A stretch of DNA of 64,000 nucleotides from an uncultured Desulfocapsaceae bacterium (GTDB taxonomy: Bacteria > Desulfobacterota > Desulfobulbia > Desulfobulbales > Desulfocapsaceae): assembly GCA_964565605.1 (NCBI GenBank), contig CAZMFP010000014.1, positions 9,700 to 73,699 of the forward strand, read 5' to 3'. How positions within the stretch are numbered: position 1 is the first letter of the stretch; the number at the start of each line of letters is the position of its first letter. The notes under the pieces are model-generated. The model worked only from the letters and a program-made list of their open reading frames with translations, was not told the DNA's origin and searched no databases. The translations under genes were made by a program, and so were the position numbers. Below are positions 1 to 64,000 of the stretch, piece after piece.

Positions 1-1
1 G

Positions 2-226
2 CCTTTTGCTCCCGAGAGAGTTTTCTATGGACGACGCAAAGCCAGACAGATCCAGGACACCCAAGCAGAACTCGTTATTGCACCCTGCCACAACTGTCGC
101 GATCAGCTGATGAAATCGTTAAACAAGGAATATGATTTAAACATTGAAGTTAAATATTTATGGGAGCTTGTGGCCGACAGCCTGGTTGTTACAGAAAGCT
201 CTGATGAAGTGCCCGTAAAAGCCTAA
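2..226 (+). CDS. 3' end of a cysteine-rich CCG-domain protein (HdrB/HdrD-like), cut by the window edge
   Basis: Frame 2 is open from the window edge to TAA at 224-226. My translation is ...AELVIAPCHNCRDQLMKSLNKEYDLNIEVKYLWELVADSLVV... It lies directly upstream of hdrA. It is absent from the ORF track because there is no start codon in the window. Confidence 0.45.
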   Translation, partial: PFAPERVFYGRRKARQIQDTQAELVIAPCHNCRDQLMKSLNKEYDLNIEVKYLWELVADSLVVTESSDEVPVKA

Positions 227-305
227 AAAACAAATAATAACCCACTCAGTTGTATGATTTCAATCTGTACAGGTGAGTTGAAAGCGAATTTAGGAGACAG
301 ATATT

Positions 306-3300
306 ATGCCGGACACCAAAAAAATTGGATCAGTAATGATTGTTGGCGGCGGAATTACAGGCATGCAGACAGCACTGGATCTGGCCGATTCCGGATATTA
401 CGTTTATCTGGTGGAGAGGTCTGGAGCCATTGGCGGTGCCATGGCCCAGTTGGACAAGACCTTTCCCACAAATGACTGCTCGATGTGAATTATTGCGCCA
501 AAACTGGTTGAGTGCGGTCGGCACTTAAATATCGAGTTAATGACCCTGAGCGAAGTGACGGGAATAACAGGTGAAGCTGGGAATTTTCAAGTTCAGCTCA
601 AAGAACATCCACGCTATGTGGATATGGAAAAATGTATTGCCTGCGGCGAATGTGCAGCGAAATGTCCCAAAAAAGTGGACAGCGAATATGATGCGGCCAC
701 AGGTAAACGTAAAGCTATCTATGTCAAATATGCCCAGGCAGTTCCACTGAAGTATCAGATTGACAGTGATAGCTGCATCCGATTTAAAAAAGCAGGTGCC
801 TGCGGGTTTTGCGAGAAGGTATGCCCTGCCGGGGCTATCGATTTTGACCAGACCGAAAAAAACCATAACATTGAGGTTGGAGCCATTGTTCTGGCCCCCG
901 GCTTTGAACCATATGACCCTTCAGGAATAAACGGTTGGGGCTTTGGTCAATACCCCAATGTTGTAACCTCAATGCAGTTTGAGCGTCTACTTTCAGCTTC
1001 CGGGCCTACCGCAGGGCACCTGAACAGACCATCGGATGGCAAAGAAATTACCAAAGTCGCCTTTCTGCAATGTGTCGGCTCACGAGATGAGAACAAGTGC
1101 GGCAACGGATACTGCTCTTCAGTCTGCTGCATGTATGCCATCAAAGAAGCGGTGATGGCCAAAGAACATGTTTCTGGTCTTGGGACCACAATCTTCATGA
1201 TGGATATGCGGACCCACGGGAAAAACTTTGATCGATATTATCAGGAAGCCCGGGAAAAATCCGGCGTTCGTTTTATTCGTTGTCGTATTGGTGAAGTTGA
1301 GGAGCACGGTGAAAGCGGGGACTTACGGATTCATTACATTAACGATGAAGGCCGCCAGATAGAGGATTATTATGATATGGTGGTCCTGTCTGTAGGGATG
1401 CAGATACCGGAGCATGTCAAAAAGCTCAGCGATATGGCCGGAGTACGACTGACCCATGACGGATTTGCCTCAACTTCGGATTTTGCCCCGATCTCGACAT
1501 CCAAGGAAGGCATATACGCCTGTGGTGTTTTTGCGGGTCCAAAAGATATTCCCCAATCGGTGATGGAAGGTTCGGCTGCCGCGGCCGCTGTTGCTGACAA
1601 ATTGGCTCCTGCCCGTGGTACTCTCACCAAAGAGAAGACCTTTCCACCAGAACGAAATGTAGGCGAGGAAGAGCCAAATATCGGCATTTTTGTCTGTCAC
1701 TGCGGCTCAAATATAGCAGGTGTTGTCGACGTTGAAGACGTGGCTGATTATTCCAAGACACTTCCCAATGTCAGCCATGTTGAACGAAACCTGTTCAGTT
1801 GTTCACAGGATACTCAAGAACAACTTACACATACAATCAAAGAAAAGGGGCTGAATCGTGTAGTGATTGCCGCCTGCACCCCAAGGACCCACGAGCCGCT
1901 TTTTAGGGAAACGCTCAAAGCATCAGGACTCAACGAATACCTGATCGAAATGGCCAACATCAGAAATCAGAACTCCTGGGTTCACGCTGATACTCCCGCT
2001 GTTGCCACAACCAAGGCAAAAGATTTGATCCGGATGGCAGTTGCCAAAGTAGACAAACAGTCATCATTGCAGCGGGTTTCCGTACCGATTGACCAGGTTG
2101 GCCTGGTTGTCGGTGGTGGTGTCGCAGGGCTCACGGCTGCTTTAAATATGGCCCAACAGGGATTCAAGGTCCATCTTGTTGAAAAAAGCGATGTCTTAGG
2201 TGGCAATGCACTTTATCTTGGCCATACCTGGTCCGGGGAGTCGATTCAGAGCAAGACGGAGGCACTGATCGACGAAGTAACCAATAACGATAGAATCGTC
2301 ATCCATAAAAAGTCCAAAGTAACCGGTGCGGAAGGTTTTATCGGTAATTTTTCCACATCTATTTCAACCAAAAAGAAAAAATCACAAATAATCAATCACG
2401 GTATCGGCATCGTTGCCACCGGTGCCAGGGAATACAGGCCTGATGAATACGGCTACGGCAGGATTCCCTTTGTCGTTACCGGGCTAGAGTTTGACCGTCT
2501 GTTTGAGCTCAAAGAGCAGCATGTCGCTAAAGGCAAGTCCTTTGCTTTTATCCAGTGTGTTGGCTCCCGCGAGGGTGACAGAATGTACTGCTCAAAGGTC
2601 TGCTGCACTCATTCGATCCAGACGGCAATCAAACTCAAAGAAGAAGACCCGGGACGGAATATCTATATTCTTTATCGAGATATCCGAACCTATGGCCAAC
2701 GTGAAGCTCTCTACAAAAAGGCAAGATCCATAGGCATCATCTTCATTAACTATGAGTTACACGAAAAACCGAAAGTCGAGTATGAGAAAAAGCAGGTCAG
2801 AATAGAAGTGTGGGATCATGTTCTCCACCGCCCCTTACACATTCAAACCGACATGGTTATTCTGGCCTCTGCCATTGTTGCCAATCCGGATGCTGAAGAG
2901 CTGAACAAGCTCTACAAAGTCTCCCTTGACGGTGACGGCTTTTTCCAGGAAGCCCATGTCAAGCTGCGGCCAGTTGATTTTGCTACCGACGGCCTTTTTG
3001 TTGCCGGCCTGGCCCAGTACCCGAAACCGATGGAGGAATCGGTGGCTCAGGCATTGGCTGCCTCGGCCCGTGCCACAACACTGCTTTCCAGAAGCCACGT
3101 GAGCCTAGACGCTGTTAAGGCGGAACCGGATCTTGACAATTGTGACGGTTGCGCTCTTTGTCTTGATGTCTGTCCATTCAACGCCATCACTCTTGTTGAA
3201 CGTCAACCGGAAAACGAGGATGATGAAATTACAAAATACATAACCGTCAATAAGGCAAGCTGCAAAGGATGCGGTCTTTGCCAGGGAACATGCCCCAAAC

Positions 3301-3371
3301 GCGGCGTCCATATTCAGGGATTCACCATGGAGCAGATCAGCAGCCAGATCGAAGCGGCTCTCACTATCTGA
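306..3371 (+). CDS. hdrA: Large HdrA-like heterodisulfide reductase subunit A (two FAD/NAD-binding modules plus several 4Fe-4S motifs), a selenoprotein with Sec at TGA 486-488
   Basis: ORF-track pieces 306-488 and 540-3371 are in the same frame and are separated only by TGA 486-488 and an open stretch. Read-through gives ...[30 protein letters not shown]..., the conserved HdrA DCSxC(I/L)xxPK motif with Sec in place of Cys. Other motifs are GGGITG and GGGVAG dinucleotide folds and ferredoxin motifs [24 protein letters not shown] and [12 protein letters not shown]. An AGGAG RBS lies upstream of ATG 306. Confidence 0.85.
486..525 (+). promoter_or_regulatory. Sec-UGA plus SECIS-like hairpin of hdrA
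   Basis: TGA at 486-488 is followed by hairpin AGUGC-GGUCG-GCACU at 511-525. The GGUC-type apical loop is as in enterobacterial fdhF SECIS. Confidence 0.5.
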
Positions 3372-3407
3372 TATGAACGAAGACCTGAATAGATAAAGGA
3401 GTCTGAA

Positions 3408-3824
3408 ATGAGTTTTGAACCAAAAATAATAACCTTCTGTTGCAACTGGTGCTCATATGCGGCAGCCGATCTTGCCGGCACTGCCAGGATGCAATATCCA
3501 GCCAACGTCAGGATCATCCGGGTCATGTGCTCGGGCATGGTCCATCCTGAGTTCATTGTCGATGCCTTCCGGCAGGGGGCTGATGGCGTCATGGTCATGG
3601 GCTGACACCTGGGAGAATGCCATTACCTGGACGGTAATCATAAAGCCCTGGCCAGATCAAATATGATCGACGAACTCCTGGAAGATTTTGGTTTTGATAA
3701 CGAGAGGTTTTCAATTTCATGGGTCTCTTCCGCCGAACCTGACAAGTTCGTCCAGGCGGTAACAAAAATGACCGAACATGTCAGGAAACTGGGCCCGACA
3801 GACAACCAGGCCCAAGCTGCTTAA
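3408..3824 (+). CDS. mvhD: MvhD-like [2Fe-2S] hydrogenase/Hdr connector subunit, a selenoprotein with Sec at TGA 3603-3605
   Basis: The ORF track stops at 3605. Read-through in the same frame gives ...[58 protein letters not shown]... up to TAA 3822-3824. This matches the MvhD G-C-H-x-G-x-C-H-Y motif with Sec for the first Cys. Confidence 0.85.
3603..3638 (+). promoter_or_regulatory. Sec-UGA plus SECIS-like hairpin of mvhD
   Basis: TGA at 3603-3605 is followed by hairpin AUUACC-UGGAC-GGUAAU at 3622-3638. Confidence 0.5.
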
Positions 3825-3834
3825 AGGAGAAACT

Positions 3835-4782
3835 ATGGGAGTAACAACTGCATTAGAATGGCTGAGCTCATGTTCCGGCTGTGAAATTGCTGTCTTGAAT
3901 ATTGGTGAAGCCCTGGTTCCTATCCTCACCGAAAAGCTGGACATTGTCCATGCCCCGGTGATCATGGACCATAAATATTATGGACAATGCGGTGATGAAG
4001 GTGAAGAACTGCAAATTCCTGAAGCGGTCGTCGGTATTGTTACCGGCGGCGTTACCAATGAAGAACACCTTGAGGTTTTGCAGGAAATGCGCAAAAAGTG
4101 CAAAGTACTCATCGCCCTTGGTTCCTGTGCCACTCAAGGAGGCATCCCTGCCCTGATGAATGGCCAGGATTCCCAGGAAAGCTTTAAGGCAATTTATCAT
4201 ACCCCTTCCACTGACCCCGGCGCCTCACTGCCTGACCAGGTGGTCCCCAAACTCCTGGAGCGAACATACGCCCTCGATGAAAAGGTTGAGATCGACCTGC
4301 AGCTTGCCGGGTGCCCGCCCAATCCTGCTCATATTGCTGAAGTCATCATCTCCTTACTGGAAGACCGTGATCCGGTATTGCCGACCAAAAGCGTCTGCGA
4401 CACCTGCCCCACACTGCGTAAGGGAAAAGGTGAAGTACAGCAGGTTCGCCGCTTTGTTGAGAATGCCGACTTTGACCCGGAAAAGCCCATCAGTGAAATG
4501 CGATGCTTACTTGAACAGGGTTTTTTATGCATGGGACCGGTAACTGCTGCCGGTTGCCAAAAACGTGGTGTACCCACCTGCATCGAAGCCCGCGTTCCAT
4601 GTCGTGGCTGTTTCGGATCAGTCCGTCCCAAGGGGAGCCAACTGCTTGATATGATGAACGCTCTGGCCAGTAACGGAATAGATTACACATCCGTTGTCGA
4701 CAGAAAGTCGATCCAGAGGTTCTGTGGAGCCCACGGCAATCTGAGGCCAATTAAGAAAAAGATTGTGAAGGAGGAAAGCTAA
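3835..4782 (+). CDS. mvhG: [NiFe]-hydrogenase small subunit (MvhG type, no Tat signal)
   Basis: ATG 3835 follows an AAAGGAGA RBS. The sequence MGVTTALEWLSSCSGCEIAVLNIGE... carries the N-terminal CxGC cluster motif of hydrogenase small subunits and C-terminal Cys clusters. The gene lies between mvhD and the large subunit. The ORF-track start at 3778 overlaps mvhD and is unlikely. Confidence 0.85.
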   Translation: MGVTTALEWLSSCSGCEIAVLNIGEALVPILTEKLDIVHAPVIMDHKYYGQCGDEGEELQIPEAVVGIVTGGVTNEEHLEVLQEMRKKCKVLIALGSCATQGGIPALMNGQDSQESFKAIYHTPSTDPGASLPDQVVPKLLERTYALDEKVEIDLQLAGCPPNPAHIAEVIISLLEDRDPVLPTKSVCDTCPTLRKGKGEVQQVRRFVENADFDPEKPISEMRCLLEQGFLCMGPVTAAGCQKRGVPTCIEARVPCRGCFGSVRPKGSQLLDMMNALASNGIDYTSVVDRKSIQRFCGAHGNLRPIKKKIVKEES

Positions 4783-4783
4783 A

Positions 4784-6232
4784 ATGGGTAAGGTGTTAAA
4801 CATACAACCGGTAACCCGAATTGAGGGACACGCTCGTATCTCCATCCATCTTGACGATGACGGCAATGTAGACGAAGCTTATATGTCGCTGATGTCTCTG
4901 CGAGGATTTGAAAAATTTATCGAGGGCAGACCGGCCGAAGAAGTCCCTCGGATAGTAACCCGTATTTGCGGCATCTGTCCATGGATGCATCATACAGCCT
5001 CCAACAAGGCGGTTGATGGCTGTTTTGGCGTAACCCCCACTCCGACAGGTCACAGGCTCAGAGAACTTTTACAGGTAATGGCTCATATTAATGACAAGAT
5101 CCTCCACTTTTTCTTCCTGGCAGCACCTGACTTTGTCCTTGGGCCGGATGCCGATTATTCAGTTAGAAATGTTATTGGTGTAGTCAAAGCGGCTCCTGAA
5201 CTGGCGACCCAGGTTGTGAAAATGCGGCAGCTTGGCCAGATGATGCTGGACCGCTTTGCCGGCAAGGCCATCCATCCCATTGCCGCAGTGACCGGTGGTT
5301 TTTCCAAACCGATGCTGGAGTCCGAACGTGTTGAGCTTCTGAAAGACACAGAGACCTTACTTGACTTCAGTCGCTATGCTCTCGACTACGCAAAAGAAAA
5401 CGTCTTTAGTAAATATATCGACGTTATTGGAGAACTGGGTGTCATCAACACCGGTTTTTTAGGCACTGTTGACCGCGAGGATGGTTCATTCAGGATTTAT
5501 GACGGCATACAGCGGCTGATGAAACCGGATGGCAGCTATATCGATTTTGAGGGAGAGGAGTATCTTAACTACATTGGAGAACACGTAGAACCATGGAGTT
5601 ATGGCAAGATGCCGTATGCCAAATCATGGAACGAAGGATTTTCCCTTGACCTGGATTCCCCTAAAGGCATTTACAGGGCAAATACCCTAGCCCGTATCAA
5701 TGTTTGTGACCAGATGGCCACACCAAAGGCACAGGAAGCTCTTGAAGAATTTCGCGCGGCTTTCGGCCGTCCGGCACAGGCCACCCTGCTCTATCATTAT
5801 GCCCGCTTAATCGAGTTGGTTTATGCCTGCGAACGGACCATCGAACTGCTTAACTGGGACGGTATAACCGACACCAATGTCCGGGCCAAGGTTGAACCCA
5901 AGGCCGGTCGGGGTGTTGGAGTCGTCGAAGCCCCGAGGGGTACTCTTATTCACGATTACACAACAGATGAAAACGGCTGTATCAAGGATGCCAACCTGAT
6001 CGTGGGGACAACCCACAATATTGGGCCGATGAACATGAGTGTCAAGCAGGCGGCCAACCTGTTGATCAAAGACGGAAAATATGACGAGGCAATTTTAAAC
6101 AAGGTGGAGATGGCAGTCCGGGCCTACGACCCCTGAATGTCCTGCGCCACTCACCGCCTGGATGGCGGCATCCCCCTTGCTCTTGACATTGTTGATGCAA
6201 AAGGGAAACTGATTGAAACGTTATCAAACTGA
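4784..6232 (+). CDS. mvhA: [NiFeSe]-hydrogenase large subunit (MvhA type), Sec at TGA 6134-6136
   Basis: The N-terminal RIEGHARI and RICGICPWMHH motifs are present. The ORF track ends at ...VRAYDP followed by TGA. Read-through gives DP-U-MSCATHRLDGGIPLALDIVDAKGKLIETLSN and then TGA 6230-6232. DPUxxCxxH is the C-terminal Ni-binding motif with Sec as the Ni ligand. Confidence 0.9.
6134..6168 (+). promoter_or_regulatory. Sec-UGA plus SECIS-like hairpin of mvhA
   Basis: TGA at 6134-6136 is followed by hairpin CCGCC-UGGAU-GGCGG at 6154-6168. Confidence 0.45.
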
Positions 6233-6341
6233 CTCACCTTTTTCTCGCTCCTCTATTCCCCGGAGGTTACCCAAAACCATAGAGGGCGAGAGAAATGGTG
6301 GTCTATGCAAGCGCTGCCCAGCGCCAGATTGGAGTTGCTCT

Positions 6342-6593
6342 ATGTCACAGAAAAAACAACGATCAAACCGACCGACGGTTCGTGCCGAGAATCCTCGCGG
6401 AGCCTGCGGCAATATTGATCACATGACCATCGACGAATTGAAAGCACTCTCGGTTGGAGAGCATTTTGATGGCAGATGTCCCAGCTGTGGTCTCTTTCAT
6501 TTAAAACGATCAGACATTGAGCAGATTGAGTCACAAAAAATCAGTTCAACGTCCTACTATGCCGAAATGAAAGAACAAGCTGAAGAGAAGTGA
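6342..6593 (+). CDS. Hypothetical small protein with a CxxC motif
   Basis: ATG 6342 has GGAG about 7 nt upstream. The ORF-track start at 6213 would overlap the Sec extension of mvhA. I recognise no family. Confidence 0.35.
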   Translation: MSQKKQRSNRPTVRAENPRGACGNIDHMTIDELKALSVGEHFDGRCPSCGLFHLKRSDIEQIESQKISSTSYYAEMKEQAEEK

Positions 6594-6816
6594 GCGCCTT
6601 CAGCATGAAATAAGTAAACAGGAGGAGTATCCCCGGCCTATCCTGATCAAGTGAAATCCCCTTCTTTTTCACTTGTTCAGGATGGCTGGTGTAGGCAGGA
6701 GTTATGATTTTCTGCCCAAAGAGGAGGGCCGGGTTGCGAGTAAACAGAAATATTTTGTTCTAACGAAGATCCTTTAACAATCTACTTCACTATTTTAAGT
6801 ATTCTAAAAACAAATA

Positions 6817-6856
6817 AAGCCCCGACCGATTTCAAACCGGCCGGGGCTTTATCTAT
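6817..6856. terminator. Bidirectional intrinsic terminator
   Basis: The GC-rich stem aagccccgaccg / cggccggggctt has T-rich tracts on both strands. It sits between the convergent genes ending at 6593 (+) and 6885 (-). Confidence 0.6.
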
Positions 6857-6884
6857 TTGTATCTGATGAATATTTACGATGAAG

Positions 6885-7571
6885 TTATTTTTTCATTTTC
6901 ATCTTTTTCATCATCATCTTCCGTTTTTCCGCTCTTCTCTTTCGAATCATCATGGTATCCTTGGCCATTCCCAGATAAGATTCGGTTAAGGCTTCATCAA
7001 ATGTTGCTGTTTTTCCGCCATTGGCAGCCTGGGCAGCCTTTGCTTTTTCCGGTGACGCAAATGCCATTTTTGATTTTGCCGACATTGTGCCCGGAAGCTT
7101 TGAACCGACCAGGTAGGTCATTTTATCAACATTCGCCAGGGGCTTCATCTTGCCATCTGCACCAAAATCGGCAGCATAGATACCCTTTATTCCGCGATCA
7201 AGATTAAGAGAAAGACTAATTGCCAGACAGTGGATAGAGCACGTTCCATCTACCAGGTCATCACTGTAATGAACAAGGTGACGGCTATGGCTCCACATTT
7301 TTCTGACCATCCCGCAATAAGGACATCTCTTATATTTTGTCATGTCATCTTTCAAAGGATTAGCATCGGGAGCGGTTTTGGGAATAAACTGCAATGGTGT
7401 ACCGTCGCCATCACATCTCTCACCCTGCTTCATCCAACCCTTTCCAGGTAGCATGGCGCCAACACTTTTTGCAGCTGCATTTCTGCTATACAAGCCGACA
7501 AATCCGGCAGCAGAGGTCAAAGCCATAAATTTGAGAGCCATACGGCGAGTAATTGTATTATTTTCTTTCAT
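6885..7571 (-). CDS. NosL-family-like periplasmic metal-binding protein with a Tat-type signal and a Met/Lys-rich tail
   Basis: The N-terminus ITRRMALKFMALTSAAGF is a twin-arginine-like signal. The CPYCGM motif is typical of the NosL family. The C-terminal tail is RKRRAEKRKMMMKKMKMKK. Confidence 0.55.
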   Translation of the reverse strand: MKENNTITRRMALKFMALTSAAGFVGLYSRNAAAKSVGAMLPGKGWMKQGERCDGDGTPLQFIPKTAPDANPLKDDMTKYKRCPYCGMVRKMWSHSRHLVHYSDDLVDGTCSIHCLAISLSLNLDRGIKGIYAADFGADGKMKPLANVDKMTYLVGSKLPGTMSAKSKMAFASPEKAKAAQAANGGKTATFDEALTESYLGMAKDTMMIRKRRAEKRKMMMKKMKMKK

Positions 7572-8033
7572 AATAGTTCCCCAATAGTTTTAAAAGACCG
7601 GTTTCAAAGTGGAAAAATCAAACAACTCTGTAATGATAGAAGAAAAGATCAATATATTCCACTCTCCCTTATTAAACGAGTATCTATCTATAAATGAATT
7701 TTTCCCACATCAAGGCATAGAAAAAATCTTACCAGAACCATATTGCTGGTATCCCAAGGAGTTAATTTTCTCTACAACGAAGAGTTAGGAGTAAAAGGCC
7801 ATTTGCAGATATTCCTAACCACTATACCATACAACGCCTCATCCAGGGTGTGGCATTTTGTCGCACCTCTTTTACTCTCCCTGCTGGCATCAATTCATTC
7901 TGCAATGTTCTTTTTATTTCCAAGGGCAAAATTTGAGGGTTTATTGCCGACAAAGAAACTTTCAAGTAGTATTGGCGCAATTTTCCGTAATCCAGAAAGG
8001 TTACAAATGATTGAATAATACTAATTGAGCAAG

Positions 8034-9662
8034 ATGAAAAAATATATAATCGGTATTGATACAGGTGGAACATATACAGACGGTATTCTTATCAAGGCGA
8101 AAAATAATACTGTGATCAGCTCGGTGAAACAGCCGACAACTCACCACAACCTGGCAGTCGGCACGGCAAACACACTCAAGAGCCTTCTAAATAGGTCTTC
8201 TGTGAACAGCTATGAAATCTCCCACCTTGCTATTTCCACAACCCTTGCGACCAATGCAGTCGTTGAAAAGAAAGGGGCCAGGGTGGGTCTTTTTGTTATC
8301 GGTTATGTGAAACATTTTCGTCTACCTGTTGTTGCCAACATTTTTATCAAAGGCGGACACACAATTACAGGGGATGAGGAAGAACCCCTTGATATTGAAA
8401 ACATTGTTGATTCCGTCAACGGCTTAAAAGATGAGGTTGATGCCTATGCGATTTGCGGTGCCATGGCCATGGAGAATCCAAGCCATGAATTAGTGGCTGA
8501 AAAAGCTATTTCCATGCTTGACCCAAAGCCTGTTTTCTGCTCTCACCGGGTTTCCATTCATGCCGGTATGCAGGGAAGAGCTGCAACAGCAGCCCTGCAT
8601 GCCAAGCTGATGCCGCTCATGCAGGATTATATCGTCGGGATTCAAGCCGCCATGATACAAGAAGGTCTTTCCTGCCCAGTATCGATCATCAGTGGCAACG
8701 GAAAACCGGTTTCAACCCACGAAGCCATTGATCGTGCCGGAATAACAGTTGCCAGCGGGCCCGCCTGTACAGCATTTTTTGGCAGTATGCAGACTGAAAA
8801 TAGTGCCCTGGTCGTTGATGTTGGCGGCACCACCACGGACATTGCCATCATCAAAAACTCTCAGCCGGAGATGGCTCCGGACGGCTGCCGAATCGGTGAA
8901 TGGCAGACCCATGTGGAAGCTGTGAATATGATGACCGGTGGCATTGGCGGTGACAGTCTGGTACGTCTATTGACCGACGGGAATATGGAAATTGGGCCGG
9001 GCAGAGTAACGCCTCTGTCGATGAGTAAAAGTCTCACAGAAGCAGAAAAGTGGTTAGGCCGAGATGATACGGCAAAATCCATTCTTCTTTCTCCTGACAG
9101 TCAAACAGACGGTGAAAATCCTGATCCTATTCTTGACTATTTACACAAACACGGTTCAGCCACACTGGGCATGCTTCAAAAAGGTACGGGATTAAGTACA
9201 ATTCCGCTGGAGAAAAACCTGGAAAAGCTTGCGGGAAAACAGCTCATCGAGGAGATCGGTTTCACACCGACAGATGCTCTTCATGTTTTGGACCGCATCA
9301 GCTTGGGAGTTAAGGACCAGGCTGTTGCCGGTGCCCGTGTACTGGCTCAATTAGCTGGTATGAATGTCGAGCAGTTCTGCCGGCAAATCATTCAACAGAC
9401 AGAGGAAAAAATTGAAGATCTGATCATCGATTATATTATCCGCAGAAACTGGGGAAAGTCTCTCACCTCGTTTATCACCAGCCGAAATAACCATCCCGAA
9501 CTTGGTGTCAGTTTTTCCCTCAAAATACCCATTATCGGTATTGGGGCTGCGGCTTCCTCATTTCTTCCAGGGGTTGCCAGACAACTTGGAACAACTGTAA
9601 CCTTCCCTCCCCACTGTGAAGTCGGTAATGCTTTTGGAGCAGCAACTCGCTGTACTACGTAA
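8034..9662 (+). CDS. Hydantoinase/oxoprolinase (HyuA-like, ASKHA fold) family protein
   Basis: MKKYIIGIDTGGTYTDGILI... and the later VVDVGGTTTDIAII are the two phosphate-binding motifs of the hydantoinase A / acetone carboxylase-like family. ATG 8034 is preferred over TTG 8025. Confidence 0.7.
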   Translation: MKKYIIGIDTGGTYTDGILIKAKNNTVISSVKQPTTHHNLAVGTANTLKSLLNRSSVNSYEISHLAISTTLATNAVVEKKGARVGLFVIGYVKHFRLPVVANIFIKGGHTITGDEEEPLDIENIVDSVNGLKDEVDAYAICGAMAMENPSHELVAEKAISMLDPKPVFCSHRVSIHAGMQGRAATAALHAKLMPLMQDYIVGIQAAMIQEGLSCPVSIISGNGKPVSTHEAIDRAGITVASGPACTAFFGSMQTENSALVVDVGGTTTDIAIIKNSQPEMAPDGCRIGEWQTHVEAVNMMTGGIGGDSLVRLLTDGNMEIGPGRVTPLSMSKSLTEAEKWLGRDDTAKSILLSPDSQTDGENPDPILDYLHKHGSATLGMLQKGTGLSTIPLEKNLEKLAGKQLIEEIGFTPTDALHVLDRISLGVKDQAVAGARVLAQLAGMNVEQFCRQIIQQTEEKIEDLIIDYIIRRNWGKSLTSFITSRNNHPELGVSFSLKIPIIGIGAAASSFLPGVARQLGTTVTFPPHCEVGNAFGAATRCTT

Positions 9663-9666
9663 TTAT

Positions 9667-9729
9667 CTGATTATTAAGAAAGCTTTGATAACACTGGGTA
9701 TTGCCAAGGGAAGAATCATTGGTGATGAG
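9667..9729. repeat. Short form of the intergenic palindromic (MITE-like) element
   Basis: ctgattattaagaaagct..taacac.gggtattgccaa joined to ..gaagaatcattggtgatgag. This matches the two termini of the full elements at 50510-50727 and 53560-53775, with the centre missing. Confidence 0.45.
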
Positions 9730-9864
9730 AAATAATTGTTGCTATAGCCACAAACGTTCAACTATTCGATAACTCCAGTGGTCGGGTCGGATCAGCTAGA
9801 GTCAGAAATACCGGGTTGCAATAGTTTTTACCTGCAGTGATTTTTATTAACGGATAAAGCACTC

Positions 9865-11094
9865 CTATTGTCTTCTTATAAGGGGCATGGTGGGTTGGAT
9901 AATTTTCTTTTTCTTTTTTATCTTCTTCTGCTTCACCGGTTTGAGTGAGTTCTTTTCTATTTTTATCGTTGGCTTGATACGATTGAGTTTTTTGCCGGAC
10001 ACCTCGGCCCTGCTTTTTATTATATTAAGTTTTGGCCTATCTTTAGAACCGACCGAGAAGGTTCGCCACTTCCCCCAACTTGATCCCGTATGAGCCGACT
10101 TTAACCGTATCCTATAGACACCTTTCTTCTTCACACTGAGGCGTCCAACAATGGAATGGCTCCCCAACTGCGGTTGGTATGAAAAATGACTCCCTTGTTC
10201 CTTTTGAAAAGATTTCGAAGTAAAAGACTTCCACTCAACCTGATGGGCTATTTTGCCAGTTCCCGGAAAAACAGTGGCATGTATTTTCACTCTTTGAGGT
10301 TTTGCTATCTTCTGATTTTCCCTTGGCTGGATGATAACAGGCGGTGAGAAATTTTTTATTTCATGTATCGATACACTGCTTTGTTTGAAACGATTTTTTT
10401 GTATCGCCCCCTGGCTCATGGTCTGTACTTTCGAAACGACAAATCGTTTCATATCACTGTTCTGTAGATTCGGGCCGGTTTCCATAGTGGCCCGAACATG
10501 ATAATTGCCATTTTGGGGAAACTGTGAGCCAGGAATCGTTATCTCATATTGGCCTGAAAGTAGGGGCACAAGAGAAACTGACTGCTGCAGAGCTGTATCC
10601 GGCCACTGACCAGGCACACTCTCCGGGTACCAGACCCATTCAAGCTGGACCGGCGGTGAACCCGTTGTACAGAAAAGCCCTATCTGAAGGTGCAGGTCTC
10701 CATTAACAACCTGCTTGTCTGTTGGTGAGAGGATCTCGAGACTCGGAGAAGTACACTCTGGAGGACTGGTTGTGGTTTGTTGGGATATGGGATTTGAAGA
10801 AGGCTTGGCAAACAACGGTTTGCTTTGTGGTTGGATTGTAAATTGGGGATATTTGATTGTTGAGACAGATAGTTCCGCTCCAGGCTCAAGTCCATCAAAT
10901 TGAATCGTTGAGACCAGCAATTCAGAGCCTGCCGGCAGGCCATCAAACTCAATTGTTGAGACGGTGATTTCCTCAGGTAATTTCACAGGGATTTGCAGGT
11001 TTTCCAAACCCTTTTGTTTCTCATCCTGTTGAATACCCGGTGCTGCAGAAAAAGCTTGACCATAGAAAAAGATCGTTCCTGCGGTAACAATCAA
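9865..11094 (-). CDS. Hypothetical secreted protein with short tandem VSTIxFDGL repeats and a poly-Lys tail
   Basis: This is a 409-aa ORF. It contains VSTIEFDGLPAGSELL / VSTIQFDGLEPGAELS / VSTIKY repeats and the C-terminus KPVKQKKIKKKKKII. The start is uncertain (TTG; hydrophobic N-terminus). Confidence 0.45.
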   Translation of the reverse strand: MIVTAGTIFFYGQAFSAAPGIQQDEKQKGLENLQIPVKLPEEITVSTIEFDGLPAGSELLVSTIQFDGLEPGAELSVSTIKYPQFTIQPQSKPLFAKPSSNPISQQTTTSPPECTSPSLEILSPTDKQVVNGDLHLQIGLFCTTGSPPVQLEWVWYPESVPGQWPDTALQQSVSLVPLLSGQYEITIPGSQFPQNGNYHVRATMETGPNLQNSDMKRFVVSKVQTMSQGAIQKNRFKQSSVSIHEIKNFSPPVIIQPRENQKIAKPQRVKIHATVFPGTGKIAHQVEWKSFTSKSFQKEQGSHFSYQPQLGSHSIVGRLSVKKKGVYRIRLKSAHTGSSWGKWRTFSVGSKDRPKLNIIKSRAEVSGKKLNRIKPTIKIEKNSLKPVKQKKIKKKKKIIQPTMPLIRRQ

Positions 11095-11250
11095 GAAAGC
11101 AAGAAGAGCCTTTACTATTATTTGGTAATTTTATAATGATAAAACATGAAAGATTCGGCGCTCCTGAAAGGTGTTGAAAAAGAAGCAAGTGCCCTGCAAC
11201 CATTCCTCTAAGAATATAGCTATGGCATCTCCTCTTTGAAGGTGAAGGGA

Positions 11251-11820
11251 TTAAGGAGTTAAATGGTTTTTAATATCTTCGAGGAATGGAATTTCCGTAT
11301 ATAACTGTTCACATGGCAGTTGTATTCCTGATCCAATTTGCATATTGTCAAACCCATCTGTTGTTCCAATACCAACAAACATACACTCATCCCCTTTTTC
11401 CATGACAGCAAAAGCTAATCCCTCAAGAGTGCCGGAAGAAGTTAAAGCTCCTAACCCTTTGTCTAAGACGACATCAACAACCCCTAAATAGTCCCCTGTT
11501 TTAAACAGATCAACCTTCTCTGTCATACCAAAAGCATATCCAAAAGCATATCCACCGGGGGTGACTACCATACTGTAAATATTGACAGAACCATGCCGCC
11601 ATGCCACCGGCCAATTTTTGATATTAAATGGCACATGCATGGTCACGATCGGTACTTTGATCAATTTCGCCGGATCAATGTCAACCTTGAATTTTTGACT
11701 CAACTTCAACTTCGACAGATTATCACCGTATGCCTCAATGCAGCACATACCATTAAAAACGAGAAGAACAGAGACAACGACCAAAGAGAGCAATAGATTG
11801 TTTGAAATGATTTTCAGCAT
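11251..11820 (-). CDS. Hypothetical exported protein
   Basis: ATG at 11820 is preceded by AGGAG. The N-terminus MLKIISNNLLLSLVVVSVLLVF is signal-like. I recognise no family. Confidence 0.45.
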   Translation of the reverse strand: MLKIISNNLLLSLVVVSVLLVFNGMCCIEAYGDNLSKLKLSQKFKVDIDPAKLIKVPIVTMHVPFNIKNWPVAWRHGSVNIYSMVVTPGGYAFGYAFGMTEKVDLFKTGDYLGVVDVVLDKGLGALTSSGTLEGLAFAVMEKGDECMFVGIGTTDGFDNMQIGSGIQLPCEQLYTEIPFLEDIKNHLTP

Positions 11821-12017
11821 ATCTATCTCCTGAAAATAAAAATTAGACATCATGCACTCAAACTGACAATTTGAGATTGTTGGACTAAAAAACGATGCTA
11901 TCCTCCTTCATCTTATCACAAGAATAACGGCGAAAAACATCCTTTCTATTTCTTAGTGCTCATAATTGTGAAAAAGTTCAAAAAAATGTTGAAAAACTAT
12001 GTGCCTTCCTCGATTAG

Positions 12018-12090
12018 GAATAATCCTTGACCGAAGACCAGGCAACAAACTGACAACGCCTGGTGTTAGAGTGAGCTTTTTGATTATCAG
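12018..12090. repeat. Half copy (one arm) of the intergenic palindromic element
   Basis: aataatccttgaccgaagaccaggcaacaaactgacaacgcctggtgttagagtgagctttttgattatcag aligns with the right arm of 53560-53775 (gtgatccttgaccgaaggctagccagacaaattggcagcacctcgtgttaggctgagctttcttggtaatcag). Confidence 0.45.
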
Positions 12091-12337
12091 CACTCCACCC
12101 GGCTCATCAGCTCAGGGTTCAAACGAACATTTGCCTAAAAACTATCTGTTTTTTTTAGTTAAATGAAAAAAATAACACGGTTCTAGCTTCTATAATTGGG
12201 AATAATACTACTTGATATTGAATCTCAGGTTTTTCTTATATTGTCGACTTGTCCCAAAATGGACTATTCTTTCAATACAGTAGAATTGTTAAATGGTTAC
12301 TCTCCACACTGAAAAATCAGATTTAACGAGGTCTCTA

Positions 12338-12556
12338 ATGCAAGAAGAAATCGCTGTCTTTACCCCCTTTGACTTTAAACCCGGGCAAAAAATATTCATC
12401 AGTGCTGGTCCACGAAAGGGCGACTGGCTGGTTCTTGGCACCGATGATAAAAAGGTGACCCTGAAGTGCCCGGTGAGTAAAAGAGAATTTACCTGGAACC
12501 GATTCTGCTATCTGGCACAAGTTGAAACACGGCAATGGCCAATGGAAGAAGAATAA
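12338..12556 (+). CDS. Hypothetical small protein
   Basis: The ORF has ATG 12338 and GAGG upstream. I recognise no family. Confidence 0.3.
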   Translation: MQEEIAVFTPFDFKPGQKIFISAGPRKGDWLVLGTDDKKVTLKCPVSKREFTWNRFCYLAQVETRQWPMEEE

Positions 12557-12698
12557 CCAGCCGAATAATCACCTGTTGTCACAAGACAATAGGACTATTT
12601 GGGCAGCATGAAAAATGGTGTGTTATTAGGCTCTTTCGAATTAGGTCTGTACTCTAAGTCTGCTTGGCTTTGTATCAGTTTTCAGGAACTTTTCTGTT

Positions 12699-13076
12699 AT
12701 GTCTCTCAGGATCCGCTATGCAACCTACCTTTTGTTCATCCTTCTGCTGCTTGTCATTTTCACTTTTGGAATCGTTTATTGTATCAATGAAAAACGCTAC
12801 TTCTTTGTAGCAGCACTTTTCATTCTTCTCTACCTGACAACCTTTATTATTGGACGAAAATTCTCCACGATCTTTCTTTTGCTCTCCACCCTGAAATTTA
12901 TTCGGCAGAATAATGGTGTTGTCTCTGTTGATTCGTATAGGGCTTTTATCCAATCGACTATTCGGAAAAAAACAAAAAGTGAAAACGGCCAAAATATTGA
13001 TGATGTCATCCTGCAAAAGCTGCAAAGTGAAAATATCGTCGAACTCACAGACGATACTATTTATCTGATAAATTAA
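12699..13076 (+). CDS. Hypothetical membrane protein
   Basis: A 125-aa ORF with two or three hydrophobic helices in the N-terminal half. I recognise no family. Confidence 0.35.
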   Translation: MSLRIRYATYLLFILLLLVIFTFGIVYCINEKRYFFVAALFILLYLTTFIIGRKFSTIFLLLSTLKFIRQNNGVVSVDSYRAFIQSTIRKKTKSENGQNIDDVILQKLQSENIVELTDDTIYLIN

Positions 13077-13330
13077 ATCTTAGAGCTTGACAGCCATTAT
13101 TTTTGCAACTACTTGTGTGCATATGCTCGATTTGAGCGTCGGGCCAGGTCGCAGCAAAATATTAAATTTTACGGCTTAATTATCCAAAATAAAGTTAGCC
13201 GGATAAAGCCGACTCGTTGAATCAGGAGCTGCCGGCAGTTGATCTTAAACTGGCACGGGAATAGACAACAGAAAAACCACCGGATGTCTGCAATCTATCA
13301 CTTTAGAGTACGACCTATCGCCACCTATTC

Positions 13331-14353
13331 ATGATTGAGAACGCCGAAACATCAAGGAAACACACCATGTGGAAACTACTCATCTCCATAAATAAAAAGC
13401 TCGTTTATGCTATTCCGACCCTTATGATTTTAGGATTTATTTTCGGGATGACAGCCGACCCAACCATTGTAAAAAAGCTAAAAGCTCTCATCGTGCCGAT
13501 GACCTTCCTCATGGTCTACCCAATGATGGTTACCCTGAACATCAGGCATCTGCAACAGGGTCTGAAAAACGTCAAACTGCAACTGATAACCCAATTGATC
13601 AACTTTGCAATCATTCCATTTATCGCCTATGGCCTTGGCCTGGTTTTCTTCGCCAACCAGCCATATATGGCCCTCGGCCTTCTTCTTGCCGCCCTGCTGC
13701 CGACATCGGGAATGACCATCTCCTGGACCGGTTTTGCCAAAGGAAATATGGGGGCAGCAATTAACATGACCGTGATTGGGCTTACTATTGGTTCCCTGGC
13801 AACTCCCTTTTATATCAAAGCTCTCCTGGGGGCCACAGTTGATGTGAATATTGTTATGGTTATTAAACAGATTTCCATAATTGTCTTTATCCCGATGGTT
13901 CTAGGCTATCTCACTCGGCAGCTGTTATTGAAAAAATACACGATACCTAAATTTAAAAAGGACATCGCACCCCGCTTTCCTGCAATGTCAACCATTGGTG
14001 TCTTAGGGATAGTCTTTGTTGCCATGGCGCTGAAAGCACGAACAGTCATGGATAACCCAACTATTCTTGGATACATCTTCATCCCCCTTCTTATCATCTA
14101 CTTAGCCAACAATGTTCTCTCCACGTGTATCGGTAAAGCTCTGTTTGCTAGAGGAGACGCCATTGCCCTGGTGTATGGAACAGTACTGCGCAACCTCTCC
14201 ATTGCACTGGCCATTGCTATTAATGCTTTTGGTGAGGCCGGGACCAACGCAGCTCTCGTCATAGCCCTGTCCTATATTATCCAGGCACAATCTGCCGCCT
14301 GGTATGTCAAAATAACCAATACGGTCTTTGGACCACAACTCCAGGAAACTTAA
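13331..14353 (+). CDS. Bile acid:Na+ symporter / ACR3-type (BASS superfamily) transporter
   Basis: A 340-aa polytopic membrane protein of roughly 10 TM segments. Its length and helix pattern fit the BASS/arsenical-resistance-3 family. Confidence 0.6.
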   Translation: MIENAETSRKHTMWKLLISINKKLVYAIPTLMILGFIFGMTADPTIVKKLKALIVPMTFLMVYPMMVTLNIRHLQQGLKNVKLQLITQLINFAIIPFIAYGLGLVFFANQPYMALGLLLAALLPTSGMTISWTGFAKGNMGAAINMTVIGLTIGSLATPFYIKALLGATVDVNIVMVIKQISIIVFIPMVLGYLTRQLLLKKYTIPKFKKDIAPRFPAMSTIGVLGIVFVAMALKARTVMDNPTILGYIFIPLLIIYLANNVLSTCIGKALFARGDAIALVYGTVLRNLSIALAIAINAFGEAGTNAALVIALSYIIQAQSAAWYVKITNTVFGPQLQET

Positions 14354-14515
14354 TTACAAGAGAAACATCTATCAACCACCTCACAGTAAGACATTTCACC
14401 TGCAAACTTTGGAAAAGAATGAAAATCAGAATGAAATAACGTATCTTTTAAGCTCTAATGGTAGCTCTCTGTCGTACCTGTGAACAGTCTCATACCCGAC
14501 AACCTGGAATGGATT

Positions 14516-15763
14516 ATGGAATTTTCTGAATTTGGTGCTCGTTTTACCGGCGACTGCGGCATTCTTTCGCTGATGGATGATCTCGGCAACGCTCTGGCCG
14601 AAGGCAATATGATCATGATGGGGGGAGGCAATCCCGGCCATGTCCCTGAAGTGCAGGAGCTATTGCAGAAGCGGCTATTAGAACTAGCCTCAGACACCTC
14701 ATCTTTTCAAAAACTGATCGGTATTTACGATCCTCCCCAGGGTGACAAGGATTTTCTCAAAGCCCTTGCTGATCTGCTCAGAGAAGAATATGGCTGGGAA
14801 GTTGGCCCTGAAAACATCTGTCTAACCACCGGCTCCCAAGGCTCTTTTTTCTTTCTTTTTAACATGCTTGCTGGAGAATTCGGAGGAGGAGATAAGAAGA
14901 AAATACTCTTGCCCATGGCGCCTGAATATATCGGCTATGCTGACCTGGGACTGTGCGACGATTTTTTTATCACAGTTAAACCCCGAATTGAAAAACTTGA
15001 CCAACACACCTTTAAATATCGGGTTGACTTTGATTCCATCGAAATCACCGCCGATATTGGCGCCATTTGTGTTTCAAGACCAACAAATCCCACAGGCAAT
15101 GTACTGACCAATAATGAAATTATCGGCCTGGCAGAACTCGCTGAAAAAAACAATATCCCATTTATTATCGATAACGCCTATGGAGTTCCCTTTCCCGGGA
15201 TTATCTATACCGAAGCAACTCCAGTGTGGAATGATAATCTTATCGTCTGCATGAGCCTCTCTAAATTCGGTTTACCAGCAGCCAGAACAGGTATTGTGAT
15301 AGCAAATACCGAGATCATTCAAGCGCTGTCCGGTATCAATTCGATCTGTAATCTGGCCCCCGTGAGCTTTGGGGCTATGCTGGCAACAGACATTGTTGCC
15401 AGTGGTAAGATTCTGCAATTGAGCCGCAAGGTAATCAAGCCTTTTTATCAACACCGCATGAAAAACGCTGTGGCAGCATTGCATGAGTATTTTTCAGGAC
15501 TGGACTATATGATCCATATTCCCGAAGGTGCTATGTTCCTCTGGCTCTGGCTCAAGGATCTTCCCATCAGTTCTGCAGAACTCTATCAACGTTTGAAAAA
15601 AAGAGGTGTTCTTGTTGTTTCCGGTCACTATTTTTTCCCAGGGCTGAAACCGGGCTGGAAACATATGGATGAGTGTTTGCGTTTGACATACTCACAAGAT
15701 GAACATGATGTTCGCCAAGGGGTGAAAATCATCGCTGATGAAATCCGGCAGTTACAAACCTAA
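14516..15763 (+). CDS. avtA: Valine-pyruvate aminotransferase (AvtA-like, class I PLP aminotransferase)
   Basis: MEFSEFGARFTGDCGILSLMDDLGNALAEGNMIMMGGGNPGHVPEV parallels the E. coli AvtA N-terminus (remembered). SLSKFGLPAARTG contains the PLP lysine motif. Confidence 0.75.
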   Translation: MEFSEFGARFTGDCGILSLMDDLGNALAEGNMIMMGGGNPGHVPEVQELLQKRLLELASDTSSFQKLIGIYDPPQGDKDFLKALADLLREEYGWEVGPENICLTTGSQGSFFFLFNMLAGEFGGGDKKKILLPMAPEYIGYADLGLCDDFFITVKPRIEKLDQHTFKYRVDFDSIEITADIGAICVSRPTNPTGNVLTNNEIIGLAELAEKNNIPFIIDNAYGVPFPGIIYTEATPVWNDNLIVCMSLSKFGLPAARTGIVIANTEIIQALSGINSICNLAPVSFGAMLATDIVASGKILQLSRKVIKPFYQHRMKNAVAALHEYFSGLDYMIHIPEGAMFLWLWLKDLPISSAELYQRLKKRGVLVVSGHYFFPGLKPGWKHMDECLRLTYSQDEHDVRQGVKIIADEIRQLQT

Positions 15764-15998
15764 TAGCAGAAGAATACTCACTGATTTAAATTGAGTTTTT
15801 CACCTTTGGGAACTGATTGAAAAGCCTTGCTCCTATCTTATTTCCCGATTCAAACAAAACATCGCATCAGTATTAAGCCGATCGCTTATCTCTTCTCGGC
15901 CTGGTCAGAATCTACCTCCGCCCAGAGAAAAAGTTACAGGTGATGTGACAATTTCCACACCAATACTCGTAAACCGGCAACATTGAAAAGAACTTTAG

Positions 15999-16219
15999 CC
16001 CGGGTTTCTCACGAGTCGAGGCGGCTGCATATGCGCGAAACGATCCAATGAGCTATAGTTTCCTATGCTTATTGGATCAGTGACAAAGCAGATGTGGTCG
16101 TATCGGCTCGCCTTTGGTGAACAGTTTGTAAGCAACCAGCCGTCAACTGTGATTAAAAATAACCTGGCGCAATCAACATGTTATCGAGTTGCGCTCAAAC
16201 TGTTCATGAGAAATCCGGG
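15999..16219. other. Structured intergenic segment closed by a 17-nt inverted repeat (candidate ncRNA or decayed element)
   Basis: cccgggtttctcacgag (15999-16015) pairs with ctcatgagaaatccggg (16203-16219). There is an internal 12-bp hairpin gatccaatgagc...gcttattggatc, and gaacagtttg pairs with caaactgttc. No ORF is present. Confidence 0.25.
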
Positions 16220-16236
16220 TTAGTTGTTGGAAAACT

Positions 16237-16395
16237 CTATCTCCTCAAATGAATAATTCCAACGATGATAAGAATAAGGGGCCACCACTGTCTGAGTAGA
16301 GACTTGATATCTCCAAGGGGGAGAATATCAAGATTTGATAGAAGAAAGATAACCCCAAGCACAATGAGAATAATGGCTCCGTTTTTTGATCGCAT
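16237..16395 (-). CDS. Small two-helix membrane protein (LiaF/DUF5668-like TM domain)
   Basis: ATG 16395 is preceded by AAGGAG. The sequence is MRSKNGAIILIVLGVIFLLSNLDILPLGDIKSLLRQWWPLILIIVGIIHLRR. Confidence 0.45.
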   Translation of the reverse strand: MRSKNGAIILIVLGVIFLLSNLDILPLGDIKSLLRQWWPLILIIVGIIHLRR

Positions 16396-16561
16396 CAGCC
16401 GCTCCTTTTGGTAAAAATCATCATGTGAACTGATATGAATTTTCATAAATGGTAGCCGGATTATTTATGAAAAGCAATCACCTGTTGCTTTTCAACCATA
16501 TTGGTATTAATATGTATTACCATAATATTTCTTATTAATATCAGCATATTACGGCAACACC

Positions 16562-17452
16562 ATGAAAAAAATGTTTCTTATTTTTCCACTCCAATTGATT
16601 TCTATTCTTCTATTTGCTGGTGCCGCCCTGGGTGCACCGATTGATATTGTAGTCTCCATTGCTCCACAGAAGTGGCTGGTCAGCCAAGTTGGAGGAACTA
16701 TGATCTCAGTCAACACTCTCATTGGCAAGGGTCAGGATCCACACTCTTTTCAACCCACACCGAGACAGATCGCCCATCTCTCAAAAGCCCGATTCTATTT
16801 TACCATTGATATGGCTTTTGAAAAAACCATATCAAACAGAATCAAGCACCTGAAAACAGGACCTCAAGTAGTTGATATTTCACAAAACATCCACAAGATC
16901 CAAATGGATCGACATACTCATCTTGAAGAAGATCACCACCATGCTGACCATAAAGCTCTTCAGCCCCTTGACCCGCATATCTGGCTTTCACCCGTCATCC
17001 TCAAACAGATAGCAACCACAATCTCTGATGTACTCATCGAAGAAGATCCGGACAACCGTGAACAGTATAAAAACAACCTGAAAAAACTCAGTAACAAGCT
17101 TGAGAATATCCATGCAGCAATAAAAAAGAAGCTTGCCCCTTTTACTGGTTCATCTTTTTATGTCTTTCATCCATCATTTGGTTATTTTGCCCAAACCTAT
17201 CACCTCCACCAGGAAGCAATTGAAGTGGAGGGGAAGTCACCACCCCCAAGGCAACTGCAACGACTTATTAAAAAAGCAAAAGATCAAGGAGCCAAAATCA
17301 TTTTCATCCAACCCCAATTTGACCCAAAAAGTGCAACAGCCATAGCCTCAGCCATTGATGGCCATGTTATTCCACTGGACCCACTTGCTGAAGATATTGA
17401 AAATAATCTCCTGTTGATGGCGGATAAAATCGCAGGAGCACTCAGCAAGTAG
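16562..17452 (+). CDS. znuA: Zinc/manganese ABC transporter substrate-binding protein (ZnuA/TroA cluster 9) with a His-rich loop
   Basis: A signal peptide is present, along with the DPHxW motif (LDPHIWLSP), the His-rich loop DRHTHLEEDHHHADH and FHPSFGYF. No znuBC genes are adjacent. Confidence 0.75.
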   Translation: MKKMFLIFPLQLISILLFAGAALGAPIDIVVSIAPQKWLVSQVGGTMISVNTLIGKGQDPHSFQPTPRQIAHLSKARFYFTIDMAFEKTISNRIKHLKTGPQVVDISQNIHKIQMDRHTHLEEDHHHADHKALQPLDPHIWLSPVILKQIATTISDVLIEEDPDNREQYKNNLKKLSNKLENIHAAIKKKLAPFTGSSFYVFHPSFGYFAQTYHLHQEAIEVEGKSPPPRQLQRLIKKAKDQGAKIIFIQPQFDPKSATAIASAIDGHVIPLDPLAEDIENNLLLMADKIAGALSK

Positions 17453-17480
17453 TCGCTTTTCACATATCACAAATCCGCTA

Positions 17481-17810
17481 TCACATGATATCGCCATGGG
17501 GTTCCTGCAGGAGACGAACAGTTTGTAGAACAACACCATTTCTTTGAAGAACAGTTAAAAGCTGTTCGAGACCTGTCTGGTCATCATCAAATGTAATCAC
17601 GAGACGTTTTCGACCAAGATCCGGATAGACGTCAACAACCCCTTCCAACAGCTGAACAGCCTTTTCAATTTCAGGCAACAAGGTATCGCTTAATGCCGGA
17701 ATATGGAAAGAGTAGACATACTCACCGGCAATTACAGGTAATTTTGTACAATTTATTATGACGATGAGCAGGCAGATCAACAGGATATTTTTTCCGCCTC
17801 GTCCCATCAT
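17481..17810 (-). CDS. Hypothetical exported protein (HMA-like beta-alpha-beta fold guess, no CxxC)
   Basis: A 109-aa ORF with a signal-like N-terminus. I recognise no family. Confidence 0.35.
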   Translation of the reverse strand: MMGRGGKNILLICLLIVIINCTKLPVIAGEYVYSFHIPALSDTLLPEIEKAVQLLEGVVDVYPDLGRKRLVITFDDDQTGLEQLLTVLQRNGVVLQTVRLLQEPHGDIM

Positions 17811-17834
17811 TTTGTAGTTTTTTTATTTGCCGGA

Positions 17835-17900
17835 AAGCCCAGCCAAAGAGGAGCTGTTGTAAGTAATTTCATCCGGGCTGAGGATTATCGATAATCAAGC
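17835..17900. repeat. Possible short or degenerate copy of the intergenic palindromic element
   Basis: cccagccaaagaggagctgttgta...gggctgaggattatcgataatcaag resembles ctcagcc..aaaagaggtgttgtc and gctgagaatcattggtgatcaag of the full copies. Confidence 0.3.
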
Positions 17901-18118
17901 TACTGTTTGTGGTTCGCATCAGAGCTACTGGCATGAAGTAATGTGCAATACCTACGAAATACTATTAATTTCAGACAGTATCACAATTTAATAACAGATT
18001 CATTCTCTTCTCTATTTCCCTTGACACACCCTTGGGTAATGTCCTAGAAGTAAGGCATAATAGCAGTCTAATTTTGTTTGAGGTCGAAGTAATCTGTTCA
18101 CATTCTACGGAGGCAAAG

Positions 18119-18532
18119 ATGACAAAAAAAGAGTTAAAGAAGTTTCTTGCCGGCCTAAGCGTCGCAAGCCTGCTCAGCGTTGGCGGAGTCGGTATGCACG
18201 GCGCCCAAGCCGGTCCCAGTGGATGAGGTGACAAACCCGGCACAGGTGGTGCCGACTCAAAAAAAGAAGCTTCAGGCAGTGGCTGAGGCGGTGGATCCGG
18301 TGCAGGTGGCACCGACCAACCGACCAGCGAAGAAGAGGCCAAGAAAAAAGATCCCGGAACAAGTGGCTGAGGTGGTGGATCCGGTGCAGGTAGCACCGAT
18401 CAACCAACCAGTGAAGAAGAGGCCAAGAAAAAAGATCCCGGAACAAGTGGCTGAGGCGGCGGATCCGGTGCAGGTAGCACCGATTCTAAAAAGTCTGAGG
18501 ACGACAAGTCCGGGAAAAGTGGCTGAAGCTGA
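18119..18532 (+). CDS. Poly-selenocysteine, tandem-core SbtA-like RiPP precursor (137 aa if all five in-frame UGA are read as Sec)
   Basis: ATG 18119 has a GGAGG RBS. The signal-like leader is MTKKELKKFLAGLSVASLLSVGGVGMHGAQA. Five in-frame TGAs follow at 18224, 18284, 18368, 18452 and 18524, all in an S-G-U-G(G) context. My translation is GPSG-U-GDKPGTGGADSKKEASGSG-U-GGGSGAGGTDQPTSEEEAKKKDPGTSG-U-GGGSGAGSTDQPTSEEEAKKKDPGTSG-U-GGGSGAGSTDSKKSEDDKSGKSG-U-S-stop (TGA 18530-18532). Each UGA has a SECIS-type hairpin 11 nt downstream. Six of 7 substitutions between repeat units are synonymous in this frame. The ORF track shows only 18032-18226. Confidence 0.75.
18224..18254 (+). promoter_or_regulatory. 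Sec-UGA 1 plus SECIS-like hairpin
   Basis: TGA 18224-18226 is followed by an 11-nt spacer and then CGGCAC-AGGUG-GUGCCG at 18238-18254. Confidence 0.65.
18284..18314 (+). promoter_or_regulatory. Sec-UGA 2 plus SECIS-like hairpin
   Basis: TGA 18284-18286 is followed by an 11-nt spacer and then CGGUGC-AGGUG-GCACCG at 18298-18314. Confidence 0.65.
18368..18398 (+). promoter_or_regulatory. Sec-UGA 3 plus SECIS-like hairpin
   Basis: TGA 18368-18370 is followed by an 11-nt spacer and then CGGUGC-AGGUA-GCACCG at 18382-18398. Confidence 0.65.
18452..18482 (+). promoter_or_regulatory. Sec-UGA 4 plus SECIS-like hairpin
   Basis: TGA 18452-18454 is followed by an 11-nt spacer and then CGGUGC-AGGUA-GCACCG at 18466-18482. 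Confidence 0.65.
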
Positions 18533-18554
18533 TTTTCCCGTGCAGTTTGCACGA
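18524..18554 (+). promoter_or_regulatory. Sec-UGA 5 plus SECIS-like hairpin (hairpin lies past the stop codon)
   Basis: TGA 18524-18526 is followed by an 11-nt spacer (which includes the terminal AGC TGA) and then CGUGC-AGUUU-GCACG at 18539-18553. The register is the same as for the other four. Confidence 0.5.
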
Positions 18555-18568
18555 TATTTGTAATTCAT

Positions 18569-18606
18569 AAAAGCCGATGGTTAAAAGACCATCGGCTTTT
18601 ATTTTT
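18569..18606 (+). terminator. Intrinsic terminator/attenuator between the precursor and the maturase gene
   Basis: aaagccgatgg-ttaaaaga-ccatcggcttt is followed by tattttt. Confidence 0.75.
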
Positions 18607-18623
18607 CCCTTTCAGCCGATCCT

Positions 18624-20213
18624 ATGAATCATTCTAAGAAAACATCGCAAGGCCACAATTTTCAAACAAGATTTCCATCCTCCTGGAGTCTTGTTCAGCA
18701 GGTTAATAACGACCTGGCAGACTTGGTGACAACCAAAGAAGAGTTTCACCAACTGTGTCGAGACAACCCTTCAGTCGTCGATACATTTCCTTTTCTTCCT
18801 GAGTTGTTTTCAGTTGAACAATCCATTCACAAGCTTCAATCAACAACACCTGGAATAGAGATACCGACTTCAGAAATCATCGTCAATCCTCAGCTTGAAC
18901 TCATCACTGTTCAATATTCCGGCCTGGCAAACCTGCTCAATGATAAGCCATGCGTCCCGACCAGGAAGTTGTCTCATATCTGCATTTTTCGAACTCCTGG
19001 TGAAAAGGATATACAGGTTGTTGAAGCTCACCCCCATGATCTTCTTGCTCTTAAAATTGTCTCAGAAAGTCTCGACTACAGGCAAGTTTCCAGGGAGGCC
19101 GGAACCACCCTTGGCCAGATCGATGATATTGTTTACAACGCCATTCAAAAAGGGATTTTGATCAGTCCCTCTTCACGAATTAGAAGACCAGAAGAATTTA
19201 AAGCGGGTTGTGTTACCGACAGAAGTTTTTTCTCATCCAGAGTCTTTACCCTGCAATGGCACATTACCCAGCAGTGTGACCTGCACTGCCGCCACTGTTA
19301 TGACAGGAGTAAGAGACAGGAAATGACTCTTGAGCAGGGAACACATGTACTCGATGAGTTGTATGACTTCTGCCTGAAACAGTTTGTCTACGGTCAGGTG
19401 ACTTTCACCGGCGGGAACCCGCTTCTCTACCCTGATTTTCTAGAATTATATCGCCAGGCTACAGACCGGGGCTTTCTCACAGCCATTCTCGGCAACCCTA
19501 CCTCACGTGCTCAACTTGAAGAAATCCTCCATATACAAAAACCGCAATACTACCAGGTCAGCCTGGAAGGGATGGAGAGTCATAATGATTATATCAGGGG
19601 AAAAAATCATTTTAACAGGGTGATTAAGTTCTTACAGCTGCTCAAAGAACTCGATATCTACTCAATGGTGATGCTGACCTTGACAAGAGATAATCAGGAT
19701 CAGGTCCTGGAGTTGGCCGAGTTCCTAAGGGATAAAGTCGATCGATTTAATTTTAACCGGCTCTCAATGGTCGGTGAAGGGGCGGCCCTTACCTCTGTTG
19801 ATGTTGATGGATATTCTAACTTTTTAAGAAACTACAAAAAAGCTGCTGAAAACAACCCTGCCATGGGTCTGAAAGACAATTTTTTCAACCTGCTCCAGTA
19901 TCAGGACAATGCAACCCAATTTTATGGCGGTTGTGCCGGTCACGGTTGCGGTGCTGCCTTCAATTTTGTTTCACTCCTACCCGATGGTCGAGTGGATGCC
20001 TGCCGCAAATTTGACTCCCCCATGGGCAACATCTTCAAGGAGGATTTCTTAAAAATTTATCACGGTAAACAGGGTGAGCTATACCGAAATGGACCATCGA
20101 ACTGTAACGATTGCGATATTCGTCCAGTTTGCCGAGGATGCATGGCTGTTTCTTTCGGTATGGGAAAAGATGTTTTCAAAGAGATAGACCCGTATTGTTT
20201 TATGAAGAAGTGA
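18624..20213 (+). CDS. Radical SAM/SPASM peptide maturase, SbtM-like (thio/selenooxazole-forming family candidate)
   Basis: A 529-aa ORF. An N-terminal domain of about 200 aa could be a peptide-recognition domain. The radical SAM motif is QQCDLHCRHCY. The C-terminal SPASM-like Cys cluster reads CAGHGCGAAFNFVSLLPDGRVDACRKF...CNDCDIRPVCRGCMAV. It lies immediately downstream of the Sec-rich precursor. Confidence 0.8.
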   Translation: MNHSKKTSQGHNFQTRFPSSWSLVQQVNNDLADLVTTKEEFHQLCRDNPSVVDTFPFLPELFSVEQSIHKLQSTTPGIEIPTSEIIVNPQLELITVQYSGLANLLNDKPCVPTRKLSHICIFRTPGEKDIQVVEAHPHDLLALKIVSESLDYRQVSREAGTTLGQIDDIVYNAIQKGILISPSSRIRRPEEFKAGCVTDRSFFSSRVFTLQWHITQQCDLHCRHCYDRSKRQEMTLEQGTHVLDELYDFCLKQFVYGQVTFTGGNPLLYPDFLELYRQATDRGFLTAILGNPTSRAQLEEILHIQKPQYYQVSLEGMESHNDYIRGKNHFNRVIKFLQLLKELDIYSMVMLTLTRDNQDQVLELAEFLRDKVDRFNFNRLSMVGEGAALTSVDVDGYSNFLRNYKKAAENNPAMGLKDNFFNLLQYQDNATQFYGGCAGHGCGAAFNFVSLLPDGRVDACRKFDSPMGNIFKEDFLKIYHGKQGELYRNGPSNCNDCDIRPVCRGCMAVSFGMGKDVFKEIDPYCFMKK

Positions 20214-20255
20214 AACAGAACGGTCCGTATTGGATAGAAGTAACTCTATAATGAT

Positions 20256-20723
20256 TTATTGAGAAGAAGCCCGAACGGCTTTAACATGGCCCTTATACGC
20301 TGGTGTAAATTCACGGATGATGCAACAGCCACCACTGGCATCATCCCACGATCCAACGACAATCTCTCCGAGTTGGTTACGTACCCAGAATTTACCGCTT
20401 AGATTAAAAGCTGATTTTTTGCGGCTTTTCTCTCCAAAATCAAAAGTGAAATAGACATTATGAAATTCAGCAAGAGTTGGTAGCCGCCAACCGCTGTTCC
20501 CGGAAAGGTTAAGTTTGTTTATATATTTTTGGGCCTCATCCGCACTGTAAACAAGCCTGCTTTTATGCTGCTGCCAGACAAGGTTCTGGGCGGTATCAAG
20601 AAAAGAGGCGTCTCCTGTGACAATGAGTCTGGTTGTAGAGTTGGTGGAACAACCAGATGTTAGGGCAAAGGAGAATATGAAAAGAAGACAGTATGAAAAA
20701 CGCATTGAGAATAGAAATGCCAT
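20256..20723 (-). CDS. DUF1566 (Lcl C-terminal-like) lipoprotein
   Basis: The lipobox is FALTSGC. The GWRLPTLAEF motif is characteristic of DUF1566. Confidence 0.55.
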   Translation of the reverse strand: MAFLFSMRFSYCLLFIFSFALTSGCSTNSTTRLIVTGDASFLDTAQNLVWQQHKSRLVYSADEAQKYINKLNLSGNSGWRLPTLAEFHNVYFTFDFGEKSRKKSAFNLSGKFWVRNQLGEIVVGSWDDASGGCCIIREFTPAYKGHVKAVRASSQ

Positions 20724-21003
20724 ATGGTTGTTCCACCGTTACAGATAGAAGGAGTCTAACTGCACTTACATAGTACCACATTGTGGTGACAATGCAACAA
20801 AAAAAGAAGAATGATTATTAAAAAGATCGTTTTCCCCTGTTATTTCAACCCAAACAACACGATTTCTTACTACATTTAATCCTTCTTGTGTGGTAATCCT
20901 TGTGGTAGAGGAACACATACAAAGCCTCAGAACGATACTGACAGCAAGTCACTATTAACCAACAGAACAACAAGACAGATTATTCACACCAGCTCTTATA
21001 TAA

Positions 21004-22662
21004 ATGGACTTTTGGCGCAACTATAAAAAACTGTTCGGTGACGTTACTCCTCCCGTATTGACACTTATGATCATTGCGGCTCTTATGGTCATGGAGACGG
21101 CTATTTCACTTGTCTCACCCTGGATTGCCGGTCGATTTACCGAGACGCTTTTATCCCCCTCACCGTCTTTATCTTTTTCATCTCAACAGCTTCTTATGAT
21201 CTGGCTGGTTATTTTAGCAATTAAAGGAATCTTGAACTTTTTTAACAGTTATTATACCGGAAAGATCTCCCAGAAAATGCTGACAGACATGCGGATAAAA
21301 CTCTACAATCATCTGCAGATGCTGCCGATAAGTTACTACCATGATAAGAAACATGGTAAAATACTGGCTTTTCTCACCAATGACGCAGCTATTATCTCCA
21401 CATTTATTACCGGCACCCTGGTCAGGCTGATTCCAATTATCATCACGATCTGCGGCGCTCTTATCTGTATCTATTTTATTTCTCCAATGGCCACTCTGTT
21501 TGCGGCTTTACTCATTCCTGTCTTTTATATCATCACCAAGCTTCTCGGACGCTCTATCCGGGGCCTGTCGCAATCGATGATTGAAGAATATTCCAAAACT
21601 CTTGCCATTGCCGATGAAAACCTGTCAACTCTGCCTCTTATCAAATCGTATACCAGAGAAAATCAAGAATCACTGAAATTTTCCAGGAGCAGTCATCGGC
21701 TCTTGAGGCAGACCATCAAATATCTAAAAATACAATCCTTTCTTGCACCGCTTACAAAATTTCTAGCAACAGTTATCATATTCATCATTCTCTGGTTTCT
21801 CTCCAACCAACTAGTCGAAGGAGTGATCAGCTCGGCTGACATGGTCTCCCTGATCCTGTATGGAATGCTGATTACCCAACCGATCAGCGGTCTCGCCAGC
21901 CTGTATGGACAACTTCAACATACCATTGGCGCCTCTAAGCGGCTCTATCAACTTTTCTCTATCATTCCGGAAAACAAATATAGTGGAGCGACCCTGGAAC
22001 ACGTCCGCGGAGATATAGAATTTTGCAATATCAATTTCAGCTATCCCGGTCGAGACGCTATATTTTCACAACTTAATTTAAAAATTACCGCTGGAGAAAC
22101 CATCGCCATAACCGGTAAAAACGGAGCCGGAAAATCAACTCTGGTCCATCTACTCATGCGATTCATCAATCCCGGTAGCGGTCGGATACTCATTGACAAG
22201 GAAAATATCCGTAAGTGTTCTATCTTGAGCCTTAGGCAGCAGATCGGCATGGTTCAACAGCAGGTTTTTTTGCAAAATTCAACTGTTAAGGAAAATATTC
22301 TTTTTGGTAAACCAACGGCTACTACTGAGGAAATCGAGGAAGCTGCCAGAAGAGCTCATGCCAGTGATTTTATTAATAAACTGCCGGATGGCTATGATAC
22401 ATTAATCGGAGACCAGGGAATCAAACTGTCCGGTGGCCAGAAACAGCGACTGGCTCTTGCCCGAGTCATGCTCAAAGATCCACCAGTGATGATACTTGAT
22501 GAAGCTACCGCCATGTTTGACCCGACAGGAGAAACAGAATTTATCCAAGAATGCAAAAAGCTGTTGAAAGGTAAAACCGTCATCCTCATCACCCACAGAC
22601 CAGGAAGTCTAGCTTTGGCCGATACAGTCTATACGCTTGAAAACGGCCGGCTTAGAAAATAA
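21004..22662 (+). CDS. ABC exporter, fused permease/ATPase (MsbA/ABCB type)
   Basis: The N-terminal domain has 6 TM segments. Motifs present are Walker A GKNGAGKST, signature LSGGQKQR and Walker B MILDEAT. Confidence 0.85.
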   Translation: MDFWRNYKKLFGDVTPPVLTLMIIAALMVMETAISLVSPWIAGRFTETLLSPSPSLSFSSQQLLMIWLVILAIKGILNFFNSYYTGKISQKMLTDMRIKLYNHLQMLPISYYHDKKHGKILAFLTNDAAIISTFITGTLVRLIPIIITICGALICIYFISPMATLFAALLIPVFYIITKLLGRSIRGLSQSMIEEYSKTLAIADENLSTLPLIKSYTRENQESLKFSRSSHRLLRQTIKYLKIQSFLAPLTKFLATVIIFIILWFLSNQLVEGVISSADMVSLILYGMLITQPISGLASLYGQLQHTIGASKRLYQLFSIIPENKYSGATLEHVRGDIEFCNINFSYPGRDAIFSQLNLKITAGETIAITGKNGAGKSTLVHLLMRFINPGSGRILIDKENIRKCSILSLRQQIGMVQQQVFLQNSTVKENILFGKPTATTEEIEEAARRAHASDFINKLPDGYDTLIGDQGIKLSGGQKQRLALARVMLKDPPVMILDEATAMFDPTGETEFIQECKKLLKGKTVILITHRPGSLALADTVYTLENGRLRK

Positions 22663-22797
22663 CCTTCATATTTCTGTTGTGGGAGTTAAACTCATGCACG
22701 GCTATTTTTCCTTTCCATTTTCCCGTTATTTTAATATCGTATAAACTTAATCACGACGGGCTGTTATAATCGCAAAAAACACTACAATTTCAGACAG

Positions 22798-23835
22798 ATG
22801 ACCAAAAAACAATCTCTTGCCGTTGTTCTACTCGGTGCTGGTAAAGGGACCAGAATGAAATCGAGCAAAGCAAAAGTGCTCCATGAACTTTTCCACGCCC
22901 CGATGATCTGCCACGTTCTCAAACGGATTGAATCTCTTTCTCCCGAACAGACTGTTGTCATTGTTGGCCATCAGCACCAGGAAGTCATGGCTGCTGTAGA
23001 TACGTTTGGTGTAGACTTTGCCTACCAGAAAGAACAGCTTGGCACCGGCCATGCCGTTTTATGCGCCGAAGATCATATTCAAAATGATATTACAACCGTT
23101 ATGATCCTCTGTGGTGATACTCCGCTTATCCGTACCGAATCCCTTGCCGAAATGATCCGGCAGCACAAGGAAAGCACGGCAACTGTTACTGTCATGACTA
23201 CCAGACTTGACAATCCTACTCATTATGGCCGCATTCTTTGTGATTCATCCGGGAAAGTGCAAGCCATAGTTGAAGAAAAAGATGCGACCACTGAGCAGAA
23301 GAAAATAGATGAAATCAACACCGGGATTTATTGTGTGAACAGAGAATTTCTCTTTAACACCCTTAAAAACATAGGAACCGACAATTCTCAGGGAGAAGTC
23401 TATCTAACCGACATTGTTTCCCTGGCTGTTGCAGGCTCATATACGGTTGAAAAATTTAATAATCTATTCGCAGCTGATGTCCTCGGTGTCAATTCACGGG
23501 TGGAAATGGCCCAGGCCCATGGTGAGCTGCAAATGCGACACAATACAAACCTGATGCTCGATGGTGTAACGATGATATCACCTGAAACCATCAGTGTTGA
23601 CCCCCAGGCTGCAGTCGGCCGAGATACAACGATCCTACCGAGTGTCCATATCCGCGGAGCAACCACGATAGGTGAAGGCTGTCTGCTGGACAACAACGTT
23701 GTTCTTGACAATTGCAACATAGGCAATAATGTTCAAATCGGTCCAAACAGTTACCTTAACGGGGCAACCATTTCGGATGACACTACCCTGGAGCCGTACA
23801 CAACCACCAGGCACAGGAAATCATTCTCCAATTAG
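22798..23835 (+). CDS. glmU: GlmU-like UDP-GlcNAc pyrophosphorylase with a truncated left-handed beta-helix (345 aa)
   Basis: The uridyltransferase motif LGAGKGTRMKS is present, followed by QKEQLGTGHAV and the start of the hexapeptide repeats. The ORF ends about 110 aa earlier than canonical GlmU (about 456 aa in E. coli, remembered). Confidence 0.65.
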   Translation: MTKKQSLAVVLLGAGKGTRMKSSKAKVLHELFHAPMICHVLKRIESLSPEQTVVIVGHQHQEVMAAVDTFGVDFAYQKEQLGTGHAVLCAEDHIQNDITTVMILCGDTPLIRTESLAEMIRQHKESTATVTVMTTRLDNPTHYGRILCDSSGKVQAIVEEKDATTEQKKIDEINTGIYCVNREFLFNTLKNIGTDNSQGEVYLTDIVSLAVAGSYTVEKFNNLFAADVLGVNSRVEMAQAHGELQMRHNTNLMLDGVTMISPETISVDPQAAVGRDTTILPSVHIRGATTIGEGCLLDNNVVLDNCNIGNNVQIGPNSYLNGATISDDTTLEPYTTTRHRKSFSN

Positions 23836-23923
23836 ATTGATTCATCTTCTATCAGATAATCCTTCTCCCGTTGACCAGGCCATAATTATCCCTTGAGATT
23901 AAGAAAAAATACAGTACTGTGAC

Positions 23924-24124
23924 ATGCTCGTTCAAATAAATGGGAAACAAGAAAAAATTTCAGCCGGCACCACAGTAAGCGATCTGCTTGATCAGCTGCA
24001 ATTGGCTCCCGGCTCCGTTGTCGTTGAGTTAAACAGGGCCATTCTCAGCCCAGACGATTTAACCGATTATATAATACAAGAAGGTGATGCTCTCGAGTTG
24101 ATTCGTTTTGTAGGAGGAGGATGA
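23924..24124 (+). CDS. thiS: Thiamine biosynthesis sulfur carrier ThiS
   Basis: A 66-aa protein with a ubiquitin-like fold pattern, ending in ...RFVGGG (C-terminal GG). It lies directly upstream of thiG. Confidence 0.85.
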
Positions 24125-24125
24125 T

Positions 24126-24908
24126 ATGTTGACAATAGCTGGGAAAGAATTCAGCTCAAGGCTGTTTTTAGGTACCGGAAAATTTTCATCGTCTGCGGTA
24201 ATGAAAGAGGCCATTGAGGCCTCCGGAACCGAAATGGTCACCGTCGCTCTTCGGCGGGTGGATCTGGAAAATCCGCAGGATGATATAATGTCCTCCCTCG
24301 ACCGAAGCAGATACACCTTTTTGCCAAACACATCCGGTGCTCGGGATGCCGCAGAAGCTATTCGATTGGCCCATCTGGCCCGTACCGCTTCCGGCTCAAA
24401 CTGGCTTAAACTTGAAGTAACCCCTGACCCGAGAACACTTCTGCCTGATCCGGCAGAAACCCTCGAGGCCACCAGGCAGCTTGTCCAGGACGGTTTTATT
24501 GTTCTTCCTTATATGAATGCCGATCCGATTCTTGCCTTACGTCTGCAGGATGTTGGCGCTGCTGCTGTTATGCCGCTCGGTGCCCCCATAGGAACCAATC
24601 AGGGTTTAATTACCCGATACCAGATAGAGATCATCATCGAACAGGCCAGTGTTCCGGTTGTCGTCGATGCCGGAATCGGCGCACCCTCACATGCGGCGCT
24701 TGCCATGGAAATAGGTGCTGACGCCGCCTTAGTAAATACAGCCATCTCCGTTGCCAGGGATCCGGTGAAAATGGCTGCTGCTTTTGCCCAGGGCGTTGAG
24801 GCAGGCCGTACAGCTTTTGAGGCCGGGCTGGGTGCCCAGCAGTTACGAGCCAGCGCCTCCTCACCCGAAGAAGGCCAATTGACTGAAGATCTTGGTTTTT
24901 TAAGTTGA
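24126..24908 (+). CDS. thiG: Thiazole synthase ThiG
   Basis: The sequence contains [21 protein letters not shown] and VMPLGAPIG(T)NQG motifs. Confidence 0.9.
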
Positions 24909-24911
24909 GTT

Positions 24912-26015
24912 ATGATACATATTCCACCTTTTTCAGAGCTCAGCTCAACAATTCACTCGGCAACCAGCAGGGATGTTGAGGCAGCGCTTACCTCTTCCAA
25001 GTGTAATATTAACCACTACAGCGCTCTTATCTCACCAGCTGCAGAGCCCTATCTTTCCCAGATGGCCGCCCGATCTAAACAGATCACTCTTGAACGGTTC
25101 GGAAAGACGACCCAGCTCTACGGACCAATCTATCTTTCCAACTACTGCACCAACCGCTGCCTGTATTGCGGTTTTTCAGCCGACAACAGAATTGCAAGAC
25201 GATGTCTATCCATTGATGAGGCGGTGCAGGAAGCAGACATCCTCCTGGAGCGTGGTTTCCAGCACATTCTCCTTGTTTCCGGAGAATCGGAAAAAATCCT
25301 CGGTGTTGACTATCTCGAAGAGATCGCTTTACGGTTGCGAGACTCTTTTGCCTCCATCTCCATTGAAGTTCAGCCCCTGTCAATTGATGAGTACAGGCGT
25401 CTTTTTCAAGCTGGAATCACAGGTGTAGCCGTTTACCAGGAAACTTACGACCGATCGCTATACGACAAGCTGCACCCTGCCGGCAAAAAAAAGGATTATG
25501 ACTACCGACTGGATACGCCCAATCGTGTTGGTGGCGCAGGGATGAGGGAAATCGGCATCGGGGCCTTACTCGGTCTCTCGGACTGGCGTTGTGAAGGTTT
25601 GGCTCTGGGGCTTCATTTGAGCTGGCTGCGGAAAAAATTCTGGCGTACCGGCCTTACTGTTTCCTTCCCAAGAATCCGGCCCGCTGCCGGTGAATTTGAT
25701 CCTTTTGTTCATGTCAGTGAGAAAAACTTGAGCCAGCTCATCTTCGCGCTCAGGATTTTTGACCACGATGTTGGCCTGGTCCTGTCAACCCGTGAGGAAG
25801 AACGATACAGAAATGGAATGCTGGGTCTTGGACCGACACGTTTTTCAGCCGGCTCCTGTACTGTTCCCGGAGGGTATGCAAACCCGGAACTTGAAGGTGA
25901 GCAATTCAGTGTCGGTGACCACAGATCCATCAAGGAAGTAAGTGAAATGATACGACAGAATGGATTCGACCCTGTTTATAAAGACTGGGACAGAGAATTT
26001 CAATTAACAACCTGA
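24912..26015 (+). CDS. thiH: 2-iminoacetate synthase ThiH (radical SAM)
   Basis: The CxxxCxxC motif appears as YLSNYCTNRCLYCGF. The length of about 367 aa fits, and the gene follows thiSG. Confidence 0.85.
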   Translation: MIHIPPFSELSSTIHSATSRDVEAALTSSKCNINHYSALISPAAEPYLSQMAARSKQITLERFGKTTQLYGPIYLSNYCTNRCLYCGFSADNRIARRCLSIDEAVQEADILLERGFQHILLVSGESEKILGVDYLEEIALRLRDSFASISIEVQPLSIDEYRRLFQAGITGVAVYQETYDRSLYDKLHPAGKKKDYDYRLDTPNRVGGAGMREIGIGALLGLSDWRCEGLALGLHLSWLRKKFWRTGLTVSFPRIRPAAGEFDPFVHVSEKNLSQLIFALRIFDHDVGLVLSTREEERYRNGMLGLGPTRFSAGSCTVPGGYANPELEGEQFSVGDHRSIKEVSEMIRQNGFDPVYKDWDREFQLTT

Positions 26016-26132
26016 CAGTAAAATAAGGGGATACAGATTTTTAAAGTAACCCCTCAAGATAGTTAGTCTTGAAGAGACGCTTGAATGACATAGAAAACGG
26101 TTTGATGAAAAAATTTCCGAACGGGGTATGAA

Positions 26133-27422
26133 ATGAGTGACATTAAAAAGATGTACAGTACAATTCTTGGCGATCAATTTCCCATGGAGATGACCATTTC
26201 TTTTGGTGATCAGACGCTTGTTTACCGAAAAAAAACCTGGAAAATTACCATGGAAGACGGCTCTGTTGATGAGCGCGGGGTTCGATACGGTGAGAATCCG
26301 GATCAAGAAGCGGCCCTTTACGAGTTGGTTAATGGCAACCTTACCCTTGGTGACTGTTCCTATATCGAGCCTGGAAATGGTCTCGTGTCCGCCATCACGG
26401 CTGAAGACATGCTGCAGGTTGGAAAACATCCTGGAAAGATCAATCTTACTGATGTGGATAATGGCCTAAATATTATAAAATATATGGTGGACAGACCGGC
26501 TGCTGTCATCCTCAAACATAACAATCCATGCGGCGCCGCAGTTGGTGAAACCATGGCCGATGCTTACAACAAAGCCAACAGGACTGACAGGATTGCCGCT
26601 TTCGGTGGAGCAGTTATCACCAGCCAGACCATTGACAATGATACGGCCAAGCTGATGGCGGAGAACTACCTCGAAGTAGTCTGCGCGCCCGATTTTGAGG
26701 ATGGAAGTCTTGAAATACTCGCTACCAGAAAGAACCTGCGAGTCATCCGAATGGCTGCAATAGACCGTTTAGCAGATTTTGAAAAATACCGATTTGTAGA
26801 CTTCAAAAGCCTTATCGATGGTGGTGTAATCATTCAACAATCCGCTGTTAACTCCATTCGTTCAATCAATGATTTAAAACCGGCTACTGCCACCTTCAAA
26901 GGTGAAGAATACAGCTGTGACCGTGAGCCGACCCAGCGTGAAATTGATGACATGATCTTCGGCTGGGCGGTTGAACATGGTGTCACCTCCAACTCAGTGC
27001 TCTATATTAAAGATGGCTGCACCGTTGGTATAGGTACTGGTGAACAAGACCGAGTCGGCGTTGCTGAGATTGCCGTTCATAAAGCCTATATCAAATACGC
27101 CGACATCCTCTGTTTTGATAAGTACGGAATTCCCTATGCTGATATGGCCCTTGAGATTGCCAAAGGTACACGCAACAAATCAGATAAGGAAGAAATAGAC
27201 GCCCAGGTCGTTGCAGACCGTGCCGGTCTGCCCGGTTCAGTTATGATTTCCGATGCTTTCTTCCCCTTCAGAGACGGGGCCGATGTCGGTATCAACCAGG
27301 GGGTCACGGCGATCCTGCAGGCAGGTGGCTCCATGAAGGATTTTGCGACGATCCAGGCCTGTAACGAGGCCGATCCGAAAGTGGCCATGATGTTTACCGG
27401 CCAGCGATCGTTTAAGCATTAA
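26133..27422 (+). CDS. purH: AICAR transformylase domain protein (PurH-like, without the MGS-like IMP cyclohydrolase domain)
   Basis: VRYGENPDQEAALY and the C-terminal DAFFPFRDG...ILQAGGSMKD...MMFTGQRSFKH match the PurH AICARFT domain signatures. Confidence 0.75.
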   Translation: MSDIKKMYSTILGDQFPMEMTISFGDQTLVYRKKTWKITMEDGSVDERGVRYGENPDQEAALYELVNGNLTLGDCSYIEPGNGLVSAITAEDMLQVGKHPGKINLTDVDNGLNIIKYMVDRPAAVILKHNNPCGAAVGETMADAYNKANRTDRIAAFGGAVITSQTIDNDTAKLMAENYLEVVCAPDFEDGSLEILATRKNLRVIRMAAIDRLADFEKYRFVDFKSLIDGGVIIQQSAVNSIRSINDLKPATATFKGEEYSCDREPTQREIDDMIFGWAVEHGVTSNSVLYIKDGCTVGIGTGEQDRVGVAEIAVHKAYIKYADILCFDKYGIPYADMALEIAKGTRNKSDKEEIDAQVVADRAGLPGSVMISDAFFPFRDGADVGINQGVTAILQAGGSMKDFATIQACNEADPKVAMMFTGQRSFKH

Positions 27423-27432
27423 ATTCACTTTG

Positions 27433-27480
27433 AAAAGAGCACAGGAAATGATCAATACCATATTCTGTGCTCTTTTCTTC
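27433..27480 (+). terminator. Probable intrinsic terminator after the purH-like gene
   Basis: A 12-bp stem aaaagagcacag / ctgtgctctttt is followed by a T-rich tract. Confidence 0.55.
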
Positions 27481-27481
27481 T

Positions 27482-27556
27482 CCTGATGGCCAATTATTCT
27501 CAGCCCTGACAGTAATAGAGGTGTTGCCGGTTTGGCTGAGCTTTCCTGGCAACCAG
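27482..27556. repeat. Short form of the intergenic palindromic element
   Basis: ctgatggccaattattctcagccctgacagtaatagaggtgttgccggtttggc is joined directly to tgagctttcctggcaaccag. Both termini resemble those of the full copies. Confidence 0.45.
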
Positions 27557-27658
27557 ATTTCTTTTTACTCTCTATATTCTCTCAAATCGGCACTAATTAG
27601 AATCAAAACCGCACTATTGCCATAGCAAAACCTTCCCAAATTTTCGCTTGGCATCCAA

Positions 27659-27687
27659 TTGACTACCAACATATAGTTGGTTATATT
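27659..27687 (+). promoter_or_regulatory. Candidate sigma70 promoter of the RiPP cassette, with a palindromic spacer
   Basis: TTGACT (27659-27664), a 17-nt spacer, then TATATT (27682-27687), about 65 nt upstream of ATG 27752. The spacer contains the palindrome ccaacatatagttgg. Confidence 0.4.
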
Positions 27688-27751
27688 TACTTTATACTCC
27701 AATTAACAATCATTATTGATTTAGCAATACATTATCCTTGTAAACTGAAAG

Positions 27752-28054
27752 ATGAAACTTTCTGCCGTGCCCATTAAAAACCCGGCAGTCCTTGGGCAAA
27801 AGATTGTCGCTGATGAAATGATATTAATGAACGCCGACACAGCTGCTTCCCTGGCTCTAACAAACCAAACAGCTCTCACAGTCTGGGAGATGATTGACGG
27901 CAAACGATCAATACAAGGCATCATCAATGGATTAATTGATTACTTCCAGGACATTCCTGACACTGTTGCTGATGATGTATTGGGTCTACTGGAGTTATTA
28001 TCAAAAGATGGCTTTATTGGCTTTGAGTACAAACCGGAACATTCCAACTTATGA
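27752..28054 (+). CDS. PqqD-family (RRE) peptide chaperone, copy 1 (ScmD-like)
   Basis: A 100-aa protein. The pattern ...MNADTAASLALTNQTALTVWEMIDGKRSIQGIINGLIDYF...VADDVLGLLELLSKDGFI is typical of the PqqD/RRE winged helix. Confidence 0.65.
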   Translation: MKLSAVPIKNPAVLGQKIVADEMILMNADTAASLALTNQTALTVWEMIDGKRSIQGIINGLIDYFQDIPDTVADDVLGLLELLSKDGFIGFEYKPEHSNL

Positions 28055-28326
28055 GCAAAGAAATAGCATACCAGGTCAATCCCGTTGTTTCGTGTGGTGA
28101 AGAGGAAGATGGTGCCATTCTCTACAACCCCGACACCAATGATAGTTCGATCATCAATTTAAGCGGCTTAGAGTTATGGAAGCTCTTTAACACGCCACGG
28201 ACTGTAATAGAAGCAGCTCAACATCTCGTAGAGAATTACAGCAAGGTCACTATTCAGCAGGCTACTGAGGATGTCCAGCTATTCGTCGAGACCTTGACAC
28301 CTGATTTTCTTATTGAAACCAAATGA
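28051..28326 (+). CDS. PqqD-family (RRE) peptide chaperone, copy 2
   Basis: A 91-aa protein with ...GAILYNPDTNDSSIINLSGLELWKLFNTPRTVIEAAQHLVENY...VQLFVETLTPDFLI. An ATGA overlap links it to the upstream gene. Confidence 0.6.
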   Translation: MSKEIAYQVNPVVSCGEEEDGAILYNPDTNDSSIINLSGLELWKLFNTPRTVIEAAQHLVENYSKVTIQQATEDVQLFVETLTPDFLIETK

Positions 28327-28329
28327 ATT

Positions 28330-29466
28330 ATGGCCCAAGAGCAAATGATACCGGATCCAGTTGTACCTCCTCCGGAAGTGCCAAGTCGACCTAGAACTAT
28401 CGACATTTCACTTACAGGTCGATGTAATCTCAGATGCCAATACTGTTTTTACAATAATGAGATGATTGCCCTTGAAGACCTGTCTACTGAAGACTGGTTC
28501 TCCTTCTTCCAGGAGATTGGCTCACTTGCTGTACGCCATGTTACTCTTAGTGGTGGTGAAGTCTTTACTCGACCAGACTTTTTTGATTTAATTGACGGGG
28601 TAATCGAAAACAGAATGCGCTATTCGATTCTGACCAACGGTACCCTGATTACCGAAGAGACTCTCTTGGCTTTTGAAAAAGGCAAACGTCGACTTCGGCT
28701 CGACTCTATTCAAGTTTCCATAGATGGGTCCTGCGCAGACATCCATAACAAGAGCAGACCACCCAACAGTTTTGACAGAGCTATACAAAGCGTAAAACTA
28801 TTAAAACAAGCCAATTTTCCCGTTACGGTTCGAGTAACAATAAATCGACACAACATAAATGATCTCGATAATATTGCGGAATTACTCTTATCTCAGATAG
28901 GGTTATCCAGTTTCAGCACTAACGAAGCTGAACAGATGGGCACTGCCCGCTGCAATGGCCAAGACGTGGCCTTGACAGATGAAGAACGCATTTATGCCCG
29001 CTCTGCCCTCTCGAACCTAAACAAGCGGCATGATAATTGCATCTCTGCAGATGCGGGCCCACTTGCTTTTGAACGCCACTTAGAGGAAATAGAAAAGTCT
29101 ATGGCTGAAGGAAAAACAGCACTACCAGGACGAGGAACCTTAAGTTCATGTGGTGGTGTTTACAACAAAATGGCGGTTCTCCATGACGGAACTATGGTCC
29201 CATGCAACATGCTGCCGGCATTGACAATGGGTAAAATCGGTACAACACCTCTAAAGGAAGCATGGTTGCACCATCCATCAATTAATGTGGTTCGCCAACG
29301 TATGCTGATCCCCTTGCAATCGCTGGCCACCTGCAGCGACTGCAATTACACCGGTTTCTGCTCCGGCGGGTGCCCGGCCAATGCAATGGCAAAATTTAAC
29401 AGACTCAATGAAATTGACCCTACTTTCTGTTACCGACTTCAAAAGAGGAAAGGAGCCCATCAATGA
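28330..29466 (+). CDS. Radical SAM/SPASM peptide-modifying enzyme 1 (PqqE-like; ScmE/ScmF-type)
   Basis: The radical SAM motif is GRCNLRCQYCF. The SPASM region reads SSCGGVYNKMAVLHDGTMVPC...CSDCNYTGFCSGGCPANA. Confidence 0.85.
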   Translation: MAQEQMIPDPVVPPPEVPSRPRTIDISLTGRCNLRCQYCFYNNEMIALEDLSTEDWFSFFQEIGSLAVRHVTLSGGEVFTRPDFFDLIDGVIENRMRYSILTNGTLITEETLLAFEKGKRRLRLDSIQVSIDGSCADIHNKSRPPNSFDRAIQSVKLLKQANFPVTVRVTINRHNINDLDNIAELLLSQIGLSSFSTNEAEQMGTARCNGQDVALTDEERIYARSALSNLNKRHDNCISADAGPLAFERHLEEIEKSMAEGKTALPGRGTLSSCGGVYNKMAVLHDGTMVPCNMLPALTMGKIGTTPLKEAWLHHPSINVVRQRMLIPLQSLATCSDCNYTGFCSGGCPANAMAKFNRLNEIDPTFCYRLQKRKGAHQ

Positions 29467-30656
29467 ACGGTTGTAACTACCAGGAACCCGAGGGCAACAT
29501 TGATAAAAAGCTTGACTTGCCGGAAGGAGTTCCACCGCTCCGAGCGTTCTACCTCTACCTTTCCAACAGCTGTAACCTTGCCTGCCGTCACTGCTGGATT
29601 ACAACCTCTCTAGTCAGTGGCACACCGGACACGGAAGATGTAATTGACACAGAACTCTTAAGAGGTGCCATTAAAGAAGCCAAGCCAATGGGTTTGAGCA
29701 ATATCAAACTCACTGGCGGAGAACCTTTGCTTCACCCAAAATTTCAAGAAATTGTTGAGATGCTCACCAAAGAAGGTCTCAACCTGGATTTGGAGACCAA
29801 CGGAACTCTCATTACTGCTGAACTAGCTCATTTTCTGAAGAACAAGTCTGCTGTCAGCTTCATATCGATCTCCCTGGATGGCAGCAACCCTCAAGACCAT
29901 GACCGTTTCCGAGGCGTGAAAGGCGCTTTTCAATCAGCTCTTCATGGCCTCGACCACTTAGTCGCTGCCGGCTATGACAATATCCAGGTCATTATGTCTG
30001 TTCATCATGAAAACCAGAGGCAGATTGAAGATGTCGTCCGCCTGGCCGCTGACCATGGCGCCTCCTCTGTCAAGTTTAACCCCATAATTAAAAGCGGTCG
30101 AGGAATTGGCATGAGCCAACGAGGTGAAACCCTTGATATTCACCAGCGAATTGCCTTAAATCATTTTATATATGATGAACTTCAACCAAAGCTGACCAAA
30201 GAAGGCGTCGATATCGACTTATACATCTACAGCCCGCCAGCCCTGACACCTATTCAGGAACTCTTTACTGGTAAAAGGTGTGATTTTAACTGCGAAGTGT
30301 TAAGCATCCTTGGGATACTCGGAGGTGGGGAAATAGCCCTCTGCGGTATCGGTAGAAACATCCCCGAACTCGTTTATGGCAACCTGGAGAAGGATTCTAT
30401 TCGAAAGATCTGGTTATCCCATCCAACTATCTTACAATTACGAAAGGACCTGGACAATACTGCTGAATATCCAGGAATTTGCGGCAAGTGCTTAGCAGCG
30501 AAATTATGTCGAACCGGCTGTATTGCTCAAAATTTTCTTGAAAGCAAACAGATGATCTGGCCAAATTTTCTCTGCGAAAAAGCCGAAAAGCACAACCTCT
30601 TCCCTAAAACCAGAAAAAAACCAGCAGCACTTGCTACCAGCACGACTAGTGGCTGA
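29463..30656 (+). CDS. Radical SAM/SPASM peptide-modifying enzyme 2 (PqqE-like; ScmE/ScmF-type)
   Basis: The radical SAM motif is NSCNLACRHCW. The C-terminal auxiliary-cluster cysteines read CDFNCEV...ALCGIG...CGKCLAAKLCRTGC. An ATGA overlap links it to enzyme 1. Confidence 0.85.
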   Translation: MNGCNYQEPEGNIDKKLDLPEGVPPLRAFYLYLSNSCNLACRHCWITTSLVSGTPDTEDVIDTELLRGAIKEAKPMGLSNIKLTGGEPLLHPKFQEIVEMLTKEGLNLDLETNGTLITAELAHFLKNKSAVSFISISLDGSNPQDHDRFRGVKGAFQSALHGLDHLVAAGYDNIQVIMSVHHENQRQIEDVVRLAADHGASSVKFNPIIKSGRGIGMSQRGETLDIHQRIALNHFIYDELQPKLTKEGVDIDLYIYSPPALTPIQELFTGKRCDFNCEVLSILGILGGGEIALCGIGRNIPELVYGNLEKDSIRKIWLSHPTILQLRKDLDNTAEYPGICGKCLAAKLCRTGCIAQNFLESKQMIWPNFLCEKAEKHNLFPKTRKKPAALATSTTSG

Positions 30657-30682
30657 AAATAATTATTACACAGGAGTAAACA

Positions 30683-30886
30683 ATGAAAAAAAATGAAAAA
30701 AAGACCTCAAGCGACCCCCGACCCGCATATGTTCCTCCTCAGGTTTCTAAATTAGATGACATGCACGCCGGCGCTGGATATGGTTGTGTCCCTGGAAGCG
30801 GCGGATCATTAAACTGTTCAAACAGTGGCAGTAACGCAACTAATTGCATAGGATCAGGCAGCTCCGCAGACAACTCTATTGGGTAA
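30683..30886 (+). CDS. Candidate RiPP precursor peptide (67 aa, Gly/Ser/Asn-rich core with three Cys)
   Basis: AGGAG lies 7 nt upstream of ATG 30683. The sequence is MKKNEKKTSSDPRPAYVPPQVSKLDDMHAGAGYGCVPGSGGSLNCSNSGSNATNCIGSGSSADNSIG. It has a charged leader and a low-complexity core, and it sits between the maturases and the peptidase-fusion gene. Confidence 0.6.
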   Translation: MKKNEKKTSSDPRPAYVPPQVSKLDDMHAGAGYGCVPGSGGSLNCSNSGSNATNCIGSGSSADNSIG

Positions 30887-30901
30887 GACCTGACTCGTTA
30901 G

Positions 30902-30954
30902 CAGCTGGATCTACCAATTTCCTGTTAACAAAACATGGAAATGGTATCCAGCTG
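30902..30954 (+). other. Long hairpin immediately 3' of the precursor ORF (transcript stabiliser or partial terminator)
   Basis: cagctggatctaccaatttcc - 14-nt loop - ggaaatggtatccagctg. About 17 bp pair, with two bulges. No T-run follows. Confidence 0.5.
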
Positions 30955-30976
30955 TAAGTGATCACTGCATCTTTTC

Positions 30977-32677
30977 TTGCCATCGGCATACTCTCCTTTA
31001 CTGAATATGTTATACAGTGATCATAGATCTGCTTTCCCGCAATACATCCTGCAATTGACGGGACAGCAATGGGCTATACAGGCCGGTAACACGGAAGCTA
31101 TCAACATCGTTAACGACTTTGCAAATGCCATGTCGTTATCCCTCGTCAACCAGGCAACTGATACGAAAGTACCTGAAGAAGCAACTTGGAGCAATTTAGT
31201 CGTTTTCATAAACCCTGCCGGCAAACGACTAACCGTTAATATTCATCAGTCCAAACCTCATATCTGCGTTCTTCCTTCACCAGACGATAATGAACTCTAT
31301 GCACTAGCCATGTCACATATTGGCCTGAGCATACTTCCTGTTGAATTAGAAAGAGGCGGAGTTCTGGTACATGGCGCCTTAGCTGAAGTCCCTGCTCATT
31401 ATGGTGGCGGAGGCATTTTACTTGCTGGCCCCGGCACTGTCGGAAAGACGACTGCCAGCAATAGACTACCTCCTCCCTGGAAATCATTGAGCGATGACGC
31501 TTCCCTGATATCGCCAGGTGATGACGGTCAATACTGGGTACACCCATGGCCCACCTGGAGCCGATTCAACGACTTACCTGATGGAACTCCTGGCTCTGGC
31601 GGCATCTGGGACACTCAATACAGGCTTCCGCTTCGAGCTGTTTTTTTTCTATCACAGGCAGAAGAAGATCGAATCAGCCCCATCACCCCAACATCCGCAA
31701 CTTCTTGCCTGATGGAAACAATCCAACATGTTTCAAAGCTTCTCACCCGCCAACTTCCTCTTGTGGATGCACAGCCTATTCACGAGAAAGAGCTCCTCAA
31801 CGCCTCAGAAATTATGCGTGTCACCCCTTCCTACAGGTTTGACATCAGCCGATCCAGGCCATTCTGGAAAAAGATAGAAGAACTATTCCGCACAACCCCA
31901 CCAACCATTCCTCATCAACCAAAACGTACCATACCCCTCACATCTTCATTGACAACAAAGAGCCAATTTTCTCAAAAACCTCTTTTTCGAGACGATACAA
32001 TAATAGTCAACTATTTTGGCAATAGTATGAGCCCGACACTGAACCACCCTGATTTACTCATTGTCTCATCTTATAAAGGACAAACCCTGAATGTTGGTGA
32101 TGTTATCTATTACCAGCCACCAGCAATCGAACCTAAAACCGTACATCGGATTATCGCCTCAATACCTGAAGGATTTGTTACCCGTGGTGATGGTAATAAC
32201 GCAAACGATGCCTACATACTGAACCGAAACGATATAATCGGCATTGTTACCGCTGCCAGGAGCTACAACAAACATCGTGTTGTTGCCGGGGGCAAGAAGG
32301 GACTCTTGATTGCTTATCGCTGCAGGTTTGCCAAATGGTTACATCACCAGCTCTCCTTTCTTCTGGGCGGAACTTACCGGCGACTTGTCTCTTCGGGCTT
32401 TTTTTATAATCGACTACCAGCATGGCTAAAACCGCAAATATTCGAATTTAAACGACAATTTTTACCTCCTATTCTCAAATTGATCATCAAAGGATATGTT
32501 ATCGGCCAATTCAATCCTCAGCAGAAAAATTGGCAACTCAATCGACTCTGGAAATTGCTCATTGACACATCAACTCTTCCTATTGCAAGAGACCTATCAT
32601 TCTTTTTCATTTCGTACCAGGATCTTGATCGCCATATCCTCAACCATTCATCGCCCCCACATGTGCCATATAAATAA
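30977..32677 (+). CDS. HPr-kinase-like (ScmC-like) P-loop domain fused to an S26B (SipW/archaeal-type) signal peptidase I domain
   Basis: The N-terminal half has GVLVHGALAE...GGGGILLAGPGTVGKTTAS, an HprK C-domain-like P-loop. The C-terminal half has FGNSMSPTLNHPDLLIV (Ser nucleophile box), VHRII (His box) and TRGDGNNANDAY (GDNN box). The start is either TTG 30977 or ATG 31007. Confidence 0.7.
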   Translation: MPSAYSPLLNMLYSDHRSAFPQYILQLTGQQWAIQAGNTEAINIVNDFANAMSLSLVNQATDTKVPEEATWSNLVVFINPAGKRLTVNIHQSKPHICVLPSPDDNELYALAMSHIGLSILPVELERGGVLVHGALAEVPAHYGGGGILLAGPGTVGKTTASNRLPPPWKSLSDDASLISPGDDGQYWVHPWPTWSRFNDLPDGTPGSGGIWDTQYRLPLRAVFFLSQAEEDRISPITPTSATSCLMETIQHVSKLLTRQLPLVDAQPIHEKELLNASEIMRVTPSYRFDISRSRPFWKKIEELFRTTPPTIPHQPKRTIPLTSSLTTKSQFSQKPLFRDDTIIVNYFGNSMSPTLNHPDLLIVSSYKGQTLNVGDVIYYQPPAIEPKTVHRIIASIPEGFVTRGDGNNANDAYILNRNDIIGIVTAARSYNKHRVVAGGKKGLLIAYRCRFAKWLHHQLSFLLGGTYRRLVSSGFFYNRLPAWLKPQIFEFKRQFLPPILKLIIKGYVIGQFNPQQKNWQLNRLWKLLIDTSTLPIARDLSFFFISYQDLDRHILNHSSPPHVPYK

Positions 32678-32952
32678 CCTAGAAGCACTTTTTGAACAGC
32701 AGCATCTCTCCTCCGATGGAGATGAAATTTTTTCCGGAAAAATGAAACGCTTTTCCGGAAATTTGAAATTGCGGTGCTTCACTCCTCAATCATCAAGACC
32801 AATCTATACAATATCAACCTGTTACCAACCAACAATCAAATCTATGGTTTGGCACGCATGTTGCAAAGAAAACAGTAAATACTTATATTCACATATACAG
32901 AATACGATATTTGCTCAATAGAAATACAAAAAGTGCAGAAGAGGAGATTGTT

Positions 32953-33870
32953 ATGAAATTAAAAATCAGATTGTTTTTCTTGCTGGCTAGTATAATGCTT
33001 TTCAGCGCAACAAATGTGTTAGCAGCCAGTTTTGTCATTAATGACAGATGGGATGAGGACGGTATCTATTGGGGTGGTCAAAATTATGATTTTGGAGGCA
33101 CTGGTTATAATCTGCCCTCAGGAGAAGATCTTGTTGGCCAGCCTGATGAGTTTGAAATTTCCCAAGTAAATGTAGACATCACAAACACGGAATTAGAAAT
33201 TGATGTGCACTCCGTCTTCATGAACTATATGGCAACTCACGATACCCCCGTTGAGTTTGGAGACATATTCCTTAGCAATGATGGCTGGAATCCAAACACA
33301 GCCGGTGTAAACTATCAGTATGATGTTCAAGGTTTTGGCGGAGAAGACTGGGAATATGTTTTGGTTTTTGATGACCATTCCCCAACCACCACTACCGGGA
33401 CATTTAACCTCTATGAAGTTGATGAAAGTAGAATCATTTACCCAGAGGACATCGCTGCTCTAGATCCTAGCTCAGTGCGCCATGGCCAAGAAGTTCTCTA
33501 TGATGCAACCGGGCAGGAAGTATTAAATCAAGGCTGGTACAGGGACTCCAATGGTAATTGGCAAAATGGCATTCTCTCGGGTACATGGGAATGGTTTAAT
33601 TGGGATACTCCAGATGCCAGTGACGATTTTGTAACCTTAACCATGAATTTGAATTTTTGGGTTCGTGACAGTAATTATCGGTGGAACAATGTTACTTGGG
33701 GTAACTTAGGACTCGTTGATGACATGGGTATACACATGGCGATGACATGCGCCAATGATGTTGTTGAAGGTGGCGATGAAATTCCCGAGCCAGCGACCAT
33801 GATGCTCTTTGGAACCGGACTTGCAGGACTAGCTGGCAGCGCCATTCGCAGAAGGAAAAAAAATAAGTAA
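32953..33870 (+). CDS. PEP-CTERM sorting-domain secreted protein
   Basis: A GAGGAG RBS precedes the start. The signal peptide is MKLKIRLFFLLASIMLFSATNVLAA. The C-terminus IPEPATMMLFGTGLAGLAGSAIRRRKKNK shows the PEP motif, a TM helix and an Arg-rich tail. Confidence 0.8.
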   Translation: MKLKIRLFFLLASIMLFSATNVLAASFVINDRWDEDGIYWGGQNYDFGGTGYNLPSGEDLVGQPDEFEISQVNVDITNTELEIDVHSVFMNYMATHDTPVEFGDIFLSNDGWNPNTAGVNYQYDVQGFGGEDWEYVLVFDDHSPTTTTGTFNLYEVDESRIIYPEDIAALDPSSVRHGQEVLYDATGQEVLNQGWYRDSNGNWQNGILSGTWEWFNWDTPDASDDFVTLTMNLNFWVRDSNYRWNNVTWGNLGLVDDMGIHMAMTCANDVVEGGDEIPEPATMMLFGTGLAGLAGSAIRRRKKNK

Positions 33871-33903
33871 CAGCTACACCTAGACAACTCTCCTCACTAA
33901 TGA

Positions 33904-33943
33904 AAAAGGAGACACTGGTTTAAAACCAGTGTCTCCTTTTTTT
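33904..33943 (+). terminator. Strong intrinsic terminator
   Basis: aaggagacactgg-tttaaaa-ccagtgtctcctt is followed by tttttt. Confidence 0.85.
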
Positions 33944-34174
33944 ATGGTTATCCAATTACAATAATAGAATTATCTATCAGGATATTCAATCCACCGATTA
34001 CTGCACCATTGCCTCCTGTTATCACTCCAATAAAGAGTTCACGATCAAACCATAATCACCATAGCCTTCTGTGGTTTTCAACAGAGTTATCTTCCCTGAT
34101 ACTTCATTGTTTTAGAGCCCAATCTCATCATTTACTACCGACCGTACCGGCTTACGATGCTTCAGTAAAAAAGA

Positions 34175-34390
34175 TGTTCCCCAATGATCCTCAGCCTCAA
34201 TGACAAAAGAGCTATTGTCAGTTTAGTGGCGTGTTTCAACGACCAAGGATTAGGGCTTAAATGTATCTAGAGGTTAAGAAATATGGGAAATTTTATGTAT
34301 TATCCTTCCCAAAGATGTGATCCTTAAGCGAAAACTGGCAGCCCAATTGATAACACCTCGCATCAGGCTGAGATTTCAAAATAATTGGCA
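34175..34390. repeat. Full-length, diverged copy of the intergenic palindromic element
   Basis: The left arm is ccaatgatcctcagcctcaatgacaaaagagctattgtcagtttagtggcgtgtttcaa..caaggat. An AT-rich centre follows. The right arm is gtgatccttaagcgaaaactggcagcccaattgataacacctcgcatcaggctgagatttc. The orientation matches the 53560 copy. Confidence 0.5.
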
Positions 34391-34418
34391 AAAGATGGAA
34401 TCAGCAAAGCTGGTTATT

Positions 34419-35342
34419 TCATTGAAGCAATTGTGTGATATCAACAACATCCACAGAGGAAGTCAGCTCTTTGCCGCACCCTTTTAGCGCGAGAAGCGTT
34501 ACCTTGCTTGGATGACCTATACCTATGGCACTGCCTTGCAGCTCAGCCAATTGAACAAGTTTTTTCAATTGATTGCACACTTGTTCCTCTGTAAGGACAT
34601 TGTCTAGGAAAACGTTGCGCCTGGCTGTTTTAATCCCTACTTTGCGGGCAACAAGGTAGCCGATACTTTTTGATGTGGTGAACGAATCTATGTAGAAAAG
34701 CTCTTTTTCCTTAACCAGTCCAAGCAAAGTAGTCATCGCCTGTCGATCTTCTGTATACAGGGAACCCATATGATTGTTGACTCCGGTAGCATGAGGGACA
34801 CGGTCAAAATTTCTCTCAAACAATTCCCTTACCTTTTGTGCCCCATCGCCAATATAGAGCGCTCCAGGCCCGGGATCCCACTCCTTGCTTCTGGGCTGCA
34901 AAGGAAGATGCAGCAGTACAGCCCTGCCATCTTTATAAGAAATGCTTTCAAGCTCCTGGGTAAATGGGGCAAAAGGTAGAAATGAAAAAGACAGATTCAT
35001 TTCAAGAGACAGGAATCTGTAACCAAGCTCCCTATCGTGCCCCATATCATCAATAATGATCGCAACTTTTGGACGCCCTTTGTCCGACTCTGTCTTCTTT
35101 TTTACGATCCCAGCAACTTCTGGGGGCACAGGAGCAAAAGGCTCTTCAAAAATAATTGAGTTTTGTTTTTTAGTCTCAATCTCACCGGCAAGCACCGTGC
35201 GAAAAAAGATTACGTAACTGGCCACCAATAGAGTAAAAAGAAAAAAGCAGATGACTGCAAAGGTTGTCAGCCCTCGTTTAAAGATCCTGACATTGGGTCC
35301 TTTAGATCTCTTACGTGAAAGTTTATTTTTTTTTCCTGCCAT
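34419..35342 (-). CDS. Divergent polysaccharide deacetylase family protein (YibQ-like)
   Basis: An N-terminal TM anchor is present. The motifs VAIIIDDMGHD, GVNNHMGS and IGIGHP are typical of the YibQ/DUF610 family. Confidence 0.7.
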   Translation of the reverse strand: MAGKKNKLSRKRSKGPNVRIFKRGLTTFAVICFFLFTLLVASYVIFFRTVLAGEIETKKQNSIIFEEPFAPVPPEVAGIVKKKTESDKGRPKVAIIIDDMGHDRELGYRFLSLEMNLSFSFLPFAPFTQELESISYKDGRAVLLHLPLQPRSKEWDPGPGALYIGDGAQKVRELFERNFDRVPHATGVNNHMGSLYTEDRQAMTTLLGLVKEKELFYIDSFTTSKSIGYLVARKVGIKTARRNVFLDNVLTEEQVCNQLKKLVQLAELQGSAIGIGHPSKVTLLALKGCGKELTSSVDVVDITQLLQ

Positions 35343-35563
35343 TTATCTGCCCTTTCTCAACACTCCAAACCCTCAACAGAATTCATCGGTATCGTATCTG
35401 GAATCTTGATACAATCCGGAAAAAATGTCCTCGTTGTTTTTCGTAAATAGTGACCCATCCTTTTGAACATTGAAAGGCTTGATAGAGAATTTCTTATAAC
35501 AGCTCTTGGATTCAGACCATTGCCAAGAAACTTCCAAAGGGATGAGATGCAGGTAAGGAGAAA

Positions 35564-36553
35564 TTATTTATTCCTGGTTAAAACATAATGAGCCAGTTCC
35601 TCTAAAATAACAAACGGATGTCCGTCACCATGTTCTTTATATGGCTTGAGGTGGTGCAGAGCCTCATCTATCAGATTCTGCGCCTTTTTCCTGCTGTCAG
35701 CAAAACCGCTGTGAGACTGAATAAAGTCATAAACTTGATTAAAAGACCGTATCCGTTCCTCTTTCGAGGTCAATATCTCAAGAAATCGTTTCTTATCACT
35801 CCTCTCAGACCTGTTCATCGCATAAATAAGAGGAAGGGTCATTTTTCCTTCAGCCAGGTCATTACCTTTAGACTTTCCGGTCTTGGCCTCATCGCCTTGA
35901 TAATCCAGGAGGTCATCAATTATCTGGAATGCGCAGCCCAAATTGATTCCATAGAGGCTCAATGCCTTTCTATCCAGACTGTTTCCACCACCGAAACAAC
36001 AGCCAATTTCAGTGGCTGCTCCTATCAATAAAGCTGTCTTACCGATAATTCCATCAAAATATTGATCAGCGGATTGGTTATAATTGGTTGCATTTCTTAG
36101 CTGTACAAATTCACCATCGACCATGCCGTGGGTGGCTTTACAAAAAATATCAAGAAGTTGTTTATTGCCATATGTCCCGATCAGCCACATCGACCTGGAG
36201 TGGAGAAAATCACCCGCAAGTATTGCCGGAATCATCCCATATTGACAATGTACAGTGGCCTTGCCACGCCTTGTCTCTCCATTATCAATCACATCATCAT
36301 GAAGAAGAGTGGCAACGTGCAGGTACTCAAATGCTATGGCCAATTTGTATAAGTCGTGCTCATCCTTTGTGCCGAACAGACGGGCAGATAGAACCATCAG
36401 CAACGGCCTGAACCTCTTACCACCACCAAACAGGGAATACTCAAGAACTTCTTGTAATAGACCATCCACATCTGCAGTAACCCCATCAAGGTCTGCGCGC
36501 ATGACTGAATCGATCTTTTTTGATTCGGGAATAATCAGGTCAAACAGTTTCAT
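35564..36553 (-). CDS. ispB: Long-chain polyprenyl diphosphate synthase (IspB-like)
   Basis: The first DDxxD motif is LLHDDVIDNGETRRGK and the second is FQIIDDLLDY. Confidence 0.85.
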   Translation of the reverse strand: MKLFDLIIPESKKIDSVMRADLDGVTADVDGLLQEVLEYSLFGGGKRFRPLLMVLSARLFGTKDEHDLYKLAIAFEYLHVATLLHDDVIDNGETRRGKATVHCQYGMIPAILAGDFLHSRSMWLIGTYGNKQLLDIFCKATHGMVDGEFVQLRNATNYNQSADQYFDGIIGKTALLIGAATEIGCCFGGGNSLDRKALSLYGINLGCAFQIIDDLLDYQGDEAKTGKSKGNDLAEGKMTLPLIYAMNRSERSDKKRFLEILTSKEERIRSFNQVYDFIQSHSGFADSRKKAQNLIDEALHHLKPYKEHGDGHPFVILEELAHYVLTRNK

Positions 36554-36736
36554 GATAACGTAATTATATAGGATTGAGTTTTCCTTTTCCTTTTAACATA
36601 GTTACGAAAATAATCCAAAAACTCCCGCATGGGAATAGAGTCGTTACTCATAATTATTACCTCTAAACAGCAAATTCACGATAACGACCTGTAGCCTGTT
36701 GCTCTTTCAGCTTGAACGAGTCCCCTGCTGAGATGA

Positions 36737-36808
36737 TGATTACCAGGAAAGCTCAGCCCAATACGATCTATTGTCAGTTCTTCCGGCTAGTTTTCGGATA
36801 GGAATCTT
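36737..36808. repeat. Half copy (one arm) of the intergenic palindromic element
   Basis: gattaccaggaaagctcagcccaatacgatctattgtcagttcttccggctagttttcggataggaatc aligns with the left arm of 50510-50727. Confidence 0.4.
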
Positions 36809-36966
36809 CCTCAAAAAACAAACCTTCACCTGGGTCACAAAAAGATCACATCATTTCCGGGTTACAACTTCAATAAATATAGAACTTAGAAAATAGCTGC
36901 CAGGTGTCTGGCAGTCGACTCGTTTTCGACAGTAGCCCGAGCCCCTGAAGTAAGCGAAAAAAAGAG

Positions 36967-38931
36967 CTACTCTTCAAAGAATGCAGTAACAGCGTCCAGA
37001 TCCCTCACAATTGGTGAATCGGGCAGGCTGCTTAAGAAAACTCGCCCATACCCTTTGGAAAAAAGACGAACATCCATAACAGCCAGCACACCTCGATCTG
37101 TTGTCGTTCTCATAAGCCTGCCGACCCCCTGTTTCAACGACAGAACCGCTCGGGGAATCTGGAAGTCAAAAAACGAGCGACCTCCCGAGCTGTTAATCTC
37201 ATCAATACGGGCTCGCACTACCGGATCATCAGGCACCTCAAAAGGCAATTTATCTATAATCAGACAACTCAGTGATTCACCTGCCACATCAACACCTTCC
37301 CAAAAGCTGGCTACAGCCAGCAAAACCGACTCATTTGCTCTACTGAACTGTTCGAGCAGGCTCCGTCTGGACGCTTCCCCCTGAACCAGTACCGGGTACG
37401 GCAGTTTGTCCGATAAATACCCAGCAACAGTATCCATCGCCTTAAATGAAGTAAAAAGGACCAGAGCTCTGCCCTTCGAGGCAAGAATCAGCTTATAAAT
37501 CCGTTTACTGACCTGATCAGGATAGCTGCTGTTTCCTGGTTCTGGAAAACTGTTTTCCGGGACATACAAAAGTGTTCGGCTTTGATAATCGAAAGGAGAT
37601 TGAAGCCGCATAGCTTTAACATTCTCTTCAAGACCAAGCCGCTCACGAACATATGAGAAACTACCCGCCGTAGTAAGAGTCGCTGAAGTAAATACTGAAG
37701 CACCGATAACCGGATAAAGAAACTCACGTAATTCTTCCGCTACTTTTATAGGAGTTGCAGAAATAACAACTGATCGCTTCCTTCTCTCATACCAGTGCAC
37801 ATATCGGTTAACATCAGCCACTTTATCCTCTTGCGTTGGCATTAAAGCCACATCCAACAAGGTCTCACTTAAACCTATACAGCGCTCCTGAAGCTTATGC
37901 CATCCTTCACTCTTGCGGCCAAATTTTCCTAGCTTTTTGCCAAATTCGCTAAAACCACCTGCGACCTCTTCAACCTGATCAGTCCAACCTTTTCTTCCGT
38001 CGACAAAACGGTTCAATGGGTATCTGCCTAAATGTGGCGGAAAAAGAGACATAAAGCCCTCCAGCCTCTTTTTAAGACCTCTTCCCATACCCATGACCCA
38101 ATCAAACTCATCTGCTTCTAAATCTTGTTCAGCCAGTCTCTCTATATCCGCCAGAAGATCAACAAACTGATATTGGCTGAAACTTTTTCCGAAAAAAAGA
38201 GTGGCCACCCGTTCAAGGTGGTGAGCCTCATCAAATATTGCTACTTCGTATCTTGGAAGAATTTCTCCAAACCCGGTCTTTTTCAGGGCCAGGTCGGAGA
38301 AGAAAAGGTGATGATTAACTATGATACAATTGGAAGATCCAGCCTGCCTGCGAACCCTGTTGACATAACAAAAAGAACCATCCGGACAATCACTGCCAAG
38401 GCACTGACTGGAATTAGCAGAAATCTTGGCCCACAGTGGTGAATACTCCGGTAGCCAGTCAAGCTCGGCACGATCGCCTGTCAGTGTCGTTTCGAGCCAG
38501 TCAGCTATCCTTTCTGAGCGATCATCTTCAACAAGGCTGAGCTGCAAAGAGCTTCGATACTGATTCCATCGATATAAACACAAATAGTTTTGTCGGCCTT
38601 TCACACAGACTGCACCGAGATCCTTTTCGAAAATCTTCTCTATAAGCGGAATTTCCTTTCGTAAAATTTGATCCTGCAGGTTTATAGTAGCTGTTGAAAC
38701 CACGACCCTCCTGCCGGAAAGAATCGCAGGAATGAGATAACCAAGAGTTTTACCGATACCGGTCTCCGCCTCCACCAGTAATAAATTTTCATGCATTCCA
38801 AGCATCCCTGGAGCGGATGGTTGCTGCAATAGTTCGTCAACGGCCTCGGCCATCTGCAATTGCCCTGCACGAAAATCAAACTCCGACAAAGCCTTTTCCA
38901 GCAAGCCACCTTTTGCAAATATTTTTTTCAT
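36967..38931 (-). CDS. dinG: ATP-dependent DNA helicase, DinG/XPD (Rad3) family
   Basis: Walker A is ETGIGKTLGYLIP. The DEAH box is FDEAHHL. The four Cys (CxxxxxCxxxxC... in CLGSDCPDGSFC) suggest an Fe-S domain. C-terminal helicase motifs are present. Confidence 0.8.
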   Translation of the reverse strand: MKKIFAKGGLLEKALSEFDFRAGQLQMAEAVDELLQQPSAPGMLGMHENLLLVEAETGIGKTLGYLIPAILSGRRVVVSTATINLQDQILRKEIPLIEKIFEKDLGAVCVKGRQNYLCLYRWNQYRSSLQLSLVEDDRSERIADWLETTLTGDRAELDWLPEYSPLWAKISANSSQCLGSDCPDGSFCYVNRVRRQAGSSNCIIVNHHLFFSDLALKKTGFGEILPRYEVAIFDEAHHLERVATLFFGKSFSQYQFVDLLADIERLAEQDLEADEFDWVMGMGRGLKKRLEGFMSLFPPHLGRYPLNRFVDGRKGWTDQVEEVAGGFSEFGKKLGKFGRKSEGWHKLQERCIGLSETLLDVALMPTQEDKVADVNRYVHWYERRKRSVVISATPIKVAEELREFLYPVIGASVFTSATLTTAGSFSYVRERLGLEENVKAMRLQSPFDYQSRTLLYVPENSFPEPGNSSYPDQVSKRIYKLILASKGRALVLFTSFKAMDTVAGYLSDKLPYPVLVQGEASRRSLLEQFSRANESVLLAVASFWEGVDVAGESLSCLIIDKLPFEVPDDPVVRARIDEINSSGGRSFFDFQIPRAVLSLKQGVGRLMRTTTDRGVLAVMDVRLFSKGYGRVFLSSLPDSPIVRDLDAVTAFFEE

Positions 38932-38949
38932 CTATAGGTTTGGAGTTTT

Positions 38950-40356
38950 TTAGCGGAAAAAAGAGAGCAAGGTCCCGGTCAAAGAGAGAGCTGCTGCGAC
39001 AATAAAACTAATATGCAGTGATCGAAGAAAAGCAGAAACATGATGCGGTTCAAATCCATTCAAACTCGCACCTTGTGAAAAATAATAAAACGAAGAACTA
39101 AAAACAATCCCGGCCAGGGACACGCCAAAGAGCATACCAATATTTCTGGATGTCGCCAATAAACTCGATGTTATCCCGGTATATTTTTCTTCAACTCCTG
39201 ATAATACAGAGGCGGAATTTGGAGAAAGGAAAATCGATTGACCCATTCCTAATAGAGCCAGACCCCACATCACCTGCCCTGTAGAAGTGTCTGCCTGCGT
39301 GAAAATAAAAGATATGACACTTATTGTGCAGATCAAAAGACCGATTGTGGTCAATTTTCTAGCACCCAGATAATCATATAATCTGCCGGCTATCGGTGAG
39401 ACAACCGACAAGGTAACTGGCAGTGCCATCATAACAGTCCCAATCTCAATAGTTGACAGATTCAATAGAAAAGTCAGATAAAATGGGATGAGAATAATCA
39501 CAATGAACAGAACCGAAAATGACAGAATCGAGGTCAACATCCCTATAGTAAAATATTTATGACCAATCAGTTCTCTGGGGACAAGTGGAACTTCAGCTTT
39601 ACGCTCACTATAGATCAGCAGGAAAAACAAAAAGAAAAGAAAGGGGATTTGCCAACCAATTGTTGTGTTCGCCATATTCTTGACGGATGCTGTGAATATA
39701 ATGACACCAGCGACAAAGAGTGACCAACAAACAAAAGAAGGCCAGCCAAACGGTATGGCTGGTGATTTTTTTCCCGTTTTGATTTTTGGAAGTATAAAAA
39801 ACCAACCGGCGATAAAGGTGAAAACACCAAAAGGTATTGTGGCAAAAAATATATAACGCCAGGAAAAATGGTGAAGCAGGAACCCCGATACTACCGGACC
39901 ACTCATCAGCCCGGCAGAAGTTGCAACACCGATGAACCCCAAGGCCTTTCCTAAATGCCCGACTGGAGAGATGTGAGCAATAATAGCCGGACCACATGCC
40001 ATCATCATTGCTGCCCCAACAGCCTGGGTAAAACGGAAAAAAATAACACTTCCAAGAGTGAGTGACAAACCGCTTCCCCCAGAGCCGAAGACAAACAGTA
40101 ACATGCCCAACACATACAGTCTGGCCATTCCAAACCGATCGGAAATATGCCCCCAGAGAGGTAAAGTGATCGTAATGGTCAACAGGTAGACCTGGACAAC
40201 CCATTGACACTGGAAAAATGTGCAGCCGAAATGGCGCATGATGGATGGCAGGGCAACATTGATCATGCTTGAGTCCATTGTTGCCAGAAAAACCCCCGTG
40301 GCAACAACCAAAAAACCATACCTTCTCTGGACTCTGTTTAAAGAATTGGTCTTCAC
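38950..40356 (-). CDS. MFS transporter, 14-TMS DHA2 (EmrB/QacA-like) drug:H+ antiporter family
   Basis: A 468-aa protein with about 14 hydrophobic segments. MDSSMINVALPSI is a DHA2-type motif near the N-terminus. Confidence 0.75.
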   Translation of the reverse strand: MKTNSLNRVQRRYGFLVVATGVFLATMDSSMINVALPSIMRHFGCTFFQCQWVVQVYLLTITITLPLWGHISDRFGMARLYVLGMLLFVFGSGGSGLSLTLGSVIFFRFTQAVGAAMMMACGPAIIAHISPVGHLGKALGFIGVATSAGLMSGPVVSGFLLHHFSWRYIFFATIPFGVFTFIAGWFFILPKIKTGKKSPAIPFGWPSFVCWSLFVAGVIIFTASVKNMANTTIGWQIPFLFFLFFLLIYSERKAEVPLVPRELIGHKYFTIGMLTSILSFSVLFIVIILIPFYLTFLLNLSTIEIGTVMMALPVTLSVVSPIAGRLYDYLGARKLTTIGLLICTISVISFIFTQADTSTGQVMWGLALLGMGQSIFLSPNSASVLSGVEEKYTGITSSLLATSRNIGMLFGVSLAGIVFSSSFYYFSQGASLNGFEPHHVSAFLRSLHISFIVAAALSLTGTLLSFFR

Positions 40357-40403
40357 CTACTGGGGCCCCAGGTTTTTACAAAAACCGTATTTCTATAGCT
40401 GAA

Positions 40404-40443
40404 TAAAAAAAGGGCGGGTTCGAAGTTACTCGAACCCGCCCTT
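40404..40443 (-). terminator. Intrinsic terminator downstream of the porin gene
   Basis: On the minus strand, gggcgggttcga-gtaact-tcgaacccgccc is followed by ttttttt. Confidence 0.8.
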
Positions 40444-40478
40444 TCAAGATTTAAGAGTAATCTTTAACGACTTACTTC

Positions 40479-41687
40479 TTAGTACTTGACCTCAAGCTTC
40501 ATGTATGCACCGTAAGCGGTATCATCATAACCACCCAGGCCACCTTCGTCGGAAGGCAGAACTGCACCAGCTGCGAAGGTCAGAGCAGCACCGTCAGAGA
40601 TGGTGTACTTACCGCCACCAGAAACTTCGATGAGGTTAGCATAACCGTCAACAGAAGCGTAGGTCAGGTAAGCGTTGAGTGCCAAGTTGGCAGCAGGACT
40701 GAAACCAAGAGCAGCTACACCAAATACGGTATCGCCACCAGCACCAATCTGAGATACCCAGGTAATCGGGGAGTTGTTACCATTACCGATCATGTGAGTA
40801 CCGAAGTCGTTATCAGCCAAGAAACCATCTTTGGTCATACCAACAATACCGGTAACAGAAACGGCACCAAAAGAGGTGGAAACAGAACCGAATGCACCAA
40901 ACTGGGTGTCATCAGCAGCGTCAGCCTTCTTGAAAGAACCTTCAACTGCAACGGCAACTGGACCAGCTTTACCGGTGAGGTTTACAGAACCTAAAACAAC
41001 ATTGTTAGATGTAGGAGTCTCGTCCTGGAGATAAATACCAATAGCTTTGGCCATCCAGTCACCAAACTTCTGCTTCACAACAACACCGTAACCGTTCTTA
41101 TCATTATCAGAAGTCCAGTCTGTGGACGCATAACCGACAATCGGTGCACCTGTTACAGTATAGGTTCCAACAACACCAGTAGCGGTATTGGTTGCAGGCC
41201 AGCTAACTGTAGCAGTACCTTTATCGGTGAGTTCGGCATTCTTATCGTAGAACGCAGCAACGGTGGTACCAGCAGCCTTCCAAACAACTTTCAGACGATC
41301 TTTACGACCATCCCAAGCAAACCACTTGGAGAAGTTGGTTACCTGACGTCCGGCAGAGACGGTAACTGGTCCCATTGGAACTCCGATGTATGCATAATCA
41401 ACATAGATATTCTTGGAATCAGCGGCATTACCGGTAGCACCTTGTCCGCCGTCCCACATGCCGTCAGCCATTCTGATTCTGGCTTTTGCGAAGGCACCGC
41501 CTTTAGCTTTAGCATTAACTTTCAGACGTACACGGGAATCGATCTTGGTTACAGAGCGACCATCTTTGTAAGCCTCTTGCATAATAGCACGAGCACGAGC
41601 AGAACCACCGAAGGTTACCTCAGCCATAGCGGAAGAGGCCATACCGACCATTGCAAGGCCCGCGGCAACAGCAATAAATTTTTTCAT
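40479..41687 (-). CDS. Outer-membrane beta-barrel porin
   Basis: The signal peptide is MKKFIAVAAGLAMVGMASSAMA. The protein shows an alternating amphipathic beta-strand pattern rich in Gly/Ala/Thr/Tyr and has an aromatic C-terminus ...MKLEVKY. Confidence 0.65.
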   Translation of the reverse strand: MKKFIAVAAGLAMVGMASSAMAEVTFGGSARARAIMQEAYKDGRSVTKIDSRVRLKVNAKAKGGAFAKARIRMADGMWDGGQGATGNAADSKNIYVDYAYIGVPMGPVTVSAGRQVTNFSKWFAWDGRKDRLKVVWKAAGTTVAAFYDKNAELTDKGTATVSWPATNTATGVVGTYTVTGAPIVGYASTDWTSDNDKNGYGVVVKQKFGDWMAKAIGIYLQDETPTSNNVVLGSVNLTGKAGPVAVAVEGSFKKADAADDTQFGAFGSVSTSFGAVSVTGIVGMTKDGFLADNDFGTHMIGNGNNSPITWVSQIGAGGDTVFGVAALGFSPAANLALNAYLTYASVDGYANLIEVSGGGKYTISDGAALTFAAGAVLPSDEGGLGGYDDTAYGAYMKLEVKY

Positions 41688-41877
41688 TTTAATCTCTCCT
41701 TAAAAGGTTTTTGGTCTCTTCTATTGAGACCATTTATATTCCTTTTCCAGCGCATCCGGCTTAATCAAATTCACAAGCACAGGAAAGCGTAGAAAGGACT
41801 TTCTGGCTGAGATTATATACAGTGGCTAACAGTCATGTCAAGTTTTTTTTACCTGAGTATAAAAATTTATACCTCCC

Positions 41878-43614
41878 CTATTTGCCTGACGTTGCTGCCT
41901 GCTTTTTCGGGAATTCCAGCTGATATTCCTGCAGCCGACTTCCACTCTTTTCCGACGAAAAGATATCGAGCAAACCACTCTCATTGATCTTACCGACCCA
42001 TAGTCTGGCGCCAACCGGCTCTGACGCTGCCGCATCACTATCCAGCCTGAAACGATAATCGGTTATATATCCTTTCATCATGCTTGTACGCCACAGTTCA
42101 TCCATCGATGTGCCATTCCAGGTCAAGGCCGAGAGAAAGCCGGATTCATAACTTCTTGAGTTGGGAAGAAACCTGTACTCAGATACCTTTGATGGTCTAT
42201 TCCTGCCGATGAGTATTTCCGGTTTATTGTCACGATTGGAATCGGTCACAATAATTCTGGTCGGGATATAGACAAGGAGTCGCTCTACTCCAGCGCTATC
42301 AGTTATCAGTGGTGGACCAAAATAATTTATACTGCCGCCAAATTCCTCGCTCGATACCCAGAGCAGTTTATTATCATGGGAATAAACCCTTAACTTTTCT
42401 TTGTCATCAATCACAATCAACTCTGAGACCTTATCATCATCCAGATCTACATAAGCAAAATCAAAAAGGTTCACTTTCTCTGGAACATTCAGCTTGCTGC
42501 CGCTTTCAAGTGTGGATCCTTTCAGGTCCAGGTAGAACAGGCCCGGCTCAACGACTTCCTTCTCTTCGGCTATGTCTGTGGTGCCTCGTTGACCAACCAG
42601 TACCGCAGCTTTTCCCTGGCCCATTTTTACTGGACGAAGATAAAAAGGTATATTTTTCAACCGATAAGCAAAAGCCCCATTTCCATTATATTCCACAACG
42701 GCTGAAGCCGGCTGATACTTCCGTGATGCACTAAGGACAAGAGATTTGCTGTTATTTCCATCAAGATCTGCGAGATTTACCGCATGGATTTTCACGTCAC
42801 CCGGCAAGTCAAACTGCCCGATTTGCTTAAATTCTTCTCCTATAAATTGGTGCAGCCTTATCTGGTTTCTTGAACAGAGAATCAACTCAACCTGACCATC
42901 ACCATCCAAATCGGCCACTTCAAAGGTGACTAAATCAATGGGCAACCGAGGACTCTGCCTGATATTCTTTGACGTGACAAGTGTTCCTGCACGTATTCCA
43001 AGAAGTGATGACGAATAGATACCTTTTTTGAAAATCCGTTCAGGGTGGGCTGTTTCAAAGCCGCTCAAGCCATCACTATCTCTCCCTTCAGGCTGGCCTG
43101 AGAGGATTTTTTTCACCCCATATACCTTCTCTGCCACCTCCTCGGCAACTCCGTCAAGCGCGGTAAAGATCGCTTGAGGCTCCTTTGCGTCAGCAATAAA
43201 CTTTTCGATATCTCTTTCTTTGGAAGCAGGATAAAAAGCCAGCTCCAGCCGTAAGCTCTTATGGAGGGAGTAAAGCGTTCCTGAAACAAGATAGTCAACC
43301 TGCAACTTCCTGAGAAGTGTTCCAACCTGCTCTTTCGACGGCGCCGTGCCCAGTCTTTTCAGTTCACTCTCAAACAGTGAATAGTCCAACTCAACAGCTG
43401 GGGTACTTGTGACCAATCGCCCGGCCAGCATCGCTCTCAATCCGTCCCGCACATAATCAAATTGACCTGAAGCGCCTATTTCAAAAGGCAGTATTACGAT
43501 TTTAGATGAATCGCCGCCCTCTCTCGCCTGGCCGTTTACGGGCCAAAGAAGTACCAGAGAGAGAAGAAAGACACAGCAGACACTCTCCCATGTCCGTTTC
43601 CTAACTGTTTGCAT
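41878..43614 (-). CDS. Exported FG-GAP/VCBS-repeat protein
   Basis: ATG 43614 gives the signal MQTVRKRTWESVCCVFLLSLVLLWPVNGQA. Repeated Ca-binding-like motifs ADLDGDGQVELI, ADLDGNNSKSLV and VDLDDDKVSELI are present. The ORF-track start at 43710 is less likely. Confidence 0.55.
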   Translation of the reverse strand: MQTVRKRTWESVCCVFLLSLVLLWPVNGQAREGGDSSKIVILPFEIGASGQFDYVRDGLRAMLAGRLVTSTPAVELDYSLFESELKRLGTAPSKEQVGTLLRKLQVDYLVSGTLYSLHKSLRLELAFYPASKERDIEKFIADAKEPQAIFTALDGVAEEVAEKVYGVKKILSGQPEGRDSDGLSGFETAHPERIFKKGIYSSSLLGIRAGTLVTSKNIRQSPRLPIDLVTFEVADLDGDGQVELILCSRNQIRLHQFIGEEFKQIGQFDLPGDVKIHAVNLADLDGNNSKSLVLSASRKYQPASAVVEYNGNGAFAYRLKNIPFYLRPVKMGQGKAAVLVGQRGTTDIAEEKEVVEPGLFYLDLKGSTLESGSKLNVPEKVNLFDFAYVDLDDDKVSELIVIDDKEKLRVYSHDNKLLWVSSEEFGGSINYFGPPLITDSAGVERLLVYIPTRIIVTDSNRDNKPEILIGRNRPSKVSEYRFLPNSRSYESGFLSALTWNGTSMDELWRTSMMKGYITDYRFRLDSDAAASEPVGARLWVGKINESGLLDIFSSEKSGSRLQEYQLEFPKKQAATSGK

Positions 43615-44213
43615 ATTGCATACCCTTAAAAAAAATATGGTTTTAGATCGGTAAAAGATTACACATTCACCGTCTGCAGACTGTGGATCAAGTTTAAACA
43701 TATAGCGCACTTTTCCCCTTGTTGCAAGAAACTGTAATCTGGTGCAATCATATTATACTGTTCGCATCTTGATCTTAAAAACAAACTGGAATCTGGTTGT
43801 TGAAGGAAAGTCCATGTTGTTGACAAACAGGTACACCCAGACCCGGATCATCAAAGCCTAAAATGAGCAAGGACATTTGACACGTACAGCAATTTACCTG
43901 TTACTTCTACTAGTTAACAGGTGCGGTAGTGGAACTCCGGCTTCCGAACTCGAAAGGAAACCGGGAAACAAGCCAATCAGGTCAATGATTTCCCCCTAAG
44001 TTTTACATACTTAACCAATCTTTTTCTTGACTTTTTTGCGAATCATATGCATAGGTTATATAGAGGGTTAAAATTTTTGTACTCTGCGTTCAGCTATTAA
44101 ACAATCACGACTCAACCCTTTAGACCGTTCATGAACATATCAAGGCTTACTCCCATTGCCGGTTTTTGGTCGCTTTTGAAAGCGGCCTGCCCAGGCAAAT
44201 CACAGAAGAAGTT

Positions 44214-45296
44214 ATGAAAGAGCTGCTGTCAATCATTTCCGTTTGCTTGATTTCAATGAGCGCACCCTCTGTCTGCGCTTCTGAAAACAGTGACAGCTCA
44301 CTGCTCTCGAACAGATCCAGCAACTCTATCTCTTCGTTTGACCCATGGACGGATCCGCAGCCGGTTGCCTGGGAAAATGCGTTTATCAACCAAAACAGTA
44401 CCACGGCAACGAAGGTGCCATTCTATTCGAACAAGCTGTTTGGCCAGCGGTTTGACGTAAGCACTCTGTTTAAACGAGAAATTCTGCCAAAACTCGACGA
44501 CCCAATTACCGGCATCAATTATTTTGAAATCGACAGTCGAATCAAAGGAGACTGGGGCGATATCACCCTTTCATTTGAGAACAGCCATCTCGGCACTGAG
44601 CAACCTGACCTGTTATCCACCCCCATCCCTTCTGACCAGCAATTCGCTTCACCCACTAAAGAGTTTGCCATTAGAACAAATGGACACGGACGTCTTCGAT
44701 TGTCAGATCGCTTCAGCCTGGAAATCGAGTTGGAATACCTGGCAGGTGACAGCTTCGGCCCCGACGGTCCCCACCTCGAACTGCCAACACTTGCGTATTC
44801 CGCCGACCTTAATTCCAAGTTCGGCAATTTGAATACACGGACCGTCTACTTTCATATGGATAGAAATCACGATTTCAGTCGATATGGTGACTACTCCTTT
44901 TCCAGAGAAAAGGAACGGGGCTTCAGGCCACTCTATATTCTAACCGGAACCCAAGCTGACATTTTTTCTGACGATATTGGTGACTCCTCCTTTTCCAGCC
45001 AGACAAAGAGCGCCGGAATAGACGGCATAGCCTTTATAGCCGATTATAAAGCATCACCAAGGATTAAGCTGCATACAGCCATTGGAGCAGCCAATGCCGA
45101 CAAAACGCCCCTTGACAGTAACAATTATTTTGGGTGGGAAGCAAATATCGGCCTTGGATATAAAATCCTGGACAATCTGACCTATGAGCTCCATTTAGGA
45201 TATATGGCCACGGGCGATTTTTTCAAGAGCAATGACGTCGATGTCGAAACAGAGGACATGGCCATTATTACCCAGCACTTGACGTTAAAATTCTAG
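44214..45296 (+). CDS. Putative outer-membrane beta-barrel protein
   Basis: The signal is MKELLSIISVCLISMSAPSVCA. The protein is rich in beta strands and ends in ...HLTLKF (terminal Phe, an OMP signature). Confidence 0.5.
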   Translation: MKELLSIISVCLISMSAPSVCASENSDSSLLSNRSSNSISSFDPWTDPQPVAWENAFINQNSTTATKVPFYSNKLFGQRFDVSTLFKREILPKLDDPITGINYFEIDSRIKGDWGDITLSFENSHLGTEQPDLLSTPIPSDQQFASPTKEFAIRTNGHGRLRLSDRFSLEIELEYLAGDSFGPDGPHLELPTLAYSADLNSKFGNLNTRTVYFHMDRNHDFSRYGDYSFSREKERGFRPLYILTGTQADIFSDDIGDSSFSSQTKSAGIDGIAFIADYKASPRIKLHTAIGAANADKTPLDSNNYFGWEANIGLGYKILDNLTYELHLGYMATGDFFKSNDVDVETEDMAIITQHLTLKF

Positions 45297-45323
45297 CGGC
45301 AGCCGCTTGCCCTCCGTTTGTGC

Positions 45324-46097
45324 TTACAGGCTTTGGTTTTTATTTAACCTTCTGCTGATAGCCTGCAAATCCAACCAGGTCACCTTCTTCATTTCCTCAT
45401 TTTTCAAAAGATAGGACGGATGATATGTCGGCATAACTGGAATAGACTGCTCATCTGCCCCGGAATAGTTATGAAACCGCCCTCTGAGCTGGGACAAGGA
45501 TTGTCTGTTTTGTAACAGCAACTGAGTAACAACTGGGCCCATCGTGCAGATAACTTGCGGCTGAACAAGACCAATCTGGCGGTGGAGATAGGGCAAACAA
45601 GACTGAAAGCTACCTGGCGAAGGTGGTGTTGTCGAATCGAGACCACATTTAATCAAGTTGGTAACAAAGACATCCTCCTCTCTTAAATTGATTGCCGCAA
45701 CCATCCGAGACAACATGGCATCTTCTTCATGGCCAAAAAGAAGGGTGCTGTTTTCCTCTCCATCAGCAGGCAGAGCCAGCCATTCACCTACCACGAACAA
45801 CTTTGCCCGCCGACTGCCTCGGCCAACCACACTTATTATCCTTCGCTTTGCCAATTCACAGATATGACAATTTGCAATTTCATTACAAATGTCAGCAAGT
45901 GTACCTTCACATGATTGCAAACATTGACGACCTACAGTCCTTTGACTACTCTTTGGGGTCGATATTGAAGAAAATCTCTCCCCCCTGATGAAGTTGTTGG
46001 TTTCATCATTTCTGCAATACCCGCCAAGACCGATACTTCGGTGATACCGGATCAGGGAACGAACATCTTTAATCAAATCTATTTCGTACGGCTCCAT
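45324..46097 (-). CDS. Uracil-DNA glycosylase superfamily protein (family 4/5-like)
   Basis: KLFVVGEWLALP occupies the position of the GEAPG motif. The C-terminal region PTYHPSYLLKN corresponds to the HPS motif. Confidence 0.6.
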   Translation of the reverse strand: MEPYEIDLIKDVRSLIRYHRSIGLGGYCRNDETNNFIRGERFSSISTPKSSQRTVGRQCLQSCEGTLADICNEIANCHICELAKRRIISVVGRGSRRAKLFVVGEWLALPADGEENSTLLFGHEEDAMLSRMVAAINLREEDVFVTNLIKCGLDSTTPPSPGSFQSCLPYLHRQIGLVQPQVICTMGPVVTQLLLQNRQSLSQLRGRFHNYSGADEQSIPVMPTYHPSYLLKNEEMKKVTWLDLQAISRRLNKNQSL

Positions 46098-46302
46098 CTT
46101 TCACTCTCTCTTGGCTCTTCAACCTGCACCAAAAATGAAAACTTTTTTCTGAATAAAGACAATGATACCCACATTTGGCCTAAGATGCCAACGAGATAAT
46201 ATTTTGGAAAAACAGCAAGCAATTTAACCAATTCCTGGTAATATAGGCTACAAGGTAGTATAGCAGATTAACTTAAAAACAGTCATCGACACGAGGCGCT
46301 CT

Positions 46303-46671
46303 TTGGATAAAGCTGAATTTTCACAAGCCCGAAAGAAACTCGGAAAAACACAAAAAGTACTGGCTGAGCTCCTCGGAGTATCCTTGAAGACGATACATAG
46401 TTACGAGCAAGGCTGGCGGACGATACCTTCCCATATTGAGCGGCAGCTTTATTTTCTGCTTGCCAATCAGAAAAGAAAAATACCAATTCGTCCATGTTGG
46501 GAAGTAAAAAACTGCGACTTGAAGGAAAAATGCCCTGCCTGGGAATTTCAGAGTGGCCATCTCTGTTGGTTTCTTTGCGGTACGCTCTGCTCATGTGGCG
46601 AATACTCCAGCTGTAAAGAAAAAATCGAGATTTGCCGAACCTGCAAAATCTTCCAATCACTGATGAAATAA
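46303..46671 (+). CDS. XRE-type HTH domain fused to a Cys-rich two-CW-like domain
   Basis: The N-terminus ...ARKKLGKTQKVLAELLGVSLKTIHSYEQG is an HTH_3 pattern. The C-terminus is PCWEVKNCDLKEKCPAWEFQSGHLCWFLCGTLCSCGEYSSCKEKIEICRTCK, with two CW dipeptides and 12 Cys. The start codon is TTG. Confidence 0.55.
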   Translation: MDKAEFSQARKKLGKTQKVLAELLGVSLKTIHSYEQGWRTIPSHIERQLYFLLANQKRKIPIRPCWEVKNCDLKEKCPAWEFQSGHLCWFLCGTLCSCGEYSSCKEKIEICRTCKIFQSLMK

Positions 46672-46794
46672 TTCTCACCTTCCCCTTGAATTGATTACAA
46701 TTCTGATTATTGTCTCTTTGAATTTAACGATATTATTAAATTGATTGTTGGCTGGAATTCCTGGCAACAGCAAACGAATATATGAGGATCAGTA

Positions 46795-47007
46795 ATGCCT
46801 ATTTACGAATATACCTGTAACAGCTGTGGCTCAAATTTTGAGACACTTGTCATGTCAAGTGGTGGGGAAAATGATATTAGATGTGTAAAATGTGACAGCC
46901 CAAACATCCGCAAACGGATATCGGCATCAAGTTACAGGACAAGCAAAGGTTCTTCCATACCTGCAGGCGCACTTTCCGGCTGTTCATCAAAGTCAGGTTT
47001 TTCCTGA
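46795..47007 (+). CDS. FmdB-family zinc-ribbon putative regulatory protein
   Basis: MPIYEYTCNSCGSNFE...IRCVKCDS matches the CxxC_CxxC_SSSS signature. Confidence 0.75.
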   Translation: MPIYEYTCNSCGSNFETLVMSSGGENDIRCVKCDSPNIRKRISASSYRTSKGSSIPAGALSGCSSKSGFS

Positions 47008-47260
47008 GCCTAGTCCTTGCAACCCGTGAGGTTGAAACACATTTGGATAGTTTTACTAAAAAGGCAAACAGCTTTTAAAAAACAGCTTCAGCATCAGCTG
47101 CCGTAACAGTTTAAAGAGGTGCGTGAAAAGGTGTGGGTCTGTAGCCGATCAAGCAAGATAACAAAAGATCACAACGCTACTTTTTCTATGGTTTGTGACC
47201 CAGAGTCAAAAGACAGGACCCGTTTCTTATCGGTGGTACTGTAAATCCCACATCAAAGCT

Positions 47261-47596
47261 CTATTTTTTCTTCTCTTTTTGAGTTGGCTTCCCGGAAAAA
47301 TCGAGGATAACCTCATTTTCCTTTAACATATTTATCTTCCGGGCTTCCTCTTCAAGGAATTTCGGGTTGGTTGTAATCTGCTTCACATCTTCTTGCAGTT
47401 TGCTGTTCTCCTGGATTAACTCCTCTCTTTCCTTCTCCATCCGTTCTAAATGTCTCTGTTTTTTAATAATGGACAGTAATGACTGATCACCAAAAAAAGT
47501 GAGATAACCAAGGGCCACTGCCATTAAACAAAAAAGGATGCGTAGCAGTCGTTTTCGTTGCGGCTGCTGCAGAGATACTGTACGCTTTTTCTTCAT
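47261..47596 (-). CDS. ftsB: Septum formation initiator (FtsB/DivIC-like)
   Basis: A single N-terminal TM helix is followed by the coiled-coil LERMEKEREELIQENSKLQEDVKQI. The protein is 111 aa. Confidence 0.55.
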   Translation of the reverse strand: MKKKRTVSLQQPQRKRLLRILFCLMAVALGYLTFFGDQSLLSIIKKQRHLERMEKEREELIQENSKLQEDVKQITTNPKFLEEEARKINMLKENEVILDFSGKPTQKEKKK

Positions 47597-47707
47597 TGAT
47601 ATGTATATCTTCTTAAAATATTTTAAAACGAATCAGCCTTCTGGTGTTACTGCCAATAACCCGGCTTCAGGTGTTATCAGCAAGGTCGCCGCCAAACATC
47701 TCAGATC

Positions 47708-48127
47708 ATGAACTCTCAAAAGTCCCCATTGTACCTTGTAAGCAGTTGTCTTGTGGGCCTATGCACTCGGTATGATGCTTGCGTTAAACCAAGCGCCCCA
47801 TGCTTAGAGAGACTCCAGGGGAAAAATTGGATTCCGGTATGCCCCGAACAGCTCGGAGGCCTTCCTACTCCCAGACCGGCAGCCGGTATTGTTGACGGCA
47901 CAGCCCAGGATGTCTTAGAAAAAAGAGCCAAAGTCATAACCAGAAACGGTGATGATGTGACTGCCCAGTTTCTCAGTGGTGCCCACCAGGTTCTCAGTAT
48001 TGCCCAATCGCAGCCTATTCAAGCTGTTTTTTTAAAAGCAAACAGCCCGTCCTGTGGTGTCAACAGTCCTCAAGGTGTAACAGCCGCCCTGCTATCCAAC
48101 AACGGTTTTTCCCTGCATGAATTCTAG
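47708..48127 (+). CDS. DUF523 family protein (TudS-like 2-thiouracil desulfurase family)
   Basis: LVSSCLVGLCTRYD...PVCPEQLGGLPTPRP is the DUF523 Cys signature. Confidence 0.65.
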   Translation: MNSQKSPLYLVSSCLVGLCTRYDACVKPSAPCLERLQGKNWIPVCPEQLGGLPTPRPAAGIVDGTAQDVLEKRAKVITRNGDDVTAQFLSGAHQVLSIAQSQPIQAVFLKANSPSCGVNSPQGVTAALLSNNGFSLHEF

Positions 48128-48159
48128 AAGCCTGTCGCATCCAAATCCGCAATAACCTG

Positions 48160-48885
48160 TCAGCGGATCTTCATTGCCATTATAATCAGGATTCCGGCCT
48201 CATAAAGAAGATAGAGGGGGCCTGCCATAAGCATCATATTAAATATATCAGGCGTCGGTGTAAGCAGTGCTGCAATAATCGCTATAATCAGCAGGGCGTA
48301 CCGTCGATTACGCTCAAAAAAACCTCTGGTGCAAATCCCGACTTTTGATGAAAAAACCATAAATATCGGTAGCTCAAAAATGATACCGAATGCAAGGATA
48401 AACAGCGTTGTGAAATTGACAAACCGACCAATTGAAATAACGGGCTTGAGCTGCTCAGAGCCAAACCCCAACAGAAACTCAATACCATAGGGTAATGTAA
48501 TCATATAGCAGAACAAGGTGCCGATATAAAAAAGCAGACTTGTAAAAAAAACAAAACCGAAAAGCTGAGTCTTGGTCACTTTAAACGGCTTACCTATGGC
48601 TCTCCATAAAACACTCATAACCCAGGGCATCAGACCATAAAGAGCTAGAAACAGCGCCAGCTTGACATGGGCCAGAAAAGGACCTGCCACCGAGAAAAAG
48701 TAGAGTTTCTGAGCGCTATATTCTTCAATATCCAAGCGAGCTGCTAAATGTGATTGAATCAATCCAAGAAAATCTGAAGAGAAGAAAAAGGCGACAAGAG
48801 TCAAGCCGGCTACCCCAAGTATCAAATACTTGATTGTCTTTCTCAGCTCATCAACAAATACAATCAATGTGTTATGCCACAACAT
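48160..48885 (-). CDS. tatC: Twin-arginine translocase subunit TatC
   Basis: The protein has 6 TM segments. Motifs ELRKT, FELPIFMVF and LLTPTPD align with E. coli TatC (remembered). Confidence 0.8.
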   Translation of the reverse strand: MLWHNTLIVFVDELRKTIKYLILGVAGLTLVAFFFSSDFLGLIQSHLAARLDIEEYSAQKLYFFSVAGPFLAHVKLALFLALYGLMPWVMSVLWRAIGKPFKVTKTQLFGFVFFTSLLFYIGTLFCYMITLPYGIEFLLGFGSEQLKPVISIGRFVNFTTLFILAFGIIFELPIFMVFSSKVGICTRGFFERNRRYALLIIAIIAALLTPTPDIFNMMLMAGPLYLLYEAGILIIMAMKIR

Positions 48886-49133
48886 ACAACCTCATTTCTT
48901 CTTTGGGGCCCAAAATCTACTGTACCTCTTTTACCCATTTTAAAAAAACTATCCGGCTGATACAAAGTTTCGACAACAAGACACTTTTGAGGGTTGCCCT
49001 ATCCGGAGACACAGTTTATAACTCGCTGAATAATAAAAAACTGACTGATCTTCAACCCATTCAATCAGTGAAACAACAGCAGCCTGCTCAATTTCAGCAC
49101 CTTCGGCTGTGTATAGAATCAGGGAAATAAACC

Positions 49134-50411
49134 ATGCTTGAACTCAGATTTATACGTGAAAACCTGGAACTTGTAAAAGAAAAAACGGCCAAAAGAGGCC
49201 TTGATGTTTCTATTGTCGATGAATTTGCTGCTGTTGACAAAAAGCGGCTGACACTTTTGACAGAAACAGAACAGTTAAAAAACAAACGAAATCAGGCTTC
49301 CAGAGAAATCGCCGTCTTAAAAAAAGGCAATGAGAGTGATCAGGCCAAAGCCGAACCTTTAATTGCCGCCATGAGAAAAACCTCGGAGCGCATCAAAGAA
49401 CTCGACTCACAACTGGGCACCATACAATCACAGTTGAAAGATATCGTTCTCACCATACCAAATATTTGTCACGATTCCGTACCTGTCGGCCAAGACGACA
49501 GTGACAATGTCGAGGTGAGAAAGTGGGGTGAAAAACCTCAGTTTTCCTTTTCACCAAAGGCCCATTGGGAGATCGGTGAGGAGCAAAATTATCTTGACTT
49601 CGAACGTGCAGCCAAACTCTCCGGTGCCCGTTTTGCCCTGCTTACCGGTTTTGCCTCCAAACTGGAAAGGGCACTTATCAACTTCATGATGGACCTGCAC
49701 ACCCAAAGACATCAATACCAGGAAGTTCTGCCACCATTTCTGGTCAATTCCGCTTCAATGACTGCAACAGGTCAGCTTCCTAAATTTGAAGAAGACCTTT
49801 TTAAAATTAAGGATTGGGATCTCTACCTGATTCCCACAGCAGAGGTACCGGTTACAAATATTTTTCGTGACGAAACCATAAGCGAGAACAGACTGCCTGT
49901 AAAATTTGTCAGCTACACCCCCTGCTTTCGTTCTGAAGCTGGATCATACGGTCGAGACACAAGAGGATTAATCCGGCAACATCAGTTCGATAAAGTGGAG
50001 CTTGTAAAGTTCACCACTCCGGAGACTTCCAATAAAGAACTGGAGTCACTCCTTGCCGATGCCGAGGAGGTATTACAGCTCCTGGGGCTGCACTATCGGG
50101 TTGTCACCCTCTGTTCCGGCGATTTGGGTTTTTCAGCAACCAAAACCTTTGATATTGAGGTCTGGCTACCCGGACAGGACACTTATCGGGAGATATCGTC
50201 CTGCTCTAACTTCCTTGATTTCCAGGCAAGGCGAGGATCCATTCGCTATCGCCCTGAAAGTGAGAACAAAAGCAAGCTTGTCCATACATTAAATGGATCA
50301 GGGCTTGCGGTAGGCAGGACATTGTTGGCTATATTGGAGAATTACCAGCAGGAGGATGGAACGGTTACAATACCGGAAGTTCTTGCTCCCTATTTTGAAC
50401 AGCGGTTTTAA
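49134..50411 (+). CDS. serS: Seryl-tRNA synthetase
   Basis: [14 protein letters not shown] marks the N-terminal coiled-coil arm. Class II motifs [25 protein letters not shown] and [21 protein letters not shown] are present. Confidence 0.95.
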
Positions 50412-50427
50412 AACAGCAACACTCACA

Positions 50428-50466
50428 CCGCATGGTTTTACCACCCGGCAAAACCATGCGGTTTAA
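50428..50466 (+). terminator. Probable intrinsic terminator after serS
   Basis: A 12-13 bp stem ccgcatggtttt / aaaaccatgcgg is followed by tttaat. The U-tract is short. Confidence 0.55.
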
Positions 50467-50509
50467 TCCTTCCCTGAACGTATAAACTCTAATTGGCTTA
50501 TAGTTTTAT

Positions 50510-50727
50510 CTGATTACCCATAAAGCTCAGCCTAACACGAGGTGTTGTCAATTTGTCTTGCTAGCCTTCGGTCAAGGATCACTCCTTGCTGAGAACAATA
50601 TAGATATTTTTCAATATTTCTTTACCGTTAGATACATTTCAACAATAATCTGTGATCCTTGAAATACGCCAGCCAAACTGACAACACCTCTTTTACCATC
50701 AAAGCTGAGAATCATTGGTGATCAAGT
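50510..50727 (+). repeat. Full-length intergenic palindromic (MITE-like) element, reference copy
   Basis: The left arm is ctgattacccataaagctcagcctaacacgaggtgttgtcaatttgtcttgctagccttcggtcaaggatcac. An AT-rich centre of about 70 bp follows. The right arm is gtgatccttgaaatacgccagccaaactgacaacacctcttttaccatcaaagctgagaatcattggtgatcaag. The arms are imperfect inverted repeats of each other. The element is flanked on both sides by tagttttat. Confidence 0.7.
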
Positions 50728-50766
50728 AGTTTTATATTCAGCTTATGCTTCTGTTAACCCGCTGAT

Positions 50767-51702
50767 TTAATCAATTGCCTGTTGAATAAGCAGATCAATA
50801 AGCGCTCCAAATCCCAACCCATGTTCAGCCGCTGCCTGTGGAAGCAAACTGGTTGGTGTCATGCCGGGAATAGTATTGGTCTCGAGCAGGGCTATTTCAC
50901 CATCATCTGTGACAATCATGTCTGTTCGTGAGTAACCCTGAAGGTGCAGACAGCGATGGGCCTCAACGCCGTATTGCTGAGCTCTGCTGCTCACGTCATC
51001 ATCAAGCTTTGCCGGGCAAATCTCTTTTGAAGCTCCTGGAACATATTTTGCCGTGTAATCAAAGAATTCAAATTCCTCACCAGGGATAATTTCAACAATC
51101 GGCAGTGGTTGCAGTATTTCTACACCAATGACACCGACGGTTATTTCTCTTCCTTTGATAAACCTCTCCAGCATGACCTCGGAGTCGTGTTCAAATGCCT
51201 TTTTTATTCCAGCTTGAAGCCCATCCACATCGCCAGCGATGGTCATCCCCAGACTTGAGCCCTCTCGAACAGGTTTTACCACAATAGGCAAACCAAGAGA
51301 GTCAACACATTCTTTTAAATCTACAGGTTCTCCTTCCAACAGCATCAACCAGTCGGCTACAGGCAAGCCGGCCAGCCTGTACATGAGCTTCGCCACATTT
51401 TTATCCATGGCCATGGCACTGCCTAAAACGCCTGAGCACTGATATGGAATGTCAAGCAGATCCAACAGGCCCTGAACACTCCCATCTTCACCCCATAGAC
51501 CATGGAGCAGAACAAAGGCAACATCAATATCCGCTGCATCGGCTACCAGACGACCCAGATCAACTGCCGGATCATATCGCTGGACAATATATTTTTTAAA
51601 ATCAATAACTTTTTCAACTTCGGCCGCTCCCTTCAGCGAGACTTCGCGTTCACCTGATTTTCCACCAGCTATCAAAGCAACCGTTTTCTTTGCTGTCTCC
51701 AT
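50767..51702 (-). CDS. ddl: D-alanine--D-alanine ligase
   Basis: The sequence has ALIAGGKSGEREVSL, the HG..GEDG motif (LHGLWGEDGSVQGLL), an ATP-grasp body, and EINTIPGMT as LETNTIPGMTPTSL. Confidence 0.9.
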   Translation of the reverse strand: METAKKTVALIAGGKSGEREVSLKGAAEVEKVIDFKKYIVQRYDPAVDLGRLVADAADIDVAFVLLHGLWGEDGSVQGLLDLLDIPYQCSGVLGSAMAMDKNVAKLMYRLAGLPVADWLMLLEGEPVDLKECVDSLGLPIVVKPVREGSSLGMTIAGDVDGLQAGIKKAFEHDSEVMLERFIKGREITVGVIGVEILQPLPIVEIIPGEEFEFFDYTAKYVPGASKEICPAKLDDDVSSRAQQYGVEAHRCLHLQGYSRTDMIVTDDGEIALLETNTIPGMTPTSLLPQAAAEHGLGFGALIDLLIQQAID

Positions 51703-52219
51703 TTACCCACTCCATGTTTATTTATCTGCTCTTTGCTGTATATCTCTCTCAATGAGACAATATTATTCGATATTTTCAAACAAGGGTATCTCTATTACAG
51801 TATGGAAAAAAAATTATTTGAGTAAATATCGATATGGCAAGAGTGAAATAATACACCACCCGGCAGAAATATTTCCATTCTTCTTCCGATCACTTTTCAG
51901 TCGGTGTCTTACAAAATGGTTTGAATCCGGTTACTATTCTGTACCATAGATCGCTTAACAAGCATGCCCATTAGCTTGGATATCATTTTTTAATCTCAAC
52001 AGTAGCGCATCTGAAGAATTGAAAAAGGGTTATGAACCAATAAGCTGCCAACAAGATATTCATTGACAATGCGAGAAGATATTCTTATAAAGGTATGTTT
52101 ATTGTTTGGTAAATGAGCTTCTCACTTGGCCGGAACATGCCACCGTAAGAGACGAACGGAACGGGCGTTATTTTGAAGTGAGTGGGAAATTAAGATTTGT
52201 TTTGATAACGGAGTAAAAG

Positions 52220-52414
52220 ATGATCGAAGTAGAAGTTCGGGGAGATCTCGAATATGCCATCAGACAGCTGAAGAAAAAGCTGCAGATTGACGGTATCAAG
52301 CGTGAGCTTAAAAGACGTGAGTATTACGAAAAACCGTCTATTAAGAAACGGAGAAAGCAGGCCGAAGCCCGTAGAAAACTCCGCAAGTTTAACCGAATGA
52401 GAAAATCGTTCTAG
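52220..52414 (+). CDS. rpsU: 30S ribosomal protein S21
   Basis: A 64-aa basic protein: MIEVEVRGDLEYAIRQLKKKLQIDGIKRELKRREYYEKPSIKKRRK... Confidence 0.9.
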   Translation: MIEVEVRGDLEYAIRQLKKKLQIDGIKRELKRREYYEKPSIKKRRKQAEARRKLRKFNRMRKSF

Positions 52415-52559
52415 GTTATCAGGAAAATACGGAAAAATTGCTACGAATAGATCCAAGGGTATTTAGCCCTGGAGAAGATTTTTCCGTTTTCCCTCTCCCG
52501 TTACACACTGTACAATCCGCATCTGAACTTCAGGCATCCTCCTTGTAAAGGACGCCCTA

Positions 52560-53486
52560 TTGACGAAAGAAGCCAGGGACAAACAACTATCCGACCACTT
52601 CCTCAGCTGCCGAGAGCTGTTTCTGCACTATATCATTTCCGAGCGGCAGCTCCTGGAAAACAGTATTAAGGCCTACGAGGCCGATATCAGTTTTTTTCTT
52701 CACTTTCTCTGTCAAAGTCGAACCACCAATCTCAACGATGTAACCGTTGAAATTATCCATCGTTTTCTCAACAGTTGTAAAAAGAAAAACATCTCCCACC
52801 GCTCTAATGCAAGGAGAATCTCTGCGCTGAAACTGTTTTTTAGTTTTCTGGCAACAGAGAACCTCATCAACCACAATCCTTTTCATTCCATTGATTTACC
52901 CAAAAGCGGACATACTCTTCCAAAAGCGCTGACACTTGATGAAGTGAGTCGTCTGCTGGAACTTCCGAAAGTACATACACCCCTTATTATCCGCAACTAT
53001 GCCATGCTTCATCTGCTGTACAGCTCCGGGCTGCGGGTCTCGGAGTTAGTAGGGTTGCCTCTTGCCGGCTGTAATATGACCTCTGGTTTCGTGCGAATCA
53101 TTGGAAAAGGAAACAAAGAACGGCTTGTCCCTTTTGGAGAAAGGGCGAAAGAAATGCTGACAACCTATCTTGAGCAAAGCCGTCCGGCCATCCTCAAGGG
53201 CAAACGTTCAAGCAGCCTCTTTGTCACCGGGCGCGCTCGTTCCATGACACGACTCAGGTTCTGGCAGATCATAAAAGAGGCCGGCCGGGCTGCTGGAATC
53301 AAAAAACAGATCAGCCCTCATATGCTTCGTCATTCATTTGCAACCCACCTTTTGGCCCATGGCGCAGATCTTCGTGCCGTTCAATTGATGCTGGGGCACT
53401 CGGACATTGCCACAACTCAGATTTATACCCATATTGATCAGGACCGACTAAAAACTATTCACAAGAAATTTCACCCCCGTGGCTGA
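52560..53486 (+). CDS. xerD: Tyrosine site-specific recombinase XerD (XerC/D family)
   Basis: ...SPHMLRHSFATHLLAHGADLRAVQLMLGHSDIATTQIYTH carries the catalytic RHRY signature. An N-terminal SAM-like domain is present. The start codon is TTG. The XerD versus XerC assignment is tentative. Confidence 0.7.
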   Translation: MTKEARDKQLSDHFLSCRELFLHYIISERQLLENSIKAYEADISFFLHFLCQSRTTNLNDVTVEIIHRFLNSCKKKNISHRSNARRISALKLFFSFLATENLINHNPFHSIDLPKSGHTLPKALTLDEVSRLLELPKVHTPLIIRNYAMLHLLYSSGLRVSELVGLPLAGCNMTSGFVRIIGKGNKERLVPFGERAKEMLTTYLEQSRPAILKGKRSSSLFVTGRARSMTRLRFWQIIKEAGRAAGIKKQISPHMLRHSFATHLLAHGADLRAVQLMLGHSDIATTQIYTHIDQDRLKTIHKKFHPRG

Positions 53487-53559
53487 GAAAATCTCCCTAT
53501 CAATCACCTGGCTGGTATGAGAAGCTTCTCAAACGGATATCAGCTTTTCTTAGTTTTTC

Positions 53560-53775
53560 CTGATTACCAATGATTCTCAGCCATAACGGTAAAAGAGGTG
53601 TTGTCTGTTTGGCTGGCGTATTTCAAGGATCACAAACTCTTGCTGGACTGGGTCTAAAGGTAAAGAAAAGTTAAAAAATAGATGTATTGACCTCAATTAG
53701 AAGTGATCCTTGACCGAAGGCTAGCCAGACAAATTGGCAGCACCTCGTGTTAGGCTGAGCTTTCTTGGTAATCAG
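53560..53775 (-). repeat. Full-length intergenic palindromic (MITE-like) element, inverted relative to 50510-50727
   Basis: The reverse complement aligns arm for arm and centre for centre with 50510-50727 at roughly 90 percent identity in the arms (by eye). It has 11-bp perfect terminal inverted repeats ctgattaccaa / ttggtaatcag and is flanked by tagttttt on both sides. Confidence 0.7.
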
Positions 53776-53902
53776 ATAGTTTTTTTTAACAACCGAACTC
53801 CTTCTGAAATTATCCGAAAAAACTGGTGCGTCATATCAGAAGAAATGTGGGCTAAATAGTGCAAGGGATTGCAAAAATTATGTGGAATGATAGACTTATC
53901 TC

Positions 53903-56572
53903 ATGCAGATCATTACCTCTCACCTGAATACCGACTTCGACGGTCTCGCCTCAATGATAGCCGCCCACAAACTGTACCCTGATGGTTTGCTCGTTTTCCC
54001 CGGCTCTCAGGAGAAGATCGTAAGAGATTTTATTTCTCAAGTCCTGCTCTATCGATATGAGTTTCATAAGCTGAAAAATATTGATCTTGAACAGGTCAAC
54101 AGCATGGTTGTTGTCGATACCCGCGACGCTAAAAGGCTTGGGCCTCTGTCCGACTGCTTGAACAACCCCGGGCTTTCACTTCATCTGTACGACCACCATC
54201 CATCGACAGAAGGGGCCATGCAAGGTTCATACGAAGTGCTCAAGGATGTTGGCTCCACCATGACCATCTTTGCTCAGATTTTCCAGGAAAAACAGATCCC
54301 GGTCAGTGGTGAGGAAGCAACTGTTTTCGCCCTGGGAATATACCAGGACACAGGTTCTCTGACCCACTCGACCACAACTGCTGAAGATCTTAAAGCCGCT
54401 GCCTGGCTCCTGGAGCAGGGAGCAAATCTGGAAATCATCTCCCAATTCATCAGCCACGACCTCACCAGCCGACAGGTTGAACTGCTTCATGATCTGATGA
54501 TGTCGGCTACACGATACACCATTGCTGATATCCCCATAGCTGTGGCCACACTTATATTGCCACGATATGTTGATGATTTTGCGGTCATTGTTCAGCGCTT
54601 TATGAATATGGAAAACCTCGATACCATTTTTGTGCTGGTTTCAATGGCCGGACGAATCTACCTGATTGGCCGCAGCCGCATCCCTGAAGTCAACGCTGGC
54701 CATATCGCTCGAGATCTTGGAGGCGGTGGCCATGCCACAGCTGCTTCTGCAACAATCAGAGACACAACGATAACTGAAGCGGAAGAAAAACTGGTATTTA
54801 CTCTGCACAAACATGTTCGGCCACAGGCTATTGCAAAAGAGATGATGTCCAGCCCGGCACTCTCCATATCTGCCGACACCCCCATCTGGCAAGCCCATGA
54901 AATTCTGACTCGCTATAATGTTACAGCAATCCCCATACTTCAATCAAAAAACAAGAACAGCGCCTCCAAACTGGATCCGTTAATCGTCGGTACCATATCG
55001 CGACGCGTGGTTGAAAAAGCCATCCATCATAATCTTGGCCATCTTCCTGTAAGTGATTACATGACAACCGACTTTGAGGTACTCTCCCTCAATGCCACTT
55101 TGGCTGACATCCAGGAGCTGATCATTGAACACCGACAACGGCTGGTCCCCATTATCCATGACCGCAAATTGCGGGGTATCATTACTCGAACAGATCTGCT
55201 CAACAGACTGGTAAATGACCCTGCCCACTTCCCTAAAAATCTGCTGCATGAATCGGAACATCCCTCTTTGACGAGAACCAGAAATCTCAGCACACTGCTT
55301 GTCGATATGCTGGATGGCAAAATCATCCGTATGCTGAAACAGGTCGGCGAAGTTGCCGACAGTCTGGGGTATAATGCCTTTGTTGTCGGTGGTTTTGTCC
55401 GAGACCTTCTACTCAAACAGGCTAACCTTGACATTGACATTGTCATTGAAGGAAACGGTATCACCTTCGCCAGAAAATTTGCCGAAGCAGTTGGTGGCAG
55501 AGTTACCACCCATGAACGGTTCATCACAGCCAAAGTCCTTCTCCCTGACAATTTTCATATCGATATTGCCACAGCCCGTTTGGAATATTACGATTATCCG
55601 GCTGCCCTTCCCACCGTCGAGCTATCATCCATCAAACTCGATCTGTACAGACGCGATTTCACCATCAATGCCATGGCAATCCAGCTGAATCCGGCCCATT
55701 TTGGCAATCTGCTGGATTTCTTTAACTGTCAGAATGACTTAAAGCATCGGGCAATCAGGGTATTACATAACCTCAGCTTTGTTGAAGACCCTACCCGGAT
55801 ATTCAGGGCCATCCGCTTTGAAAAACGAATGGATTTTATAATCGTCGCTCATACTAAACGGCTTATCCGTAATGCCGTTAAAATGAAGCTTTTTAATAAA
55901 GGTGACGACCATCGTTTTTTTACCGAACTCAAACTTATTTTCTCCGAAGAGAACCCCATTCCCGCCATCTATCGCCTGGAAGAATACGGTCTTTTCCCAT
56001 TTCTATGGCCTGATCTTAAGCCGCACCTGAAAATCGACCGACGCTTAGCCCTTACGATCAACCAGGCACAGAGCGCGCTGGCCTGGTGGAAAATGCTCTA
56101 TCTTGACGAGGAATGTCGCAGCTGGCAAGTGTATCTGTTGACAATTATGGGCCGCTCCACAACCAGGGAACTGAGTGCATTCTGCAGCCGTTTTTCTTTG
56201 TCACCAAAGACGACTGACCACCTGATTCGCCAGAAAGAGTTAGGCGACAAGGCAGCACGAAGAATGTATCATCGGAAAAAACTGAAAAACAGTGAAATTT
56301 TTGAGCTTCTTCACCATATGTCCAACGAAGGTTTGCTGTATCTTTCAGCTATTGCAAGAAAGAATGATATCCGAAAAGGTGTCTCCCATTTTGTGACCAA
56401 TATGAAAAAGGTTAAAACTGAATTAAACGGCAACGACCTTAAGACAATGGGATACCGAGAAGGGTACCAGTTTAAAAAAATACTGACTCGCTTAAGAACA
56501 GCACGGTTGGACGAGGAGGTTTCAAATAGAGAGGAAGAAAAAGCATTCATCCTCAAACATTTTGAGCGCTAA
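53903..56572 (+). CDS. Multidomain DHH/DHHA1 phosphoesterase - CBS pair - poly(A) polymerase/CCA-adding nucleotidyltransferase fusion
   Basis: The N-terminus HLNTDFDGLASM plus DHH (LYDHHPS) plus GGGHATAAS forms a DHH/DHHA1 module. CBS-like repeats lie around residues 310-440. VVGGFVRDLLL...DIDIV...RRDFTINAMA are the head-domain motifs of the CCA/polyA polymerase family. Confidence 0.75.
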   Translation: MQIITSHLNTDFDGLASMIAAHKLYPDGLLVFPGSQEKIVRDFISQVLLYRYEFHKLKNIDLEQVNSMVVVDTRDAKRLGPLSDCLNNPGLSLHLYDHHPSTEGAMQGSYEVLKDVGSTMTIFAQIFQEKQIPVSGEEATVFALGIYQDTGSLTHSTTTAEDLKAAAWLLEQGANLEIISQFISHDLTSRQVELLHDLMMSATRYTIADIPIAVATLILPRYVDDFAVIVQRFMNMENLDTIFVLVSMAGRIYLIGRSRIPEVNAGHIARDLGGGGHATAASATIRDTTITEAEEKLVFTLHKHVRPQAIAKEMMSSPALSISADTPIWQAHEILTRYNVTAIPILQSKNKNSASKLDPLIVGTISRRVVEKAIHHNLGHLPVSDYMTTDFEVLSLNATLADIQELIIEHRQRLVPIIHDRKLRGIITRTDLLNRLVNDPAHFPKNLLHESEHPSLTRTRNLSTLLVDMLDGKIIRMLKQVGEVADSLGYNAFVVGGFVRDLLLKQANLDIDIVIEGNGITFARKFAEAVGGRVTTHERFITAKVLLPDNFHIDIATARLEYYDYPAALPTVELSSIKLDLYRRDFTINAMAIQLNPAHFGNLLDFFNCQNDLKHRAIRVLHNLSFVEDPTRIFRAIRFEKRMDFIIVAHTKRLIRNAVKMKLFNKGDDHRFFTELKLIFSEENPIPAIYRLEEYGLFPFLWPDLKPHLKIDRRLALTINQAQSALAWWKMLYLDEECRSWQVYLLTIMGRSTTRELSAFCSRFSLSPKTTDHLIRQKELGDKAARRMYHRKKLKNSEIFELLHHMSNEGLLYLSAIARKNDIRKGVSHFVTNMKKVKTELNGNDLKTMGYREGYQFKKILTRLRTARLDEEVSNREEEKAFILKHFER

Positions 56573-56854
56573 GCCTTGCCCGTGAGCATACCAGTGCTTA
56601 TCAATGCTAAGAGAAACGATGTTATCCAGTTCTCTTTGTTCTATCTTTCAGGTTTAAATGAGTACTCTTGTACTCTGCAAAGATAGTATCGATTTCTGTC
56701 AATGAACAAAACTGTTTACTACTGTACTCAGACAATATCAAGGAAGAGGAATGCTTAACAGGCCTGCCAAGCTGCTTACCCCTCTTCTTTGGCTGAGCTT
56801 CAGAAGTAATTTAATTAATTAACAAAAACCGCCTGAAAATATTTACTTTCTCAG

Positions 56855-57502
56855 GTGAACAAACAGAATATGGACCAATTCATTATAGAAATTATCATTT
56901 TGGCACCGCCGCTCCTGCTGGCCTTGACCTTTCATGAATTTTCCCACGGCTTTGTCGCCTATAGCCTGGGTGATCCTACCGCTAAAATGATGGGCAGATT
57001 ATCGATGAACCCTATACGTCATCTCGATCCCATCGGTACCATTGCCTTTTTCTTTATTAAATTCGGTTGGGCTAAACCGGTTCCGGTCAACCCGGTTCAT
57101 TTTAAAAATCCACGAAAAGATATGTTGTGGGTTGCGCTTGCCGGACCAGCCTCCAATCTTTTTCTGGCGATTGTCAGCGCAATTCTGACAAAAGCTGTCT
57201 GGCTGCTGGCATCGATTGTTCCCTATTCAAAGCTGATGGAGGCCGTTTTAGTGCCATTTCACCAGATGCTGATCGCATCGGTTTGGATCAATCTTGTACT
57301 GGCAATCTTCAATTTCCTGCCGATCCCACCGTTGGATGGCAGCAGAATATTAAGCGGCCTTCTACCCGAAGAAATGGCCAGATCCTACGCTTCCATCGAG
57401 CGCTATGGCTTTATCATCATCCTTCTGCTCGCTTTTTCAGGCATACTCGGCAAACTGATCCTTCCTATCATCAGCTTTGCCAACAGTCTTCTTCTGGCCT
57501 GA
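56855..57502 (+). CDS. Site-2 protease family (M50) membrane metalloprotease
   Basis: The HExxH motif is in a TM helix (FHEFSHGFVA). The NxxPxxxLDG motif appears as NFLPIPPLDGSRIL. The start is GTG 56855 or ATG 56870. Confidence 0.75.
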   Translation: MNKQNMDQFIIEIIILAPPLLLALTFHEFSHGFVAYSLGDPTAKMMGRLSMNPIRHLDPIGTIAFFFIKFGWAKPVPVNPVHFKNPRKDMLWVALAGPASNLFLAIVSAILTKAVWLLASIVPYSKLMEAVLVPFHQMLIASVWINLVLAIFNFLPIPPLDGSRILSGLLPEEMARSYASIERYGFIIILLLAFSGILGKLILPIISFANSLLLA

Positions 57503-57614
57503 TATTGTGTTTCATATCAGAACAGAGACTCCGGGAGCATGGTCTGGCGACAATTGATATTCCTCAAAAGTGCCACGATAAGGTAATAAAGGCAGAAAGC
57601 TACTACCGCTGTTG

Positions 57615-59324
57615 TCAGCTGATCATTTTGTGAGCGTCATAGAGATATCGTTTGATCTTATGGGTAACTGTTTTCATAAAGGGTTCCCGTCGTTCAAAGA
57701 TATCCTTGATATGCTGGCTTGCCGGGAGCTGGCTGTTGATCTCCTGATGTAGTTTTTCGATAAGTGTTTCGATATACTTGTGGCGATCCGACTGGGTCTG
57801 ACCGGCGGTTTTTTCATCAATCAATTCATAATCCGGATAGACCCATCCTTCCAGTTGGCCATTGTTTTCCACAATGAGCGTTTCTATGACCCAGTGGCAG
57901 TTATTCATCATCTGCTCTATCATTTCTGGAGACACTGTCGTGCCATCCTGCAAACTGATTACATTTTTTTTGCGGCCATAAACATGAAGGTTTCCATTTT
58001 CATCAACTAAACCGAGATCCCCTGTTGAGAGCCAGCCGTCTTCCGAAACCACCAAATCCGTTGCCTGCTCATCATTGTAATATCCCTTCATGATATTGGG
58101 TCCGCTGACATGAATCTCTCCAATCCCCGTTTGCGGATCCGGATCATCAATTTTCACACTTACATTTGGAATGGGCTTGCCGCATGACCCGATCGTAATG
58201 GTTTTATCACCAACCGGTCCACCTGAGATAAGCGGTGACGTTTCAGTGAGACCATAGCCCACAATGTATGGAAACTCCGCCTCCACCAGAAACTGTTCTA
58301 CCTCTCTATTCAAGCTTGCTCCACCTATCCCCATCATTTGTAACTTACCGCCGAAGAAGTCCAGCAGCTCATTGCCGAGTTTCTTGTAAATCAGTTTACG
58401 GCCAAAGGTTGTCCTGCAGGCAAAAGATAACGATTTACTCTTGTTGATCCTTGGCAGAATCCGTTTTTTGTATATTTTCTCTAAAATAAGGGGGACAACG
58501 AAGATAGCAAAAGGCTTTTCCTTCTTGCAGAGTTTCTGCAGGATAACTGGCGTTGGTGTTTTGCCGGCATAAACAATCCGCCCTCCTTTAATCAATGGAA
58601 GAAGAAAACCGCAGGTAAATTCATAAATATGAGAAATGGGAAGGATGGATAGAAAAACCGCCCCTGGTTGCATATCTGCAAGTCCTGTTGATGAAAACAC
58701 ATTCGCTGTCAGGTTCTTATGGGATAACATAACCGCTTTCGGGTAACCGGCAGTACCTGAGGTGTAGATAATGGATGCCAGATCATCTTCATCAATCTCG
58801 TCAAAAGGTTGACCTCCCTTTTGCCGATCGTGGCCCATTTTATCCATGGCTTTTGTCAGATACTCTGAAAAGGTATTGGTGTTAATTACTCCGAGGATAC
58901 AGTTGTAATCATCTAAGGTAATAACTTTATTCAGATAGCTTTTACGAAGTTCGTATACTTTTTCAATCTGACGCTGGGTCGTAAAAAGGATCGCCACCTG
59001 CATTTCGAGCAGGATATGGTGCACATCGACTTCTGAGAGATCAGGCAATATGGGAACCACAACGGCACCAAGCCGTACAGCCGCAAAATATACCGTTCCC
59101 CAATTGTGGGAGTTTTCGGCTAAAATTGCAATGCGGTCGCCTTTCTTCACACCGTCCCGTTGCAGCATCCCGGCAAGTGCGATGATCCGATCATGCAGCG
59201 CTTCATAGGTCAGTGGTTTCGTAAGAGCCATGCCCATGGCCGGAAGATCTCCATACTGGGCTCGGCTGGAATCGATAACATAATTCAGCGTCATTCCCAC
59301 TTTGGTCATTTCTGACATGTACAC
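57615..59324 (-). CDS. Long-chain-fatty-acid--CoA ligase (AMP-binding superfamily)
   Basis: The AMP-binding motif is IIYTSGTAGYPKAVMLSH. GYGLTETS and a later GDLG...DENG..HVYGRKK are also present. Confidence 0.8.
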   Translation of the reverse strand: MYMSEMTKVGMTLNYVIDSSRAQYGDLPAMGMALTKPLTYEALHDRIIALAGMLQRDGVKKGDRIAILAENSHNWGTVYFAAVRLGAVVVPILPDLSEVDVHHILLEMQVAILFTTQRQIEKVYELRKSYLNKVITLDDYNCILGVINTNTFSEYLTKAMDKMGHDRQKGGQPFDEIDEDDLASIIYTSGTAGYPKAVMLSHKNLTANVFSSTGLADMQPGAVFLSILPISHIYEFTCGFLLPLIKGGRIVYAGKTPTPVILQKLCKKEKPFAIFVVPLILEKIYKKRILPRINKSKSLSFACRTTFGRKLIYKKLGNELLDFFGGKLQMMGIGGASLNREVEQFLVEAEFPYIVGYGLTETSPLISGGPVGDKTITIGSCGKPIPNVSVKIDDPDPQTGIGEIHVSGPNIMKGYYNDEQATDLVVSEDGWLSTGDLGLVDENGNLHVYGRKKNVISLQDGTTVSPEMIEQMMNNCHWVIETLIVENNGQLEGWVYPDYELIDEKTAGQTQSDRHKYIETLIEKLHQEINSQLPASQHIKDIFERREPFMKTVTHKIKRYLYDAHKMIS

Positions 59325-59727
59325 ACTCCTTATTTATCGCCGTTTGTTTTCATCAATTCGGATGATAGTGACTTGTGTCTACTTCCCTACCCACAGAGCG
59401 AGAACAGAGTAAACACCCTTTCTTTTTATCTGTTAATGTATGAATATTTTTCTTCAAGATCAAGGGATGAGAATAACCCAATATATATTTTCTTGAAACT
59501 TAAACAGATTTTTTTTAGTTTAGTTGATCAATACATCGTTAACTTTATGTTACAGTGAAAAAGTAACGGTCTCTTTTTAATCGATGCCCTTTATCTACCG
59601 ATTTTGCTCGTGATATCCTTCTGTTTTCCGATGGAAATTGGCTTGACACGGAAGGCAATATAATGTAAGGATATCAAGGAGTAAAGAGGCAAACGATCAC
59701 CCTGAACTCATTGAATGCCTGATACAA

Positions 59728-60756
59728 ATGAAATGGTTTCCATCCATCATTATTGTTGTTTTCGTAACCGTTCTTGCTGTATTCTCGTCCCCTTCTCGCT
59801 CTTTAGCCGTCCCCGTACTAAAAGAGCAAGGGAAAACAGCCCTGTCCGCCAAAAAACGCCATTACTCCTCTAAACCGGTAATTCTCGGAAAATATAGAGA
59901 TATTTCAAAATACAAATACCGCTCCTCGAAAACTGCGCTCCTGCTGAAAAACAAAAAAATTAAGAAGCAGCTATCTGCAAAAAGCGCAATAATCATTGAT
60001 GCAAGAAGTGGAAAGACAATTTTTTCGCTTTCTCCAGATATACCCCGCCAACCTGCCTCAACAATCAAAGTGATTACAGGGATGATTGCACTCAAATCCT
60101 TGTCGGTCAATACCAAAATCCCGGTCAGCAAAAAGGCGGCCAGACAACCCCGGTCCAAGATATATCTTAACCGGCAAAAAACGTACCGGGCAAATGATCT
60201 TATCAATGCGGTTCTGTTGGCCTCAGCCAATGATGCAAGTGTTGCCCTTGCTGAAAAGATTGCCGGCTCCGAACAATCATTTGCCCAGATGATGACGGTC
60301 AGAGCAAAAATCTGGGGTGCCAGAAAAACTGTCTGTAAAACCGCAACCGGCCTCACGGCACGAGGCCAGAGAAGTACAGCAAGGGATCTTGCAACAATAT
60401 TCAGGCATATTATGCAGGATGATGATTTCGTTAAACGGATAGGACGAACAAAAGTCCGGACCTCTTACGGTTCAACCTTACGCAACCACAACAAGGCGTT
60501 ATGGCAGGTCAAAGGCACTGTTGGCGGAAAAACCGGGTATACGCGGGCCGCAAAGCAGACCTATGTGGGTAAATTCAAGCGAGGTAAACAAGAAATTATT
60601 ATTGCCTTAATGGCAAGTAATAAAATGTGGAATGATGTGAAGAAACTGGTCAATCACGGTTTTTTTGCTATGAAACACACACGTGCTGCCTCAACAAATA
60701 CAACTCCAAAAGCGATAGCAGCCGCAAAGCAGCCTTCTCTGGGCAATCGGCTCTAA
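59728..60756 (+). CDS. D-alanyl-D-alanine carboxypeptidase (S11, PBP5/6-like)
   Basis: A signal peptide is present. The motifs are SxxK as ASTIKV, SxN as SAND and KTG as KTGYT. Confidence 0.8.
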   Translation: MKWFPSIIIVVFVTVLAVFSSPSRSLAVPVLKEQGKTALSAKKRHYSSKPVILGKYRDISKYKYRSSKTALLLKNKKIKKQLSAKSAIIIDARSGKTIFSLSPDIPRQPASTIKVITGMIALKSLSVNTKIPVSKKAARQPRSKIYLNRQKTYRANDLINAVLLASANDASVALAEKIAGSEQSFAQMMTVRAKIWGARKTVCKTATGLTARGQRSTARDLATIFRHIMQDDDFVKRIGRTKVRTSYGSTLRNHNKALWQVKGTVGGKTGYTRAAKQTYVGKFKRGKQEIIIALMASNKMWNDVKKLVNHGFFAMKHTRAASTNTTPKAIAAAKQPSLGNRL

Positions 60757-60811
60757 GAAGAATGCATCGCCTCAAACTGCATGGGTAAAAGGTGAACACT
60801 TTTTCCCTTCG

Positions 60812-61180
60812 CTAACCAATAAGCCTGCCGACCGTTGAAGTTATTTCTTCCCGACTGAACGGTTTTGAAATGGTTTGTACGTTCCCTAAAAGTGATGCCA
60901 CGGTCAAATATCGTTCTTTCGGAATAATCCTTCCACCACCTGAAATAGCTATAACGGGCTGATCGGGTGCTTCCTCCATCACTTCTGAAATCATTTTCAG
61001 ACCATCTTTTTCCGGCATAACCATATCTACAATCAGAAGATCAAAACGACCCTCATTAAAGAGCTGCATTCCTTCTTCACCGTTTGTAGCCTCAACAACT
61101 TCATACCCTTCATTCTCAAGAATAGTCCTGAGAAAAAGCAAGATTGGCTGCTCATCATCTATGATCAGAATTCGTTTCAC
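60812..61180 (-). CDS. Single-domain response regulator (CheY-like receiver)
   Basis: MKRILIIDDE...DLLIVDMVMPEKDG...AISG matches the receiver-domain Asp pocket. The protein is 122 aa. Confidence 0.8.
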   Translation of the reverse strand: MKRILIIDDEQPILLFLRTILENEGYEVVEATNGEEGMQLFNEGRFDLLIVDMVMPEKDGLKMISEVMEEAPDQPVIAISGGGRIIPKERYLTVASLLGNVQTISKPFSREEITSTVGRLIG

Positions 61181-61336
61181 GTCTACTCTTTTGGTTGAAT
61201 TGTCTCCATTCTCGAACCAGAAAAAAACACCCCTAGTTGATTAGGAAATGCTACCACTTATCCATTCATTTGAAAATGTTTTTTATAAAAACCCTATTCT
61301 TGCTCAAGATGAATAGTTCGCACAACCCCTCCATGC

Positions 61337-61552
61337 CTGATTACTGCCGGCCCCCACCCTGCACGACAAAAGAGGTGCCGTCAGTTTAGCTTCAGTATTT
61401 CAGGAATCATCTATTGTGGTTTAAATGCTCTCAAGGTGAGGAAGATATTAAAAAAGATTAGGAGTGTCACCCATGAAGCAATGGTTCTTACTTGCAGGCC
61501 AGATGGAAAAATTGCAGTACCTCATGTGTGGCAGAGCTTTCAGGGTCATCAG
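61337..61552. repeat. Full-length but strongly diverged copy of the intergenic palindromic element
   Basis: ctgattactgcc...cacgacaaaagaggtgccgtcagtttagcttcagtatttcaggaatca ... cagtacctcatgtgtggcagagctttcagggtcatcag. The architecture and key blocks are the same as in the 53560 copy. Confidence 0.4.
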
Positions 61553-61666
61553 AATCCTATATCATAAAATGGTGATATTTTGCAAAATGGTTTTATTCCT
61601 TTCTTCACCCAAATGACAGAAATCGATACCGGTTGAAAATAGCTGTCACATCAAAAACTCAATTTC

Positions 61667-64000
61667 TCATTTTAATAATTGCACAGACGCAACCGTCAAG
61701 GTCAATGCACCATAGTCCTCGTCCACTTTTCCCGACAGCAGATACGGCCTTCCTGAGGAAAGCTGATAGGCATAGCGTTTATATATCTTGGGAAAAAATG
61801 TTGTTTCCACGACTCCTGTCTCATCTTCAAAGGTCAAAAACTCCATAACCTCTCCCGTTCGGGTCGACACCAGCTTTCCTGTAACCAACCATCCGGCAAA
61901 CCGGACAGTTTTTCCAATAAAACGATGCAACTCAACACCTTTTACCCATCCGACCCCAGCACCATTCTTTGTGAAAAATCGGATGGGGTGTTCATCACAC
62001 AAAAAACCCAACACCCGGTACTGATTCCTCATGTTCTCCCGGCTGCTCTGCTGCGGTAGATCAGGTGGTGGCGGCAGCCTGACAGGAAAGAGCGGCAGAC
62101 TGCCCCGTCCCTCTGCAATCCGCTGAAAACAGGAAAATTGATACAACAAAGCAGGACGGCTTGGCGGTTGGATCAGTGTATCGAGCGCGCCCGCATGAAT
62201 AAGAGCAACCGCCTCGTCCTCATCCGGTCTTGTTTGCCGAAAAAAATCCTCACAGTTTAGATAGTGTCGTTTCCGTCGGCAGTGGATAATCCTCTCCATG
62301 AGCCTATTGCTCAGCCCTTTGACTGACTGCAACCCTACCCGTATCATCCCATTTCCACCTTTCCACCGAACAGACGAACGATTGACATCCGGAGGTTGTA
62401 CTTTCAACCCCATCCTCTTCGCCTCAGACACATAGGCAAAGGTCGAATAATATCCACCCTGGTTTGAAATAACCGCCGCCATAAATTCCGCAGGAAAATG
62501 TGTTTTGAGGTAGGCTGCCTGGTACGACACCATGGCATAGGACGCGGAATGCGGTTTGCAAAACGAATAACCGTCGAAACTCATCATCATCTGCCAGAGA
62601 GCCTCGATCTGTTCCATAGAAAGGTTGTTTTTTTTACACCCTTGATAAAATTCCTCCTTGTAGTCCGGCAGCCTCAAGTTTCTGTCTTTCTTTGACAGCA
62701 CTTTCCGCAAGCCATCGGCCCGACCATGAGAAAATCCAGCGAGAGCGACCGCCACTTTGGAGACGTCTTCCTGATAAACCATCAGGCCAAAAGTCTCAAC
62801 AAGAACGTCCTCTACCTTTTCGTGCAGCGGTTGATAGTCACCTCCGTGAAGGCGCCGCACATATTCTCTTACAAATTCATTGGCCGCTGGACGAATGATT
62901 GACGATTGCAGCACCAGCTGTTCAAACTCACCGCTGGCAGCCTTTTTCTGCAGGAGCCGCATGGCTGGACTCTCGATGTAAAAACAGCCCATGGTCCTCC
63001 CACCAGCTACATTGGCCTTCGTCAAGCCATCTTCCTCCGGCTGCCATCCGATTTCGTCCAGACCTGTTCCTTTTTCCTGTATCGCCTGCAGACAATCCCG
63101 GATCACTCCAAGGCTCCTGTTACCGAGCAGATCAATCTTGACAAGGCCGGCCTCCTCAGTAGAATCTTTTTCCCACTGAATAATTCTCACCCCTTTACTT
63201 GCCCTCTCCACCGGAACATAGTTGCAAATCGGCTCCGGTGTAATGACAACACCTCCCGGATGGACTGAGAGATATCGCGGCAGACCGATTAATCTTGCGC
63301 TCAAACGCAGCACTTCCGGCCAGGGCTCTGTAAAATCCTGGTCTTTTAACACCGGAAGCCGCCTGAGTTGATCTGCCAGATCCTCCCCCTTGGTTCTGTA
63401 CAACCAGGGAATTCTCTTGGTCATTGTTCGAATCTCACTATCGGGCAAGCCGAACACCTTTGCCGTCTCCCGAATAGCCATCCGCGGTTTAAAACAGACA
63501 TGATTACTCACCATGGCTACATGGTCACCATACTTTTCAAAAACATCTGCCAATACGTTATCCCGTTCATCCCAGGCAAAATCTATATCGATATCCGGAG
63601 GATCCGATCGCTCCGGATTCAAGAATCGCTCAAAGTAGAGGTTATGCTTCACCGGACAGACATTGGTTATCTCAAGGCAATAAGCTACAAGGGAGGCTGC
63701 CCCTGAACCACGTCCGCAGATCCTTCGCTTTCTGCAACCACCCCGACCACGATGGACAATATCTCGGACGACCAGAAAATAGGAAGAGAAGTTCATCATA
63801 CCGATGATTTGCAACTCATGCTCCAGGCGCTCGACAACCGACTCTGGCAAATCCTCCCCATATCTCAGTTGCGCCCCTCTATAAGCATCATCATGCAGAA
63901 CGTCCTCAGCGCGCTTCCCATCACTCTGCCATGGCGGCATAATAATTTTGTGCTCGGGTCCGCTGTATAGACACTTGGCATGAATCTCTTCGGTGGCATC
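61667..64000 (-). CDS. dnaE2: DNA polymerase III alpha-subunit family, probably the error-prone DnaE2 (ImuC) type; N-terminus lies outside the window
   Basis: The frame stays open to the window edge (…DATEEIHAKCLYSGPEHKIIMPPWQ…). The catalytic PPDIDIDF motif, finger/thumb motifs and the OB-fold end VRFAGWLVTGKLVSTRTGEVMEFLTFEDETG are present. The protein stops about 50 aa after the OB fold with no tau-binding tail, which favours DnaE2 over replicative DnaE. Confidence 0.7.
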   Translation of the reverse strand, partial: DATEEIHAKCLYSGPEHKIIMPPWQSDGKRAEDVLHDDAYRGAQLRYGEDLPESVVERLEHELQIIGMMNFSSYFLVVRDIVHRGRGGCRKRRICGRGSGAASLVAYCLEITNVCPVKHNLYFERFLNPERSDPPDIDIDFAWDERDNVLADVFEKYGDHVAMVSNHVCFKPRMAIRETAKVFGLPDSEIRTMTKRIPWLYRTKGEDLADQLRRLPVLKDQDFTEPWPEVLRLSARLIGLPRYLSVHPGGVVITPEPICNYVPVERASKGVRIIQWEKDSTEEAGLVKIDLLGNRSLGVIRDCLQAIQEKGTGLDEIGWQPEEDGLTKANVAGGRTMGCFYIESPAMRLLQKKAASGEFEQLVLQSSIIRPAANEFVREYVRRLHGGDYQPLHEKVEDVLVETFGLMVYQEDVSKVAVALAGFSHGRADGLRKVLSKKDRNLRLPDYKEEFYQGCKKNNLSMEQIEALWQMMMSFDGYSFCKPHSASYAMVSYQAAYLKTHFPAEFMAAVISNQGGYYSTFAYVSEAKRMGLKVQPPDVNRSSVRWKGGNGMIRVGLQSVKGLSNRLMERIIHCRRKRHYLNCEDFFRQTRPDEDEAVALIHAGALDTLIQPPSRPALLYQFSCFQRIAEGRGSLPLFPVRLPPPPDLPQQSSRENMRNQYRVLGFLCDEHPIRFFTKNGAGVGWVKGVELHRFIGKTVRFAGWLVTGKLVSTRTGEVMEFLTFEDETGVVETTFFPKIYKRYAYQLSSGRPYLLSGKVDEDYGALTLTVASVQLLK

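Follow-up and report, generated by a model that had tools for sequence, protein, structure and literature searches.

The window, by which we mean the whole 64-kb stretch of DNA analysed, carries two adjacent genes on its + strand: a short precursor gene, sbtA, whose reading frame is crossed by TGA codons, and a maturase gene, sbtM. The first-pass annotation had placed here an ORF starting at ATG 18119 behind a GGAGG ribosome-binding site, followed by a gene for a 529-aa radical SAM/SPASM enzyme, and both are present.

18109–18113, + strand: GGAGG, ribosome-binding site of sbtA, 5 nt before ATG 18119, read from the sequence
18119–18532, + strand: sbtA, 137 codons, stop TGA 18530–18532, with predicted selenocysteine (Sec) at residues 36, 56, 84, 112 and 136
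18119–18211, + strand: putative SbtA leader and signal peptide, Sec-type by inspection, 31 aa, with a KK-rich n-region, a hydrophobic core and a cleavage site between AQA and G
18567–18612, + strand: intrinsic-terminator-like hairpin between sbtA and sbtM, with a 16-bp stem and a T-run, from a terminator scan
18624–20213, + strand: sbtM, 529-aa radical SAM/SPASM thio(seleno)oxazole maturase, assigned by TIGR04082 and Pfam

The read-through translation of sbtA, taken over 18119–18565, opens with MTKKELKKFLAGLSVASLLSVGGVGMHGAQA and then crosses five in-frame TGA codons (18224, 18284, 18368, 18452 and 18524), which are spaced 60, 84, 84 and 72 nt apart and each directly preceded by AGT-GG(A/C), that is, Ser-Gly, all as first annotated. 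Read in this way, the chain is Gly/Ser-rich and built of repeated Sec-bearing modules, with the contexts SGUG (four) and SGUS (one). A sixth in-frame TGA at 18530, one Ser codon past the fifth, is likely the true stop, because the relatives L063, L065 and L073 end in SGUS followed by TAA or TAG. The NCBIfam model TIGR04081 (SbtA) gave the peptide 34.4 bits (E 1.3e-8), a narrow margin of about 4 bits over its cutoff of 30.5, and the match was confined to residues 1–25, that is, to the leader only. When the read-through product (with U written as C), a short and low-complexity query, was compared with a collection of 5.8 billion proteins, no match was found at E ≤ 1e-3.

For the maturase, TIGR04082 (SbtM) matched residues 17–526 of 529 with 648.4 bits (cutoff 350), and the runner-up family, ACGX rSAM, reached 165 bits, under its own cutoff. 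Together, the two models bear out the earlier assignment to the SbtA/SbtM family. Pfam Radical_SAM and SPASM both matched the protein, which is ~50–67% identical to its nearest database relatives. Across 20 homologues, the CxxxCxxC cysteines (C218, C222 and C225) were invariant, as were the SPASM cysteines C437, C442, C460, C494, C497, C503, C506 and C525. The top PDB matches of an AlphaFold2 model were SuiB and CteB, which are RRE-containing RiPP maturases (439–497 alignment columns), and this model-level fold similarity suggests that the N-terminal ~200 aa form an RRE-like domain. The end of sbtA lies 92 nt from sbtM, and in a search of this region with Rfam at E ≤ 10 only weak sRNA matches were obtained, reflecting the terminator hairpin.

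Next, we placed the locus within its family. Searches for SbtM homologues gave 584 genome and 509 metagenome matches, and 80 loci of each were inspected for a precursor, which was detected with a leader HMM (a simple regular expression caught only 16 of 80). A gene for a peptide with the leader and SG-U-G lay immediately upstream of sbtM at 72 of the 80 genome loci and 70 of the 80 metagenome loci. Altogether, 141 loci showed the leader and an (S/G)G-U-(G/S) layout ahead of SbtM. Sec was counted by motif; a strict hairpin-based count was too low at some loci. The counts per SbtA (141 genes adjoining SbtM homologues, 122 distinct) were zero in 1, one in 3, two in 38, three in 59, four in 19 and five in 2. 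Two to four Sec are usual in the family, with a mode of three and a range of 0–5, and from this distribution multi-Sec repeats are therefore the family norm. Five is the highest count found (2 of the 141), and the window ties that maximum. The earlier statement that a known SbtA carries one Cys or Sec was thus wrong, and the multi-Sec architecture, which had been taken to be undescribed, is in the literature, where SbtA has 'at least two SeCys' (PMC9204691) or is listed with 2 Sec (PMC13188914), in a GGUG/SGUG motif (PMC9204691, PMC13188914). Among the 342 Sec codons of the 122 distinct precursors, 169 stood in SGUG and 94 in SGUS; Cys occupied the same motif context in fewer than 10 cases, and Sec is almost never swapped for it. 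What is special about the window SbtA is only its Sec count, which exceeds the '2–3 Sec' ceiling that a 2026 review gives for prokaryotic selenoproteins (PMC13188914).

Each of the five UGAs in sbtA is followed by a 6-bp hairpin beginning at +14/+15 nt.

18224–18254, + strand: candidate Sec codon 1 (18224–18226) and hairpin CGGCAC-AGGUG-GUGCCG (18238–18254); folding; covariance model R1, 44.6 bits, E 6.6e-10
18284–18314, + strand: candidate Sec codon 2 (18284–18286) and hairpin CGGUGC-AGGUG-GCACCG (18298–18314); folding, z −2.4; R1, 39.3 bits, E 1.6e-8
18368–18398, + strand: candidate Sec codon 3 (18368–18370) and hairpin CGGUGC-AGGUA-GCACCG (18382–18398); folding, z −3.7; R1, 36.1 bits, E 1.1e-7
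18452–18482, + strand: candidate Sec codon 4 (18452–18454) and hairpin CGGUGC-AGGUA-GCACCG (18466–18482); folding, z −2.3; R1, 32.7 bits, E 8.8e-7
18524–18553, + strand: candidate Sec codon 5 (18524–18526), Ser, stop TGA and 3′UTR hairpin CGUGCA-GUU-UGCACG (18539–18553); folding and pattern scan; register +15

Four of these hairpins are part of the coding sequence and account for the recurring GAG(G/S)T of the peptide; the remaining one, the fifth, is in the 3′UTR. The pairing is conserved far beyond chance: across relatives, 201 of 209 (96%) motif-defined SG-TGA codons had a hairpin of ≥5 bp that began at +11 to +24, compared with 12% of shuffled sequences and 25% of the other TGA triplets in sbtA loci. 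It also covaries. The 3′UTR hairpin, aligned from 55 relatives, showed compensatory changes in 6 of its 7 pairs, with 92.7% of cells paired (73.4% in shuffles, 0/500; 14–52% in slid controls) and a covariation score of 0.534 (0.186 in shuffles, 0/500), and for the coding-embedded hairpin such changes were seen in 5 of 6 pairs. The covariance search proposed in the first-pass annotation was run over the 64-kb window with R1, a model made from 47 other genomes only and hence out-of-sample for the window. It returned exactly the four internal UGA sites (E 7e-10 to 9e-7) and, beyond these, nothing below E 0.5. At gathering thresholds Rfam gave nothing in the whole window, and the sbtA hairpins match no Rfam family. 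Bacterial SECIS elements, by criteria of the bSECISearch type, are stem-loops that follow the UGA closely, at a fixed spacing on its 3′ side, and have a G in the apical loop. The sbtA hairpins agree with this in distance and loop: their loops (AGGUG, AGGUA and GUU, alternatively AGUUU) start 20–21 nt after the U of UGA. Loops after the UGAs of hdrA, mvhD and mvhA in the window (GGUCG, UGGAC and UGGAU) have an NGGNN pattern in common with AGGUG and AGGUA.

These three genes bear on decoding in the host. Codons at canonical Sec positions are TGA in HdrA (486, DCSM-U-I), MvhD (3603, MG-U-HLGECHY) and MvhA (6134, DP-U-MSCATH), and on this sequence basis the organism evidently decodes UGA as Sec. 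Meanwhile hdrA itself ends in TGA (3369–3371), so that, as had been claimed, TGA also serves as a stop; an alternative genetic code with UGA as Trp or Gly was ruled out, since TGA ends ordinary genes such as this one. The 64-kb window has no tRNA genes, and no selA, selB, selC or selD was found among the window ORFs scanned. With a covarying SECIS-like hairpin after each, and with other selenoproteins in the window, the sbtA TGAs are best read as Sec, in agreement with the initial reading.

Were they instead plain stops, the locus would make only a 35-aa peptide, or its real gene would be an alternative-frame ORF at 18180–18563 (127 aa) and the repeat would otherwise be non-coding. Gene callers do end sbtA at 18224, the 127-aa frame is uninterrupted, and antisense ORFs exist too. 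However, 141 loci keep the read-through frame along with its SG-U-G motifs and an SGU(S/G) at the C-terminus, a conservation on which the initial claim had been made to depend, and the other sense frames are shut by stops in 99% of homologous loci (the absence of TAA and TAG from the SbtA frame was built into the segmentation and is not counted as evidence). Differences between repeat units are also mostly synonymous in the SbtA frame, covarying hairpins follow every UGA, one of them in the 3′UTR, and the organism uses Sec. We consider the plain-stop alternative very improbable. Bacteria usually recode successive UGAs inefficiently, and truncated SbtA products may for that reason dominate over the full-length chain.

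Part of sbtA is a tandem repeat.

18278–18484, + strand: 84-nt tandem repeat, 2.5 copies, 94% matches, from Tandem Repeats Finder and a unit alignment

Every 84-nt unit contains one TGA with its SECIS hairpin, plus an acidic/basic spacer. Five positions distinguish units 2 and 3, four of them synonymous in the SbtA frame, and L001 and L002, the nearest relatives, are one unit shorter and have 4 Sec. To judge from this alignment, units 2 and 3 arose by a recent duplication, through which the fifth Sec appears to have been gained; unit number in the family would then evolve through tandem duplication of a self-contained module of UGA, SECIS and spacer. A repeat of this kind could also be over-expanded in assembly, with the real gene holding four Sec. 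Such an artefact would fit the four Sec of the two nearest relatives. Logan short-read contigs that carry the identical sbtM, from four independent runs, each begin within the repeat, 197 nt ahead of the gene, which shows that de Bruijn assembly breaks at this place. Against it, the two copies differ at 5 positions and their 5′ junctions differ, unlike a collapsed or expanded identical repeat, and another relative, L052, independently has 5 Sec. We regard an artefact as unlikely.

The first-pass annotation had described a tandem-core precursor, and the repeated Sec modules are indeed there; separately cut cores are not borne out. A true multi-core RiPP, in which the five modules were cut apart after modification, would be a new architecture. 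The modular repeats with their similar spacers would suit it, as in cyanobactin and some lanthipeptide and microviridin precursors, which also repeat modules with a modification site each, and the Lys/Glu-rich spacers could be accessible to a protease. In contrast to such precursors, SbtA lacks conserved flanking recognition or cleavage sequences, and neither a protease in the cassette nor a conserved inter-unit cleavage motif in relatives was found, where spacer sequences and lengths vary freely. The final 'core' would be merely G-U-S, and a multi-unit layout is already the family norm. In the window, the neighbouring genes encode a ZnuA-like binding protein, an MsbA-like ABC exporter that lacks a peptidase domain, an HMA-like protein and an Lcl_C protein, each shared with only 1–8 of 80 loci; across the 80 loci no conserved partner genes surround sbtA–sbtM, only housekeeping synteny (RsmE-like, Dtd-like and M16-like) and spurious antisense ORFs. 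Because neighbours vary across the family, gene context gives no clue to function. Leaders of relatives carry an AHA cleavage site or, in 21 of the 122 distinct precursors, a lipobox-like LPGC, and export through a cleavable Sec signal peptide or a lipobox makes a single multi-site product more likely than cleaved cores. The multi-core alternative therefore seems improbable to us.

Together, these results indicate that a Sec-using bacterium of the Desulfobulbales type very probably carries here a two-gene cassette, sbtA–sbtM, from the known thio(seleno)oxazole RiPP family. We propose that the cassette works as follows. Translation of sbtA would begin at ATG 18119. At each of the five UGAs, a dedicated hairpin with a 6-bp stem and a loop of AGGUR or GUU would recruit SelB and Sec-tRNA(Sec), so that the codon is read as Sec. 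Owing to the strong terminator behind sbtA, the precursor would stay in excess over SbtM. In the cytoplasm, SbtM most likely docks through its RRE-like N-terminal domain on the unusually conserved leader and would turn each Gly-Sec into a 5-selenooxazole, with a shift of −4 Da per site, by inference from the Geobacter lovleyi enzyme. Since the leader appears to double as a Sec signal peptide, the modified Gly/Ser-rich chain of 106 residues would be exported and cut after AQA31. Instead of five separate peptides, the product would be a single periplasmic or secreted chain bearing as many as five selenooxazoles.

The primary papers on the SbtA/SbtM system of G. lovleyi are Haft & Basu (2011) and Lewis et al. 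(2021). According to PMC9204691 and PMC11002830, its SbtM turns Gly-Cys/SeCys into a thio(seleno)oxazole, with a mass change of −4 Da, an activity known only for this enzyme. The window cassette resembles this system in its short Gly-rich precursor with Gly-Sec-Gly contexts directly upstream of a radical SAM/SPASM maturase, in a SECIS hairpin directly 3′ of the UGA and in a Deltaproteobacteria-type anaerobic host, and it differs in its five Sec from the at least 2, or 2, of that literature. Two further systems are comparable by analogy. Bufferins, MNIO-modified, copper-binding 5-thiooxazole RiPPs (PMC11626156), likewise carry a Sec signal peptide in place of a classical RiPP leader and dedicated exporter, and in both cases several Cys or Sec are converted to 5-thio(seleno)oxazoles (here predicted) in a small periplasmic protein; this likeness is an analogy, not membership. 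The heterocycle would be made here by a radical SAM/SPASM enzyme on selenium and there by MNIO/DUF692 with DUF2063 on sulfur, and the SbtA chain is Gly/Ser-rich and probably disordered, unlike the folded bufferins; among the flanking genes scanned in the window, nothing matched the MNIO (DUF692) or DUF2063 families. Eukaryotic SELENOP, too, is a secreted multi-Sec polypeptide made from serial UGA codons. It has no homology to SbtA and depends on two distal 3′UTR SECIS elements for ~10 UGAs, whereas sbtA has an adjacent bacterial-type hairpin per UGA, and the Sec of SbtA is presumably made into heterocycles.

What such a product would do can be approached from these comparisons. By analogy with bufferins, it might act in the periplasm through multivalent redox or soft-metal chemistry, which is speculation. 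More broadly, and tentatively, SbtA peptides, with the five-Sec member on top, may be the most Sec-dense prokaryotic polypeptides, exported as poly-selenooxazole chelators or redox buffers whose valency is tuned by tandem duplication. The same cassette could instead make an antimicrobial ('selenobacteriocin') or serve selenium storage or transport in the manner of SELENOP. Databases and a review name the family 'selenobiotic' or 'selenobacteriocin', and a secreted multi-Sec chain does resemble SELENOP. Yet the loci share no immunity gene, dedicated exporter or peptidase beside the cassette, about 1 in 6 relatives has a lipobox, implying a cell-anchored product, the cassette is widespread among Desulfobulbales and Desulfobacterales and vertically inherited there, as the genome and metagenome matches attest, and a dedicated maturase argues against plain selenium storage. 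None of these points is decisive, and we consider such purposes rather doubtful.

The sbtA–sbtM locus is not a new system; it is a clean, extreme example of a barely studied one. The survey amends the accessible SbtA/SbtM literature in several respects: every UGA has its own covarying hairpin, three Sec is the mode in a range of 0–5, Cys swaps are rare, leaders are as a rule of the signal-peptide or lipobox kind, and conserved partners are absent. What looks like conservation of a peptide motif, GAG(G/S)T, is in part an RNA signal. For the family, the product predicted from the survey is an exported polypeptide with several selenooxazoles, and if the chelator or redox-buffer reading is true, SbtA would be the selenium counterpart of bufferins. 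If all five UGAs are decoded, this bacterium inserts Sec five times within 300 nt by means of five local hairpins, which would be relevant to the engineering of multi-Sec proteins, and, if the Sec-dense reading holds, the sbtA locus would offer a natural system in which to test how bacteria insert Sec serially and efficiently.

The precursor gene and its neighbour were read from the sequence as follows (window positions).

18119–18532, plus strand: sbtA, precursor peptide gene
18109–18113, plus strand: ribosome-binding site GGAGG, upstream of the sbtA start codon ATG 18119
18624–20213, plus strand: sbtM, encoding a 529-aa radical SAM/SPASM protein

Translation from ATG 18119 gives an N-terminal stretch of 31 residues, MTKKELKKFLAGLSVASLLSVGGVGMHGAQA, followed by Gly/Ser-rich modules broken by TGA at 18224, 18284, 18368, 18452 and 18524, all five codons being directly preceded by AGT-GG(A/C). 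The ORF, its ribosome-binding site, the five TGA codons in their Ser-Gly context and the 529-aa neighbour were all present where the first-pass annotation, made from sequence alone, had placed them. A sixth in-frame TGA lies at 18530, one Ser codon past the fifth, and precursors of three related loci (L063, L065 and L073) end in ...SGUS followed by TAA or TAG (U, selenocysteine, Sec), which argues that TGA 18530 is likely the true stop codon. Read-through translation yields a product of 137 residues with Sec at 36, 56, 84, 112 and 136. Tandem Repeats Finder located an 84-nt unit in 2.5 copies (94% matches, 18278–18484), and a terminator-like hairpin with a 16-bp stem and a T-run separates sbtA from sbtM.

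The proposed assignment to the SbtA/SbtM family of thio(seleno)oxazole RiPPs was borne out by HMM searches. The 529-aa protein matched TIGR04082 (SbtM) over its full length with 648.4 bits (cutoff 350), the next-best family scoring far under its own cutoff, and SbtA residues 1–25 matched TIGR04081 with 34.4 bits (cutoff 30.5). When 20 homologues were aligned, the CxxxCxxC motif (C218/C222/C225) and eight cysteines of the SPASM region did not vary. A search of the PDB for a structure of SbtM returned none; AlphaFold2 modelling (mean pLDDT 73.5; mostly >84 at residues 50–190) placed three strands ahead of three helices in the N-terminal module. The closest PDB matches of the model were the RRE-containing RiPP maturases SuiB and CteB, aligned over 439–497 columns, compared with ~345 for RRE-less enzymes such as PqqE. 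The model suggests, short of proof, that the N terminus of SbtM is an RRE-like leader-binding domain.

Next, we asked how UGA is read in this organism. In-frame TGA codons occur in hdrA (486–488, ...TNDCSM-U-IIAPKL), mvhD (3603–3605, ...VMG-U-HLGECHY) and the gene for a [NiFeSe]-type MvhA (6134–6136, ...YDP-U-MSCATH), at the canonical Sec positions of these families. As the first-pass annotation had it, these sites indicate that the organism uses Sec, and TGA also terminates hdrA, which speaks against an alternative genetic code for TGA. Each of the internal sbtA UGAs 1–4 is followed from +14 by a 6-bp hairpin with the loop AGGUG or AGGUA; the last has a 6-bp hairpin from +15 (loop GUU), which sits past the stop, in the 3′ UTR, in the same register. 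Across 55 relatives the 3′-UTR hairpin comprised 7 pairs with compensatory changes in 6, and 92.7% of its cells were paired versus 73.4% in shuffles (0/500) and 14–52% in slid controls; the coding-embedded hairpin (69 sequences) comprised 6 pairs with compensatory changes in 5. An in-register hairpin followed 96% of 209 motif-defined UGAs, against 12% in shuffles and 25% for other TGA triplets. Last, in the covariance search that had been proposed for the sbtA UGA region, a SECIS model trained solely on first-UGA sites from 47 other genomes picked out exactly the four internal sbtA sites, at E values of 6.6e-10 to 8.8e-7, and had no other match below E 0.5 in the 128 kb of searched strand. Together, host Sec use, the hairpin at each UGA, covariation and the out-of-sample matches agree and support reading the sbtA TGA codons as Sec. 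Four of the hairpins lie within coding sequence, and the seemingly 'conserved' residues GAG(G/S)T, replaced by SAGST or SAVSA in relatives, are the hairpin in translation.

The covariance model also gave a weak partial match exactly on the hdrA SECIS hairpin (510–531; 8.2 bits, E 2.3), a hint that the hdrA and sbtA hairpins share SelB-recognition features. Hairpins follow the UGAs of hdrA, mvhD and mvhA as well, and their loops (GGUCG, UGGAC and UGGAU, respectively) have an NGGNN pattern in common with the sbtA loops.

Other readings of the locus were rejected. Plain termination at TGA 18224 is contradicted by the conservation of all downstream sequence. Three long stop-free ORFs overlap sbtA.

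18180–18563, plus strand: stop-free alternative-frame ORF, 127 aa
17971–18396, minus strand: antisense ORF
18272–18568, minus strand: antisense ORF

None is conserved; across homologous loci, a comparison that the first-pass annotation had named as able to overturn its reading, the SbtA frame is kept, and in 99% of them stops close the remaining sense frames. Where TGA is taken as a stop, gene callers are likely to annotate one of these three ORFs instead of sbtA.

SbtM-alignment scans yielded 584 relatives in species-representative genomes and 509 in metagenomes, and precursors were surveyed at the best 80 of each, SbtA genes being detected with a leader HMM. An SbtA gene lay directly upstream of SbtM at 72 of the best 80 genome loci and 70 of the best 80 metagenome loci; among these best 160 it was found upstream wherever the flank was long enough.

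Sec codons per precursor, 122 distinct precursors from the best 160 of >1000 SbtM relatives
0 Sec codons: 1 of 122 (all-Cys form)
1 Sec codon: 3 of 122
2 Sec codons: 38 of 122
3 Sec codons: 59 of 122
4 Sec codons: 19 of 122
5 Sec codons: 2 of 122 (the window and L052)

The first-pass annotation had started from one Cys/Sec per SbtA. These counts show that premise to be wrong, 2–4 Sec being the rule, and published accounts already give SbtA 'at least two SeCys', within a GGUG motif (PMC9204691), or enter the family as 'TIGR04081, SGUG, 2 Sec' (PMC13188914). Nor is a multi-Sec SbtA the undescribed architecture that had been proposed, multiple Sec being already common among the surveyed relatives; a 2026 review gives 2–3 Sec at most for prokaryotic selenoproteins (PMC13188914). 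The contexts of the 342 Sec codons were SGUG (169), SGUS (94), SSU(G/S) (35) and minor variants, and Cys occupied the equivalent context fewer than 10 times. The all-Cys form is the metagenome precursor L133, GSGCGGGSGCGG. In 15 relatives the terminal Sec is replaced by Cys in an ...IEGC end; a subfamily ending ...(K)AIEGC plus stop includes L005, L007, L012, L015, L016, L019, L020, L027, L031, L033, L069 and others.

The nearest relatives, L001 and L002 (SbtM 67% identical), share the layout with four Sec, and the sbtA of the window has one additional 84-nt unit. Because UGA, hairpin and spacer all lie within each unit, a working Sec site arises in a single step whenever a unit is duplicated in tandem, and the fifth was probably gained in this way. 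Four independent Logan short-read contigs (L081–L084) with identical sbtM start inside the repeat (position 1 at window ~18427), so short-read (de Bruijn) assembly breaks there and the count of five units could be an assembly artefact; against this, the copies differ in sequence, units 2 and 3 at five positions (four synonymous in the SbtA frame), with unlike 5′ junctions. By the same break, sbtA genes in metagenome assemblies may be systematically truncated or mis-counted.

In its KK-rich n-region, hydrophobic core and AQA↓G site, the SbtA leader resembles a Sec-type signal peptide. About 21 of the 122 distinct precursors carry a lipobox-like (L/A)(P/T/D)GC (LPGC, LDGC, LTGC or ATGC) instead of an AxA signal-peptidase site, which suggests that the selenooxazole peptides of some species are lipid-anchored; such leaders include L034, L058, L063, L065, L074, L077, L050, L066 and others. 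Leader conservation is far above that of ordinary signal peptides and the SbtA HMM covers the leader alone, which fits a second role as a docking site for the N-terminal domain of SbtM. As SbtM is an Fe-S enzyme, it would have to act on the precursor ahead of export. The G. lovleyi enzyme converts Gly-Sec into 5-selenooxazole with a −4 Da shift (PMC9204691, PMC11002830), and by carry-over the Gly-Sec sites of this SbtA would become 5-selenooxazoles.

No conserved protease, dedicated exporter or immunity gene was found across the neighbourhoods of the best 80 loci. On these grounds we prefer a single exported chain bearing up to five selenooxazoles to a multi-core product cut into separate peptides, as the 'tandem-core' of the first-pass annotation might be read. 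The neighbours of the cassette in the window (ZnuA-like, weak HMA-like and Lcl_C proteins and an MsbA-like ABC exporter) occur in 1–8 of the best 80 loci, and all-versus-all clustering returned housekeeping synteny alone as conserved.

16562–17452, plus strand: ZnuA/AztC-like substrate-binding protein carrying a loop rich in His
17481–17810, minus strand: small protein, weakly similar to MerP/CopZ (HMA)
6885–7571, minus strand: NosL-like lipoprotein
20256–20723, minus strand: Lcl_C (DUF1566-type) protein, 155 aa, lipoprotein-like N terminus, convergent and directly after sbtM
28330–29466 and 29463–30656, plus strand: two adjacent radical SAM genes, SPASM domain in the first
22798–23835, plus strand: GlmU-like ORF, 345 aa, matching positions 1–336 of ~455-residue GlmU models

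Only the closest relatives share the metal-related neighbours (the first three entries), which therefore show no functional link to the cassette; the Lcl_C gene lies beside sbtM in 2/80 related loci. The radical SAM pair may encode heme/siroheme-type (Ahb/NirJ-like) enzymes and is unrelated to the cassette. The GlmU-like ORF appears to be without the C-terminal portion of its acetyltransferase domain, through truncation, frameshift or as a short form.

The nearest functional analogy to the SbtA product, as a hypothesis and not a finding, is bufferins: these RiPPs carry a Sec signal peptide and bind copper in the periplasm through their 5-thiooxazoles, as chelators (PMC11626156), but the enzymes that make them are unrelated to SbtM. 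Together, these results support the SbtA/SbtM and Sec interpretation of the locus. Its precursor is a record-tying member of a known, little-studied family, five Sec being the maximum seen in the survey, and the SbtA family is under-described as a whole.

Follow-up and report, generated by a model that had tools for sequence, protein, structure and literature searches.

A predicted selenopeptide precursor gene in which each of five in-frame UGAs has a SECIS-type hairpin of its own

Introduction

Bacteria that decode UGA as selenocysteine (Sec) need a SECIS element within the open reading frame, right after each UGA, and this need is the usual reason given for finding one Sec, rarely two or three, in a bacterial selenoprotein. 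The literature allows prokaryotic polypeptides at most 2-3 Sec (2026 review). The architecture of the Escherichia coli fdhF SECIS has been described; a bulged U is essential for binding of E. coli SelB, and Sec recoding in E. coli proceeds with an efficiency of about 1-3% per site (PMC8659212). For bacterial SECIS (bSECIS) elements in general, the bSECISearch model specifies an apical loop of 3-9 nt closed by a 4-16 bp upper stem, a G in one or both of the first two loop positions with G or U as the usual next base, 16-37 nt between UGA and loop, and a minimum free energy (MFE) of -7.5 kcal/mol or lower (PMC13188914).

The closest described system is SbtA/SbtM (Haft & Basu 2011; Lewis et al. 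2021), which appears as 'selenobacteriocin' in PMC13188914. In this system SbtA has been predicted to be a selenopeptide whose UGA has a SECIS right behind it, and SbtM makes a thio(seleno)oxazole (PMC9204691 and PMC11002830); the only enzyme known to turn Gly-Sec into selenooxazole comes from Geobacter and did so on synthetic peptides (PMC9204691). The family motif is given as SGUG (PMC13188914). Here, we describe an sbtA gene in a 64,000-nucleotide stretch of DNA from an uncultured Desulfocapsaceae bacterium, hereafter the window.

Results

An sbtA gene with five hairpin-linked UGA codons lies upstream of sbtM

The features of the locus are as follows.

18119..18532, + strand: sbtA, 137 residues including five predicted Sec; putative thio(seleno)oxazole RiPP precursor
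18224..18226, + strand: predicted Sec codon 1, UGA, context PSG-U-G
18238..18254, + strand: SECIS-type hairpin 1, CGGCAC-AGGUG-GUGCCG, encoding part of PGTGGAD
18278..18484, + strand: 84-bp tandem repeat, 2.5 copies; the unit is Sec codon, SECIS and linker (SG-U-GGGSGAGSTDQPTSEEEAKKKDPGT)
18284..18286, + strand: predicted Sec codon 2, UGA, context GSG-U-G
18298..18314, + strand: SECIS-type hairpin 2, CGGUGC-AGGUG-GCACCG; the GGCGGUGG spacer pairs with downstream ACCAACCGACC as lower helix
18368..18370, + strand: predicted Sec codon 3, UGA, context TSG-U-G
18382..18398, + strand: SECIS-type hairpin 3, CGGUGC-AGGUA-GCACCG, with extended lower helix
18452..18454, + strand: predicted Sec codon 4, UGA, context TSG-U-G
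18466..18482, + strand: SECIS-type hairpin 4, CGGUGC-AGGUA-GCACCG
18524..18526, + strand: predicted Sec codon 5, UGA, context KSG-U-S, penultimate residue
18530..18532, + strand: presumed true stop, UGA; the sixth in-frame TGA, one codon past Sec codon 5
18538..18554, + strand: SECIS-type hairpin 5, C-CGUGC-AGUUU-GCACG-A, core 18539-18553, non-coding, 3' of the stop
18567..18612, + strand: intrinsic terminator, 16-bp stem and T-run, between sbtA and sbtM
18624..20213, + strand: sbtM, radical SAM/SPASM maturase; predicted to convert Gly-Cys/Sec to thio(seleno)oxazole (chemistry per PMC9204691)

The open reading frame begins at ATG 18119, with a GGAGG 8 nt upstream of it, and its conceptual translation starts with the signal-peptide-like MTKKELKKFLAGLSVASLLSVGGVGMHGAQA. 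Residues 1-25 match TIGR04081 at 34.4 bits, above the cutoff of 30.5. The sequence contexts of the five UGAs (PSGUG, GSGUG, TSGUG, TSGUG, KSGUS) are of the SG-U-G type. Following directly after a gap of 92 nt, sbtM encodes a protein that matches TIGR04082 at 648.4 bits (cutoff 350) and contains the Pfam domains Radical_SAM and SPASM. The gene at 18119-18532 is SbtA, beside its maturase SbtM, and it resembles the described system in its leader, in the adjacent maturase, in the SG-U-G motif and in having a SECIS directly after the UGA. Comparison of homologous loci established no metallophore or export context as part of a conserved sbtAM neighborhood; genes for ZnuA-like, HMA-domain, Lcl_C and ABC-transporter proteins flank sbtAM here and are shared with the two closest relatives only (L001 and L002).

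We took the UGA at 18530 to be the real stop because the loop of the nearest hairpin is only about 11-12 nt away, short of the 16 nt at which the bSECIS range begins. The same U-x-UGA ending is found in L001-L003, L013, L015 and L017, among other homologues. The fifth hairpin had been placed beyond the stop in an earlier note made from the sequence alone, and indeed it occupies 18538-18554, with the stop at 18530-18532; in the homologues, too, the last hairpin lies past the stop codon.

The hairpins fall within the bacterial SECIS consensus

The earlier note had also reported that 11 nt separate each of five TGAs from a 17-nt hairpin, which is exact to the base. All five hairpins have a stem of 5-6 bp and a 5-nt loop, the fifth being drawable also as 6 bp with a 3-nt loop. 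The loops read AGGUG, AGGUG, AGGUA, AGGUA and AGUUU in order, and the distance from UGA to loop is 17 nt at 5/5 sites. Every hairpin satisfies all four published bSECIS bounds. Relative to that general consensus there is no substantial difference; hairpins of the SbtA family keep to 17-25 nt out of the permitted range and have a conserved GC/GC stem top.

Folding gave the hairpin in the MFE structure of 5/5 45-nt segments. For hairpin 1, the 17-mer folds at -9.1 kcal/mol (z -2.97 against dinucleotide shuffles). Hairpin 2 also reaches -9.1 kcal/mol as a 17-mer, and its 45-nt segment -20.7 kcal/mol (z -2.65); the values for hairpin 3 are -9.2 kcal/mol (z -4.04) and -20.9 kcal/mol (z -4.25). Hairpin 4 is identical in its 17-mer to copy 3 (-9.2 kcal/mol), and its 45-nt segment has an MFE of -15.8 kcal/mol (z -2.26). 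The 17-mer of hairpin 5 folds at -7.8 kcal/mol (z -4.97). The folded 17-mers (copies 1, 2, 3 and 5) lie at z -2.7 to -5.0 against such shuffles. Chance does not account for the hairpins: of the 2717 TGAs that the window has on its two strands, 31 show the UGA-plus-hairpin geometry, the five of sbtA included, which amounts to about 1% of the other TGAs.

We built a covariance model, R1, from SbtA-family hairpins, among which G·U pairs occur. Hairpins 1-5 score 20.7, 24.6, 25.3, 25.3 and 22.2 bits on the + strand, against 9-10 bits on the - strand, an asymmetry that rejects a DNA-level palindrome. The next-best R1 match in the window is the SECIS of the HdrA selenoprotein gene. Rfam returned no SECIS family match, either at the gathering threshold over the window or, over 18050-18700, with E values as high as 10; its only matches are weak ones to sRNAs, caused by the terminator.

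With E. coli fdhF, the sbtA elements share the 11-nt spacer, the 17-nt hairpin, a ..UGC-AGGU-..GCA.. core whose loop contains G and U and, in copies 2 and 3, a lower helix beginning just past the UGA. The fdhF sequence given in the earlier note (TGA, 11 nt and GGTTGCAGGTCTGCACC) is present in fdhF of 5419/5426 E. coli genomes. The sbtA stems are perfectly paired and lack an equivalent of U17, the bulged U in the 5' arm of the fdhF hairpin. A perfect 6-bp stem with a 5-nt loop stands against a GGUC tetraloop closed by A-U in fdhF, and five elements in one reading frame against one. Because they have no bulged U, the sbtA hairpins are not fdhF-type SECIS elements in the strict sense.

The number of Sec codons grows with an 84-nt unit

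Tandem Repeats Finder scored the sbtA repeat at 372, with 94% matches. Hairpin copies 2-4 lie within it and are recent duplicates, so the five hairpins amount to about three independent instances. The compensatory swap between copy 1 and copies 2-4, which had been offered as covariation, is real and doubly compensatory (C-G/A-U to U-A/G-C, changing the peptide from GTGGA to GAGGT). One 84-nt unit fewer is present in L001 and L002, the closest relatives, and sbtA has gained one Sec site by tandem duplication of 84 nt. Such growth of sbtA by duplication of a unit that holds both Sec codon and SECIS is a new observation. The copy number of the repeat, and so the count of five, is uncorroborated: each of three short-read assemblies of this sequence is broken within the repeat.

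We compared 93 loci with sbtM homologues, which yielded 72 SbtA genes, namely 71 homologues and the window's own. The layout of the latter recurs in the 71 others. In-frame UGAs after Gly, Ser or Ala number 1-6 per gene across all 72, and only one other sequence exceeds five, with six (L069/L072). Five predicted Sec codons is a new value, set against two ('at least two') for the SbtA family in PMC9204691 and PMC13188914, and against at most 2-3 for prokaryotes. Like eukaryotic selenoprotein P, SbtA would be a secreted polypeptide with many Sec from serial UGAs. In SELENOP, two 3'-UTR SECIS elements serve all UGAs (PMC8659212 and PMC5727441), whereas sbtA has a local hairpin for each UGA, as bacterial SelB requires, and at sites 1-4 this hairpin is inside the reading frame.

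A series of five recodings raises the question of yield. At an E. coli-like efficiency of about 1-3% per site, the full-length product with five Sec would be vanishingly rare, and unless efficiency per site is high the losses are heavy. This would make sense if the SECIS elements had a second role, be it ribosome pausing, a grading of the product by selenium supply, in which scarce Sec-tRNA would lead to termination at one UGA or another and so to nested truncated peptides (0-4 Sec), or the use of the 84-nt units as cores of a multi-core RiPP; the repeat unit does resemble a core-plus-linker module, and the variation in Sec number across the family fits as well. Such a role adds to the recoding of each UGA by its own SECIS rather than replacing it, and we regard it as improbable, if the best placed of the alternatives.

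Selection on the hairpins acts at the RNA level

The hairpins might instead be a by-product of a repeat peptide rich in Gly, Ala, Ser and Thr, or of DNA repeat structure, with no part in decoding. Copies 2-4 are, after all, copies of a tandem repeat, the encoded pentapeptides are of low complexity (GAGGT and SAGSA, for example), and the region is open in its other frames too. Re-encoding speaks against this, since the same peptides rarely give a hairpin when written with other codons: across SbtA coding hairpins, synonymous re-encodings average -1.60 kcal/mol against -8.25 observed, and at 94/116 coding sites no more than 5% of them fold as well. For the sbtA hairpins the proportion is 1-7% (1.5% for hairpin 1, 1% for hairpin 4). 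Codon choice in sbtA is tuned to the hairpin stem, and the re-encoding result indicates RNA-level selection.

Comparison of coding with post-stop hairpins points the same way. A hairpin of the same type occurs in the non-coding sequence after the stop codon throughout the homologues, and since the last hairpin always lies there, the constraint is on RNA and not on peptide. Using a criterion of -6 kcal/mol or lower and a loop 16-26 nt downstream of the UGA, we found a hairpin at 84% of 187 unique Gly/Ser-UGA sites versus 4.1% of 6000 background TGAs; conversely, 166 of the 179 hairpins inside sbtA genes have a UGA at that distance. The hairpin and its register thus recur in homologues, as the earlier note had proposed to check. 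Its 11-nt spacing is fixed in sbtA but not across the family, in which the loop starts 17, 20 or 23 nt after the UGA in coding hairpins, always in a single codon phase (105/105). The 53 post-stop hairpins take every codon phase, with loop starts at 17-25 nt. This locking of coding SECIS hairpins to one codon phase is new.

The stems covary strongly. Among 117 unique family hairpins, doubly changed cells number 184 versus 47.5±8.9 in shuffles, and the covariation score of 0.681 compares with 0.219 when shuffled and with 0.17 or less when the register is slid. The inner stems comprise 25 distinct sequences, complementary in every case, and loop position 2 is G in 117/117. Between the window, L001 and L002, both hairpins of the compared stretch (hairpin 1 included) are 100% identical, and flanking codons show 11-12 differences in 62 nt. 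Synonymous and non-synonymous differences past the first UGA are about balanced, which indicates weak purifying selection on the peptide there. Given also the strand specificity of the signal and its G·U pairs, the by-product account is already largely refuted and very unlikely.

Several homologues depart from the one-UGA, one-hairpin layout. Cys in place of Sec at an internal site, sought as a natural control for hairpin loss, occurs in 0/72 SbtA genes. L019 and L023, two related sequences only, have Cys and a stop at the last site, with no SECIS-like hairpin in range. In L027 and L033 the UGA has been lost (to GGA/GGC) and the hairpin kept, a loss that looks recent. In L011, L067 and L069, two UGAs lie 9-15 nt apart at one hairpin.

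The UGAs are probable Sec codons in a genome that decodes Sec

If the UGAs were ordinary stops, the product would have 35 residues and the hairpins could be 3'-UTR elements for stability, attenuation or processing that regulate sbtM. In this genome UGA otherwise serves as an ordinary stop, terminator-like features are present at the 3' end, and gene callers stop at UGA; a search of a public protein collection with the U-to-C SbtA peptide gave no match and no full-length SbtA relative. Yet each of the five UGAs linked to a hairpin shares the frame of the ATG (spacings 60, 84, 84 and 72 nt), and coding hairpins keep a single codon phase across the family, as described above. The SG-U-G motif, the target of SbtM, recurs at each UGA, and a 35-residue product would end just ahead of the residue on which the maturase acts. 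The internal hairpins have no T-runs, by which they are rejected as terminators, and the actual terminator is a separate structure (18567-18612). We consider termination at these UGAs very unlikely, on a par with the by-product account.

Two further genes in the window contain in-frame TGAs exactly at known Sec positions, HdrA at 486 (within NDCSM-U) and a [NiFeSe] hydrogenase at 6134 (within DP-U-xxCxxH), so the genome decodes Sec. No selA, selB, selC or selD lies within the 64 kb, and a tRNA scan for selC found no tRNA gene there. UGA might also stand for Gly, Trp or Cys, by way of a suppressor tRNA or under a reassigned code. This reading would suit the Gly-rich contexts, but with 9/30 long ORFs of the window ending in TGA global reassignment is effectively refuted, and since it also leaves the two Sec positions and the SECIS-type hairpins unexplained, its probability is close to nil.

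Discussion

We conclude, at a probability of roughly 85%, that sbtA encodes a thio(seleno)oxazole RiPP precursor with five Sec codons, each UGA being recoded by its own bacterial SECIS. The gene family and its mechanism are already known; five Sec is unusually many. That the hairpins are SECIS elements, the central claim of the earlier note, is borne out by the bSECIS bounds, recurrence in homologues, covariation, re-encoding, the identity of the gene as SbtA and the R1 match to the HdrA SECIS.

Each SECIS would consist of a 5-6 bp GC-rich hairpin whose apical loop, A-G-G/U-U-N, begins 17 nt after the UGA. By what is established for bacterial Sec decoding, SelB·GTP·Sec-tRNA(Sec) would dock on the apical loop and upper stem; with UGA in the A site, the hairpin would sit at the mRNA entrance, and tethered SelB would deliver the Sec-tRNA in competition with RF2. 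The ribosome would then melt the hairpin and, at sites 1-4, translate it as [G/S]-[A/T]-G-[G/S]-[T/A]. As hairpins 1-4 are themselves translated, the peptide after each Sec would be dictated by the RNA element; with nothing but Ser and a stop behind the last Sec, the fifth SECIS falls in the 3' UTR. Tandem duplication of the 84-nt unit of UGA, SECIS and linker would create new Sec sites, and after translation SbtM would turn each Gly-Sec into a selenooxazole.

A broader picture, to which we give slightly less than even odds, is that SbtA genes are modular poly-Sec precursors that grow by 84-nt units, with RNA-dictated residues and with all UGAs decoded efficiently. Within this joint reading, the RNA element and not peptide function may set the five residues after each Sec site; codon 1 may be the reverse complement of codon 5, with the loop GGU/GUG read as Gly/Val; and a single hairpin may serve two UGAs in L011, L067 and L069. 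Efficient decoding of all five UGAs, and elsewhere of six, would make SbtA the bacterial polypeptide with the most Sec known, ahead of the 2-3 in the 2026 review, and recoding efficiency per site in these Desulfobacterota would far exceed the E. coli figure.

The sbtA family would thus have met the demand for a SECIS inside the reading frame repeatedly, with a hairpin that translates to a tolerant Gly/Ala/Ser/Thr linker and is packaged with its UGA as a duplicable unit. Its hairpins provide about 120 natural variants of a minimal 17-nt SECIS, in which the spacing is 17, 20 or 23 nt, one loop G is invariant and a GC/GC stem top is conserved, a set that offers ready-made design information for engineering multi-Sec proteins. 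The geometry also offers a rule by which to annotate SbtA genes, whose products gene callers cut short at about 35 residues. For work on the function of the product, it is relevant that the natural SbtM product may bear up to five or six selenooxazoles.

sbtA encodes a member of a known family of predicted selenocysteine-containing precursors

The five TGA-hairpin units lie in the RiPP precursor gene sbtA, whose N-terminus matches TIGR04081 (SbtA, precursors of thio(seleno)oxazole RiPPs) at 34.4 bits against a cutoff of 30.5 (NCBIfam). The open reading frame downstream of it is the maturase gene sbtM, which matches TIGR04082 (SbtM) at 648 bits against a cutoff of 350 (NCBIfam) and whose product has Radical_SAM and SPASM domains (Pfam).

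Features of the sbtAM locus
16562-17452, + strand: ZnuA-like metal-binding protein, beside sbtAM
17481-17810, - strand: small protein with a borderline HMA domain (24.7 bits, just below the Pfam cutoff of 24.8)
18119-18532, + strand: sbtA, translated through its UGAs from ATG 18119; GGAGG lies 8 nt before this start
18224, 18284, 18368, 18452 and 18524, + strand: in-frame TGAs of sbtA, with a sixth TGA at 18530
18278-18484: tandem repeat of an 84-bp unit, 2.5 copies, 94% identical
18567-18612, + strand: strong intrinsic terminator (16-bp stem, 18567-18602, and T-run) separating sbtA from sbtM
18624-20213: sbtM
20256-20723, - strand: Lcl_C-domain protein (34.6 bits, just below the cutoff of 34.9)
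21004-22662, + strand: MsbA-like ABC exporter, beside sbtAM

The four neighbours of sbtAM are common only to the window and its closest relatives, the homologous loci L001 and L002, which leaves sbtA and sbtM alone as the conserved unit. The terminator between these two genes points to more transcription of the precursor than of the maturase.

Bacterial Sec decoding requires one SECIS per UGA. Haft's 2011 prediction of the SbtA/SbtM pair placed a SECIS directly after the UGA, and later annotation suggested 'at least two' Sec in SbtA, as related in PMC9204691 and PMC11002830; SbtM is described as taking four hydrogens off Gly-Cys/Sec to form a thio(seleno)oxazole (PMC9204691; PMC11002830). A 2026 review enters the family as 'selenobacteriocin, TIGR04081, SGUG, 2 Sec' and gives prokaryotic selenoproteins one Sec, at most two to three (PMC13188914). 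The 2011 prediction covered the SbtA family together with its Sec content and SECIS, all of which NCBI annotation models contain. Given this prediction and the requirement for one SECIS per UGA, the proposal in the earlier note that each UGA has its own hairpin is a correct rediscovery. Relative to the literature consulted, the novel points are five predicted Sec in one SbtA gene, duplication of an 84-nt unit, and phase-locked coding hairpins whose stems covary with the residues they encode.

Five SECIS-type hairpins in a fixed register

Direct reading of the region confirmed, to the nucleotide, that each of the five TGAs is followed by exactly 11 nt and then a 17-mer stem-loop. The 17-mers fold at -9.1, -9.1, -9.2 and -7.8 kcal/mol, with z from -2.7 to -5.0 (ViennaRNA; copy 4 has the same sequence as copy 3 and was not folded separately). 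When 45-nt segments were folded, the hairpin appeared in the minimum free energy structure of all five, and copies 2 and 3 additionally formed a lower helix starting just 3' of the UGA. Across the window, 31 of 2717 TGAs have this hairpin geometry, counting the five in sbtA. Copy 1 does differ from copies 2-4 by a compensatory swap, which changes the encoded peptide from GTGGA to GAGGT. R1, a covariance model built from the SbtA hairpins, gives the five hairpins 20.7-25.3 bits on the + strand but only 9-10 bits on the - strand; this asymmetry, together with G·U pairs in the family hairpins, argues for a sense-strand RNA.

All five hairpins show the four features of the bacterial SECIS consensus (PMC13188914). 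The E. coli fdhF element as given in the earlier note, TGA followed by 11 nt and GGTTGCAGGTCTGCACC, is present in the fdhF gene of 5419 out of 5426 E. coli genomes. Its architecture is 11 + 17 nt, and SelB contacts the bulged U17 and the loop bases G23/U24 (PMC8659212). The likeness to fdhF drawn earlier holds for spacing, size and loop G/U, but the SbtA hairpins lack the bulged U and are therefore not fdhF-type in the strict sense. No Rfam family matches them.

Hairpin and register are conserved among SbtA homologues

We collected SbtM homologues from 13 relevant loci in species-representative genomes and 80 loci from metagenomes, and recognised 72 SbtA genes by their leader, the window's gene among them. 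All 72 have in-frame UGAs after Gly, Ser or Ala, with one Sec in 3 genes, two in 28, three in 31, four in 7, five in 1 and six in 2. Counting as a hairpin any fold of -6 kcal/mol or lower whose loop begins 16-26 nt past the UGA, we found one at 84% of 187 unique sites, as against 4.1% of 6000 background TGAs from the same loci. Conversely, 166 of 179 such hairpins inside sbtA genes have a UGA at 16-26 nt.

The covariation seen between the window's copies extends to the family. There are 25 distinct inner stems, every one complementary, and in an ungapped alignment of 117 unique hairpins loop position 2 is an invariant G. Doubly changed cells in this alignment number 184, versus 47.5±8.9 in shuffles. 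Its covariation score is 0.681; shuffles give 0.219 and slid registers no more than 0.17. The percentage paired in the alignment is circular, because the hairpins were chosen for pairing; the covariation measures and the background-TGA comparison are free of this circularity. The hairpins of the window show 100% identity to those of L001 and L002, and the surrounding 62 nt have 11-12 differences.

No Cys-for-Sec orthologue that could serve as a natural negative control occurs at an internal site among the 72 SbtA genes. At two loci (L019, 2251-2268; L023, 1010-1027) Cys (TGT) occupies the last modification site and TGA follows directly, with no SECIS-like hairpin with a loop G in range. Here Cys may have replaced the C-terminal Sec. 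At two others (L027, ~1208; L033, ~2203) GGA or GGC (Gly) stands where relatives have UGA (cf. L034, 398) and the downstream hairpin GGCGC-AGUUA-GCGCU is retained, which looks like recent loss of a Sec site.

The highest Sec count we saw is in the SbtA of loci L069 and L072 (gene at 2016), with six hairpin-supported Sec codons and seven in-frame SG-UGA in ~123 residues; this gene is likewise made of a repeated unit (ASG-U-SGSxEGAGSAE...). Pairs of SG-UGA codons 9-15 nt apart with a single SECIS-type hairpin occur in L011 (2989/2998 and 3760/3769), L067 (1851/1866) and L069/L072 (2121/2133). The loop follows the second UGA by 17-21 nt and the first by ~30-32 nt, both within the 16-37 nt model range, so one hairpin may serve two UGAs.

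The coding hairpins are constrained as RNA

We kept the encoded peptides and replaced their codons by synonymous ones, weighted according to codon usage in the window. The mean best hairpin is -8.25 kcal/mol as observed versus -1.6 for the re-encodings. No more than 5% of the re-encoded versions fold equally well at 94 of the 116 coding sites; in the window, the four coding sites have fractions of 0.015, 0.07, 0.02 and 0.01. Coding hairpins keep to one codon phase, with the loop of all 105 starting at 17, 20 or 23 nt, whereas hairpins after the last Sec, 3' of the stop, start their loop in every phase from 17 to 25 nt. The earlier suggestion that the peptide segment is itself the SECIS is borne out by the translation: the hairpin encodes [G/S]-[A/T]-[G/V]-[G/S]-[T/A], codon 1 is the reverse complement of codon 5 (GGU/ACC, AGC/GCU, GGC/GCC), and changes in the stem are matched by changes in the encoded residues.

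Tandem duplication of a UGA-SECIS unit

The 84-bp repeat, a point absent from the earlier note, contains copies 2-4, so the window offers about three independent hairpin instances rather than five. The extra copy is absent from L001 and L002; the extra Sec site of sbtA arose by tandem duplication of an 84-nt unit of UGA, SECIS and linker. In three independent short-read assemblies (loci L095, L096 and L097, aligned to the window from ~18427) the 3' end of sbtA and sbtM are 100% identical to the window, and every contig begins at the same point within the repeat. Because the repeat breaks assemblies, its copy number is provisional, and so is the total of five Sec.

Other selenoprotein genes in the window

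Further Sec-related features of the window
306-3371, + strand: HdrA-like heterodisulfide reductase subunit, in-frame TGA 486-488 at the NDCSM-U-I position
511-525, + strand: HdrA hairpin AGUGC-GGUCG-GCACU, starting 22 nt downstream of the TGA
3778-4782 and 4784-6232, + strand: [NiFeSe] hydrogenase small and large subunits, the large with TGA 6134-6136 in DP-U-xxCxxH

After the five sbtA hairpins, the best R1 match in the window is at 508-528 (18 bits), 22 nt past in-frame TGA 486-488 in the HdrA homologue, whose halves on either side of that codon both match HdrA2; this is a second selenoprotein gene in the window. In the hydrogenase large subunit, TGA 6134 is the U of DP-U-MSCATH and a second TGA (6230) closes the frame; a CCGCC-UGGAU-GGCGG hairpin lies ~17 nt downstream of the Sec codon. 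UGA is otherwise a normal stop, ending 9 of 30 long ORFs in the window. Neither selABCD nor tRNA genes are present within the window.

Proposed decoding of SbtA

The analysis shows the anatomy of the gene, its conservation and covariation, selection on codon choice, membership in the SbtA family, and further selenoproteins encoded by this genome. By analogy with established bacterial Sec decoding, SelB·GTP·Sec-tRNA would bind each hairpin and deliver Sec once the UGA 11 nt upstream arrives in the A site, after which the ribosome would unwind and translate the hairpin. The fifth hairpin indeed lies beyond the stop codon, as do hairpins after the last Sec across the family; in sbtA the last SECIS would fall in the 3' UTR because only Ser and the stop follow the last Sec. 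The loop is only ~11-12 nt from UGA 18530, under the 16-nt minimum, so this codon would terminate. UGA is likewise the apparent true stop 1-2 codons after the last Sec (U-S-UGA, U-G-UGA, U-S-G-UGA) in L001-L003, L007, L013, L015, L017, L030, L037, L063, L073, L075, L079 and L080; these recurring stops are too near the hairpin for recoding. The post-stop hairpin of L010 (3731-3775), AAGAUGC-CGGGU-GCAUCUU, has a T-run directly 3' and may double as a transcription terminator.

Each Gly-Sec would then be converted by SbtM to a selenooxazole. At E. coli-like rates (PMC8659212), five serial recoding events would be very inefficient. Either recoding efficiency is much higher here, or truncated SbtA products also accumulate.

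Follow-up and report, generated by a model that had tools for sequence, protein, structure and literature searches.

Gene content and organization of the locus

The window, a 64,000-nt stretch of DNA from an uncultured Desulfocapsaceae bacterium, contains six ORFs between 27752 and 32677, all on the + strand and read directly from the sequence (Table 1). They encode two PqqD-type proteins, two radical SAM (rSAM)/SPASM enzymes, a 67-aa peptide, and a protein in which a ScmC domain is fused to an S26B peptidase. ATGA overlaps join the two PqqD genes at 28051 and the two rSAM genes at 29463, while gaps of 3 nt and 26 nt separate PqqD2 from ScmE and ScmF from the peptide ORF. The direct check bore out the ORFs, overlaps, gaps, and cysteine motifs listed in the first-pass annotation, as well as its domain calls: both small proteins pass the Pfam PqqD cut-off (23.4 bits), and both large proteins contain Radical_SAM and SPASM domains. 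Its proposal that all six genes are translationally coupled stands for the first five, which are linked by overlaps or short gaps, but not for the sixth. This last ORF (30977/31007-32677) is placed by gene callers and homologue alignments at ATG 31007, which lies 120 nt past the peptide stop.

Table 1. Features of the cassette and their positions in the window.
Feature	Coordinates	Strand	Support
Promoter-like site, TTGACT-17 nt-TATATT	27659..27687	+	10/12 consensus matches; putative function
PqqD-type RRE 1, 100 aa	27752..28054	+	Pfam PqqD 37.4 bits; ScmD 34.2 bits (cut-off 100)
PqqD-type RRE 2, 91 aa	28051..28326	+	Pfam PqqD 36.4 bits; ScmD 31 bits
ScmE-like radical SAM/SPASM, 378 aa	28330..29466	+	TIGR04250 378.5 bits (cut-off 400); next family 132 bits
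ScmF-like radical SAM/SPASM, 397 aa	29463..30656	+	TIGR04251 335.1 bits (cut-off 400); next family 133 bits
ScmA-like precursor, 67 aa	30683..30886	+	AGGAG Shine-Dalgarno 7 nt upstream; family HMM
Predicted leader, residues 1-32	30683-30778	+	Y16-V-P-P19-Q-V...L24, G30-A-G32; predicted boundary
Predicted core, residues 33-67	30779-30883	+	YGC VPGSGGSLN C SNSGSNATN C IGSGSSADNSIG; predicted boundary
Strong RNA hairpin, precursor gene/ScmC gene interval	30891..30964	+	-37.7 kcal/mol, z = -4.5
ScmC domain, residues 1-300 of 556	31007..31906	+	TIGR04249 132.7 bits (cut-off 125)
S26B (SEC11/SipW-type) serine peptidase domain	31994..32290	+	sigpep_I_arch 55.7 bits (cut-off 51.85)
Conserved C-terminal helix and small beta domain, stop codon	32291..32677	+	LPxxLxPR...KL...VIGxYD...W.I..P.RL
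Terminator-like hairpin and T-run	32703..32734	+	Consensus scan only; 26 nt past ScmC-S26 stop

The region is best explained as an operon with a putative promoter near 27659, the start coordinate given in the first-pass annotation, and a putative terminator near 32703. The promoter spacer (27665-27681) reads ACCAAC-ATATA-GTTGGT, a palindrome that is perfect over its entire length, occurs once in the window, was not found at related loci, and could be an operator. The hairpin in the gap before the ScmC gene was not equaled in stability by any of 200 shuffles and has no T-run immediately 3' of it; it may stabilize the transcript or attenuate read-through. It is not a family-wide element, because comparable hairpins 3' of the precursor gene occur in only 13 of 69 relatives.

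A divergent SynChlorMet subtype with two PqqD genes

When compared to the NCBIfam models of the SynChlorMet cassette (TIGR04248 ScmD, TIGR04249 ScmC, TIGR04250 ScmE, TIGR04251 ScmF, and TIGR04252 ScmA), all the enzymes have an Scm model as their best match, by far so for four of the five enzyme genes, in agreement with the SynChlorMet identity first proposed from the sequence. Canonical status did not hold up. Only ScmC clears its equivalog cut-off, whereas ScmE, ScmF, and both PqqDs fall below theirs, the PqqDs matching the ScmD model weakly, and the window peptide has no match to the ScmA model. What the two share is a PqqD, a pair of PqqE-like rSAM/SPASM enzymes, ScmC, and a short precursor with Cys repeats. 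By these scores, the cassette is a divergent SynChlorMet subtype with two PqqDs rather than a canonical member, within a family already defined computationally.

An anaerobic sulfatase maturase identity, which the first-pass annotation had named as a competing assignment, does not fit either rSAM enzyme (67 bits versus a cut-off of 349). The other computational point on which that annotation staked its reading, a conserved small ORF beside homologous cassettes, is borne out by a precursor family with at least one peptide at 59 of 81 loci. Its description of an uncharacterized RiPP class still holds, as no paper describing the product of any Scm cassette was found in the literature.

Among 80 related loci (81 in the precursor count), the window groups with those we call type A, a distinct subtype. 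Here, the PqqD gene is present in two copies in 21 of 21 typed loci, and fused ScmC-S26 accompanies both copies in all 20 loci. By contrast, S26 precedes ScmC in 25 of 28 loci of the canonical type B, either within one protein or as split genes, and these loci mostly have one PqqD gene, otherwise none; one such locus clears all four Scm cut-offs. The lone type B PqqD resembles copy 1 of the window (~58 bits) more than copy 2 (~16 bits), as does the PqqD domain fused to ScmC-S26 in P0033 and P0040, where a separate PqqD and two rSAM genes follow. Judged by these similarities, copy 1 is orthologous to canonical ScmD and to the fused domain. Copy 2 is an extra paralogue confined to type A cassettes.

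Desulfobacterota, Chloroflexota, and methanogenic archaea are among the groups with Scm cassettes. In most relatives, an ABC exporter and a PF14907 nucleotidyltransferase are encoded downstream of ScmC, with an MsbA-like exporter at 44 loci, mostly adjoining ScmC. The window cassette differs from most members in having neither gene adjacent to it: the only nearby ABC exporter lies 5 kb off and is ~30% identical to the cassette-linked ones. An adjacent exporter is also missing in the Desulfocapsaceae relatives examined. Between the window and its syntenic relatives, identity is ~41-53% for the peptide and 40-41% for ScmC-S26, compared with 60-67% for ScmE/ScmF and 92% for purH; by this measure, the peptide and ScmC-S26 diverge together.

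Precursor peptides and radical SAM enzymes

A held-out HMM of the precursor family scores the window peptide at 61.4 bits (E = 4e-18), versus 10 bits for the runner-up among 1034 window ORFs; ~26 similar peptides are present among 1.84 billion representative proteins. The first-pass annotation had singled out this locus for its explicit precursor and considered the substrate peptide never identified. The first point does not set the locus apart, as most relatives carry precursors too, and the second is outdated, as the NCBIfam precursor model ScmA exists and is matched by 19 of 74 family peptides. The family leader motif is Y-x-x-P-x-[AV]-x-R-L...G-x-G. Across 97 family peptides, the Tyr and Pro of YxxP are found in 100%, L+8 in 91%, G+14 in 80%, and G+16 in 88%. 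Core cysteines recur every 10-11 residues (204 of 284 Cys-Cys spacings), with Gly at Cys+3 in 71-74% and Ser at Cys+4 in 60%, and no core Ser is strictly invariant. The window core follows this pattern, with Cys35, Cys45, and Cys55 spaced by 10 residues. Both the sequence and the number of repeats (1-10 Cys) are hypervariable among family cores, and two to three different precursor genes are present at several loci.

ScmE contains C32-x3-C36-x2-C39 (CNLRCQYC) and SPASM cysteines C274, C292, C335, C338, C344, C348, and C367, the latter seven invariant across 46 homologues, while ScmF contains C37-x3-C41-x2-C44 (CNLACRHC) and seven SPASM cysteines, invariant across 49 homologues. Three [4Fe-4S] clusters are predicted for each enzyme. 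The closest solved structures are SkfB, PqqE, SuiB, and CteB for ScmE, with the alignment beginning at about residue 21, and SkfB for ScmF; in alignments with solved structures, the N-terminal RRE region of SkfB, CteB, and SuiB is missing from both enzymes. Thioether-forming maturases (SkfB, CteB/SCIFF, PapB/freyrasin, AlbA) are the nearest solved or curated relatives and share the full 7-Cys SPASM motif, although the likeness to SkfB is weak (62-65 bits, far under every family cut-off). Freyrasin, with its six CxxxD repeats, is likewise a Cys-rich repetitive substrate. Unlike these maturases, whose RRE is an N-terminal domain, Scm cassettes encode the RRE as a discrete protein and always include two different rSAM enzymes, and the Scm repeats have a period of 10-11 residues without a conserved acceptor. 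Given the poor conservation of acceptor residues within the repeats, the sequence pattern by itself cannot support a thioether.

The ScmC-S26 protein and a proposed pathway

Invariant features of ScmC include H122-G, the Walker A motif G141-PGTVGKTT-149, a D163-D164 pair 16 residues past the P-loop lysine, and the sequence HPWPTWSRF. Its AF2 model (pLDDT 89) has a PEP-carboxykinase-like P-loop fold, the top 50 Foldseek matches all being PEPCK (E = 3e-8, TMq ~0.5). The label HprK-like given at first reading is supported by fold and motif only; by sequence, ScmC has no significant match to any solved HprK. HMM links between ScmC and HprK families are weak and include a type B homologue that matches HprK_rel_A (E = 3.8e-6). 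With PEPCK as the best fold match and these limited links to HprK, kinase activity is not established, and we describe ScmC as a putative Ser kinase acting on the precursor.

The S26B domain aligns with SEC11C/SEC11A in profile comparison (E = 4e-13), with all three motifs in register. Its catalytic residues, Ser340 (GNSMSP), His380 (VHRI), and Asp395/Asp401 (TRGDGNNAND), are invariant among homologues. No membrane anchor or transmembrane segment was detected (maximum Kyte-Doolittle(19) 1.2 versus 2.5 in an ABC control), and we predict a soluble leader peptidase. The C-terminal domain that follows is modeled with pLDDT ~80-90 to about residue 530. A built-in leader peptidase had been taken as a speciality of this locus; in nearly all relatives, ScmC and S26 are fused in either order or encoded by neighboring genes, and the pairing is the family norm.

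The closest tested counterpart of this kinase-like/leader-peptidase module is found in the Bacillota clusters for linear polyphosphorylated peptides (LPPs; Popov et al. 2026, PMC13381572), which combine an RRE, an HprK-like kinase, and a SipW-like leader peptidase, the same set as the Scm non-rSAM genes. There, the proven kinase phosphorylates core Ser3 and is encoded with an RRE, SpI, NTP_transf_5, and an MsbA-like exporter; leader cleavage requires the RRE, and the unphosphorylated precursor is poorly cleaved (PMC13381572). Most Scm relatives likewise have an NTP transferase plus an exporter that is MsbA-like, and the proposed cut lies at a similar spacing from the motif Tyr (Y+15 in LPP, Y+16 in the window peptide). 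In contrast, LPP clusters lack rSAM enzymes, have cores not built of Cys repeats, and encode the kinase and the peptidase separately, and the rest of their leader motif, VLxHQxIxFETxxS, is missing from the window peptide. LPPs are also reported only in Bacillota.

A second parallel is provided by the phosphorylated and glycosylated lasso peptides paeninodin and pseudomycoidin, where the Asp158-Asp159 pair of the kinase PsmK is required (PMC6993621). Lasso systems use a PqqD-type RRE to bind a [Y/W]xxP leader, comparable to Y16-x-x-P19 here; a peptide Ser is phosphorylated by an HprK-family kinase in which an Asp-Asp pair is essential, and hexoses are added by a PF14907-like nucleotidyltransferase. 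The window has no lasso cyclase or B2 cysteine protease; leader removal is instead predicted to be by the serine peptidase S26B and the defining modifications to be rSAM-derived.

On balance, we favor a reading in which this type A SynChlorMet-type operon makes a modified ribosomal peptide through RRE, rSAM, ScmC, and S26 steps. The gene content, family membership, conserved catalytic residues, precursor family, and association of ScmC with S26 and with PqqD come from the sequence comparisons, while the chemical steps, the cleavage and phosphorylation sites, and the split of roles between the two PqqDs are proposed. The PqqD-type elements would bind the leader motif Y16-x-x-P19-x-V and present the precursor, copy 2 probably to ScmE/ScmF, which have no recognition domain of their own, and copy 1 to the ScmC-S26 protein. 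ScmE and ScmF would act on a core of three 10-residue Cys-containing repeats, where each repeat would most likely receive a single intramolecular thioether-type cross-link, and the second enzyme would add a further modification. By analogy with LPP, the kinase-like domain may phosphorylate a core serine, the best candidate being the conserved Ser39 in C-x-x-G-S, and the fused soluble SipW-type peptidase may then release the leader by cutting at G30-A-G32|Y33, a conserved small-x-small site.

An alternative for ScmC is that it assists or regulates the fused peptidase in an NTP-dependent way or performs other phosphoryl or nucleotidyl chemistry on the peptide, leaving only rSAM-derived modifications on the product. 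The PEPCK matches, the lack of a significant sequence match to HprK structures, and the absence of a strictly invariant core Ser fit this idea, as does HPWPTWSRF, a family-specific motif for which we know of no HprK counterpart. We nonetheless consider it unlikely: invariance extends to the Walker A motif, the H-G before it, and the downstream D-D pair, which corresponds to that essential in PsmK, the type B homologue matches HprK_rel_A, and the neighboring genes in the family are the exact LPP kinase set.

We regard as quite unlikely that the cassette makes an intracellular peptide-derived cofactor or a metal-binding or redox peptide rather than an exported natural product. PqqD/PqqE and MftB/MftC, which produce PQQ and mycofactocin, likewise pair a PqqD-family chaperone with a PqqE-like rSAM/SPASM enzyme and a small peptide, and such a role would suit the missing exporter in the window and its Desulfocapsaceae relatives, the fixed chromosomal site amid housekeeping genes, hosts that are nearly all anaerobes, methanogens included, and an evenly spaced poly-Cys core that could bind metals. 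However, the window rSAM enzymes score far under the corresponding cut-offs (PqqE 96.5/381, MftC 111/265), and Scm cassettes differ in their variable, repetitive cores, their kinase-like/peptidase protein, and usually an exporter. Hypervariable cores and multiple precursors are usual for secreted RiPPs that diversify but not for a cofactor; the exporter mostly adjoins ScmC where present, and the expected client enzymes were not found among conserved neighbors.

Finally, decay of the cassette to a state without mature product, as could be suggested by the missing exporter and nucleotidyltransferase and by the additional PqqD and HprK-like kinase present in relatives L003 and L004 but not in the window, is very improbable, given six intact, tightly spaced ORFs with all invariant catalytic residues, identical protein sequences on several independent assemblies, and an exporter-less layout whose retention at 40-67% identity among syntenic Desulfocapsaceae genomes points to long-term maintenance.

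Family assignment and layout of the cassette

The first-pass annotation gave the correct name to a cassette that is both real and intact and that represents a divergent subtype of a family known from computation. All six plus-strand ORFs that had been described are present at matching coordinates, and direct reading of the sequence confirms the ATGA overlaps (28051 and 29463) as well as the gaps of 3 and 26 nt. The proposed coupling of all six genes holds for the first five, which are tightly spaced, whereas the last gene begins 120 nt past the peptide stop. An AGGAG Shine-Dalgarno sequence precedes the peptide gene, and the gap between the precursor and ScmC contains a hairpin of very high stability (-37.7 kcal/mol, z = -4.5), which we rejected as a family feature since it is present in only 13 of 69 relatives. 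A promoter-like site and a terminator-like hairpin bracket the cassette as one putative unit.

The spacer of the promoter-like site is a perfect palindrome throughout (ACCAAC ATATA GTTGGT) and resembles the operator of a dimeric regulator. There is no regulator gene within the cassette, and the palindrome was rejected as a conserved operator, being single-copy in the window and missing from each of the 82 other loci. Across the entire 64-kb window, the Rfam scan gave no family at the gathering threshold, the tRNA scan gave no tRNA genes, and no TPP riboswitch was detectable upstream of thiS-thiG-thiH.

Coordinates of features in the window and in related loci (L-numbers denote related loci that were fetched)
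Feature	Source	Position	Strand	Basis or remark
MsbA-type ABC exporter gene, 552 aa	window	21004-22662		nearest to cassette, 5 kb upstream
thiS-thiG-thiH	window	23924-26015		
Promoter-like TTGACT-17-TATATT	window	27659-27687	+	consensus scan
Palindromic spacer, 17 nt	window	27665-27681		
PqqD-like gene, copy 1	window	27752-28054	+	ORF read
PqqD-like gene, copy 2	window	28051-28326	+	ORF read
Radical SAM/SPASM gene (CNLRCQYC)	window	28330-29466	+	ORF read
Radical SAM/SPASM gene (CNLACRHC)	window	29463-30656	+	ORF read
67-aa ORF, precursor	window	30683-30886	+	ORF read
Large last gene (ScmC-S26)	window	31007 (ATG)-32677	+	gene callers and homologue alignments
Terminator-like hairpin and T-run	window	32703	+	consensus scan
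PEP-CTERM protein gene	window	32911-33870		likely start 32953
Polysaccharide deacetylase gene	window	34419-35342	-	
Polyprenyl synthetase gene	window	35564-36553	-	
Two extra genes between purH and cassette	L003	1368-2836		
Two extra genes between purH and cassette	L004	3011-4486		
Long low-complexity precursor homologues	L040	4764-5249, 13273-13746		
Long low-complexity precursor homologue	L060	4609-5322		
Second Scm-like set or doubled ScmC-S26	L083	13706-17513		
Second Scm-like set or doubled ScmC-S26	L074	4552-9729	-	
Second Scm-like set or doubled ScmC-S26	L016	3499-9506		

The SynChlorMet-like identity is right in that the Scm models are the top matches, with second-best families reaching at most 133 bits. 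When the NCBIfam models were run, ScmC exceeded its cut-off (TIGR04249, 132.7 bits versus 125, residues 87-302 of a 566-aa ORF), but the remaining proteins fell below theirs: ScmE (TIGR04250, 378.5 bits) and ScmF (TIGR04251, 335.1 bits) match over their full lengths below cut-offs of 400, with the next families at 132 and 133 bits, respectively, and the two PqqDs score 34.2 and 31.0 bits versus the ScmD cut-off of 100 (TIGR04248). By curated equivalog thresholds, only ScmC counts as a SynChlorMet member. Pfam assigns PqqD twice, Radical_SAM with SPASM twice, and Peptidase_S26 once. Anaerobic sulfatase maturases, the alternative raised in the first-pass annotation for the two radical SAM enzymes, were rejected at 67 bits versus a cut-off of 349.

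When one representative genome per species was scanned (185,579 in all), about 140 proved to contain a ScmC relative. Their hosts range over sulfate reducers, syntrophs, Chloroflexota, anammox bacteria, and methanogens, and 80 loci were fetched. Mapping the window proteins onto these loci separates two subtypes. A fused ScmC-S26 and two PqqD genes are found in every type A locus (20 loci, the window's relatives among them); the hosts of this subtype are Desulfobulbales, Chloroflexota, WOR-3, Syntrophorhabdaceae, and several methanogens. The 28 loci of type B mostly have a single PqqD and the reverse order S26-ScmC, which is fused in 13 loci and encoded as adjacent genes in 12. One type B locus scores above each of the four NCBIfam cut-offs (ScmD 106.2, ScmE 549.7, ScmF 526.3, and ScmC 194 bits), which makes type B the canonical SynChlorMet cassette. 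A second type A locus shows a sub-threshold score pattern like that of the window, whose cassette is a divergent sister subtype (type A) of the canonical one.

In some genomes the first Scm-like set has another, more divergent one nearby (a faint ScmC, radical SAM, PqqD, and radical SAM), while others have two ScmC-S26 genes with several precursor genes in between. Such arrangements suggest tandem duplication and diversification of the system.

The precursor family

To collect precursor relatives, the window peptide was compared by phmmer with the small ORFs of related loci, and peptides were found at the same position. An HMM built from the cassette-linked relatives recovered 79 peptides. The conserved small ORF that the first-pass annotation had called for beside homologous cassettes does exist, with at least one family peptide inside or beside the cassette in 59 of 81 loci. 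When built without the window's peptide, the HMM scores that peptide at 61.4 bits (E = 4e-18), whereas the runner-up of 1034 window ORFs reaches 10 bits, and no additional precursor genes were found in the window. Run exhaustively against 1.84 billion representative proteins, phmmer gave 30 matches, about 26 of which are small peptides with the same pattern; a word-index search with the window peptide recovered only itself.

Across 97 peptides, the leader contains an invariant Tyr and an invariant Pro at Tyr+3 (both 100%), then [AV] (79%), followed by R or P, L (91%), [GD], and [DE], and a G-x-G at Tyr+14/+16 (80% and 88%), with the first Cys at Tyr+18 or +19. The cores are rich in Gly/Ala/Thr/Ser and contain 1-10 Cys each. 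The Cys-Cys spacing is 10 or 11 residues in 204 of 284 cases, and Gly occupies Cys+3 in 71-74%. The window core consists of three exact 10-residue units and a tail: C35-VPGSGGSLN, C45-SNSGSNATN, and C55-IGSGSSADNSIG. The peptides are short, their leader is conserved while the core varies, and their genes lie next to those of a PqqD-type element and of predicted modifying enzymes, as expected of a RiPP that depends on a PqqD-type RiPP recognition element (RRE); both small proteins score above the Pfam PqqD cut-off.

The view that the substrate peptide was never identified is outdated because NCBIfam already contains a precursor model, TIGR04252 (ScmA, cut-off 35 bits). This model matches 19 of 74 related peptides (best E = 8e-7) and does not match the window peptide at E <= 10. 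The precursor family is much broader than the curated ScmA model.

In a few precursor homologues, a normal leader (…KYESPTVVFLGETARGSGACQAGSG…) is followed by very long low-complexity runs of GT repeats, poly-Gly, or frameshift-like RD/WD repeats. These runs are either expanded cores or assembly/frameshift artefacts.

The window is syntenic with two Desulfocapsaceae genomes, with identities of 92% for purH, 84% for thiH, and 73% for DinG. Within the cassette, ScmE/ScmF are 60-67% identical to their syntenic counterparts, ScmC-S26 40-41%, and the peptide approximately 41-53%. The peptide thus diverges in step with the protein that is predicted to recognise its junction. In L003 and L004, the closest syntenic Desulfocapsaceae MAGs, two extra genes lie between purH and the cassette, one for a third PqqD of 92 aa and one for a separate HprK-like kinase of 316-342 aa (…LHSSSV…GPVGAGKSTLA…LADD…); at this position the window has a 330-nt gap only.

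Radical SAM enzymes, PqqD partners and the ScmC-S26 fusion

All ten Cys of the CX3CX2C and seven-Cys SPASM motifs are invariant in 46 ScmE and 49 ScmF homologues and present in the window proteins; three Fe-S clusters are therefore predicted per enzyme, two of them auxiliary clusters of the SPASM motif. Among solved structures, the nearest are those of SkfB (a thioether synthase), PqqE, SuiB, and CteB. Alignments begin at residue ~21-29 of the Scm enzymes versus ~100-130 of the solved ones; ScmE and ScmF therefore lack the N-terminal recognition domain and must depend on discrete PqqDs. Sactipeptides and ranthipeptides carry thioether bridges from Cys sulfur to an alpha-, beta-, or gamma-carbon in the mature peptide. 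It is only the weak similarity to SkfB (62-65 bits) and the Cys-repeat core of the Scm peptides that point in this direction.

PDB sequence searches with the two PqqDs returned noise only. In two relatives, P0033 and P0040, a copy-1-type PqqD domain is fused to the C-terminus of ScmC-S26, and a separate PqqD and two radical SAM genes follow. This arrangement suggests that copy 1 serves the kinase-like/peptidase protein and copy 2 the radical SAM enzymes.

The AF2 model of ScmC is confident (pLDDT 85-89), and its top 50 Foldseek matches are all PEP carboxykinases (PEPCK; E ~1e-8 to 1e-6, TMq ~0.5), with no HprK entry among those listed. With a second model of ScmC alone, HprK did not outrank PEPCK, and the top 50 were again PEPCK. 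HprK has a PEPCK-like fold. The invariant elements of ScmC are H122-G, the Walker A motif GPGTVGKTT, D163-D164, and HPWPTWSRF. Sequence links to HprK families are weak: the window ScmC matches neither Pfam Hpr_kinase_C nor the NCBIfam HprK-related models at E <= 0.01, PF07475 is matched by 2 of 26 ScmC homologues (E ~0.1), and one type B homologue matches HprK_rel_A at 26 bits versus a cut-off of 200 (E = 3.8e-6). Neither the profile of ScmC nor its core retrieved a kinase in PDB sequence searches. The earlier description as HprK-like may thus hold at the level of fold and motifs, but not as family membership.

The S26 domain scores 55.7 bits against TIGR02228 (cut-off 51.85), and against SEC11A/C its profile gives E = 4e-13 in an alignment where the Ser (GxSMxP), His (HR), and Asp (GDNN) motifs coincide; the catalytic S340, H380, D395, and D401 are invariant. 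No membrane anchor was found in ScmC-S26, where the Kyte-Doolittle(19) maximum is 1.2 versus 2.5 in an ABC transporter control. The lack of a hydrophobic segment argues for a soluble S26B enzyme, predicted to be of the leader peptidase type rather than a secretory signal peptidase. Across loci, ScmC and S26 are fused in either order or encoded side by side. Neither the precursor nor the built-in leader peptidase, the two features put forward for this locus, is special to it; both are family-wide, and ScmC and S26 are paired in nearly all relatives.

Comparison with LPP clusters and a proposed pathway

Linear polyphosphorylated peptide (LPP) clusters, which contain no radical SAM enzymes and are said to be confined to Bacillota, comprise a SpI-like peptidase, a stand-alone RRE, a kinase resembling HprK, an NTP transferase, and an exporter of MsbA-like type (PMC13381572, a 2026 study). 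This accessory gene set is what Scm cassettes have in common with them. When compared to the LPP set, the window has the peptidase, the RRE, and the kinase-like domain, whereas its cassette has neither a linked ABC exporter nor a PF14907 gene. The NTP transferase and exporter are present in most Scm relatives: by neighbour-gene clustering, both are conserved just downstream of ScmC in most loci, with an MsbA-like exporter in 44 loci and a PF14907 'uncharacterised nucleotidyltransferase' in 36. The MsbA-type exporter gene nearest to the window cassette, directly followed by a sugar nucleotidyltransferase gene, was rejected and is not counted as part of the cassette because it has ~30% identity to exporters linked to other cassettes and because five housekeeping genes, including thiS, thiG, thiH, and purH, lie in between.

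The LPP leader motif is YxxPxVLxHQxIxFETxxS; the kinase adds several phosphates to core Ser3, and the peptidase requires the RRE, cuts 16 residues past the motif Tyr, and cleaves the unphosphorylated precursor poorly (PMC13381572). Only YxxPx[AV] is common to both leaders; that of Scm continues as x-R-L-[GD]-[DE]-x3-G-x-G, with the small-x-small G-x-G at Y+14/+16 lying near the LPP cut position. The D163-D164 pair of ScmC parallels D158-D159 of the lasso kinase PsmK, which that enzyme requires (PMC6993621). What Scm has beyond LPP is two SPASM enzymes, a Cys-repeat core, and a range reaching archaea.

From these comparisons we infer each step of the following pathway. The PqqDs would bind the leader at Y16-V-P-P19-Q-V...L24, and ScmE and ScmF would modify the three Cys repeats, most likely by one thioether-type bridge per repeat and a second change. 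ScmC would phosphorylate a core Ser, most plausibly Ser39 of the conserved C-x-x-G-S, and the fused peptidase would cleave between G32 and Y33 in G30-A-G32-Y33.

Tentatively, and at well short of even confidence, we propose that Scm is an undescribed RiPP class combining an LPP-type module with two SPASM enzymes that would introduce one ring or radical change per 10-11-residue Cys repeat. The resulting products would be phosphorylated, multiply bridged 'beads-on-a-string' peptides, with producers among both anaerobic bacteria and methanogenic archaea and with the fused kinase-like/peptidase protein coupling phosphorylation to leader removal. Curated SynChlorMet models have existed for years, and we found no publication on SynChlorMet or the Scm proteins, including their chemistry. 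The analysis supplies a broad precursor family, its leader motif, the 10-11-residue Cys repeat, and the proposed cleavage and phosphorylation sites. By analogy, ScmC, opaque until now, may be given a testable and experimentally grounded model as an LPP kinase/SipW-peptidase module, here in fused form and combined with two radical SAM enzymes. The window cassette is the smallest self-contained form (six genes, 5 kb, three-repeat core), which makes it convenient to express heterologously. Confirmation of the product would carry SipW-type leader peptidases and the phosphorylation of RiPPs well past Bacillota, into archaea.

The cassette is directly followed by a gene for a PEP-CTERM (exosortase-sorted) protein and then by a divergent polysaccharide deacetylase gene and a polyprenyl synthetase gene, an order also kept in L003 and L004. 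Capsular polysaccharide loci are reported beside LPP clusters as well (PMC13381572), and this shared polysaccharide-type neighbourhood may be a coincidence.
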